NCBI GenBank assembly: GCA_963771175.1
Contig: CAVYSY010000010.1
Span: 1-64,000, forward strand
Length of the DNA: 64,000 bases
Source: an uncultured delta proteobacterium
Lineage (GTDB): Bacteria; Myxococcota; Myxococcia; Myxococcales; Myxococcaceae
Reading direction: 5' to 3'
Part shown: in pieces, positions 1 through 64,000 of the stretch
Numbering within the stretch: the first letter of the stretch is position 1
Layout: the number at the start of each line of letters is the position of its first letter
Program-made: the position numbers and the translations under genes
The notes under the pieces: model-generated
The model's database searches: none
What the model saw: only the letters and a program-made list of their open reading frames with translations
What the model was told of the DNA's origin: nothing

Positions 1-174
1 TGAAGGCACAAGGAAAACACAGCCGCCTCAATGCAATGCATTGCCTTCTGGCATGTCTTGCTCTTATTCTTGCCATCGCCGTCGGTCGGGAGGGAAGTGA
101 TTCCTACCACCAACGCGCCCGGTGCCGGATGACCCGGCCTGGGTATTCCCATACCCATAGGAGGGGGACACATC

Positions 175-291
175 ATGACCAACGAGCAGACCACCCAGGA
201 CGTGGAACAGAACCTCACCGAGATGAGCGATGAGGCGCTCGACAACCTCGTCTCCGGCGCGCAGGAACTGAGCAAGTCTCAGTCCTGGTAA
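175..291 (+). CDS. 38-aa putative RiPP precursor peptide (MTNEQTTQDVEQNLTEMSDEALDNLVSGAQELSKSQSW)
   Basis: Translated by hand (shorter than any ORF in the supplied track). ATG at 175, TAA at 289-291, strong SD (AGGAGG) just upstream. Acidic leader EMSDEALDNLVSGA resembles double-glycine-type leaders; C-terminal Trp. Confidence 0.7.
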   Translation: MTNEQTTQDVEQNLTEMSDEALDNLVSGAQELSKSQSW

Positions 292-393
292 GGAAGCCGG
301 GCCCATGGCCTGGAACCCACGGGCGGGCGCACATCCAGCGCCCGCTCGTCGTATTTGGAGCACCCACCGGTGGTGGGTCCGTGAGGGGACACC

Positions 394-1530
394 ATGGCGC
401 ATGCATTGGATGAATATCTGAGGCTCGCCGAGCCCCACCTCCCACCCCACCTCGTCTCTTCCGAAGCGCTGGCCCACATCGGGCGGATTGCCCGACTGCT
501 GCCACCCGTCTCCGCCTCCGGCTTCGAGTGCCAGCTCGGGCGGACGGAGGCCCTGGCCGACTTCGGCGTCCGAATGATCGCCACCGACGGCAGCAGGGCC
601 GTGCTGGCCGGGCGCGAGGATGCAGACTTCACCCTGCCCGCCCCGCTCCGGGCCGACCCCATCTGGGAGCGCCTGCGTCGCTTCGGCGCGCGCTGGGACG
701 AGCCGGGGACGCTGTTGCGCGAGGAGATCCGCGACGTCTTCCTGGAGTTCGACGTCGTCGGCGCACCGCCCGAGGTGCCCATCCCCTCCTTCTTCATCGA
801 GTACGTCGACGCGGCCCACCGGCGCCTGGAGGCGATGGAGGAGTCCCTGGCGCTGCTGTGGGGCGAGCCGCTCGCGCCCGCCGTCCGGGAGCGCGTGGTG
901 GCCTGCCTCGAGGCGCTGCCCCCGGGGGCCCGAGTGTCCGCGGTGGGCGCCATGTTCTCCCGCCGCTTCGACGGGGTGCGGCTGTGCTTCCACGGCCTGG
1001 GCATGGACACACTGCCCGACTACCTGAGCCGCATCGGCTGGTCCGGAGACCGCGCCGGCCTGGAGGTACTGCTCGCCGGGGTGGCCGATCGGGTGGAGCG
1101 CCTGGTGCTGTGCCTCGACGTGGGCGCGACCGTCCTGCCCAAGGTGGGCGTGGAGTGCCACCAGGCGGAGAGCCTGCAGGAGCCCGACGCCGCGCGGTGG
1201 TCCCTGCTGCTGGAGCGGCTCGTCGAGCAGGGCCTGTGTCTGCCGGCCAAGAGAGCCGCCCTGCTCGACTGGCTGGGCAACACCCACGCCCGCTCCCGCC
1301 CCGAGTCCCTCCCCGGCAACCTGCGAGCGCGCTGCGAGGCGATGGGCCCCCAGGCCCTTCCCGTCTTCATGCGGCGCATCAACCACCTCAAGCTCATCCA
1401 CTCGCCAGGCCAGCGGCCCGAGGCCAAGGCCTACTTCGTCCTGCTGCAGCGGTGGCTCGGCTACGACGGACAGCGCAAGCGCTACGTTTTCGGGGATTTC
1501 GATGAGGTCCGGAACGCGCTCCAAGGCTGA
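394..1530 (+). CDS. 378-aa uncharacterised enzyme, possibly a peptide-modifying (prenyltransferase-like) protein
   Basis: Clean ORF with SD GAGGGG and high-GC codon usage. Motif-like blocks GFECQL..ADF, FLEFD, GAMFSR, LDVG..PKVGVEC, NHLKL..KAYF. Function is inferred. Confidence 0.6.
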   Translation: MAHALDEYLRLAEPHLPPHLVSSEALAHIGRIARLLPPVSASGFECQLGRTEALADFGVRMIATDGSRAVLAGREDADFTLPAPLRADPIWERLRRFGARWDEPGTLLREEIRDVFLEFDVVGAPPEVPIPSFFIEYVDAAHRRLEAMEESLALLWGEPLAPAVRERVVACLEALPPGARVSAVGAMFSRRFDGVRLCFHGLGMDTLPDYLSRIGWSGDRAGLEVLLAGVADRVERLVLCLDVGATVLPKVGVECHQAESLQEPDAARWSLLLERLVEQGLCLPAKRAALLDWLGNTHARSRPESLPGNLRARCEAMGPQALPVFMRRINHLKLIHSPGQRPEAKAYFVLLQRWLGYDGQRKRYVFGDFDEVRNALQG

Positions 1531-1621
1531 GCCTCCTCGGTCCGTCCTCCCGACGGGGGGGCGTGGCCAAGGGCCTTTCAAAGGGGATAGACTCTTCCGC
1601 TCGCACGGGAGACGTCAGCGG

Positions 1622-2242
1622 ATGAGCGGTGGGCAAGCCCCCAAGGAAGGAGAACCCAGCATCAGCACGGAGCTGGAGTTGCAGCGGCGGCTCTCCCTGG
1701 CGACTCCGGCGGACACCGTGCGAGGGCTGTCCTTCCACACCGTGATGGAAGCGCTCCGGGCGGACCTCGGGGAGGAGGCGGTGGAGCAGTGCCTCGCGCC
1801 ACGCGCGGAGAAGATCTACCGCAGCTTCTTCTCCTACCCCATCAGTGAGTACCTCCACGTGCTGTACACCGCGGGGTGGATGCTGAGCGAGAAGCACGGC
1901 GGCTTCGAGAACGCCATCCGGCGCATCGGAGCGGGGCTGGCCCCCGGGTTCCTCTCCTCCGTGGTGGGCCGGGCGTTCCTGCTGCTGGCCAAGGACGGCC
2001 CCAAGCAGCTCATCAACAACATGCCAGTGGCCTTCAAGGCCGCGGCGAGCTTCGGCGAGAGCAGCATCACCTGGACGGGGCCGAAGAGCGGCGTCTTCCG
2101 CACGAAGAAGGACTTCCTGCTCTACCTCAACCACGAGGGCGGGATGCTGGGCCTGTTCCGGGCGCTGGGCCTCCAGGGCGCGCGGGTGCACGGCCGGCAG
2201 ACGGGACCCCTCGAGAACGAGGTGGAGTTCTCCTGGGAGTGA
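1622..2242 (+). CDS. DUF2378 / TIGR02265-type myxobacterial paralogous family protein
   Basis: ATPADTVRGL..F, FFSYPI, FLSSVVGR, ASFGE and C-terminal FSWE are typical of this family; start placed at ATG 1622. Confidence 0.75.
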   Translation: MSGGQAPKEGEPSISTELELQRRLSLATPADTVRGLSFHTVMEALRADLGEEAVEQCLAPRAEKIYRSFFSYPISEYLHVLYTAGWMLSEKHGGFENAIRRIGAGLAPGFLSSVVGRAFLLLAKDGPKQLINNMPVAFKAAASFGESSITWTGPKSGVFRTKKDFLLYLNHEGGMLGLFRALGLQGARVHGRQTGPLENEVEFSWE

Positions 2243-2254
2243 GGCCCCGCGGCC

Positions 2255-2833
2255 TCACGGACCGGTAGCGGGCTCGGCGAAGTAGCTCTGCCCGCGGCGG
2301 CGGCCGCCGCCGTGCGCCTCCGAATGGAGGGCATCCCAATCCCGCCGCGGGTGCGCCTCCCGGGGAGGCGTCCCTCGGAGCTCGACGAAGTAGGACTGCT
2401 CGTGGGCGCGCTCCGCCATCAGCGCCGCCAGGCACTCCGCATGGGCCTCGAGCGGCAGCACGCAGATGTCGAAGCGGTTGCCGAGATCGTCCTGGCGGAT
2501 GACGGCCCAGCCCTCCAGCGGGAGGAACTCCTCCGCATCGCGCCGCCAGGTCACCGCGTGGGTGCCGAGCTCCAGGTGCGCGAGCGCGTGCTCGACCTCC
2601 AGGTGCTCCAGCCGCACGGAGGCTTCTTGCGAGGCGCGCTCGTAGTCGACGAGCAGCGCGAGGCCGCAGTCGCAGCGGAAGCCCCACTGGTACACGCGCC
2701 CCGCCCCACCCTCCTCGTCCCGCGCGTGCGGAGCCCCGAGGCTCCGTGTGAGCTCGGCCAGCGACACCTTCACCGTGAAGGAAGGGCTCTCGGAAGACCA
2801 GAGGACTGGACGACTCGGAGGGAGTGGCTGCAT
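2255..2833 (-). CDS. hypothetical protein (192 aa)
   Basis: ORF with plausible composition and an upstream SD (AGGAG). C-terminal part contains WAVIRQDDLGNRF...HEQSYFV. Confidence 0.6.
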   Translation of the reverse strand: MQPLPPSRPVLWSSESPSFTVKVSLAELTRSLGAPHARDEEGGAGRVYQWGFRCDCGLALLVDYERASQEASVRLEHLEVEHALAHLELGTHAVTWRRDAEEFLPLEGWAVIRQDDLGNRFDICVLPLEAHAECLAALMAERAHEQSYFVELRGTPPREAHPRRDWDALHSEAHGGGRRRGQSYFAEPATGP

Positions 2834-2973
2834 GGGCGTGCTCCTGGGCGGGAGTGGGGACTCCCTTCAGGATAGGCACGACCAGGCAAGCGTCTTCCCC
2901 TCGCGGTACCAAGTGCCAGGAACAGCACGAAGTCCGCCGCGCTCGCGTTCACTGGCTACTGGCGGGCGTTGTC

Positions 2974-5176
2974 CTACCCGGCGAGCAGCGCCTGCCGCGG
3001 CCGCACCACCTCGACCGCCGCGGGCAGCGTGAGGGTGATCCGGGTGCCCCGACCCTGGCGACTCTCCGCGCGCAGCGTGCCGCCCAGACTCGTCACGATG
3101 GCATGGCTCACCGACAGCCCCAGGCCCGTGCTCGAGGGGCGAGAGGAGACGAAGGGCTCGAAGATGCGCGAGAGCACCTCCGGAGAAAGGCCCCTGCCCG
3201 TGTCCTGCACCTCCACCACCATCTCCCCCTCCTCGCCGGTGTAGGCGGCCACCCGCAGCACATTGCGCTCGGCGTTCCCCGAGTCCATCGCGTGCACCGC
3301 GTTGAGCAGCAAGTTGATGAAGAGCTGGCTCAGCCGGGCCTCGTCCGCGTCCACCGCCGGCACGTCGTGGAAGTCCTTCTCCAACCGCGCCCGGTGGTTC
3401 AGCTCACCGCGGATGAGCTTCAGCGCGTTCTCCAGCACCGGCTGCACATCCACCCGCGCCCGGTGCTCCGGCGGCTTGCGCGAGAGCGTACGCAGATCCT
3501 GAACGATGTGCTTCAGCCGGTCCGCCCCCTCCGTCGTCTCGGCCAGGGCCTCCAGCACGTCGTCGAACTCCCGCGTCACGGCCTCGCCCCGCTCGCGCAG
3601 CATGTCCCCCAGCCGCTCCAGCTCCTCCCGGGCGTAGGAGAGATTGGCCAGCATGAAGGCCAGCGGGTTGTTCATCTCGTGCCCCACCGCCGCCGCCAGC
3701 GAGCCCAGTGCCGACAGGCGATCCGCCTGGATGAGCCGCGCCTCCATCTGCTTGCGCAGCGTCACGTCCCGGGCGAACACCCGCAGGCCCGGGGGATCCC
3801 AGAGCTGCGCCACCGTCAGCTCCCAGTACCGGCCGTCCAGGTGCACCGTGGGCGCGGGCTCGCCCGAGGGAGCTCCGCGCCAGGCCCACTGCAGCACCGC
3901 CTTCACCATCGGGTGCTGCTCGCCCTGAACCACCAGGTCCGGGAAGGCCTTGTGCGTGGCCGGGTTGGCGTAGCGCAGCTCACCCGCCATGCCCAGCTCC
4001 AGCAGGGGCTCGGGGTGCAGCAGCGGGAAGGAGGCCAGCCGGTACAGCGGCTCCTCCAGCGCGCGCAGCCCGGAGACGTCACGCACCAGCAGGCCCAGGC
4101 GAGAGCCCGTCTCGCCGGGAGCCGGCGCGCACGGAGTCACCTCGGCCGCGTACCAGCGCGTCTGCCCTTCCACCTCCAGCCGGTACTCCAGCCGGCCTCC
4201 CGAGCCGCCGTGGCGCACCGCGCGAGTGAGCGCGAGCAGCGGCTCGCTCGCCTCCGCCCCCAGCACCTGCACCAGCGGCAACCCCTCGGCGCCCGACACG
4301 TCCCGGCCGAAGGCCCTGCCCGTGGGCGACCACAGCCGCCGGCACCGCTCCTCCTCGTCCACCTCCGCCACCACGTACTCGGCGCTGCCCGCCGGCCGTG
4401 CCGAGGGCCTCACCTGCGTGCCCGACGCGAGCACGAAGCCCTCCACCCGGAAGGGCCCCATCAGCATCTCCAGGCCCCCCCCGTCGGTATTCATCCCCGT
4501 GAGGGCGGACACCAGCGCGGCGGCGTCCGCCTCGGACATGCGCTGGGTGAGGATGATGCCGTCGGCGAGCGTGGGCGCGGTGAAGAAGAACGGGAGCAGC
4601 TTGGGCTCCTCGGCCCCCACGTAGGAGGCCAGGGTGGCCCGCATGGCGTGCTCGTCCGGGTGGTTGGAGAAGACGGCGGCCACGTCCGACTCGCCCGCGA
4701 GCACGGCGTTCAGCGCCTTGCGGTAGGTGCCGAGGAAGCGCTGCTCGGAGAAGGCCTCCTCCGGGCACACGCCTCGCGACTCCAGATCTCGCAGGGGCAG
4801 CAGGTGCCCGCCCGTGGAGCGCGGGGCCACCCACGCCACGCGCTTGCCCTTCAACGTCTCCAGCGTGAGGGGCTCGTCCGCCCGGCACACCAGGGCCGAG
4901 TGGTAGCTCCAGCTCCCCGAGCGCACCGCGCGCAGCACCGCCCGCGCCTGGGGCTCGAAGGCGGTGCACTGCTCGGCCGTGCCCCACACCATGTCCACCC
5001 GGCCCGCGGCCAGCTCCACCTCCAGCGCCTCGTAGGTGGGTGCCAGCTCCACCACCACCGGCCTCCCCAGCCGCTCCGAGAGCGCGCGGCCGAAGAGATT
5101 CGACCCGAACGTGCTCCCGCACCTCCCCGAGCGACGGGTAGAGCATGAACCGGATGGGGGTGGTCGACACAGTCAT
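2974..5176 (-). CDS. PhnD/phosphonate-binding-like domain fused to a sensor histidine kinase (one frameshift near 5095)
   Basis: N-terminal binding-domain motifs (YEALEVELAAGRVD, STGGHLLP). H-box VGHEMNNPL, N-box NLLLNA, DTGRG, FEPF, GLGL. The start MTVSTTPIRF lies in another frame. Confidence 0.8.
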
Positions 5177-5240
5177 GAGGAGAGTCCTCCTTGATGCCCC
5201 CCCAGGGCCCGGGCGAGGCCCCGAGTCGGTTGTGCCCCAC

Positions 5241-5264
5241 ATCATGCACAAACTTGTGCATGAT
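5241..5264. promoter_or_regulatory. near-perfect palindrome ATCATGCACAA-AC-TTGTGCATGAT, candidate operator
   Basis: 11-bp perfect inverted repeat in an AT-rich patch about 65 bp upstream of the PhnD-kinase start. Confidence 0.5.
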
Positions 5265-5372
5265 TGCACACTTTTCCAGTTTCACTGGACTCCGAGGGTT
5301 GTCCAGTCCTACCTGCCCCCCATGTTCCCAAGCGGTGGGGCGCCGGCGACGGAGCCGTGGCGCCGGGCCCGC

Positions 5373-5711
5373 TCAGGGCGCGGGGACGCGATCCCCGTGA
5401 CTGGGCGGGCTCGAGATGACGAGGATCTCCAGGGGCTCGGGGCCCTCGTTGAAGATTTGGTGAGGGACGCCCGGCTCCACCTCCAAGGCCTGATGGGGGC
5501 CGAGCAGCTCGCGGCGTCCCGCGGCCTCCAGGGTGGCGCGGCCGGACAGCACGAAGAAGAGCTGCCGGGCGTTGCGGTGGTAGTGGCGCACCTCTTGGGT
5601 CCCCGGAGGCATGCGCTCATGGATGACGCTGACGTCCGGCCGCTTCAGGAGATGCCACCCGTCGCAGCCGGCGCCCCAGACGTAGTGCTCGGCGTTGTCC
5701 TTGCTGATCAT
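5373..5711 (-). CDS. cupin domain protein
   Basis: ERMPPG..E..HYH..ARQLFFVLSG and PGVPHQI cupin motifs. Confidence 0.85.
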   Translation of the reverse strand: MISKDNAEHYVWGAGCDGWHLLKRPDVSVIHERMPPGTQEVRHYHRNARQLFFVLSGRATLEAAGRRELLGPHQALEVEPGVPHQIFNEGPEPLEILVISSPPSHGDRVPAP

Positions 5712-5743
5712 GAGGATGAGGGTCTCCTCCCCATCACCCCAGC

Positions 5744-5983
5744 CTAGAAGGCGCTGAATGTGGTGATGGTGTAGGTGTCCTTGATGCCGGGGAGCGTCTG
5801 GATGCGCTCGGTGACGAAGCGGCCGATGTCCTGGTCCTTGTCGAGGTGGAACTTGGCCAGCAGATTGTACCCACCCGAGGTGGAGTAGACCTCGGCGGCC
5901 TCGTCGACCTGGTCGACGATCATCGCCGCGGTCTTGTAGGTCTGCCCCAGCTCACACTTGATCATGACGAAGATGGTGTGCAC
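5744..5983 (-). CDS. stand-alone Lrp/AsnC ligand-binding (RAM) domain protein
   Basis: IFVMIKCELG...VYSTSGGYNLLAK...IQTLPGIKDTYT; no HTH; probable GTG start. Confidence 0.8.
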   Translation of the reverse strand: MHTIFVMIKCELGQTYKTAAMIVDQVDEAAEVYSTSGGYNLLAKFHLDKDQDIGRFVTERIQTLPGIKDTYTITTFSAF

Positions 5984-6076
5984 GGGAACACAGCCTAGCA
6001 TAAGCCCCCGGAGCGCCTGACGGCCGACGCGCGACCTTCTGGGGTCCGGGCATTTCTGCGATGCTCCGCCGGGTCC

Positions 6077-8722
6077 ATGAACAACTGGCGATCTCTAGCT
6101 GCGCGTATGGCGGCGGCGTTCCTGCTGCTGTCGTTGTTGGGGGGTCCGACCCTGGCGCTGCTCCTCACCGGGGGCTCACCATGGCAGGGGCAGGCCTCGG
6201 CCCCTCGGAGCGGCGACGACTGGAGCTCGCTGCTGGCGACGGAGAAGGGCTTCTCGCGGAGTCTCGTGCTCTCCGTGGCGCAGGGTCGATTGACGGTGGA
6301 CTTCTCCGGCACGTTCGAGGCCTCCGGCCCCCTCGCCAGGCGCATTTTGGAAGGTGGGCTCGAGGATGAGGACGCCCTGCGCTCCTTCATCGTGGCGGCG
6401 TTCGGCCTCCTGGAGCTGGAAGGCGGTGCCTTCCACGAGGCGACGTACTCGCAACCCCAATGGGAGCTGGTCCCCCAGAGCCAGGCGCTCCACCTCAAAC
6501 TCCAAGCCTGGACACCCGTTGGCTCCACTGTCTCGGGGGAGCTGAAGCGGTCCCCGGACGCGCCCCCGGGTCTCACGCGGGATGAGTTCCGGCTGAACCA
6601 CGCGGGAGGCCGGCGGTTGAGCCTCCTGCCTGTTCCCGACGAGACCTCGAACGAGCATGCCCTGTTGGCTCGACTGTCCAACCCCATCCCCTCCATCAGG
6701 TTCGGTGTCGAGCTCCCGGAAGGTCCGGCGGCGCGGACCCGACTCCTCCTCTGGAATTACGGCGGCGTCACCGCGGTCCCCTTGCTCTACGACTTCCTCA
6801 AGGGCCTCGGCCGGGCGCTGCCCTTCCTGCTGTTCCTCGTGTTCACGAGGGAGCCGGTGCGGGAAGAGGCGGAACGGACGCGGGTGCTCCGCCAGGTCAC
6901 GCTCACCATCATCTACTTCATCGTCCTCCTCTGGCTGCTCACGGGTCTGTTGAAGGCGCTGTACGGATGGCAGCAGATGCGCGAGCTGTCCGCCTGGATT
7001 GAGACCTGGGGGCGAGACGTGTGGGGCGTGGTGCCGCTGACTCCGCTCCTCCCCCGAGCGATCAGCGCCCTGTTCCCGGCGCTCATCGGAGTCATCCTGC
7101 CTGGATTCCTGATGGGAAGACTTCAGGAGGACGCGGTGCGCACGTGGCGGTACACGCCCGCGCGCAAGAGCGTGCTCCTTGGCATGGCCATCTGCGCCAC
7201 CTGCATGGTGGTGGCGGTGCCCGTCTCCTCGGGGTTCCCAGGAAGGCACTGGCTGCCGGTCGGCATGGGCGCGCTCTTCCTGAGCTGGCTGCTGTTCGTC
7301 GCGCTGCTCGGCGCGATGGGCGTGCGCGCCTTCCGCTCCACCACGGCGCTCGTGGCCACGGCCACCCTCGGCATCACGGTGGGGCTGATGGTTCTACCAC
7401 CCCACGTCGCTCCCACCTGGAAGACCGCCGGATGGAAGGGCCTGGACACGGCACTGACGACCGCCGTGCTCCTCGGCCTCGTGATGGCGTATCGCCACTT
7501 CACCACGGCCGCCTCGGGAGGCCCCCCGCCCCAGCTCTCCACCCCAGCCAGGGCGGGAGTGGTGCTCGGATGCGTGGTGCTCGCCTACCCGGTGGCCATG
7601 CCCCAGTGGACGTTCTCCGAGCACGATCTCCTCTCCTTTGTCATGACCTTCAGTTCCTTCCTCGGCTGGTTCTGGCTGGGGGGGGTCCTATGGCTGCTCC
7701 ATTCGCACGGGCGCGATTCCCAGCGAATCGCCGCGATGCCCCGCGCGGTCGGCCTCCTCGCCCTGAGCGCCACCCTATACGCCTACAGCTCGCCGATCTC
7801 CGGAGGCAAGCTCCTCACCTTCCTGATCGGTTGGCTGCTGCTGGATCGCCTCGTGGTGCTGCCGAGCGGCAGGTGGGAAAGCCTCGAACGGCTGCTCCAG
7901 GTGGTGGTGCGGGAGCGCGAGGGGTTGCTCCAGAAGATCCTCGATCTCAACGCACTGGAGAACGCCTATGTCAGCACCCGTCAGAAGGATCGCGAGCGGC
8001 TCAACTCCGGAGAGCTGAAGTTCGACGAGTACCAGAAGAACAACCAGGAGGCCTGGCGCCAGCTCACCGAGGCCCGAGCGGACGCCGCAGTCGAGAATCG
8101 ACCGGCCAAGGAGTTGGTCCTGGCATTCGGACCCGAGCCCACGGCGTGGGGCAACGGGATTCGCGGTGCCACCTTCGGGCTCCTCTTCGCCCTACCCTGG
8201 CTCCTGCTCGCGGCGTGGAGCATCTTCGAGCAGCCGAGATCGCCTCATCCCTATCCCCTCTGGGTCCTCGCCCAGGGCCTGCTGTCCACGCTCCTGCATT
8301 GGACGATCATCGGCTTCCTGTACGGATACTTCTTCCCGTACATCCGGGGCAACAGCGGTCTGCTCAAGAGCTTCTGGATCTTCCTCGCGATCGTGGTGCC
8401 GTTCTCCGTGGTGGCACTGTCGAATGCCTCCACGGCGGACCACGCACGAGCCGTGGGCTTGTGGCTCACCCAGACCCTCATCCAGATCTTCTCGCTCGGC
8501 CTGTTCGCGTTCGACCACGCGACGCTTCGCAAGAGTGGCTTACGGAGCTGGCGCCTGTTGTTCGAGGTGCACGATCTCCCCACGGTCGGCCTCTCGCTAT
8601 CATCCCTGTTCGTGGCCTTCGGGGTCGCGCTGACGACGAGCCTGCAGTCGAGTGCCCCCAGACTGGTGGAGCTCGCCCTGAAGTTCCTGTTGCCCTCGAG
8701 CTCTCGGCTCCTCACCCCCTGA
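6077..8722 (+). CDS. large multi-pass membrane protein (DUF6185-like C-terminus)
   Basis: 881-aa ORF with an N-terminal signal/anchor, many hydrophobic segments, and C-terminal FGPEPTAWGNG...GFLYGYFFPYIRGNSG. Confidence 0.65.
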   Translation: MNNWRSLAARMAAAFLLLSLLGGPTLALLLTGGSPWQGQASAPRSGDDWSSLLATEKGFSRSLVLSVAQGRLTVDFSGTFEASGPLARRILEGGLEDEDALRSFIVAAFGLLELEGGAFHEATYSQPQWELVPQSQALHLKLQAWTPVGSTVSGELKRSPDAPPGLTRDEFRLNHAGGRRLSLLPVPDETSNEHALLARLSNPIPSIRFGVELPEGPAARTRLLLWNYGGVTAVPLLYDFLKGLGRALPFLLFLVFTREPVREEAERTRVLRQVTLTIIYFIVLLWLLTGLLKALYGWQQMRELSAWIETWGRDVWGVVPLTPLLPRAISALFPALIGVILPGFLMGRLQEDAVRTWRYTPARKSVLLGMAICATCMVVAVPVSSGFPGRHWLPVGMGALFLSWLLFVALLGAMGVRAFRSTTALVATATLGITVGLMVLPPHVAPTWKTAGWKGLDTALTTAVLLGLVMAYRHFTTAASGGPPPQLSTPARAGVVLGCVVLAYPVAMPQWTFSEHDLLSFVMTFSSFLGWFWLGGVLWLLHSHGRDSQRIAAMPRAVGLLALSATLYAYSSPISGGKLLTFLIGWLLLDRLVVLPSGRWESLERLLQVVVREREGLLQKILDLNALENAYVSTRQKDRERLNSGELKFDEYQKNNQEAWRQLTEARADAAVENRPAKELVLAFGPEPTAWGNGIRGATFGLLFALPWLLLAAWSIFEQPRSPHPYPLWVLAQGLLSTLLHWTIIGFLYGYFFPYIRGNSGLLKSFWIFLAIVVPFSVVALSNASTADHARAVGLWLTQTLIQIFSLGLFAFDHATLRKSGLRSWRLLFEVHDLPTVGLSLSSLFVAFGVALTTSLQSSAPRLVELALKFLLPSSSRLLTP

Positions 8723-8746
8723 GGGGCAGCACCCACCCCAGGCCTC

Positions 8747-9892
8747 CTAGGACGCCAGGACTACTTCCTGCTCGGAGGTCTCCTGCTTCTCCGCGCCCAG
8801 CCGCGCGATCCGCCGCATGGAGCTCTTGCCCACCACGATGTCCACCATCTTCCGCGCGCGCGTCCAGACGCTCTCCTGCACGTAGGGGATGCCGTACTTC
8901 TCGCACAGCGCGCGAACCTTCGGCTGCACCCGCTGGTACTGGAGCATCGACAGGTCCGGGAAGACGTGGTGCTCGATCTGGTAGTTGAGCCAGAGGTGGA
9001 GGTAGTCGTTCAGGTCCCCACCGGTGCGGTAGTTGGCGCTGCCGATCACCTGCGCGAGGTAGCGCTCGCCACGGCCCTCCGGGGACGAGTCGAAGCGATA
9101 CAGGTCCTCGCCGGTGTGGTTGGGCCCCACCACGAGGAAGGTGTGGAAGTTGGAGAGCACCTCGGCCATCAGCGAGTTGCACAGGGCGCTGAAGGCGGCC
9201 CACGCGCCCAGCGGGAGGAAGAGCGCGGGCAGCAGGACGAAGTTCCAGGCGAAGTAGGGGGCGTAGCCGCTCAGCAGCACCTCGCGCCACTCCTCACGGG
9301 TGAGCGGCCCATCCGGACGGCGCTTGCGCCGGAGCGAGGCGAGCGTCTCCGGGGCGTAGTAGCTGGCGCGCCAGGTGATCGCGAGCAGCGCGAGCTGGAG
9401 GTAACGCAGCGCGAGCGGGCGGTTCGGGTCGCGCAAGGTGCCCTCGGCGTTGCGCTCGAGCAGGTCCGGATCCGCGTCCTCGCCGGTGTGCGAGTGATGG
9501 AGCACGTTGTGCTCGTAGACCCAGGCCTCGGGGAGAATCCAGTCGAACCAATCGAGGAAGCGGCGGCGCCCCTTGGCGAAGCTCTTGCTCGTGCGCTCGG
9601 CGGGAGCGCCCGGGACGCGGTCGTAGCCGCGGTGCCCCACGTGGTGCATCAACAACCAGCGCGTCGAGCGGCCGAGGCACAGCGCCACGGCGCTCAGCGG
9701 GTTGGGCACCACCCAGCATGTGGCCAGGCCGATCACCGTGGCGGTGCGGCCCCAGCGCTCGATGCGGCGCAGGTGAGCGAGGTCCGCCTCGCTGACGGAG
9801 GCGTCGATCTCGGCGCGCAACGCGCGGACGTCGCGCAGGAAGCCCTCCACATCCACGGATGAGGGATCGAAGTCAGGGGTGGTGCGGGACAT
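8747..9892 (-). CDS. fatty acid desaturase
   Basis: Histidine boxes HHVGH, HNVLHH and QIEHH; start at MSRTTPDF. Confidence 0.9.
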   Translation of the reverse strand: MSRTTPDFDPSSVDVEGFLRDVRALRAEIDASVSEADLAHLRRIERWGRTATVIGLATCWVVPNPLSAVALCLGRSTRWLLMHHVGHRGYDRVPGAPAERTSKSFAKGRRRFLDWFDWILPEAWVYEHNVLHHSHTGEDADPDLLERNAEGTLRDPNRPLALRYLQLALLAITWRASYYAPETLASLRRKRRPDGPLTREEWREVLLSGYAPYFAWNFVLLPALFLPLGAWAAFSALCNSLMAEVLSNFHTFLVVGPNHTGEDLYRFDSSPEGRGERYLAQVIGSANYRTGGDLNDYLHLWLNYQIEHHVFPDLSMLQYQRVQPKVRALCEKYGIPYVQESVWTRARKMVDIVVGKSSMRRIARLGAEKQETSEQEVVLAS

Positions 9893-10018
9893 GCGGGGGA
9901 CCTTGGAAATTCGGGCGGGTGGAGCGAGAATGGGGGGACGAGTTGAGCGGACCCGCCGGTGCGTGCTCGGGGGCGCAGGGTAGCCGTGGGGCAGTGGCTC
10001 CGGGAAGCCCATCTTGAG

Positions 10019-10047
10019 GTGAGCCTTCCCTCACACCGAAGGCTCAC
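10019..10047. promoter_or_regulatory. inverted repeat GTGAGCCTTC-N9-GAAGGCTCAC between the desaturase and the GT/radical SAM cassette
   Basis: 10-bp perfect inverted repeat in the divergent intergenic region. Confidence 0.35.
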
Positions 10048-10083
10048 ACTGGGGGTAGTATTACCTACGGGGGGGAAGCCTGG

Positions 10084-10977
10084 GTGACCGAGTACACTAC
10101 GCCAGTCCATGCCAGTAAGCCGGTCGTGGTCATCATCGCGACATGCCCCGGGCGCGAACAGTTGCTCCTGGGCCGTGCGCTTCCCTCCGTGTTCCGTCAG
10201 GAGCACGTCAACCCGGCCCTCGTCCTGGTCGTAGAGGATCGCGAAGAAACGGAGGCGGTGCTGTCCGGACAGGTCGAGCAGGTGCGCCGGGAGGTTCTCG
10301 CCGCTCGATTGGACATTCCGGAGGGAGCTGTCCCAGACGGGCTGTTTCCGACGATGGTGTTGCGCAATCGTCGCACCCGGGGAATGTCGGGGACGGGTGC
10401 ATGGAACACGGCAGCGGACGAGGCGCGGCTCCGAACAGGTGGAGGGTCCTTCCTGGCCTTCCTCGACGACGATGATGCCTGGATGCCTGAGTACCTGCAC
10501 CGTTGTTTGATTGCGGCGCAAAACGGCGCGGGCAGGCCCCGGACAGCATTGGTGCTGTCAGGTCTCCTACGAATGGAGGGTGAGCGCGCCCTTCCGCAGC
10601 TTCCACCGGCTCGTCTGACCCAGAGCGATTTCTTCCTGGGAAACCCTGGTGTCCAGGGGAGCAACCTGTTCATCGCGCAGGCGGTGTTCGATGCGGTGGG
10701 GGGGTTCGACGAGACAATGCCGAGCACCACGGATCGCGACCTGATGATCCGGGTCCTCGATCATCTGGAGCACGCCCCCTCGCGTCTCACCCACATCAAT
10801 ACGTGCCTGGTCATGCACTACGCGCATGATGGGGAGCGGGTGACCACGAACCCGGAGGCGAAACGTCGCGGGCTGGACCGCTTCTACGCCAAGCATTCAA
10901 AGCGGATGAGCGCCGAGGACTTGGCGCGCTCGCTGGCTCGGGCCAGGGCTTTGTTCGACTACACCCCGGAGGAGTAG
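10084..10977 (+). CDS. glycosyltransferase family 2 (GT-A) protein
   Basis: VIIAT, AFLDDDDAW, GSNLF, GGFDETMPSTTDRDL; GTG start. Confidence 0.85.
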   Translation: MTEYTTPVHASKPVVVIIATCPGREQLLLGRALPSVFRQEHVNPALVLVVEDREETEAVLSGQVEQVRREVLAARLDIPEGAVPDGLFPTMVLRNRRTRGMSGTGAWNTAADEARLRTGGGSFLAFLDDDDAWMPEYLHRCLIAAQNGAGRPRTALVLSGLLRMEGERALPQLPPARLTQSDFFLGNPGVQGSNLFIAQAVFDAVGGFDETMPSTTDRDLMIRVLDHLEHAPSRLTHINTCLVMHYAHDGERVTTNPEAKRRGLDRFYAKHSKRMSAEDLARSLARARALFDYTPEE

Positions 10978-10980
10978 GCC

Positions 10981-11811
10981 ATGGATTGGATGGGACCGGC
11001 GACGGCCGCGGTCGAAAGCCTCTCCGAGGCAGAGATCGTGGTCGGCATGCCAATGCGGAACATGGCCGCCACGGTCATGCGTTCGGCCGAGAGTGTGCTG
11101 AAGCAGGCCGGGGTTCGAGGCCGGCTCGTGTTGCTCGTGGCGGATGACGACTCGACTGATGACGGTCCACGACTGCTGTTGAGGTCCTTCGCCCGGGAGG
11201 GCCGGCTCGTCCTCGTCCGAGGACGCTTCGGGGCTGCCTGGGCGGTGCGCAACTTCATCCTTCGGGTCATCGAGCGCCACGCCCGGCGGTGCTCACTGGT
11301 CCTCCGGCTCGATGCGGATGACGTGATGGAGGAGCGAGGAGTGGTCCGAGCGGTGGAGGACTCCTTCCGCCGCGCCGTCTCCTTCCGCCATGGCTTCCGG
11401 AGTGCCTGCTCGCGGGCCCTGCTGGCGGGAAACTCGCTTGCATTGCAGGGCCGGCACCTCGATCGCCTCAATCTCCCCAACGCGAGACTGGCCCACCGCC
11501 GAGGGTTGATGGAGCGGCTGGCGGGAATGGCCGCGGGAGATCCGCTCGCGGAGCTGCCCTCCTGCAATCTCGTCCTGCGGCCGGGAGGCTGGAGGTACCC
11601 CGCGGTCGCGAGCGCCGAGGACCATTGGCTGACGGCGCGCGTCCTGCTCGAACGGGGAGTTCGCCTTGAAGAGGAGCTCGTCTACTGCCGCTACTCCTTG
11701 TCAGGTGCCGTCACCCAGCGCAACCGTGCGGAACTGCGCCACCGCGAGGCGCGGGTGTCGCTCTTCCAGGCGGTAGTGGCCCATGTCCATGGAGGACACG
11801 GTGCTCGGTAG
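10981..11811 (+). CDS. glycosyltransferase family 2-like protein
   Basis: VGMPMRN, ADDDSTD, RLDADD, AEDHWL. Confidence 0.8.
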   Translation: MDWMGPATAAVESLSEAEIVVGMPMRNMAATVMRSAESVLKQAGVRGRLVLLVADDDSTDDGPRLLLRSFAREGRLVLVRGRFGAAWAVRNFILRVIERHARRCSLVLRLDADDVMEERGVVRAVEDSFRRAVSFRHGFRSACSRALLAGNSLALQGRHLDRLNLPNARLAHRRGLMERLAGMAAGDPLAELPSCNLVLRPGGWRYPAVASAEDHWLTARVLLERGVRLEEELVYCRYSLSGAVTQRNRAELRHREARVSLFQAVVAHVHGGHGAR

Positions 11812-14566
11812 GCCAGAAGAGCGAGTCGCGACGGCTCGCACCCTGTTGGGCCGCCCGCACCTGGAGTTCCTAGGGAGCGGAGGGGAAGGCGTGGTCCTCA
11901 CGGATGGGCGGACCGTGCTCAAGGTGTTCGATGGCTGGCCAGAGTCAGAACGCGCGGAGCGTGCGCGGCTGCTCTCCTGCTTTCTCGGGCGCTTCGAGGG
12001 ATGCCGGACCCTCATTCCGCTCCAGTCCCTGGAGTGGCACGGAGGCCTCCCGACACTCGTCTATCGTTATGCGGCCTCAAGGCCCTGGAGCGGCGAGGTC
12101 GAGGGCGACCTGCTCCGTTTCCTCGCCGAGTGCTGGCACCAGGGAGTGGTCTACAACTGCGTCAATCCCACCAACTTCCGTGTCTTCTCTGATGGGCTGA
12201 AGCTCATTGATTACGGGAGTGATCTCCGCCCCTTCACCGTGAAGGATTGGGTCTACATGGCCCGCCGAGCCTTCCTGAGCCTGCGCTTCTCGCACCGGCG
12301 GGAGCTGAAGGCGCTGCTGCGCGAGGCGCTCCTGGAATGGGAGCTGCCGGAACTCGACGGCTTCTGCGGATTTCTGGATAGCGCGCTGTCCGCCTCGGAA
12401 GGAGAGCCGAATCCGGGACCGGCCGAGGCAGTGGCTCGGCTGGAGGAGGCCCTGGCCGCTCCCTCGAGCTCAAGGGGTGTGGAAACCAGTCCCCAGGAGC
12501 CGTTGGAAGTGAGCCTCGTACTCAAGGCGAGCTTTCTGGAAGGGCGAACCCTCGAGCACCAGCTCCGCCATCTCCTCGCCCAACTCAAGCACCCTCGCGC
12601 ATTCTATGAACGCCTCGTGGTGCTCGACTCGCGGCCGGGTGGGTTCGTGCGCCAGTTCGGGCCGCCTGATGCGGAGGCCGCCCTGGCCGGGCTTGGGAGG
12701 TTACTGAACGAGGGCCGAGTGGATCGTGTCCTGGTGGCCCCCACGGAGCCGGACACCGTTCGTGCGCTGAACCTTCGCTGGTTCGGCGTGGACACACCCG
12801 AAACCCATGCGGCATCCGGTGTTCCGGTGGCCCCGCAGCTCTTCGGGTTCGAGGAGGCACGGGGGCGGTACGTACTGCAGGTGGACTCGGACGCCATCGT
12901 GTGCCGCAGGGAACCGGGTCATGACTACCTGGCAGACATGGTTGCCGCGCTCCGAGCGGACCCCACGGTCGTATCAGTTGGCTTCAACATCGCCCATGCA
13001 TCTGCCAGGTTCACCCCCTACGACTCACCCGGGGAGGGTCACTTCGTCCCGGAGGTCCGGTGCTGCCTCTTCGACCGGGAGCGATTCCTCGGGCTGCGCC
13101 CGTTCCCGAATCAGCTGGAGGGCGGGCGACTGGCACGCACTTGGTATCGAGCAGTCCAGGATGCGCAGCGACAGCGGGGGCTCCGCTCCGTCCGAGGCGG
13201 GGATGGACGCACCTTCTACATCCACCCACCCAATGCCTGGAAGCCGGACGCGGCGGCCTGGTTCGACGTCGTCGACCGGGTCTCCCAGGGATACGTGACT
13301 CACCTCCAGTTCGAGCAGGTGGACCTGCGGGGAACCCCTTTCGATTGGGCCCTGCCAGCACGAACGGAGGAGCACCTCTTCCTCCTCCTGCTCGAGCGCG
13401 GTGACGAAGGGCGCTTTCCCCTCTGCTGGCGATCCCTCGTCGAGCAGAGTCGCGGAGACTGGGGGGCCATCGTCCTGGACACCACGGACGACGAGTCCCT
13501 CCGTTCCCTCATCCAGCCCGAGCATGGCCGGGTGACGTGGGTGCGCAACCCGTTTGGCGGCAGGGGCGCTGCGGGGTTGCGGCGTGCTCTAGACCGCTTC
13601 TGCGCATTGCCCCATGCGGTGGTGGTGCCGATGCGGGCCAGTGACGTGCTGCTCGGTTCGGAGGTACTCACCCACCTCCGCCGACGCTTGGTCATGGGGC
13701 ATGACTACGTGGATGCTCCCGTACTGAGCGCGGGTAGACTGGTGCAGCAGGGGGTGGCCTTCCGGCGCCAGCTCCTCCCGGCCGTACACGCCGAGGGGGA
13801 GTCGCTGGGCGCGTGGGTGCGCTCCGCACGCCTGCGTGCCCGGGCCCCCACCTCCCTGGAGGCCCCCCTCCTGGAGCGCCGACAGTGGGAGCACGAACCG
13901 AGCCCGGACGGCAAGGGGCCAGCTCCCGCCGCCGAGCCGGAAGAAGCACCGGCCATCCTTCCCGCCGGGCTCCTCGCCAGGAGGCTCCTCCTGCGCCAGC
14001 CAGACGACTACCTGCTCTTCGTCCGGCATGCGGAGAAGGCCGCGGGCTCCCGTTTCGAGCCCTGGAAATCCAATCAGCACCGTGCGCTCTCCCGATCGGG
14101 TGAGGACGAGTGCGGCTACTTCGCACGGGCCCTGACGCCACCACCCGACTTGATCGTGTGCAGCCCATTGGAGAGGACCTGGCGGACCGCGAAACGGATG
14201 CAGGAAGCACTGGGAGACCAGCCGAGCCTGCGGAGTCTCGACGCGCTGACGGGAGGACGGTTCGAGGACCATGCCCGATGGCTGGCCCTGAAGCGGGAGC
14301 TGGGGTGGGAAGCGCTCGTGCGCAGGTGGATGGAGGATCAGCTCCCCTCTGGCATCCTCACTCCCTATCGCGAGGTCATCGACACCCTCCGGGTCGCGCT
14401 CGCCGAGGCCCGACGGGAAGCCGGTGCCAAGCGAGTCCTGGTGGTGACACAGGGGTACGTGAACACCGGGCTCTTTCATCATCTTCATGGCAGAACGGAA
14501 TTCACGGGCGGGCCGCTGTTCGGCTTCCTGTGTGAATATCCTGCGGGCCTCCTGGGGCATTCATGA
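11783..14566 (+). CDS. multidomain protein: kinase-like + GT-A-like + degenerate GT2 + histidine phosphatase
   Basis: LGSGGEGVV/LKVF/NF..LKLIDYG kinase-like motifs; LQVDSD DxD motif; C-terminal FVRHAEK...SPLERT. Start may be GTG 11801 (SD GGAGGA). Confidence 0.75.
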   Translation: MSMEDTVLGRPEERVATARTLLGRPHLEFLGSGGEGVVLTDGRTVLKVFDGWPESERAERARLLSCFLGRFEGCRTLIPLQSLEWHGGLPTLVYRYAASRPWSGEVEGDLLRFLAECWHQGVVYNCVNPTNFRVFSDGLKLIDYGSDLRPFTVKDWVYMARRAFLSLRFSHRRELKALLREALLEWELPELDGFCGFLDSALSASEGEPNPGPAEAVARLEEALAAPSSSRGVETSPQEPLEVSLVLKASFLEGRTLEHQLRHLLAQLKHPRAFYERLVVLDSRPGGFVRQFGPPDAEAALAGLGRLLNEGRVDRVLVAPTEPDTVRALNLRWFGVDTPETHAASGVPVAPQLFGFEEARGRYVLQVDSDAIVCRREPGHDYLADMVAALRADPTVVSVGFNIAHASARFTPYDSPGEGHFVPEVRCCLFDRERFLGLRPFPNQLEGGRLARTWYRAVQDAQRQRGLRSVRGGDGRTFYIHPPNAWKPDAAAWFDVVDRVSQGYVTHLQFEQVDLRGTPFDWALPARTEEHLFLLLLERGDEGRFPLCWRSLVEQSRGDWGAIVLDTTDDESLRSLIQPEHGRVTWVRNPFGGRGAAGLRRALDRFCALPHAVVVPMRASDVLLGSEVLTHLRRRLVMGHDYVDAPVLSAGRLVQQGVAFRRQLLPAVHAEGESLGAWVRSARLRARAPTSLEAPLLERRQWEHEPSPDGKGPAPAAEPEEAPAILPAGLLARRLLLRQPDDYLLFVRHAEKAAGSRFEPWKSNQHRALSRSGEDECGYFARALTPPPDLIVCSPLERTWRTAKRMQEALGDQPSLRSLDALTGGRFEDHARWLALKRELGWEALVRRWMEDQLPSGILTPYREVIDTLRVALAEARREAGAKRVLVVTQGYVNTGLFHHLHGRTEFTGGPLFGFLCEYPAGLLGHS

Positions 14567-15450
14567 ACTCCTCCTTTCCGACACCCGCTTCATCCGAGGA
14601 GCCGCCGCGCCTGGGCGAGCGGGTCATCTACGCGTTGAAGCATCTGTGGCGCCACGTCCGTGTCCAACGGCCGATAACGAGCCTGCTCGGGCCCCAGTAC
14701 CGCCGCAGCCGGGAGTGCATCGAGATCGACCTGACGTGGGCCTGCAACATGCGGTGCTTGAACTGCAATCGCTCGGTCCGGCAGGCACCGACTGGCGAGC
14801 ACATGTCGCTGGAGCAGGTCCAGGCGTTCGTCGCGGAGTCGCGAGCCCGGCACGTGCGTTGGAGGAAGATCCGACTGCTGGGGGGAGAGCCGACGCTGCA
14901 CCCTCAGTTCCTGGAGATCGTCGAACTGCTATGTGTCTATCGGGAGGAACTCGGAGGGGACCTGGAAATACAGGTGGCCACCAACGGTCATGGCCCGAGG
15001 GTCCAAGCCATACTGGCCCGGGTGGAGGGCCGGGTCACCCTCGACAACTCCCAGAAGGAGTCGGACCTGCAGCCGCACTTCGGGGACTTCAACGTGGCTC
15101 CACGCGACCTGGCGAGCTATCGGCATGCGGACTTCCGCAATGCCTGCTACGTCGCGCAGGAATGCGGCATGGGGCTGACGCCCTACGGCTATTACGGGTG
15201 TGCGGTAGCTGGAGGCATCGACCGGGTCCTGGGGCTCGACCTGGGGCGCAAGTCCCTGCCGGAGGCAAGCGAGGATCTCGAGGAGCAGCTCGCGGCGCTC
15301 TGTGCCTGGTGTGGCCGATTCAAGACGGGTGACTTCATTCCGCGGGGACTCCGCCCCCCCCTGGAGGAAGAGCGGATGACCGAGAGCTGGAAGCAGGCCT
15401 ACGCACGGTGGCGAGCCGATCGCCCCCGCCTCACCCGGTACGGGCCATGA
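14563..15450 (+). CDS. radical SAM protein with a C-terminal Cys-rich (Twitch/SPASM-like) region
   Basis: CNMRCLNC, GGEPTLHP, ATNG, C..QECG...YYGC..CAWC; ATGA overlap with the upstream gene. Confidence 0.9.
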   Translation: MNSSFPTPASSEEPPRLGERVIYALKHLWRHVRVQRPITSLLGPQYRRSRECIEIDLTWACNMRCLNCNRSVRQAPTGEHMSLEQVQAFVAESRARHVRWRKIRLLGGEPTLHPQFLEIVELLCVYREELGGDLEIQVATNGHGPRVQAILARVEGRVTLDNSQKESDLQPHFGDFNVAPRDLASYRHADFRNACYVAQECGMGLTPYGYYGCAVAGGIDRVLGLDLGRKSLPEASEDLEEQLAALCAWCGRFKTGDFIPRGLRPPLEEERMTESWKQAYARWRADRPRLTRYGP

Positions 15451-16298
15451 GTCGAGCGGGCATGCTGCGCCAGGGAACTCGACGCCTGCTCGATCGCATG
15501 GGCAGAGCGGTGCGGACCTCGCAGGCCGTCACGGCGGTGTTGGGCCCGCAGTTCCGGCCAGCCACTGACCTCATCGAGATCGACATCACCTTCGCGTGCA
15601 ACTTGCGGTGCTTCAACTGTGATCGATCCTGCACCCAGGCGCCGGAGGGTGGGCGCATGACGGTGGAGCAGATCCAACGATTCGTGACCGAGAGCCGCGA
15701 GCAGGGCCGCCAGTGGCGGCGCATCCGCATCATGGGGGGAGAGCCGACGCTCCACCCGGAGTTCGCGGGCATCCTGAACGTGCTCCTATCGTGGCGTGAC
15801 GAGGAGTCTCCCGGCACGCTCCTTGAGCTGGTCACGAATGGTTACGGGGACCGGGTGCGCCGGGTGTTGGAGCGCGTTCCAGCGGGCATCCGGGTAAAGA
15901 ACACCGGGAAGGAAGAGCGTTTCCAACCCAAGTTCGAGCCCTTCAACCTCGCGCCGAGTGATGATGGACTGCTCCGGCATGCCGACTTCTCGAATGGTTG
16001 CTGGATCACGAAGGAGTGCGGCATCGGCTTGAACGCGTACGGGTACTATCCTTGTGCGGTCGCCGGAGGAATCGATCGGGTGTTCGGGGAGGACATCGGA
16101 CGCAAGCGACTTCCCTCGCCAGACGATCCGATGTCAGACCTCTTGCGTGCGAGTTGTGCCCGATGTGGCCACTTCCGTAATGGCCACTTCCTCCCTGTGA
16201 GGGAGCGGACTCCCGTAGCCGGAGAGCCTCAGTCGAGGGCGTGGCGGGAGGCCTACCGGCGGTACAGGGACGGTCGGCCAGTGCTCACCCGCTATTGA
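15447..16298 (+). CDS. radical SAM protein, paralog of the preceding gene
   Basis: CNLRCFNC, GGEPTLHP, VTNG, CWITKECG...YYPC..CARC; ATGA overlap at 15447-15450. Confidence 0.9.
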   Translation: MSRAGMLRQGTRRLLDRMGRAVRTSQAVTAVLGPQFRPATDLIEIDITFACNLRCFNCDRSCTQAPEGGRMTVEQIQRFVTESREQGRQWRRIRIMGGEPTLHPEFAGILNVLLSWRDEESPGTLLELVTNGYGDRVRRVLERVPAGIRVKNTGKEERFQPKFEPFNLAPSDDGLLRHADFSNGCWITKECGIGLNAYGYYPCAVAGGIDRVFGEDIGRKRLPSPDDPMSDLLRASCARCGHFRNGHFLPVRERTPVAGEPQSRAWREAYRRYRDGRPVLTRY

Positions 16299-16323
16299 TG
16301 GACCAGAACCCCTTTGAGGGAGC

Positions 16324-19300
16324 TCAACGCTGCATGGCCTGAAGGAGCTCCAGCGCCTCGGTGACGGCCTGCCAGACCTGCATCGCCTTGAGGCTCTCGT
16401 CGCCGCTCTGCAGCGTCCGCTTCGCCAGCCGCTCCAGCGGCGCCAGCGCGTTCTCCACCAGGGCGATCTGCCGGCCCACGTCCGCCGGCAGCGGCGCCGC
16501 TGCGGCCCGTTGCAGACGACTGCGCGGGCGTCCGCTCCGCCATCAACTTCACCGCCTGGGACATCTGCTCCATGTACCGCCCCAGGTCCGCGGGCGGCGC
16601 GGAGGCGGGAGCGGCCACCGGCTGGCGATCCGACATCGCCCTCACCGCCTGAGTGAGCTGCTCCATCACCGGACCCAGATCCGTCGTCTGCGCCGGAGCC
16701 ACCGAGCGCTCGGCCAGCGCCCTCAGCACCTTCGCCAGGTGTTGCAGGTACGGCGTCAGATCCGTCCCCGGAGGCACCTGCACCACCGGCGCCGGCAGCT
16801 CCCTCCGCGCCAGCTCCAGCAGCGCCTCGCGCAGCGCGTCCAGCCTCGGCGTCACCTCGGCCACCGGGCTCGGACCCGACGGCTTGCGCACCACCTCGGA
16901 CGCCTGCACCACCGCGTCGCGCACCGAGCCGAGCTGCTCCTCGATGGCACTGAGCTGACCCGTCACCCGGGCCACCGGATCGTCCTCCTTCCCGCCCATC
17001 CGCTTCACCCGCGCGAAGCCCTGCTTGATCTCCGCCCAGCGCTTCGCCTGCTCCGGCTTCAGCCGCCCGCGCAGCTCCTGCAGCTTGAGCAGGTTCTGCT
17101 CGGCCGCCGTGGTGAGCGTCTGCGACTCGCCCTGGTAGTGGTCGTCGAGCAGCCGCTCCAGCTCGTCGTCCGTCATCGCCGACACCACCTTCTCGGCGAT
17201 CTTGCTCATGTTGCGGTAGCTGCCCTGCAGCTTGAAGGGCGGCTCCGTGCGGAAGCGCTCGTCCTGCGCCGCCGAGGCGATGTACTCCAGGTTCACCTTC
17301 AGCAGCACCTGCTGCACCCGGAACAGCCGCTGGAACACCGCGACGATCTCCTGCAGCTCCGCCGCCGCGTAGCCGTACGACAGCTCGCCCGTGGGCACCT
17401 CCTCGCCCTTCGCCATGCGGATGAGCTTGTGGATGTCCCCCGGCTCGCGCGTGGCGAGCGGCGCCAGCGCCGCGTTCGACGTGAGCGCGTTCTCGATGTA
17501 GCTGAGCGCGAACAGCTCCTCCTTGCCGTCGAGGATGTCGCCCAGGTTGTAGGTGTCCGCGCGGTTGGCGAGCATGTCCGGAATCCGGAAGCGATCGCCC
17601 GTCTCCGTGTACGGGTTGCCGGCCATCACCACGCAGAACTTCTTGCCGCGCAGATCGTACGTGCGCGTCTTGCCGTTCCACACGCCCTCGACGCGGCGCT
17701 GGCCGTCGCACAGCGAGATGAACTTCTGGAGCAGCTCGGGGTCCGTGTGCTGGATGTCGTCGAGGTAGAGCATCACGTTGTTGCCCATCTCGAAGGCCAG
17801 GTTGATGCGCTCCACCTCCTGGCGGGCCGTGGCGTTGGGCGCCTCGGCCGGATCGAGCGACTTCACCTAGTGACCCAGCGCCGGGCCGTTCACCTTCACG
17901 AAGATGAGCCCCAGCCGGCTGGCCACGTACTCCATCAGCGTCGTCTTGCCGTAGCCCGGCGGCGACATGAGCAGCAGCATGCCCATCCGGTCCGTGCGCT
18001 TGTTCTCGCCCGCCGCGCCGAGCTGCTTGGCGAGGTTGGCGCCGATGAGCGGCAGGTACACCTCGTCGATGAGCCGGTTGCGCACGAAGGACGACAGCAC
18101 CTTCGGCGTGAACTCCTCCAGGCGCAGCTTGCGGCGCTCGCGATCCAGGATGTCCCGCAGCAGGGCGCGGTAGGCGTGGTAGGCCGGCACGCGCACCTGC
18201 CGGAAGTCGCTCAGCCGGGCGAGGAACTCGTCGAGGCGCAGCGGCAGCTTCCGGTCCTGGATGCGCGGGTGCTGGCCGAGCAGCCCCGTCACCTCGGTGG
18301 ACGGTGAGGGCACCGGCCACCTCGCGGTCCAGCTTGCGCTCGGTGAGCAGCACCACCGCGGCCTCCACCGCCACGTGGGCCGCCGCGCCCGGGCCGCCCT
18401 CGCGACGCGCCAGCCAGGCCTCCACCCACGCGCGCACCACGCGCAGGCGCTCGGGCAGGTTCTTCTCCAGGCCGCGCAGGTCGTCCTCGAAGGCCGAGCG
18501 CGTCCCCGCCCGGTCGAGCTGCGCCAGGAGCGCGTCCTTGAGGGCCACGGCCTCCCCGCTGGTGGTGAAGCGCGGCCGATCCACGCCCAGCTCCTCCACC
18601 AGGTAGCGCCCGGCGAGCCGGGCCTCCGCGGGGCCATGCGCCACGCCCACCGACTTCAGGAAGGTGCCGATGCGCTCGCCCAGCTCGTCGCCGAGGGCCA
18701 CCAGCTCCGCGGACTCGCCGAAGGCCGTCCGCAGCCGGTGCAGGCTGCGCGCGCGGCGGTGGAAGAGCGCCTTGTCCTCCTCTTCCCCGAAGGCCCAGAA
18801 CAGGGCCGCCCAGGCGCGCGGCGTGGGAGCGAAGCGCAGCAGCCCCGCCCCCGTGTGCAGCGCGAGCAGCTTCTCCAGGATGGCCGCCGCGTCCGCGTCG
18901 TGGATGCCGCGCTCGTAGCCCTCGTCGTAGCGGTCCGCCGAGTACGCGCGCACCTTCTCCAGCAGCCCGCCCGGCGCCAGCATCGCCTGGTGCAGCGCCG
19001 CGAGCGTCACGCTTCCCTTGCCCTCCTCCGCGTCGAGCAGCACCTGCGCGGCGAGGAACTCGGCGCGGTACACCTCGGGCGTCTCGGAGACGAGGTGCTG
19101 ATCCCAGAGCTCGCGGTACTTCTCGAGCTCCGGCTCCTCCAGCTTCTGGGCGTAGTCGGTGCCGGTGAGGTGGAGGTAGCAGCGCGCCGTCGCGCGGGAC
19201 CAGCGTCGAGCTCGAGCGGCTGCGTGTTGACGTTGAAGCGGTGCTTGCCGAGCTTGATGACGGCGCGCCGCCGTCCTCGAAGAGCTCGTTCCTGTCGCGC

Positions 19301-21848
19301 AGCGCGCGCAGCGCGTCCTGCCGCGCCGACCTTGAGCTCGGCTGAGCACCTCGTCGGAGCGCACGCTGTCGCCGAGGGCGAGGAGCTGCTCGGCGAGCTC
19401 GCCGCAGCTTCAGCACCATCGCGTCGGACGCGAAGTACGCGTTGAGCTCGTCCTCGTTCTTGAAGGTCTTCGCCCGGCGGCCGACGCCCGACGAGGATGC
19501 GCTCGGCGGCGCCGAAGAGGTTCTGCGCGCGGCGCTGGCGCTCGTCGAGCAGCGCCTGCTTCTTCTGCGCCGAAGGCCTCGAGCACCTCCTCGCGCTTCT
19601 GCGTGAGCTGGCCGAGGAACTCGTCGAACTCGCCGAACCGCCCCTCCAGCTCCTCGAGCTGCACGGTGAGGCTCGAGAGCTGCTCGTCGCACTTCTCCGG
19701 CGTGTCCGCCACGGAGAGCGCGCTCTCGACCGCCTGGCCGAGCAGCTTGAACTGCGCGCCGAACTCGGCCCGCTCCTCGCGGCCGCACGAGCTCCTTGCG
19801 CTTGCGGTCGAGGCCGGCGCGCACGCGGTTGAGGCGGGAGAACAGCTCGGAGATGCCCTCGAGGATGCGCGCGCGCGCCATGGGATCGTCCATCTGCAGG
19901 CCGCCCACCATCTCGCCCAGCACCTCCAGGCCCTTGCCCACCTGCTCGATGTCCGCGCCGAGCGGCTCCAGCTCGCGCGTCGTCTCGATGGGCTCCAGCT
20001 TCTGGAGCAGCACGTCGAGGCGCTCGGCGAGCGGCTGGAGCGCCTCGTCCCGCTGGAGGAACTGCACGGCGGCCGCGCTGACGCGGTCGGACTCCTCGGA
20101 CGACCTGCTTCTCGAGGGCCTCGAGCCGCGCCAGGTCGACGTAGCGGATCTCCTTGAGGGTGATGAGCTGGCCGCGCTGCTTGCGCAGGTCCGTGAGCGC
20201 GTGCATGAAGCCCTCGACGCTCTGGAGCTCCTCGGGCCGCACGCGCAGGAGGACCTGCTCCTGGGCCGTCAGGGCGCTCGGCGAGGGCGTCCTCGGCGCG
20301 CTTGCGCAGGGCGAGGACCTTCTCGAACTCGTCGATGATGAGCTCGGCGGTGCGCCGCAGGGACTCGATGTCCTGCTGGAGTCCCGTCTCCGCGTGCCCG
20401 AGCCAGTAGTAGGCGTCGAGCATGCGGGTGCCGGCGGCGACGAGGTCCTCGTAGGTGCGCCGGGAGGGCTTGTCCGTGCGCGCCATGCGCACGAGCGTCA
20501 GCGCGTCGGAGATGCCGCGCACCAGGTCGGCGTTGCCGACCTTGCCGAGGTAGCCGGGCGCGGGAGGCATCTCCGCGGCGTGCTCGGCGGAGACGAAGGG
20601 CGTCTGCCAGATCTGCATCGGGTGGACGCGGGTGGGCTCGTCGGAGGTGGCGCGGAAGACCACCATGCGCCCGTCGGCGAAGAGGCTGTAGCCGTGGCCG
20701 AGCATCGGGTTCTGCACCTCCTTGCGCATGAGGTTGTACGGGAGGAGGACGTAGGCGCCCTCGTCGTGGCGGAAGAAGACGTAGAGGACGTCCTCGCCGT
20801 TGGGCGAGCGGATGGCGCGCTTGAACTCGAGTCCCTCGCCGATGCCCTCGAAGACCTTGTAGTCGCCGGTCTGGAGGTAGTAGCCGCCGGGGAAGACGAT
20901 GCCCTGGTCCTCGGGGAGGCGGACGCAGGCCTGCCCGATGGCGTCGATGCGCACCACGTGCTGGGTGCGGGTGTTGAAGACGAGGTAGCGGTACTTCTGC
21001 TCGCGGAACGGCAGGACGCGCAGGAGGATGAGGCCGCCCACCTGCGCGTAGGCGAACTCGGCGTCGTCGAGCGACTGGTCCGGGTCGTCCACCGGCTCGC
21101 GGTAGATGCCCAGGCCGTCCGTGGTGTTGTTCTCGACCTTGACGGTGAGGTCGCCCTCCACCGTCTCGACGAACACCTGGTCGAGGACGTTGACGTGCGG
21201 GTGCTGGCCGAGGACGTAGTTCTCGCGCCTGGCCACCGTCCACTCGAAGTCGTGGGACGGGGGGAAGACGTGATCGCGCTCGCCCTGGTTGTCGAGGTAG
21301 GTGGCGTTGCCCTCGGCATCGAGCGCGAAGCGGAAGACCTTGATGTCGCGCGCGACTGGCCCGTCTGGAAGATGGCCAGGAGCCGCGACTCGTTGCGCCG
21401 GAGCTGAAGGAGCTTGCGCGTCCTTGTAGTACTTGTAGAGCTCGCCGAAGTCCTTGACGAAGCGCGGATCCTGCAGGAACCCGCCGGCCTCGGAGGACGG
21501 CACCTGGGAGAAGTCGAAGCCCTCGGCGGTCTGCTCGAACTTGTGCAGCGAGAAGACGTCCGCGACGGACGTCTCCTTCTTCAGGCCGATGAAGACGTTG
21601 TAGCCGAAGAGCAGGTACTTCCCGACGCCGACGATGTCGCGCGGGACGCAGTTGTTCTCGGTGCGGACGCGCTCGTTGCCGATGACGGTGAGCTCGGTGC
21701 CGCCGAAGAGCTTCTTGCGCCGCTCGTTGAGGTCCGCGGCCTTGGTGCCGAGCGCCTCCGCCTGCTCGAGCAGCCGCGCACGGATGACCTCGTAGCTGCC
21801 GCCCTCCAGCGTGGCCTCGCCCGCGGGGGTGGGGCTTTCAGTTGCCAT
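16324..21848 (-). CDS. giant AAA+ 'DNA repair ATPase'-type protein (DUF3686-like); several indels and one in-frame TAG
   Basis: N-terminal GGSYEVIRARL..RTENNCVPRDI, Walker A SPPGYGKT, YLDDIQH, AGNPY, LANRAD. Pieces sit in successive frames; likely true end ...LLQAMQR* at 16324. Confidence 0.8.
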
Positions 21849-21880
21849 CGTCAGTTCACCGAGAAAGTGGGGGAACCGAG

Positions 21881-21922
21881 GATGCACGTCCCCGCCCGAG
21901 CGGGCATGAGGGGACGTGCATC
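21881..21922. repeat. intergenic stem-loop (GATGCACGTCCCC...GGGGACGTGCATC)
   Basis: 13-bp perfect inverted repeat between the flotillin and ATPase genes. Confidence 0.5.
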
Positions 21923-21943
21923 GGTACTCTCAACCCGCGGGGC

Positions 21944-24147
21944 TCAGCCCTGGGTCTTCTCGCCAGGAGCCGAGGCCCGGGCGGGCTCGGCCTCCACGAG
22001 CGACTTCAGGTTGGACGCGGCGGCGGCGGTGGGGCTGGGCGCCATGCGGTGCAGCAGCGCGGCCATGGCCAGGTTCTGCGCGTCGCTGGTGAGGCCCGGC
22101 TTGGAGAGGATCTCCTTGAGGTCCGCGGGCAGGTCCTTCTCGCCGTTGAGGTAGCCGCCGAAGGCCTTGCGCAGCGTCTCGCTCTGGTCGAGCGCGCCGT
22201 CGATGGACTGACCGACGGAGATGGCCTTGACGAAGCGGTCGAAGAACTGGCCGTCGCCGCCGACGATGTTGATCTTGGCGTTGCCGAAGGCCTCGGCGAG
22301 GACCTTGGCCTGGGCCTCGGCGATGTCCTTGCGGACGTTGATGGACTCGAGCTCCACGTCGCGCTCCTTCTCGAGGCGGAGGCGGAACTCCTCGTGCTCG
22401 CGGGTCGCGCCCTGGAGCAGCTTCATCGACTCGGCCTTCTCGGCCAGACCGCGGGCCTCGGCGAGCAGCTTCTCCTCGATGCCCTTGGCCTCGGCGAGCA
22501 GCTTCTCGCGGGCAGCGGCGGCCTCGGCCTCGCCGCGCTTCTGGATGGCGAGGCCTCGGCCTCGCCGATGCTCGCGTGGGCCAGCCCCTTCTCCTTCTCA
22601 CCAGCGGCCTCGGCGAGCAGCTTCTCGCGGGCGGATGCGGCCTCGGCGAGCCCGCGCTCCTTGAGGACGGTGGCCTGGGCCATGCCCTGCTTCTCGATGA
22701 CGGCGGCCTCGGCCTCCTTCACGCGCACCTGGCCAGGCCCTGCTTCTCGACGGCCACCGCGTCGGCCTCCTTCACGCGCACCTCGGCCAGGCCGTGGGCG
22801 GCCGCCTCGGCCTGGATGCCCTCGGCCAGGCGGATCTTCGCCTTCGCCGTCTTGTCGGCGGTCTCGAGCTCGGCCTCGGCGAGGGTGAGCTTCTCCTGCG
22901 CGGTGAACTTGGCCACCTCGTTGCTGGCCTCGGCGGCCTTGATGTCCTTGACGAGCTTCTCCTGCGCCTCGGCCTCGGCGGTGATGAGCAGCGCGTCCTT
23001 GCGGCGCGTGGCCTCGGCCATCACGCGCAGGTCCTTGATGCGCTCCTCCTCCTCGGCCACGGTCTTCTCGACGGCGATGCGGGCGCGGACCACGTCGGCG
23101 ATCTCCTTCTTCTCGGCCTCGAGCTCCTTCTCCTTGCCGATGCCGCGACAGCTCCACCTCGCGCTCGCGGTCGATGGCCTCGAGCGCGCGGTCCTTCTCG
23201 ACGCGCTCGGTCTCGACGCCGACCACGCGCTCGCGGTTCTTCTGCGCGACCTCGACCTGGCGCTGCTTGTTCTGCTCGTTGATCAGGATCTCTTCCTCGG
23301 CCTTGATGCGCGCCAGCTGCTTCTTGGCGTGCTCCTCGGCCTCCACGCGCTCGGCCTCGTCGGCTCGCGCGCCTGCGATGGATCGATCTCCCGCTTCTTC
23401 TTCGCCTCGGCCTCGGCGCGCTGGCGCTCGAGCGCGAAGATCGCCTCGTCGGCCTCGAGGTTCGCTTGGTGATCTCCATGCGCTCGTTCTGGCGGAGCTC
23501 GTTGGTCTGGACGTTCTGCGACGGACGGTGAGCTCGGTGATCTTCCGGATGCCCTCGGCGTCGAGGATGTTGTCCTTGTCGAGCACCTCGAGCGGGGTCT
23601 GCTCGAGGTAGTCGATGGCGCAGTCGTCGAGCATGAAGCCGTTGAGGTCCTTGCCGATGACCTCGATGATCTTGTCCTTGAAGTCGTCGCGCTTGGTGTA
23701 GAGCTCCTCGAAGTCGAAGCTGCTTGCCGACCGTCTTGAGCGCCTCGGAGAACTTGGCGGCGAAGAGCTCCTCGAGGGTCTCCTGATCGCTCGCGCGGGC
23801 GCAGCCGATGGACTGGGCGACCTTGAGCACGTCCTCGCGCGTCTTGTTCACCCGGACGAAGAAGGTGACCTTGATGTCGGCGCGGATGTTGTCCTTGCAG
23901 ATCAGGCCCTCCTTGCCGCGGCGATCGATCTCGATCGTCTTGACGGAGATGTCCATCACCTCGGCCCGGTTGATGATCGGGTAGACGATGGCGCCGGTGA
24001 AGGTGACGAGCGGCTCGCCCTTGATCGTGTTGACGATGAGCGCCTTCCCTGATCCACCTGCCGGTAGAACCTGGAGACGATGAACGCGGAACAGAAGAGG
24101 AAGAAGAGTCCTCCGACGATTCCGGATGCGACGATTGGCAGTTCCAT
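21944..24147 (-). CDS. SPFH/flotillin family protein (YqiK-like), frameshifted in this sequence
   Basis: N-terminal TM helix; GLICKDNIRADIKVTFFVRVN; AIDYLEQTP; long Ala/Glu coiled coil; NIVGGDGQFFDR. Confidence 0.85.
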
Positions 24148-24252
24148 GTCGGTGTCGTTTCCCGAGCGAGTAGACCAGGGGGCTGCGCAAAGGTGGCGAC
24201 CGGGGACCCCCGAAACAACCCGGCGCGCCAGAGACGAATCAGAGGGAAGGAG

Positions 24253-25053
24253 CTACCGCGTCCGCGCCCTGTCCCGCGCGAGCGCGGCGGCGGTGAGCGG
24301 ATCCTTCAGGTGCTCCACCTCTTGCGGGAGGAGCCAGTCCACGGGCTCCACTTCATAGGCATCGCGGGTGGCGTCGTAGCCGAGGATCAGCGCCTTCTCG
24401 CCGCGCTTGAGCTCATTGGCCTTGTCGCACACCACGTTGAGGAGGAGGCCGGCGCCGCCGTCCTCGAAGGTGGCATGGCCGAACTTCCCATCCACGCGGC
24501 CGCTGGCGATGACGCACACGCGGCCCATGAGCTCGGCGCGGCGAGGCGCCTGCTGCGTGGCGAACATGGGACGCAGGGGCCGCACCACCAGGCCGGCGAG
24601 CACCAGGCCCACCGCGAGGCACAGCGCGGCCAGACCCCCGCTGACGAGCGCGCCCGGCAGAGCCCCCAGGGCCTCCTTGGCGGGGCGGGCGAAGGCCAGC
24701 GACATCAACCAGGAGAGGAAGACGACGAAGCTGACGGACACCGTCACCGGGACGCCGCCGAAGCCGAGCACCTCGAAGAAGTTGGCCCCGTCCTTCACGC
24801 TCTCGAGCGAGGCCTTGGCGCCGCCCTCCACCGCGGCCTTGGCACCGCCCTCCACCGCGCCCTTGACGCCTCCCTCGAGCACCTCACCCGCCCCGGCCTT
24901 GGCTCCCAGCGCGAAGTCGCCGAGGTCGCCGTCCAGGAGATCGATGCCCACGGCGCCAATCATCACGGTGAGCCAGTAGCCGACCACCACGCCCAGCGGG
25001 ATGGTGAAGAGCACGGTCGGAAAGGCGAGGATGGCGTTGAGGAACTCGGTCAT
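24253..25053 (-). CDS. YqiJ/NfeD-like membrane protein with C-terminal OB fold
   Basis: FPTVLFT..YW, GGVPVTV, GRVCVI..GRVD..FG.A..DGGAGL. Confidence 0.8.
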   Translation of the reverse strand: MTEFLNAILAFPTVLFTIPLGVVVGYWLTVMIGAVGIDLLDGDLGDFALGAKAGAGEVLEGGVKGAVEGGAKAAVEGGAKASLESVKDGANFFEVLGFGGVPVTVSVSFVVFLSWLMSLAFARPAKEALGALPGALVSGGLAALCLAVGLVLAGLVVRPLRPMFATQQAPRRAELMGRVCVIASGRVDGKFGHATFEDGGAGLLLNVVCDKANELKRGEKALILGYDATRDAYEVEPVDWLLPQEVEHLKDPLTAAALARDRARTR

Positions 25054-25240
25054 CGGACCTGCAAGCAGAGCGGTGGCTGGGAGTCTATTCCAGGGTTACC
25101 GGCGCATGACAGTCCTTCCGGCCGATTTGCCCTCCCCCCGGTTCGGCGAAGGCGAGCAGGGGCACGACCAGGCGTCTGGCCGTACCGGCCCCCCTCCTTC
25201 CTCATGCGATGGGCGGAGGATCCAGGCTAGGTTGCGCGAA

Positions 25241-25942
25241 GTGAGCGAGTACGTCACCCATCGGAACGCCTTGACGGGTGTCAGGCTGGAGTCGCTGCGA
25301 GAAGCCCTGCTCTCCTCGCGCTTCGTGGCGCGGAGCCCGCTGATGGGGACGTTCCAGAGCAGCCGGGGCTTCGCCTTCATCTTCACGGAAGCGGGGCGGG
25401 CGACGCTGGAGGAGCGCTTCCCCTTCCTCCGGGAGTACCTGGCGCTGGTGATGGATCCCGCGAGCTCGCGGGGGCTGTTGCCGTGGCGTGAGCGGCTCTT
25501 CGGCCCGAGCAAGGAGCGACGAAGGCCGAACGCCTTCTACCTGAACCTGCTGCTGCTGGAGCCGGGGCAAGGCGTGGGCCTGCACATCGACGCGACGCTG
25601 CAGGAGCCGAGCGGCGTCCCGGGAGCAACGCCCGAGCACGTGAGCGTGCTGTACGTGAGCGTGCCCGAGCGCGTGAAGGGAGGCGCGCTGGTGCTCGCCC
25701 GGGGGGACGAGCCAGTGGGCAAGGTGCGCCCGAGGACGGGCATGCTGGTGCACTTCCGAGGGGACCTGACGCACGAGGTGCAACCCTTCACGGGAGGCGG
25801 AGAAGGCGCGCTGCGAGCGAGCCTCGTGTGCGAGCAGTACGCGTTCGCGCCCAAGGCGCTGGCGCGCCTGCCCGAGTTCCGCATCCAGTCCAAGGCGGGC
25901 TTCGCGGCGTACCTGGAGGAGCACCGCCAGCGGAGCGCGTGA
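25241..25942 (+). CDS. 2OG-Fe(II) oxygenase family protein
   Basis: HID motif, GGAL, FRGDLTHEV, RASLVCEQY; probable GTG start at 25241. Confidence 0.8.
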   Translation: MSEYVTHRNALTGVRLESLREALLSSRFVARSPLMGTFQSSRGFAFIFTEAGRATLEERFPFLREYLALVMDPASSRGLLPWRERLFGPSKERRRPNAFYLNLLLLEPGQGVGLHIDATLQEPSGVPGATPEHVSVLYVSVPERVKGGALVLARGDEPVGKVRPRTGMLVHFRGDLTHEVQPFTGGGEGALRASLVCEQYAFAPKALARLPEFRIQSKAGFAAYLEEHRQRSA

Positions 25943-25971
25943 CGAGCGCGGTGACTGGATGCCCGGAAACG

Positions 25972-26005
25972 ACAAAGCCCCGCTGACTATCGCCAGCGGG
26001 GCTTC
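25972..26005 (-). terminator. terminator-like hairpin downstream of the tRNA cluster
   Basis: AAGCCCCGCTG...CAGCGGGGCTT stem followed on the minus strand by a short T-rich tail. Confidence 0.6.
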
Positions 26006-26013
26006 GCGTTCGA

Positions 26014-26088
<75 letters not shown>

Positions 26089-26161
26089 ACATGTCTTGCT
26101 TCTTGCTGCCTTCAACGACAAAGCCCCGCTGGCTCTGCACCAGCGGGGCCTCGTCTCCCAA

Positions 26162-26236
<75 letters not shown>

Positions 26237-26309
26237 ACATGTCTTGCTTCTTGCTGCCCTCAACGACAAAGCCCCGCTGGCTCTACACCAGCGGGGCCTC
26301 ATCTCCCAA

Positions 26310-26384
<75 letters not shown>

Positions 26385-26469
26385 ACACCGTTTGCTGCTT
26401 TGCTTTCCGCTCTATCTCAAACACCAGAGACCCTGTCATTCATTTCCGACAGAACACCTGGAATTTCGA

Positions 26470-26544
<75 letters not shown>

Positions 26545-26561
26545 GCGTCGAAGCGGGAGGG

Positions 26562-26590
26562 TAAGTACCGCCCTCCCCCTATACCGTCAA
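26562..26590 (-). promoter_or_regulatory. possible sigma70-type promoter of the tRNA operon
   Basis: Minus strand reads TTGACG-N17-TACTTA; the -10 element is imperfect. Confidence 0.35.
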
Positions 26591-26659
26591 CTCCTTTTTA
26601 CCGAACGCCGGGCGGCACGTTCTTCATTCCGTGCCGCCCGCGATCGAGGCGCGACAGCG

Positions 26660-28708
26660 CTACTTGCCCTGCTTCTGCTTGAACAGATCGGCGAAGGTCC
26701 CGAGTCCCTTCTTGCCACCACCAACCGGCTGCTGGGTCTTCGCCCACGCCTCGACCTCCGCGCGCTCCTCGGCCCGCTCGGCGGCGGTGATGGAGAGACG
26801 GATCTTCCCGGAGGCGTCGATGTCCACCAGGGCCACCTTCAGCTCCTGGCCGAGCGAGAACTTCTTGCGCAGATCGGTGCCGCGCTCGGTGCCCGTCTCG
26901 CTGGCGGGGATGAGGCCCTTGCCGCCCGGGAAGACGAGGAACACGCCGTAGGGCTCGATGCGATCCACCTTGCCCACCACCACCTGGCCCACCTTCGGAC
27001 GAGGAGCCGCGGGCTCGGCGGCCTTCTTCTCCTCGGTGGCGGCCGGACGCTCCTCGGCGGGGCGCTGGGCCTCCTCCTCGGTGATCTTGCGCAGGCCGAT
27101 GCGCTTGTCATGGGTGTCGATCTTCTCCACCTGCACCCAGATGGTCTCGCCCTCCTGCACCACGTCGCGCGGGTGCGCGATGCGGCGGTCGGACAGCGCG
27201 GAGATGTGCACCAGGCCGTCCACGCCCGGACGCAGCTCCACGAAGGCGCCGAAGGGCTGCAGCCGCACCACCTTGCCCTGGAGCCGGTCGCCCTCCTTGA
27301 TCTCCGCGATCGCCGTCTTGAAGGGATCCTCCTGGCGGGCGCGCATGGAGAGCGTGATCCGCTCCTTCTGCTTGGACTTGTCCGGCGAGTTGGGCTGGGC
27401 GGCCTCCATGCGGAGGATCTCCACCTCCACCTCGTCGCCCTGCTTCACCACCTCGCTCGGGTGGCCCACGCGCGTGTAGGACAGCTCGGAGACGGGGATC
27501 ATCCCCTCCACGCCGCCCAGGTCCACGAACACGCCGAAGTCACGCACGCCGGAGACCTTGCCCTTGACGACCTTGCCCTCGGCGAGCGTCTCGCGCGTCT
27601 TGGCCGCGAGCTGACGCTGCTCATCCTCGAGCAGGGAGCGGCGCGAGAGCACCACGTTGCGATCCCGGACCTCGGTGACGCGGAACGTGAGCTTCTCGCC
27701 GACGAACTGCTCCGGCTTCTCCACGAAGCGGAGGTCGAGCTGGCTGATGGGGCAGAAGGCGCGCACGTCGCCGATCGCCACCTCCACGCCGCCCTTGTTC
27801 ACGGAGAGGACCATGCCCTCCACCGGCATGCCGGAGGCGCGGGCCTCGGCCAGCATCGCCATGTTGGCGCTGCCCTTGGCCAGCGCGCGGCTCAGGAGGA
27901 TGCCCCGAGCGCCCGCCTCGATGACGTGCGCCTCGATGGTGTCACCCACGCCGTAGCGCAGGACGCCCTCGTCGTCCTTGAGCTCGCGCAGCTCGATCAT
28001 CGCCTCGCTCTTGGCGTTGGACAGCGACACGAAGGCCGTGTCCGCGCCGAGCTGGAAGATGGTGCCCGAGACCTTCTCGCCGATGCGCACCGCGCGCTTG
28101 CCGGGCACGCCGCCCTCCTTCTGCTGCGCCGCGAACATCTCCTCGAAGGACTCCGTCTCGGGGACCTCCTCGTAGAGCGCGGTGCTGGGAGCCCGGGGCG
28201 TCGGAGTCGGAGTCGGAACCACCGGGGCGACCGGAGCCGGAGCCACGGCCTCGGTCGTCGCCGCGGGCTCGGCCGGGGCAGCGGCCGTCGGGGCCGGCGT
28301 CACCGGACCGCGCGTCTCCACCGCGCCCGAGGCGCGCTTCACCACCACCATGGGACCCTGGGGCCGGCGCTCGCCGCCACCGCGGCCACCGCGCTCGCCA
28401 CCACCGCGACCGCCACGCTCGCCACCACGGCCGCCGCGCGGACCGCGATCCTCACGGGGAGCGGCCTGCGGAGCACCGGCCGCGCCCTCGGCGGGCTTCG
28501 CCGGACGGGCCTCGCGCTCGCCACCCCGCTCACCGCGCGGGCGCTCCGAGCCACCGCGGTCCCGGCCACCGCGCTCCTCGCGCTCGCCGCCACGGCCCGC
28601 CGGGATGCCAAGCATCACGTCTCCAAAGGTGGCCTTGGGCTTCTTGGGACCGAAGCCACCCGCACCGCCGCCACCAGAACCAACGGAACCGTTCTTGTCG
28701 TCGCTCAC
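26660..28708 (-). CDS. multi-S1-domain RNA-binding protein (RpsA-like) with an RGG-rich N-terminal extension
   Basis: Repeated S1 motifs (RAFCPISQLD, FGVFVDLGGVEG, FGAFVEL..GVDGLVHIS, YGVF); probable GTG start VSDDKNG. Confidence 0.85.
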   Translation of the reverse strand: MSDDKNGSVGSGGGGAGGFGPKKPKATFGDVMLGIPAGRGGEREERGGRDRGGSERPRGERGGEREARPAKPAEGAAGAPQAAPREDRGPRGGRGGERGGRGGGERGGRGGGERRPQGPMVVVKRASGAVETRGPVTPAPTAAAPAEPAATTEAVAPAPVAPVVPTPTPTPRAPSTALYEEVPETESFEEMFAAQQKEGGVPGKRAVRIGEKVSGTIFQLGADTAFVSLSNAKSEAMIELRELKDDEGVLRYGVGDTIEAHVIEAGARGILLSRALAKGSANMAMLAEARASGMPVEGMVLSVNKGGVEVAIGDVRAFCPISQLDLRFVEKPEQFVGEKLTFRVTEVRDRNVVLSRRSLLEDEQRQLAAKTRETLAEGKVVKGKVSGVRDFGVFVDLGGVEGMIPVSELSYTRVGHPSEVVKQGDEVEVEILRMEAAQPNSPDKSKQKERITLSMRARQEDPFKTAIAEIKEGDRLQGKVVRLQPFGAFVELRPGVDGLVHISALSDRRIAHPRDVVQEGETIWVQVEKIDTHDKRIGLRKITEEEAQRPAEERPAATEEKKAAEPAAPRPKVGQVVVGKVDRIEPYGVFLVFPGGKGLIPASETGTERGTDLRKKFSLGQELKVALVDIDASGKIRLSITAAERAEERAEVEAWAKTQQPVGGGKKGLGTFADLFKQKQGK

Positions 28709-28976
28709 AGCCAGGACCTTCCTGAACGAAATCCAACGAAATCCAGCGCGGGGAGACCAGGCCCCCGACTGGGGAAAAAGGCGGCGCACTCTACACGCGC
28801 GCCGTGCTTGGACGGAAGATGCATGTGCGCTTCTTCCACCAAGCGTGTCGGCAACCCCTCCATAACGCGACCCGTCGGAGGTGCCATCCCTATTGTGGGG
28901 AAAAACCCTCACCCCCGGAGGCTCGCCCGCTCTCCAATCGCTGGGGAGCAACCCCTCCCGGCGGGAGAGGAAGGGC

Positions 28977-30684
28977 TCAGCGGGCCGCCTTCCGGCGCCG
29001 GAGGACCCGGTTCAGCACGGACTTCGCCTCGGGAATACCCAGGGCGTCCGTGATACCGAAGTACACCGCCCCGAACGGCAGCACCACCACCAAGAAGAGG
29101 AGGATCGGGTGCAGGTCCGGCGGGGCCAGGATACTCCCTCCCCACTCCTGCGCCACCCTGGGCATGGGCCCCAACACCCGGGCCAGCGCCACCTTGATGC
29201 CCAGTGCCGTCAGCCCCGCCGCGATCGCCGCCCCCCAGAGCTTCACCATCCCCGGCATCGTCACCTGCCCGATCTTCTCGACGAGCGCCCGCCGCAGCAT
29301 CCGTGCCTCGAGCCAGGCCATCAGCCCGCCGGACAGCGGCAAGAAGGCCGTCCCCAGGTGCGCCGGCAGCCCCACGAGTCCCGGCAACCGCAGCGCCAGG
29401 AACCAGGCCAGGGCCGCCCCCACGCCTACCCGTATCGCCGCGAAGCGCAGCGGCGTGCGCGGGTCCTTCAGCGCGTAGAAGGCCGAGGCGTACAGGCGCC
29501 CCAGCGTGGAGGCCACCAGGCCCACCGAGGCGCCCATCAGCAGGTACCAGAGGAAGCGCGTGTCCGCGCCGGTGAAGCGGCCCGTCTGCAGCAGCGCCGC
29601 CCGCCACCACGTCTCCGATGAAGAGGAACGCCGCCGCCGAGGGCACCACGAAGAAGGCGATGCGGCGCGAGCCCGCCTCGAGCCGCGTGCGCAGCTTGGC
29701 CGGCCACCTCCTCCCCCGCCCCGGCCGCGCGCGACATCTCCGGCAACTCGGCCGCGGAGACCGCCATGCCGAAGAGGCTCACGGGCATGAGGTAGAGGGT
29801 CTGCGCGTAGGTCAGCGTGGACAGCGCCCGGTCGGCGACGAGCGAGGCGTACGGCGTGTCCACGTAGGCGCTCACCTGCACCACGCCGCGGCCGACCACC
29901 ACCGGTGCCGAAGCTGCGCAGCACCTGGCGCACGGACTCGCTGGCCACGGACAGGGTCGGCCGGAAGCCCCCGAGCAGCCCGAAGCACCGAGGGCACCTG
30001 CACCGCGAACTGCAGGAAGCTGCCCGCCACCACGCCATAGGCAGACCACCACCACCAGCCGCTCCGCCTCCAGCCCGCGCCAGCCCGCCGACCACCAGCG
30101 TGGCGATGATGGCCAGGTTCCACACCACCGGCGCCAGCGTACGAGAGGAGGAACTTCCGGTGGCTGTTGAGGATGCCCAGGCACCACGCCGACAGCACCA
30201 GCACGCCGGTGCCCGGGAAGAGGATGCGGACGAGCTGGATGGCCATGGCCCGCGCCTCGCCCTCGAAGCCCGGGGCGATGGTGTCCACGAAGAACGGCGT
30301 GGCGAGCATTCCCACCGCCACCATCACGCTCGTGGCCAGCGCGAGCAGCCCGAACACCGCCCCCGCGACCCGATCGGCCTCCTTCGTGTCCCCCTTGCCC
30401 AGCAGCCCCGCGTACACCGGGATGAACGAGCCGGAGAGCACGCCCTCGCCGAAGAGGTTCTGCAGGAAGTTGGGGATGCGCAGCGCCGCCTTGAACACGG
30501 CGGCGAGCACCCCGTTGCCCAGGTAGTGCGCGAAGACCCGCTCGCGCACCAGGCCCATCAGCCGCGAGGCCATGATGCCCGCGGCGACCAACAGCGCGCC
30601 GCCACTTCGGGCAGGGGCGCCCCGGGAGGCGGAACGGGTTTCGGGAACGGCGGAAGCGTCGGAGCGAGGGGCGGGAACGGTCAA
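28977..30684 (-). CDS. murJ: lipid II flippase MurJ (frameshifted in this sequence)
   Basis: SRLMGLVRE, AALRIPNFLQNLFGEG.LSGSFIPVY, AFYALKDPRTP. Confidence 0.9.
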
Positions 30685-30790
30685 GCGGCCCGGACTCTAT
30701 GCGGAGCGTTCACCCGCTTGAAGCAAGAAGACCCCCGGCCCATGGTTTCCCTTGACGGTGCCCCCTGCGGGCGCAATGGTCAGCGCTTCC

Positions 30791-31226
30791 ATGGCTGGTC
30801 CCCCAGACAACGACCTCCCGACCGACGTCGCGCTCGTCCGCCGGGTGCTCGCACGCGAACTGGAGACCATCAACGAGTACGAGGCCTTCGCTCGGGCCGC
30901 CTCCCGCCCGGAGGTCCGCGACTTCTTCCTGCACCTCGCCGCCGAGGAGAAGGAGCACGTCGCCGAGGCCGTCCACATGATCCGCCTCCTCGACGCGGGG
31001 CAGGAGGCCCACTTCGCCAAGCCCGTCGTCGCGGGCCACTTCCAGGGAGCCCTCGAGCGCAGGTGCCCCCGAGGGTGCTCGACCTCCCGCCCCCGCCACT
31101 CCTGCTCCGGCGGCGCCGGCCCCTGTCCTGCTTCAACCCGAGCGCGTCGTCTACGGCGTGCCAGCCCCCCCGCCCAGCCCGGGCGCCCAACCCTTCACCG
31201 TCGGCTCGCTGCGGCGCAGCCGCTGA
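30791..31226 (+). CDS. encB: ferritin-like encapsulin cargo protein (EncB-like), frameshift in the linker
   Basis: ELETINEYE...AEEKEH ferroxidase-like motifs. The C-terminal targeting peptide FTVGSLRRSR* in a shifted frame matches the myxobacterial LTVGSLRR motif. Confidence 0.9.
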
Positions 31227-31253
31227 CCGTCCGTACCTCTCAGGAGCTTCCCC

Positions 31254-32119
31254 ATGCCTGACTTCCTTGGACACGCCGAGAACCCGCTGCGCGAGGAGGA
31301 GTGGGCGCGCCTCAACGAGACGGTGATCCAGGTCGCCCGCCGCTCGCTCGTGGGCCGCCGCATCCTCGACATCTACGGCCCGCTGGGCGCCGGCGTGCAG
31401 ACCGTTCCCCACGACGAGTACACCGGCGTCAGCCCCGGCGCGGTGGACATCGTCGGCGAGCAGGAGACGGCCTCCGTCTTCACCGACGTCGCGCAGCTTC
31501 AAGACGATCCCCATCATCTACAAGGACTTCCTGCTGCACTGGCGCGACATCGAGGCGGCGCGCACGCACAACATGCCGCTGGACGTGTCCGCCGCCGCCG
31601 GCGCCGCCGCCTTCTGCGCCCAGCAGGAGGACGAGCTCATCTTCTACGGCGACCCCAAGCTCGGCCACGAGGGGCTGATGAACGCCACCGGCCGGCTCAC
31701 CGTGCCGCTCGGGGACTGGGCGCACGCCCGGCACCGGCTACCTCGCCATCGTCGAGGCCACCCGCAAGCTCAACGAGTCCGGCCACTACGGCCCCTACGC
31801 CGTCGTCCTCTCGCCCCGCCTCTACTCGCTGCTGCACCGCATCTTCGAGAAGACGGGCGTGCTGGAGATCGAGACCATCCGCCAGCTCGCCTCGGACGGC
31901 GTCTTCCAGTCCAACCGGCTGCGCGGCGACTCGGGCGTGGTGGTGTCCACCGGCCGCGAGAACATGGATCTCGCGGTGGCCATGGACATGGTCGCCGCCT
32001 ACCTGGGCGCGTCCCGGATGAACCACCCCTTCCGCGTGCTCGAGACGCTCATCCTGCGCATCAAGCACCCGGACGCCATCTGCACCCTCGAGGGATGCAG
32101 CCACCCGGTCCGCGGCTAG
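31254..32119 (+). CDS. encA: family 1 encapsulin shell protein (frameshifted in this sequence)
   Basis: [36 protein letters not shown]...[12 protein letters not shown] resembles Myxococcus EncA. Confidence 0.95.
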
Positions 32120-32141
32120 CCCGGACCCCGCCAGCCCCCCC

Positions 32142-33567
<1,426 letters not shown>

Positions 33568-33642
33568 GTCACGCTGGCGAAATATCGCCGCGAAACCATC
33601 GGTTCGGTCCCGGCCACAACCCTTTTGACTCTGGGAGCATGA

Positions 33643-34714
33643 ATGCGGCCGCCTCTTCCCACCCTCGGACCTCAACCGAAGAAAAGCCCTGTAGGGCCGG
33701 TGATGGCCGTCTCCTTGCTGCTCGGCCTGAGCGCCGGGGGCGTGTGGTGGTGGAAGCAGCGACTCACCTCCGAGCAGCCCGCCACGGCCACCGCCCAGAC
33801 GGAGCCGTCTGTCACCGCCGCCCGTGGCTCCCGGGCCCGCAGGACGCGGGCTCCACCGCCAACGCCGCCCCCACGGCCGCCGCGCCCACCGTCGCGGATC
33901 CGCTCAAGACCGCCGGGCTGTCCCGCGCCGCCATCCGCATCGACGGTCCGCTGGAGACGGCGATCGTCGCCGTCGCCGGCTCCGAGGTGGGCCCCGCGCT
34001 CGCCCAGGTGGTGACGCGCACGCTGGTCTGGTGGGTGGACGTGCCGCGGTGACATCCGCCGCGGGGACACGATGGACGTCCTCTACGAGATGCGCCCCGG
34101 CGAGGAGCCGCTGGTGCACGCGGTGCGCTTCACCAGCAACAAGACGGGCCAGACGCACCGCGCCTACCGCTTCCAGGCCGCGGGCGACAACAACCCCCGC
34201 TACTACCTGCCCAGCGGCGAGGAGCTGGAGTTGCGCCTGGAGCACTCGCCCCTGGACGACTACGAGCAGGTGACGTCGCTGCTGCGCGATGGTCGCCGCC
34301 ACAAGGGCGTGGACTTCAAGACGGCCGTGGGCACCCCGGTGAAGGCGCCCTTCACCGGCGTCGTCCGCCGCAAGAACTGGAACTTCCGCTTCAACGGCAA
34401 CTGCGTCGAGCTCGAGGAGGTCGGTGGCAAGCGCCGCCGCGCCCTCTTCCTGCACCTGGACGAGCTGCCGCGCTCGCTCAAGGTGGGCGACCGCTTCGCC
34501 GTGGGCTCCATGCTGGGCCGCAGCGGCAACACCGGCCGCTCCTTCGCGCCCCACCTGCACTACCAGCTCGATGGCCGGCGACGAGCGCGTCCTGGATCCC
34601 TACGAGAGCCACCGCACCTACCGGCGCTCGCTGGCGGCCACGCAGCGCGCGGCCTTCGACGCCGAGGTGCGCCGGCTGGATGGGCTGCTCGGCACCACCC
34701 TGGCGGGCGGCTGA
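33643..34714 (+). CDS. M23 family metallopeptidase (frameshifted)
   Basis: [24 protein letters not shown]-terminal TM anchor. Confidence 0.88.
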
Positions 34715-34833
34715 GTCCTTCGATTCTTGACACCCCCGCCCGCGGCGGCTAGCGTCCTCCGACAATTTCTCAACATTTCTCGGGGGTTAGGCGCGGGGAG
34801 GGCTGGGCGCCCGAGAGAGTGTTCGGAGGTCGG

Positions 34834-36120
34834 ATGTCGAGGCTTCGCGCCGTTGTCGCCGCGCTGACGCTGGGTGCGCCGTTCGTCGCCACCGCGGCGG
34901 ATATCACCCGAGTCGCATCGTCCTTCGAGGATGATGACCCGTTCGGGATGTTCATCGACGTGGGCTTCGAGCATACGCATCGGCGCACGAAGATCCTCCG
35001 GGAGCTGCTGCCCCAGGGGACGGCGAACGCGCCAGTACGTCAACGAGCTCTGGTACAAGGGGAACGATCCGCGGCTGAACTTCGACCTGGCGTTCGGCAT
35101 CGCGCAGGACGTCGAGCTCTCGTTCGGCCTGCCCATCGTCTTCCAGCGAACGAGGAGTGGAGCTTCGTCTCGGGGACGAACGCGAGCAACTCCACCATCA
35201 CCAACAACTGCCTGCGGGCCGACGGCTCGCTCACGGACCCGAACTGCCCCACCACGGGCGCGGGGACGCAGGCGCTCTTCAACGTGCCCCTGGAGACGTT
35301 CCGCGGCGGCCTGGGCAACATGCGCTTCGGGCTGGCGTGGTCCTTCTTCAACCAGCGCAAGGACGACACCAAGCCCACCTGGGTGCTGGGTCTGGACTAC
35401 GAGGCGCCCACGGCGGCGCTGCTCGACCCGAGCGTCTTGACGAGCAAGGATGACCGGGGCGCCGTCGGCGACCGGGTGCACAAGTACACGATGTACACGG
35501 CGCTCTCGCGGAAGATCGGCATCGCGGAGCCGTACTTCAAGGTGCACTACACGGTGCCGGTGCGCGGCCCGGGCGCATACACCAACTGCGATAACCGCAA
35601 CGTGGATCCGCAGAACCTCGGCACGCCGCAGAACTGCGGCATCGACGGGTGGGATCGCAAGGAGACGGGCATCCAGGCGCCGCACACGGGCGGAGTGATG
35701 TTCGGCTCGGAGATCCAGGTCTACAACCAGCCCACGCGCAAGTTCACGGCTGGACCTGCGGGCCATCGCCAACTACGTGTCCGCAGGGCCGCTACTACAA
35801 CGAGCTGAGCGGCGCGCTGCGCAAGCTGCTCTACACCGGCGACTACATGCAGGTGGGTGGCCAGCTCGGCATGAAGGTGCAGGTCTCGGACGTGCTGCAG
35901 CCTGAAGGGCTCGGGCATGTTCCTGTACAACACGGACCACGCGCTCACCGACGAGAGGATCGGCAAGGACCTGGACGGCAACGGCTCGGTGGACCTCACG
36001 GACAACCCGGCGGAGATCAACCCGAACTTCGACTTCCGCACGGACTACGTCTCGCGGCGCTTCTACGCCTCCGAGAGCACGGACTTCCGGCTCGACCTGA
36101 GCGCCACGTTCGCGTTCTAG
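34834..36120 (+). CDS. exported protein, probably an outer-membrane beta-barrel (frameshifted)
   Basis: Signal peptide ending ATAA, alternating beta-strand pattern, C-terminal aromatic ...LSATFAF. Confidence 0.65.
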
Positions 36121-36128
36121 CGCGAGCG

Positions 36129-36155
36129 CCCCCTCTTCCCTCGGGAAGGGGGGGG
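36129..36155. terminator. hairpin between convergent genes
   Basis: CCCCCTCTTCCC-TC-GGGAAGGGGGGG imperfect stem. Confidence 0.4.
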
Positions 36156-36162
36156 AACCCGC

Positions 36163-36995
36163 TCACCGCTTCTTGAGTCCGAGCCCCAGCCGGTACACGT
36201 CCTGACCGGACCAACCGGCGCGGCGGGCCAGCTCGGTGCTCAGGCCCTTGAGCTTCTCGCCTCGCGCCGAGCCCCTCCTCCAGCGCGCGCCGCAATTCGT
36301 CCTCGGACCAGCGGTGCTCGCCGGTGCGCCCCTCCACCAACACCACCACCTCGCCCCGGGGCTCCTCGGTCGCGTAGCGCTCGGCCAGGGAGGTCAGCGT
36401 GCCGCGCGCGAACTCCTCGTGCACCTTGGTGAGCTCCCGCGCCACGCACCGCGCGCCGCTCTCCCAGCGCGTCCCGCAAGTCGGTCAGCGTCTCGGCCAG
36501 CCGGCGCGGGGACTCGTAGAGGACCAGCGTGGCCGACAGCGGAGCCACCTCCTCCAGCATGGCCTGGCGCTCGGGCCCCTTGCGCGGCAGGAAGCCCAGG
36601 AAGTGGAAGCGCCCGGTGGGCAGCCCCGAGGCACTCAGCGCCGCCACCAGGGCCGTGGGCCCCGGCACCGGCACCACCTTCACCCCGCGCTCGATCGCCT
36701 CGGCCACCAGCTTCTCGCCGGGGTCGCTGATGCCCGGACTGCCCGCGTCCGTCACCAGCGCGCAGTCCTCGCCGGCCTGGAGCCGATCCAGGATGCGGCC
36801 GGCGCGCTGCCCCTCGGCGAAGGCCGGCAGGCTCACCGTGTCCGCGGCGATGCCGAAGTGATCCAACAGCACCCGCGAGTGCCGCGTGTCCTCACAAGCC
36901 ACGAAGGACACCTGTCGCAGCGTCTCCAGGGCGCGCGAGGAGATGTCCCCCAGGTTCCCGATGGGAGTGGCTACCAGATAGAGCGTCCCAGCCAT
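36163..36995 (-). CDS. rsmI: 16S rRNA C1402 2'-O-methyltransferase (frameshifted)
   Basis: LYLVATPIGNLGD, CEDTR, DAGSPGISDPG, YESPRR, RELTKVHEE. Confidence 0.95.
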
Positions 36996-37002
36996 GCGTG
37001 CC

Positions 37003-37368
37003 TCACATGCCGGCGTCGAAGGCGCCCGGCAAGTGCTCCACCGTCGCGCGCTCGCCGCGGCCCACCACCGAGATGACGTCGAAACGAATCATCCTGTCCC
37101 GCAGCCGCTGGGTCAGGAGGTAATGCAGCGCGGTCTTCACCACCTTGCGCTGCTTGGCGAAGGACACCGTGTGGGAGGGGTCTCCCCACACCGCCGTGGA
37201 GCGCATCCGCACCTCCACGAAGCACACCGTGTCCCCGTGCTCGGCTACCACGTCCAGCTCCCCGTGGCGGCACGAATAGTTGCGCGCACGCACCCGATAG
37301 CCCCTCGACTCCAGGAAGCGCACCGCGGCCTCCTCGCCCTCGTCCCCATACCCCTTCCGATCCACCAC
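37003..37368 (-). CDS. yraN: YraN (UPF0102) family protein
   Basis: G..GEEAA..FL...RNY....GELD......FVEVR, RFDV. Confidence 0.9.
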   Translation of the reverse strand: MVDRKGYGDEGEEAAVRFLESRGYRVRARNYSCRHGELDVVAEHGDTVCFVEVRMRSTAVWGDPSHTVSFAKQRKVVKTALHYLLTQRLRDRMIRFDVISVVGRGERATVEHLPGAFDAGM

Positions 37369-37420
37369 CGTCCCCTCCCCTCCTACCGGGCCCCCGCCCT
37401 CGGGGGCCACGCACCACACG

Positions 37421-39400
37421 CTACAGATTGACAGTCCCGTCCGACAGTTGCGTGAAGCCGGGGTGCGCGGTGACGTGCAGCACCTGCGTCAGGGCGCCCA
37501 CGTGCTTGAGCATCCGCGCCAGCAGCGGCAGCTTGGCCTCGTCCACGCCCATCAGCGCGTCCTCCACGAGCAGGGGCAGCTTCACCCGGGCGCTCAGCTT
37601 CTCCACGACCGTCAGCCGCAGGCTCAGGAAGAAGATGTCCACCTCCCGGGGAGGCAGCTCGCCCAGGGGCATGCGCCGGCCCGAGGCGGACACCACCGTC
37701 GCCCGCCCCTCCCTGTCCCACTCCACGCCCACGTAGCGGCGATCCGTGAGCGCGCTGAAGTACTGCACGCACCGGTCGCGCAGCGCGCCCATCACGGCCT
37801 GCGTGTTCGTGGCGAGCACGTCCGCCGCCAGGTTGATCAGCACGGGCGAGGGATCCTCGAGGGCATCCAGGCCGGACAGCTCGACGCCGGGCATCCCGCC
37901 CATCATCTGAGGGTTGCGCGCGAGCTGGATGGACTCCTTGAGCCGGGAGATCTCCCGCTCCACCTCGCGAATGTCGCGCACGAAGGAGCCCTTCTCGGCG
38001 ATCTTCGCGTTGAGCAGCTCGATCTGCTGGCGGATGACCGGGAGCTGGTTGGCGGCCTCGATGTACTCCGGGTGCTTCTCCACCGAGACGAGCTGGGCGC
38101 GGAGCTGGGCCACCTCGGCACCGAGCTGCTCGCGGCGCTGCAGGCGGAGTGGGATCTCCTTGGGGGTATCCACGTCGAACACCTCCATGGCCTTGCGCAC
38201 CGAAGCGGCCTCGGCCTCGAACTCCTCGAGGATCTTCTTCTCGCGCACGACGAACATCTCGCCCCGGCGGCTCACGAAGTCCTTGTGCTGCAGCTCGTCC
38301 ACGAAGCGCAGGGCCAGCATGGCGGCGAAGCCGAAGGCGGGGATGTCCAGCAGCGCCACGTAGCGGGCCGCGTTGGTGAAGAAGAAGCCCGCGACGAAGC
38401 AGGCCACGCCCACGGCCACGGCGGCCCAGAACTGGGGGTTGCGGACGAGCGGCTCCACGTCCGGCAGACGCGCGGCCTCCTCCTCCGCCACCTCGCGCTC
38501 GGACATGAGGCGCGCCATGGCCTCTTCCTTGCGGGCCAGCGTCTTCGGGAAGCGCTCGGCGCGCGCCACGATGTCCTGGGGCAGCCCCATGGACTCGGGC
38601 GTGGGCTCCGCGGCCCAGGCCGCCTCCGCCGCGCGAATCTTCTCCTTCAGGCCGTCGGTGCCGCGCAGCTTCGTCTCGATGTCGAAGACCTGCGAGTTGA
38701 GCCCGTCCACCTCGAACTGGAGGTTGTCCACCTCCTTGCTGAAGAGGAGCTCCTTCTCGAGCTCGCGCAGCTTCGCCTCGGCGGCGGGGATATCCGACGC
38801 GGGCATCACCGCCAGCATGCCCGGAGAGGACTGCGTGCGCAGGCCCGGGGACGAGGGCGAGTGGACACCCGGCATGCCCGGGGACGAGGGAGAGTGAATG
38901 CCCGGCATGCCCGGAGAGGACAGCGAGCGCATGCCCGACCCCGACGTGGACGCGCGACCGGCGCCACCGCGGGGCCGGCGAGAGGGAAGCTGAGCCGCCT
39001 GGAGGCAGAAGAGCTGCTCGAAGGTGGTGCGCGGCGGCAGCCCCACCTGGCCGCGGAGGAACTGGTTCGCGTCGGTGGTGTCCTGCGTCACCAGCTCCGG
39101 CTGCTGCGTGGCGGGATTGAGCCGGTGCAGCGAGCCACCCCCGCCCAGCTCACGCAGCACGCGGTAGGTGACGTTGTCCTGCCCCACGAGGGTGAGCGCG
39201 GCCTTGCCCGGCTTCTGCGCCGAGGCGGCCAGGGCGGCATCCCCGCCACGCCCATCCGCGTAGAGCAGCGCGAGCGTGAGCCCGGCCAGGGGGCTCGGCT
39301 CCGCGGGCGGCTTGAGCACCAGATACCCGGTCTTGAGAGCGAAACGACCCGCGGGGGAGAACCCCCGGACGTTCTGGACGGCAACCTCGACGAAGTGCAT
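37421..39400 (-). CDS. SMC/SbcC-like coiled-coil membrane protein with degenerate ATPase motifs
   Basis: N-terminal VQNVRGF, long coiled coils, two central TM helices, C-terminal FLSLRL...LPLLVED. Confidence 0.7.
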   Translation of the reverse strand: MHFVEVAVQNVRGFSPAGRFALKTGYLVLKPPAEPSPLAGLTLALLYADGRGGDAALAASAQKPGKAALTLVGQDNVTYRVLRELGGGGSLHRLNPATQQPELVTQDTTDANQFLRGQVGLPPRTTFEQLFCLQAAQLPSRRPRGGAGRASTSGSGMRSLSSPGMPGIHSPSSPGMPGVHSPSSPGLRTQSSPGMLAVMPASDIPAAEAKLRELEKELLFSKEVDNLQFEVDGLNSQVFDIETKLRGTDGLKEKIRAAEAAWAAEPTPESMGLPQDIVARAERFPKTLARKEEAMARLMSEREVAEEEAARLPDVEPLVRNPQFWAAVAVGVACFVAGFFFTNAARYVALLDIPAFGFAAMLALRFVDELQHKDFVSRRGEMFVVREKKILEEFEAEAASVRKAMEVFDVDTPKEIPLRLQRREQLGAEVAQLRAQLVSVEKHPEYIEAANQLPVIRQQIELLNAKIAEKGSFVRDIREVEREISRLKESIQLARNPQMMGGMPGVELSGLDALEDPSPVLINLAADVLATNTQAVMGALRDRCVQYFSALTDRRYVGVEWDREGRATVVSASGRRMPLGELPPREVDIFFLSLRLTVVEKLSARVKLPLLVEDALMGVDEAKLPLLARMLKHVGALTQVLHVTAHPGFTQLSDGTVNL

Positions 39401-39430
39401 GCGCCCCCCATTCTAGCCCGCCTGGGAATG

Positions 39431-39467
39431 AAAAAAGGGAGCGTCCTTGAACAGGACGCTCCCTTTT
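39431..39467 (-). terminator. intrinsic terminator of the rpsP-rplS operon
   Basis: AAAAGGGAGCGTCCT-tgaac-AGGACGCTCCCTTTT perfect stem with flanking A/T tracts. Confidence 0.9.
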
Positions 39468-39499
39468 GATGGAACCGGCCAGCGAGGGCCGGGACCGGA

Positions 39500-39916
39500 T
39501 CAGGCGCTCGGACGGGCGGCGCTCGCCTTGCCGGCGTGGTGGCTGGCGGCGGCGCGACGCATCTCGGCATCCTCCTGGGTCTCCACGCGGGAGGCCTTGC
39601 CCTTGAGGGCGCGGAGGTAGAAGAGGCGGCTGCGGTTCACGTTGCCGCGCGAGAGGACCTCGATCTGCTCGTAGCGGGGGCTGTGCAGGGGGAACATGCG
39701 CTCCACGCCGACGCCGAAGGACACCTTGCGGACGGTGAAGGAGGCGCGGTTGTTGCCCTTCTTCTTGCGGATGACGATGCCCTCGAACGCCTGCACGCGC
39801 TCCTTGTCGCCCTCCTTGACCTTCCAGTGAACGCGAACAGAGTCACCGGTGCGGAACTGGGTGACGTCCTTACGGAGGTTCTTGGCCTCCACGTACTCGA
39901 TGGCGCTGCGACGCAT
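39500..39916 (-). CDS. rplS: 50S ribosomal protein L19
   Basis: [24 protein letters not shown]...[17 protein letters not shown]. Confidence 0.97.
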
Positions 39917-40053
39917 AACTGACTCCAGAAAGCTCGACTCGGGTCCAGTAAGCTGGGACTCGGGGTGTAGAGAGCGGGCCGTACTACCAGAGAGCCGGGG
40001 GTCGGACAAGCCCGCAAAGCACCGACCCGTAGCTCGGAAAACCATCGGAGGGG

Positions 40054-40789
40054 CTACAGCTCCTCCTCTTTCTTCGACAGCAGCTTCAAGTCCGCCTTGT
40101 CGAACTGCAGGCGGGCGTACAGAGTCCGGGCGCCGTTCCCGGGTGAGCTGGAGGGCCTTCCAGCGGCGCCAGCGGGCGATGCGTGCATGATCGCCCGATT
40201 GGAGGACGGCGGGCACCTCGGCCCCGCGGAAGACGGGCGGCCGGGTGTAGTGAGGGTGCTCCAGGACCCCCTCCTCGAAGCTCTCGGTGACGCTGGAGGT
40301 CTCGTTGCCCAACACCCCGGGCAGCAGCCGCGCCACGGCGTCCACCACGGCCAGGGCGGCCACCTCGCCCCCGGTGAGGATGAAGTCCCCCAGGGACAGC
40401 TCCCCATCGAGGTAGGGCATGACGCGCTCGTCCACGCCCTCGTAGCGGCCACAGACGAGGATCAGACCGGGCTCCTTCGCCAGCTCGCGCGCCTTCGCCT
40501 GGGTGAAGACGGGGCCCCGGGGGCTCATCAGCAGCACCTTGGCCCCGGCGGGCGCGCGGGCCCGGGCGGCCTCGATGGCGGCCACCAGCGGCTCGGGCTT
40601 CATCACCATGCCGGCTCCGCCCCCATAGGGCGTGTCGTCGGTGACGCGGTGCTTTCCCTCGGCGAAGTCACGGACGTAGGTGACGGTGACGCCGAGCAGG
40701 CCCTTCTCCTGGGCCTTCCCGAGGATGCTCGCGCCCAGGTACCCGGCCACGCTGTCCGGGAAGAGGGTCAGCACCTCCACGGGATACAT
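40054..40789 (-). CDS. trmD: tRNA (guanine37-N1)-methyltransferase (frameshift near 40120)
   Basis: [42 protein letters not shown]. Confidence 0.97.
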
Positions 40790-41349
40790 CAGTCCTCGCT
40801 CCCTTCCGCCTCGCCCTTGCCCTTGTCCTCGCCGGTCTCCAGGTACTCCGGAGGCTTCACCACGAGGCGCCCGCCCGGGACGTCCACCGTGGAGACGAAG
40901 TCGTCCGCGAAGGGCACCACCAGCTCCTCCTTGCCCTCGGCGCGGATGACGAGGTTGGGCACCTCGCCGGTGCTCCAGAGCTCCTCCACGCGGCCGAGCA
41001 CGTTGCCGGACTCGTCCACGGCGGTGAGGCCCACGAGATCACCCTGGAAGTACTCGTCCTCCGCGGGGGGCTCGAGGTCCTCGCGGAACGCGAGCACGGT
41101 GGCGCCCACGAGCGCCTCGGCCTGGCCGCGCCCCCTCACTCCCTCGAAGACGACGAGCATCTCCTTGGGAGTGGGCCGCACGGACTCGATGCGCAGCACG
41201 CGCTCCGCTCCGGTGCGAGGACGCACGAGCACGCGCTCGACGAAGTCGAGCGTCTCGGACTCGGGGTCGAAGGTGCGAACCGCCACCTCGCCCCCGAGAC
41301 CATGCGCGCGGGCCACGTAGCCCAGCTCGAGGTGTGGTTTGAGAGTCAC
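40789..41349 (-). CDS. rimM: ribosome maturation factor RimM
   Basis: [28 protein letters not shown]; position within the operon. Confidence 0.95.
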
Positions 41350-41627
41350 TGGCCTTCGGGGGAGGCGGGGGCTGCGGCTTGGGGCTGCTGGCGCCGGTCA
41401 TCCTGGATCTCCAGGCGGACCTTCTGGCCCTGCTTCTGGGCCGCGGCACCGAGCAGCGTCCGGAGGGCGCCTACAGTGCGCCCATCACGGCCGATGACCT
41501 TGCCCACGTCCTCGGGAGCGACCTTCAGCTCGAAGAGCCGGGCCCCTTCCACGTCGGACGTACGCAGGCTGACCTGATCGGGTTGATCGACCAGGGCCCG
41601 CGCCAGATAGATGATGAGCTGCTCCAC
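41346..41627 (-). CDS. khpA: KH-domain RNA-binding protein
   Basis: LVDQPD, DVGKVIGRDGRT; between rpsP and rimM. Confidence 0.92.
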   Translation of the reverse strand: MEQLIIYLARALVDQPDQVSLRTSDVEGARLFELKVAPEDVGKVIGRDGRTVGALRTLLGAAAQKQGQKVRLEIQDDRRQQPQAAAPASPEGQ

Positions 41628-41654
41628 GCTGTCCGTTCAGCCCTGCGAGAGGGA

Positions 41655-41918
41655 CTAGGCGGGCTTGGCAGCGGCGGCGGCGCGCTTGTGGCGCTTGATG
41701 AGCTCGCCAACGGTCTCGGAGGGCGTCGCGCCGGCCTTCAGCCAGTGCTCCAGACGCTCCGCCACGAACTCCACCTTGGCCGGGCTCTGGTTCGGGTCGT
41801 AGGAGCCCACGGCCTCGAGGAACTTGCCGTCGCGGGGGTTGCGGGAGTCGGTGGCAACCACGTGGTAGTACGGCTTCTTCTTGGCGCCCGCGCGGGCGAG
41901 ACGGAGAACAACGGCCAT
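41655..41918 (-). CDS. rpsP: 30S ribosomal protein S16
   Basis: MAVVLRLARAGAKKKPYY..VATDSRNPRDG. Confidence 0.98.
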   Translation of the reverse strand: MAVVLRLARAGAKKKPYYHVVATDSRNPRDGKFLEAVGSYDPNQSPAKVEFVAERLEHWLKAGATPSETVGELIKRHKRAAAAAKPA

Positions 41919-42004
41919 TTCTAATGCTCCAGGTGAGTCGAAGGTGAATCGAAGGTGATCACAGCTTGGAGGGGGGCGCTTCTAATGCCCCCCCGAGAGG
42001 ATTG

Positions 42005-43174
42005 TCAAGGAAGCTCGGGGTCTTGCGTCGTTTCCGACGCCTTTTCCTCACCCCGGTTGGCGAGCTGTCCACACGCCGCGGCGATGTCCCGGCCCCGGTT
42101 CTGCCGGATGAAGGCCGCCACGTGCCCGTTGGTGAGGATTTCCCGGAACTGCTCGGCCCGCTCGTCCATGGTCGTCTTGAAGCCCAGCCCCGGGTTCTCG
42201 TTGTAGGGGATGAGGTTGACCTTGGCGGGGATGTCCTTGAGCAGCTCGATCAGGCGGTAGGCGTCCTCGTCGCTGTCGTTGAAGCCCCGCAGGAGGACGT
42301 ACTCGAAGGTGATGCGCCGGCCCTGGCGCAGGGGGAACTTGCGGCAGGCGTCGAGCAGCGCCGCGATGTTCCACTTGCGGTTGACGGGCATCGTCTGGGA
42401 GCGCTGCTCGTCGGTGCTCGCGTTGAGCGAGATGGCGAGCTTCACGTCCGTCTCCTGGCCGAAGCGCTCGATCATCGGCACCAGGCCCACCGTGGAGACG
42501 GTGATGTGGCGGTGGCTGAAGTTGGGCCCCTCCTCGGACTGGAGGATGGAGAGCGCCGTCTTCAGGTTCTCGAAGTTGTGCAGGGGCTCGCCCATGCCCA
42601 TGAAGACCAGGTTGGAGAGCGGGCGGTAGGTCTCCAGCTTCTCCAGCTTGCGCACCTCGCGGTTGACCGCGTGCACCTGGGCGACGATCTCCCCCGGGGT
42701 GAGGTTGCGCTTGAGGCCGAGGGTGCCCGTCATGCAGAAGGTGCACGCCATGGCGCAGCCCACCTGGGTGGACACGCAGAGCGTCTTGCGGTCCTCCGAG
42801 GGCATGTAGACGGACTCGATGAAGCGCCCGTCGCGGGTCTTCCACCGGTACTTGATGGTGCCGTCCACCGAGCGCTGCTCGAGGTCCTTCACCAGGGGGA
42901 CGATCTCCGCGCGCTCCTTGAGCTTCTCGCGCAGGGCCTTGGAGAGGTCCGTCATCTCGTCGAACGAGGTGGCGCCGCGCTGGTGGATCCACCGGTAGAG
43001 CTGGCCGGCGCGGAACGCACGCTCGCCCAGCTCCTCGGTGAAGAAGCGGGTGAGGCCCTCCAGCGTGAGGCTGGAGACCTCCGTGAGCTTCACGGGCGCG
43101 GGAGCCTGCTCGGGCACGGGGGCGATCGAGAGCTCAGCGGTGGCGGTGTTGTTGGACTCGGGCAGCATCGTCAT
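42005..43174 (-). CDS. rlmN: 23S rRNA A2503 C2-methyltransferase
   Basis: CVSTQVGCAMACTFC.TG, FMGMGEP, ITFEY, NLIPYN, DIAAACGQL. Confidence 0.96.
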   Translation of the reverse strand: MTMLPESNNTATAELSIAPVPEQAPAPVKLTEVSSLTLEGLTRFFTEELGERAFRAGQLYRWIHQRGATSFDEMTDLSKALREKLKERAEIVPLVKDLEQRSVDGTIKYRWKTRDGRFIESVYMPSEDRKTLCVSTQVGCAMACTFCMTGTLGLKRNLTPGEIVAQVHAVNREVRKLEKLETYRPLSNLVFMGMGEPLHNFENLKTALSILQSEEGPNFSHRHITVSTVGLVPMIERFGQETDVKLAISLNASTDEQRSQTMPVNRKWNIAALLDACRKFPLRQGRRITFEYVLLRGFNDSDEDAYRLIELLKDIPAKVNLIPYNENPGLGFKTTMDERAEQFREILTNGHVAAFIRQNRGRDIAAACGQLANRGEEKASETTQDPELP

Positions 43175-43350
43175 GGTTCCAACGGGGGGAGTGTGGGCGT
43201 CCCTTCCCACAACCAGGGACGTGGAGTCAAAGGAAGGCTTGCCCCCCTCCTTGCCTTGAGGGACGCTTCCTCGCTCGCTCGTGGACAATAGGTGGATGCG
43301 GCCCACTGGCCCCGAATCACCCCGGGAACTCCTTCCGCAACCGCGCTGGA

Positions 43351-44208
43351 ATGAACCTGCCCCCCTATCTTCCCAACCCCTGGCATGAGCTGCTCGAGTC
43401 GCTAACGCATCTCCGCGAATACCCCTGGTTCTCCGGGCGGCTTCGCTACCTCAGGGACTTCACCCGGTGGCAGAGACAGGTGCGCCATCAAGGCCCCCTA
43501 CCCGCCCCAGGACCCCAGCGCCTCACCGTCATCCTCCTCAGCTACCGGCGGGTCCGGAACATGGAGCCCCTGGTGGAGAGCCTGCTGCGTACCGACTTCG
43601 TCGGTCACGTCGTCGTCTCCAACAACAACCCCGCCTACCGGATCTCCGATTGGGTGCGGTTGCGCGACGAGCGCCTGCAGCTGGTGGATCAACCCGTGCG
43701 TCGGCACGCGGGCGTCCGCTTCGAGCTGGCCCGGTCCGCGCCCGGCGACTACTTCGCCAGCATTGATGACGACATCTTCCTGCTGCCCTCCCAGGTCGAG
43801 CACCTCTTCCGCTCGCTGCTCGATGATTCGAGCGTCCCCCACGGACTCCAGGGGGAGAGTCACGACGGCGAGCACGGGCCGGAGGAGACCCAGGGCTGGA
43901 GGGTGAACCTGCGCGGCGAGCAACGGGTGGACAGCATCAACCGCGTCTACTTCTTCACCCGAGAGCACCTGACCGAACTGTACCGGCTCGCGGGCCTCTT
44001 GGGCCTGGAGGTGGGCAACATGTCCAATGGAGAGGATCTGCTGCTGAGCAGCTGCGGCCAGGCGCGGCCCCTCGTCCACGAGGTGGGCAAGGTGACTGAC
44101 TGCCTGTCGGCCTGCCGACGCGGAGTGGCCATCTCGTGGACACACCAGCACTTCTTCCAGGAGCGCACCGCCCTGCTGGCTCGTCTGCGCGCCCTCAAAC
44201 CCCTGTAA
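43351..44208 (+). CDS. GT-A fold glycosyltransferase-like protein
   Basis: LTVILLSYRR, VVSNNNP, SIDDDIF, GEDL. Confidence 0.65.
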   Translation: MNLPPYLPNPWHELLESLTHLREYPWFSGRLRYLRDFTRWQRQVRHQGPLPAPGPQRLTVILLSYRRVRNMEPLVESLLRTDFVGHVVVSNNNPAYRISDWVRLRDERLQLVDQPVRRHAGVRFELARSAPGDYFASIDDDIFLLPSQVEHLFRSLLDDSSVPHGLQGESHDGEHGPEETQGWRVNLRGEQRVDSINRVYFFTREHLTELYRLAGLLGLEVGNMSNGEDLLLSSCGQARPLVHEVGKVTDCLSACRRGVAISWTHQHFFQERTALLARLRALKPL

Positions 44209-44235
44209 GCGGCCCCGCTCGGGGAGGCCCGGCGC

Positions 44236-45204
44236 CTACTGCTCCAGCCGGGAACACCACTGCGCGTCGAAGACGGTGTCCAGGTAGGCCCCGCCCTTGT
44301 CCGCACACAAGAAGACGACCGTGGGGGGCGACATGGCGGACCTGATCCTGGGCAGGTATTCCTTCACCGCCGCGTAGCACGAGCCCGACGAGCCCCCCAC
44401 CAGCAGCCCGTGCTTGAACAGCAGCTCCCGGCAGGCCTTCACCGTCGCGATCTCCGGCACGTTCACCACGTCATCGATGATCGCTTGATCCACCAGCTCC
44501 GCCCGCACGCTCGCCCCGATACCGGGGATGTAACGCTTCTTGGCCGGCTTGCCGAAGATCACCGACCCCTCCGCGTCCACCGCGATCACCTTCGCCGAGG
44601 GGAACTGCTCCTTCACCCGCCTCGACACCCCGGCGATCGTCCCTCCCGTGCTCACGCCCACGAAGACGTAATCCACCTGCTTGAACGCCCGGCAGATCTC
44701 CTCCCCCGTGAACCGGTAGTGCGCCTCCGCCACCTGCGGATTGCCGTACTGGTTCGGCCAGAACACGTCCCCCAGGGTGTTGCGCAGCTCCTGCACCTTG
44801 TTCAGCCGCGTCTTCAGGAAGCCACCCGTGTCGTCCCGCTCCTCCACCTTCACCACCGTCTCGCACATCCGCCGCAGGTAGGCCTCGTTCGCCCCGGCGA
44901 TGTTCGGATCAATCACCGGAATGAACTTCAGCCCCAGCAACCGGCAGTAGCTCGCCATGGCGTTGGCGAAGTTCCCCGAGGAGGACTCGACCAACGTCGT
45001 CTTGTCCGTCACCACCCCCGCCTCCACCGCCGTCTTCAGCAACCAGAACGCCGGGCGATCCTTCAGGCTCCCGAACGGATTGCTGTGCTCCAGCTTCGCG
45101 AACAGCTGGATGCCCTCCTCGACCAGTTCCACCACCGGCGTTTCCCGCAGGCTTCGCTGAAGCTGGTTGATGCGCTCGGCAAGAGAAACGTTCTGATAGT
45201 GCAT
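44236..45204 (-). CDS. sbnA: SbnA-family PLP enzyme (2,3-diaminopropionate biosynthesis)
   Basis: AKLE..NPFGSLKDR, ESSSGN, VIDPNI, GGFLKTRL, WPNQYGNP, GVSTGGT, GGSSG, YLDTVF; SD GAGG before ATG 45204. Confidence 0.85.
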   Translation of the reverse strand: MHYQNVSLAERINQLQRSLRETPVVELVEEGIQLFAKLEHSNPFGSLKDRPAFWLLKTAVEAGVVTDKTTLVESSSGNFANAMASYCRLLGLKFIPVIDPNIAGANEAYLRRMCETVVKVEERDDTGGFLKTRLNKVQELRNTLGDVFWPNQYGNPQVAEAHYRFTGEEICRAFKQVDYVFVGVSTGGTIAGVSRRVKEQFPSAKVIAVDAEGSVIFGKPAKKRYIPGIGASVRAELVDQAIIDDVVNVPEIATVKACRELLFKHGLLVGGSSGSCYAAVKEYLPRIRSAMSPPTVVFLCADKGGAYLDTVFDAQWCSRLEQ

Positions 45205-45444
45205 GGTGGTGGACCTCGCCACTACAGCCTCACTACAATTTTAAAATCAGGACTCAGAGTAATTCCTCCTAATTCCCACAGTCAACAGTTTTTCGAATAA
45301 GCCTGGAATTCCCCTCTTCATGGGCGAGTCCCCGCCCGAGAGCAGTGAAAGGCCGGGGACTTCGGGAGGAGAAGAGCGCGAGGGCCCCCGGCGATTCACT
45401 CCCGCCACAATCTCGTCGTGTCAGTAGATTTCGTTTCACTCTCA

Positions 45445-45471
45445 TTACGGATATCTGTTCAATATCCGTAA
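45445..45471. promoter_or_regulatory. palindromic operator candidate TTACGGATAT-N7-ATATCCGTAA
   Basis: 10-bp perfect inverted repeat in the AT-rich divergent region, about 60 bp before the NRPS start. Confidence 0.55.
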
Positions 45472-45529
45472 ATCGAGGCAGCTCGGCCAAAGCACGCGCC
45501 AGGCGCCCTCCCCCCTCATCCGAAGAGCC

Positions 45530-64000
<18,471 letters not shown>

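Follow-up and report, generated by a model that had tools for sequence, protein, structure and literature searches.

The start of the 64,000-nt stretch of DNA that was analysed (the window) carries the last two genes of what is probably a small RiPP cassette, which in its full form consists of an MstE-like class II terpene cyclase, a 38-aa precursor peptide and an ABBA prenyltransferase, and which would place a terpenoid on the Trp residue of the precursor core. The genes for the precursor and the prenyltransferase lie in the window itself, and that for the cyclase lies directly upstream, on an abutting contig. If this reading is true, the cassette would come close to the simplest terpene-RiPP system in nature, with a precursor of 38 aa, a transferase of 378 aa and a cyclase of about 355 aa. 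It would also be a handy study system, since it has three small genes and a crystal structure already exists for an orthologue of the cyclase. Three questions become approachable: by what means a barrel prenyltransferase recognises a short leader, what chain length is used and how a monodomain cyclase accommodates a peptide-bound chain. In addition, a fold and a likely role can now be offered for a family of thousands of proteins that has no Pfam or NCBIfam model.

The precursor peptide gene and its neighbours

The original prediction described a hidden small ORF with a strong Shine-Dalgarno sequence, followed by a co-oriented enzyme gene, and both ORFs are indeed present on the forward strand (175..291 and 394..1530), separated by 102 nt. 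Read directly, the small ORF encodes MTNEQTTQDVEQNLTEMSDEALDNLVSGAQELSKSQSW (38 aa, with a C-terminal Trp) and the Shine-Dalgarno-like sequence AGGAGGGGG (159..167, forward strand) lies about 10 nt 5' of its ATG. The same small ORF was found 5' of the enzyme gene in all six orthologous loci (L004-L009; enzymes 66-91% identical), each time with a purine-rich run (GGAGG, GGGAGGG or GAGG) ahead of the ATG. Within the LTE..SG block of the leader, pairwise differences at codon positions 1, 2 and 3 numbered 32, 6 and 92, i.e. 92 of the 130 fell on third positions. Because the ORF is kept in six orthologous loci and its leader block shows this third-position bias, it is, judged by sequence comparison, a real gene and not a chance ORF.

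The peptide consists of a variable N-terminus, the conserved leader block LTE(M/L)SDEALD(N/D)L(V/I)SG, which contains an M/L(X)4L motif and whose end is G(G/A)-like, and a short, Cys-free core ((A)QELSKSQSW) that holds the invariant Trp. The L(X)4L motif reads L-SDEA-L in five of the seven orthologues (L005-L009, with L-NDEA-L in L006) and M-SDEA-L in the window and in L004. Among 12 aligned precursors adjoining family members the columns M1, E16, E20, L22, G28 and W38 are invariant; the Trp is the sole invariant core residue (12 of 12), the cores otherwise being different. The C-terminal position of this Trp, a feature of the original prediction, holds for the window peptide and L004 only, the other five orthologues ending in WE or WQ. 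The leader had also been likened to double-glycine leaders, and its last 15 residues or so, but only these, do align with NHLP-type precursors of paralogous loci and resemble the C-terminal part of such leaders; the 38-aa peptide matched no model in Pfam or NCBIfam, hence it has no N-terminal NHLP or Nif11 domain. The leader block is conserved in the manner of a recognition sequence. With a leader HMM a precursor was found next to 10 of the 18 homologue sites other than the window's own, as expected from the proposal that homologues of the enzyme adjoin conserved peptides, and all 10 carry a core Trp, while none was found at the remaining eight sites. A further candidate precursor, at L029, is also Trp-terminated.

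Between the two genes lies a GC-rich hairpin with a short T-containing tail (320..356, forward strand; stem CGGGCGGGCGC / GCGCCCGCTCG at 320-348). RNA folding of positions 289-393 gave -54.2 kcal/mol (z -2.65), and a consensus stem of 12 pairs is kept in all seven orthologues, with one compensatory pair; the T run is stronger in the relatives than in the window. The hairpin is probably an attenuator or a leaky terminator. A simple promoter and terminator scan of positions 1-2400 returned no sites and did not call the hairpin. The enzyme gene is followed, after 91 nt and in the same direction, by a DUF2378/TIGR02265 gene (1622..2242, forward strand; PF09536 at 5.3e-34, TIGR02265 at 3.5e-41), which occupies the same position throughout the orthologous loci (L022, L023, L024 and L033) and was not seen in the paralogous loci.

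The enzyme family and its predicted fold

The gene at 394..1530 (forward strand) encodes a putative peptide Trp prenyltransferase of 378 aa that, on the basis of the ORF and its AlphaFold2 model, has an ABBA (PT-barrel) fold and belongs to an unnamed family. It had been called an orphan, but it has 2771 representative relatives at E<=1e-3 (477 at E<=1e-30), making the family a very large one. No Pfam or NCBIfam model matched the enzyme, and PF11468 (PTase_Orf2), PF11991 (Trp_DMAT) and PF19156 (DUF5838) matched neither the query at E<=1 nor any of 108 family members. A scan of 101 family genomes for PF19156 gave no match, but nor did its controls. A sequence profile search of the PDB with the enzyme family found no prenyltransferase, only a chance match to a ribosomal protein (E 0.065), and an Atlas search with the enzyme gave leads only, at 0.87-0.88. 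As none of the named prenyltransferase families gave a match by sequence, the assignment of function to the enzyme rests on fold and context. The absence of lanthipeptide, YcaO, rSAM and ATP-grasp motifs had been noted before; no such domain appeared in the Pfam and NCBIfam searches and chemistry of these kinds was excluded.

In the AlphaFold2 model (pLDDT 96.3, pTM 0.94) the DSSP order H H E E is repeated five times, corresponding to five alpha-beta-beta-alpha units, as in the ten-stranded antiparallel barrel of the ABBA superfamily. Foldseek gave 29 matches at E<=1e-3, with ABBA prenyltransferases throughout among the matches listed, and VIA-align gave 122 chains at Z>=8, the best 50 of which are prenyltransferases only. 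The best VIA-align match was CymD (6os3_B; Z 17.2, rmsd 4.1 over 298 residues), and the indole/Trp prenyltransferases CymD, MpnD and PriB scored Z 17.2, 17.2 and 16.4, respectively. By its model, the enzyme is an ABBA prenyltransferase barrel, in line with what had been guessed from the sequence, and no other enzyme class came up among the matches listed. A ComQ-type enzyme (all-helical isoprenoid synthase fold, Asp-rich motifs) was excluded, the model being a beta-barrel and the listed structural matches being ABBA proteins.

Twelve residues are near-invariant among 108 diverse sequences and lie on the barrel strands (E45, D56, E118, D120, R196, D242, E254, R327, H331, K333, K345 and Y347). 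The blocks singled out originally, FLEFD (E118, F119, D120), LDVG (D242), HLKL (H331, K333) and KAYF (K345, Y347), are real and coincide with the most conserved positions of the family. Of these, R196, R327, K333, K345 and Y347 are candidates for the basic and Tyr residues that would hold the diphosphate in the barrel lumen. Fusions occur elsewhere in the family: eight of the 20 long members scanned are fused to SQHop_cyclase_C, and other fusion partners are methyltransferase, 2OG oxygenase and sulfotransferase domains.

The upstream cyclase gene and the proposed pathway

Inspection of the sequence to the left of the window had been advised in search of a C39 peptidase-transporter, polyprenyl synthase or cyclase gene, and the last of these was found: an MstE-like class II terpene cyclase gene lies directly upstream (G000:C20:11771-12851), on a contig that joins the first base of the window, the gene being parted from the window by the contig break. 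A protease, an exporter and a polyprenyl synthase were not found in the orthologous loci, in agreement with the earlier remark that no protease or exporter was visible. In four of four wide orthologous loci a PF13243 cyclase (50-65 bits) is encoded directly upstream, and cyclase homologues occur in seven of the 12 wide loci. A comparison of the cyclase with MstE gave a match at E 5e-25, and the DAD(S/T)T motif is retained; the cyclase ORF of locus L024 shows full identity with the crystallised protein 8pak_A over 361 residues, and that of L033 is matched by 8paj_A at E 3e-187. A LanC-like role for the alpha-alpha toroid was excluded, Pfam and PDB both placing the protein with SHC/MstE. In the RNA runs the cyclase stretch was covered to a small extent only (shares of 0.12 and 0.04).

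The cyclase and the prenyltransferase each have a gene of their own, and the precursor gene stands between the two. No LanM gene was found in the 20-kb orthologous loci, and lasso, lanthipeptide and proteusin genes were likewise not found nearby. The paralogous loci L025 and L026, on the other hand, are RiPP clusters of the classic type, in which LanM, NHLP precursors and a C39-ABC transporter are encoded. In a quick, midpoint-rooted tree with several long branches the window's own group is sister to the LanM-linked paralogue (L018/L025) and lies outside the clade of fused prenyltransferase-cyclases.

In the proposed pathway the prenyltransferase would recognise the conserved leader block (M/L-SDEA-L ... 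L-V/I-S-G) and would alkylate the invariant core Trp (W38) on its indole, the donor being a polyprenyl diphosphate, most likely of C15 or C20 because a cyclase partner is present. The cyclase would then protonate the chain to give a polycyclic terpenoid, while leader removal and product export would depend on genes located elsewhere, e.g. on one of the C39-domain transporters of the genome. As the cyclase gene lies just left of the window, the product is more likely to be a cyclised terpenoid than the plain lipid suggested originally; moreover, pathways of this kind, whose product was then thought to be new, have already been published (NctPC and MppC; PMC13290415 and PMC12715784). A more specific version has a free-standing three-gene myxobacterial cassette produce a Cys-free peptide of 9-11 aa, whose terminal or near-terminal Trp carries the polycyclic terpenoid and whose leader is read via the L(X)4L...SG block alone, to serve as a ComX-like diffusible signal, perhaps sensed by a conserved convergent sensor kinase, or as a scaffold for a clipped-off indole-terpenoid. 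We regard this extended version as rather improbable.

A rival reading, clearly less probable than a working cassette, is that the cassette is decaying in the window's genome, with the cyclase gene a frameshifted pseudogene and at most a linear prenylated peptide, or nothing, being made. The cyclase match on the abutting contig is split over two frames, as one extra base near C20:12499 relative to G079 breaks the frame, and this base is absent from the contigs of all four public runs compared, which come from close relatives (X1, with a likeness of more than 99%, and X2, X3 and X5). With this extra base in the frame, the cyclisation step may be lost here, or the assembly may be wrong. Within a GC-rich run, however, one inserted base can result from misassembly, and none of the runs compared is shown to be the source of this genome; furthermore, the peptide and enzyme genes in the window are intact and the enzyme keeps every near-invariant residue of its family.

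The other alternatives concern what the barrel protein does. It is unlikely that it prenylates something other than the core Trp (a different residue of the peptide, one of its termini or a small aromatic metabolite) and that the small ORF is regulatory or unrelated. In RiPP pathways ABBA prenyltransferases are known to modify Ser, Thr, Tyr, Arg, His and the termini as well (PMC12715784, introduction), free Trp or small indoles are the substrates of the nearest folds (CymD and the DMATS enzymes), and the eight homologue sites without a precursor by the leader HMM would fit such a role. The invariance of the Trp in otherwise different cores, the Trp-terminated candidate at L029, the recognition-like conservation of the leader block and the occurrence of paralogues inside lanthipeptide clusters nevertheless point to the core Trp as the site. 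Very improbable, finally, is that the protein is no transferase here but a leader-binding or substrate-presenting partner of the cyclase or of another enzyme, as might be argued from the fusions of the family to methyltransferase, 2OG oxygenase and sulfotransferase domains, which a recognition module might also show, and from the lack of any named family whose catalytic motif could be looked for in the sequence. The near-invariant charged residues on the barrel strands fit an active site better than a surface, and a class II cyclase requires its substrate to be prenylated, and no other prenyltransferase is encoded in the loci examined. A prenyltransferase acting on the Trp of the precursor core remains the reading that we prefer.

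Comparison with known systems

A close parallel is NctPC, described as an ABBA prenyltransferase-cyclase fusion that geranylgeranylates (C20) a Trp and then cyclises the chain (PMC13290415), and as the maturase of terpene-RiPP hybrids ('steromaze'; Hubrich et al., Chem 2024, via PMC13290415 and PMC13647313). Its prenyltransferase, of low similarity to cyanobactin prenyltransferases, has an MstE-like class II cyclase as its partner. Terpene-RiPP hybrids bearing cyclised isoprenoids were reported for the first time in 2024, for fused enzymes in large multi-enzyme clusters. The present system shares with NctPC the ABBA barrel, the MstE-like cyclase and a core Trp as the presumed acceptor. P0133, a fused Nostoc protein of the NctPC-type architecture, has two halves that match our enzyme (29% identity with residues 1-375; BLASTP E 3e-57, phmmer E 3.4e-44) and the upstream cyclase (E 2e-40), respectively. 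In contrast to NctPC, both activities are here encoded by separate genes that flank the precursor gene, the precursor has only 38-39 aa and no Nif11 or NHLP domain, the core (9-11 aa) is Cys-free, genes of the lasso, lanthipeptide or proteusin kind are absent from the surroundings of the own locus, and the own group falls outside the fused clade in the quick midpoint-rooted tree.

MppC, a leader-dependent lanthipeptide Trp-C5 geranyltransferase, is a soluble ABBA enzyme that acts on a core Trp with the leader still attached, needs L(X)4L in an acidic stretch of the leader and requires the N-terminal NHLP/Nif11 leader domain (PMC12715784). The likeness, by description, lies in the ABBA fold, the core Trp and the L-SDEA-L motif of the orthologues, and extends to the sister paralogue (L018/L025), which comes with LanM, a C39-ABC transporter and an NHLP precursor. 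In contrast to the MppC system, LanM, a core Cys and a structured leader nucleus are all missing from the own locus; L(X)4L begins with M instead of L in the own peptide, which also lacks the NHLP/Nif11 N-terminal domain, and the cyclase partner suggests a donor longer than C10.

With ComQ/ComX and PalQ the system shares a short peptide with a (presumably) prenylated Trp at or near the C-terminus, the terminal Trp being a requirement for PalQ (PMC13290415). ComQ and PalQ are, however, all-helical proteins resembling trans-isoprenyl-diphosphate synthases, whereas a beta-barrel is predicted here. DMATS/CymD and the cyanobactin prenyltransferases (PF11991, PF11468 and PF19156) have the same PT-barrel fold (Z 14-17), but neither the query nor the 108 family members match them at the sequence level, and these known enzymes either need no leader or use free substrates. 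MstE has a small-molecule meroterpenoid as its substrate, whereas the presumed cyclase substrate in the window's cassette is a prenylated peptide; like the product of the upstream gene, MstE and the proteins of 8PAK and 8PAJ are monodomain class II terpene cyclases.

A literature search (excluding Hubrich et al. 2024, Hubrich 2026 and supplements) found no paper on the myxobacterial locus, and a search on 8PAJ and 8PAK found no paper mentioning either structure. Compared with the systems above, the cassette looks like a split, minimal-leader and Cys-free form of a kind of pathway known since 2024.

Precursor gene and its neighbours

The window starts at the end of contig C10, and the ORF pair of the original prediction was recovered there in full: a precursor ORF (175..291, forward strand, 38 aa, MTNEQTTQDVEQNLTEMSDEALDNLVSGAQELSKSQSW) preceded by the SD-like element AGGAGGGGG (159-167, forward strand) and followed after 102 nt by the enzyme ORF (394..1530, forward strand, 378 aa). 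Neither product has a meaningful match among the Pfam or NCBIfam models. Among 101 genomes of the same family, the enzyme was present in 15 (the genome of the window, G000, counted), and all six orthologous loci (L004-L009; enzyme identity 66-91%) contain a small ORF at the equivalent place, each with an SD-like run. The orthologues share the leader block LTE(L/M)(S/N)DEALD(N/D)L(V/I)SG as well as the core AQELSxxQ(A/S)W, and their first ~12 residues are variable. Within the leader block, pairwise differences between the orthologues number 32, 6 and 92 at codon positions 1, 2 and 3; of the codon differences, 80 are synonymous and 38 non-synonymous. On these sequence grounds we regard the precursor as a genuine conserved gene. 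The C-terminal position that had been claimed for the Trp holds for the window and L004 and fails for the other five orthologues, which end in WE or WQ.

Homologues of the enzyme were also inspected for adjacent peptides, as had been proposed, using a leader HMM derived from the precursors already found. A precursor was identified beside 10 of the 18 homologue sites outside the own genome and none at L011, L013-L017, L020 and L021 (L017 being a contig-end fragment); an alignment of 12 precursors has M1, E16, E20, L22, G28 and W38 as its invariant columns.

Between the precursor and enzyme genes lies a GC-rich hairpin (320-348, with a T-containing tail to 356) that is kept in 7/7 orthologues (12 pairs, one compensatory) and whose T run is stronger in the relatives than in the window. 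It looks like an attenuator or a leaky terminator and may set the precursor:enzyme transcript ratio. The next gene after the enzyme (1622..2242) encodes a DUF2378/TIGR02265 protein, according to Pfam and NCBIfam, and is found at this place in every orthologous locus and in none of the paralogous ones. A sensor histidine kinase gene convergent to the cassette (2974-5058, reverse strand; Phosphonate-bd, PAS, HisKA and HATPase domains) also occurs in the orthologous loci.

Family and predicted fold of the enzyme

The enzyme had been taken for an orphan, a view refuted by a phmmer search of 1.84 billion representatives, which returned 2771 proteins at E<=1e-3, 477 of them at E<=1e-30; close relatives in Archangium, Vitiosangium, Cystobacter and Corallococcus are annotated as 'hypothetical protein' at source. 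None of the 108 aligned family members matched the prenyltransferase Pfam models, and a profile search of PDB sequences with the family gave nothing relevant. An AlphaFold2 model built on the 108-member alignment (pLDDT 96.3, pTM 0.94) predicts a fold of five helix-helix-strand-strand units. Foldseek matched it to 29 PDB entries at E<=1e-3, those among the matches listed all being ABBA prenyltransferases (NphB/Orf2, DMATS1, IptA, AnaPT, 5-/6-DMATS, FamD1 and others). VIA-align gave Z 17.2 to CymD (rmsd 4.1 A, 298 residues), 17.2 to MpnD and 16.4 to PriB, with 122 chains at Z>=8 and prenyltransferases in 50 of 50 entries among the matches listed. The fold, together with the comparative context, supports the earlier idea of an ABBA-like prenyltransferase. 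Nearly invariant residues include E45, D56, E118-F119-D120, R190, R196, D242, E254, K286, R327, H331, K333, K345 and Y347, most of them located on predicted strands and presumably oriented into the barrel, and the sequence blocks originally picked out by eye are contained among them.

Upstream cyclase and related loci

A further finding was the gene to the left of the window, where it had been suggested that a cyclase be sought. In the four wide (20-kb) orthologous loci L022, L023, L024 and L033 the gene order is a 360-417-aa protein, the precursor, the enzyme and DUF2378. The first protein scores 50-65 bits for SQHop_cyclase_C, above the cut-off, matches PDB entries 8paj_A (E 3e-187), 8pak_A (E 8e-163) and MstE (E 5e-25), and carries DADST at the position of the DADTT motif of MstE; in L024 it is identical to 8pak_A across 361/361 residues. 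In the own genome this MstE-like cyclase gene lies outside the window (C20:11771-12851, i.e. L034 1501-2581), separated by 53 nt from where contig C20 ends. That end and the start of C10 adjoin when aligned to L004, and a contig of X5, a public sequencing run of a close relative, runs from the C20 end directly into the first bases of the window, so the cassette reads cyclase, ~227 nt, precursor, 102 nt, prenyltransferase.

Cyclase homologues were found in 7 of 12 wide loci, for instance beside precursor and enzyme in L027 and with a LanB in L032. The paralogous loci L025 and L026 represent lanthipeptide clusters of class II, in which a C39-ABC transporter accompanies full NHLP-type precursors, the enzyme, LanM and an FAD oxidase. 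Their FAD_binding_4 oxidases (L025 3649-5088 and L026 13809-15287, both reverse strand) have a cytokinin-dehydrogenase-like domain and may act on the prenyl group. L029 encodes two P450s, a PRMT-like methyltransferase and a fusion of amine oxidase and cyclase; two small ORFs lie upstream of its paralogous enzyme (10784-11211, reverse strand). One is acidic, 46 aa long, with Trp as its last residue and a GC3 of 0.91; the second, of 77 aa, is NHLP-like and stops where a core would start. Twenty long family members carried a C-terminal SQHop_cyclase_C (8), a 2OG oxygenase (3), a methyltransferase (3), a sulfotransferase (2) or no recognisable extra domain (4). In a 699-aa protein of L028 (9514-11613, reverse strand) the prenyltransferase domain is C-terminal (residues 345-687), and the N-terminal 344 aa gave no Pfam match and no cyclase match by phmmer.

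One cyclase-fused member, P0133 of Nostoc, resembles the enzyme in its N-terminal half (29%, E 3e-57) and the upstream cyclase in its C-terminal half (31%, E 2e-40). Among six cyanobacterial loci with relatives of P0133, five have an adjacent Trp-containing Nif11-domain peptide. In L037-L041 (~6001-8530) this peptide, adjacent to the fused prenyltransferase-cyclase gene, is of 72-76 aa, and the surroundings hold lasso-peptide-type genes (Asn-synthase-like, PqqD), a WelO5-like halogenase and an HPr-kinase-like gene. A quick tree, midpoint-rooted and provisional, places the own orthologue group as sister of the LanM-linked paralogue L018 with support 99 and the fused proteins in a separate clade, which suggests more than one origin for the pairing of prenyltransferase and cyclase. 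Hubrich et al. reportedly describe such maturases as 'commonly' fused and expect, from genome data, that several RiPP families carry cyclic isoprenoid units.

Proposed mechanism and relation to known systems

Leader-dependent prenylation of W38, followed by folding of the chain by the cyclase, is the most likely mechanism, and we consider it probable. The enzyme would bind the short acidic leader via its M/L(X)4L...SG block and prenylate the indole of W38, after which the cyclase would fold the attached chain. A C15 or C20 donor is probable, by analogy, since a class II cyclase needs a cyclisable length and both MstE and NctPC handle C20. The leader end G(G/A/N/E) resembles a double-glycine site in sequence. 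The orthologous loci contain no peptidase or exporter gene; elsewhere in the own genome there are five C39-domain matches, three within frames of 747-858 aa, and such proteins could act in trans.

A rival explanation places the modification on an acceptor other than Trp, or on a small molecule; Trp is the sole invariant core residue in the 12 aligned precursors, the cores of which are otherwise diverse (e.g. KQVSSCCWESC, PSCVCWSGCGS... and SCTWGANCGK). Another gives the barrel a non-catalytic recognition role. The cassette might also be decaying in the own genome, as is suggested by an additional base near C20:12499, which breaks the cyclase reading frame. This base, absent from the contigs of 4/4 public runs (close relatives, none tied to the source sample), is possibly an assembly error or a strain-specific frameshift. 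An intact orthologue would offer a convenient minimal model system.

The first systems of this kind became known in 2024. MppC, an ABBA prenyltransferase from a lanthipeptide cluster of the Nif11 type, attaches a geranyl group to C5 of a core Trp, is active only with the leader attached and requires the structured nucleus and L(X)4L motif of that leader (PMC12715784). NctPC, in the passage of a review devoted to it, combines in one fusion protein an MstE-like cyclase and an ABBA-barrel prenyltransferase with low similarity to the cyanobactin enzymes, and transfers a C20 geranylgeranyl group onto Trp before cyclisation (PMC13290415, citing Hubrich et al., Chem 2024); 'steromaze' is the name given to the product class in a passage of PMC13647313. 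The literature searched yielded no mention of 8PAJ or 8PAK. Compared with NctPC as described in that review, prenyltransferase and cyclase are separate genes here, and in contrast to the known systems the precursor in the window has a minimal leader that lacks an NHLP or Nif11 domain, its core is short and Cys-free, and no further maturase accompanies it.
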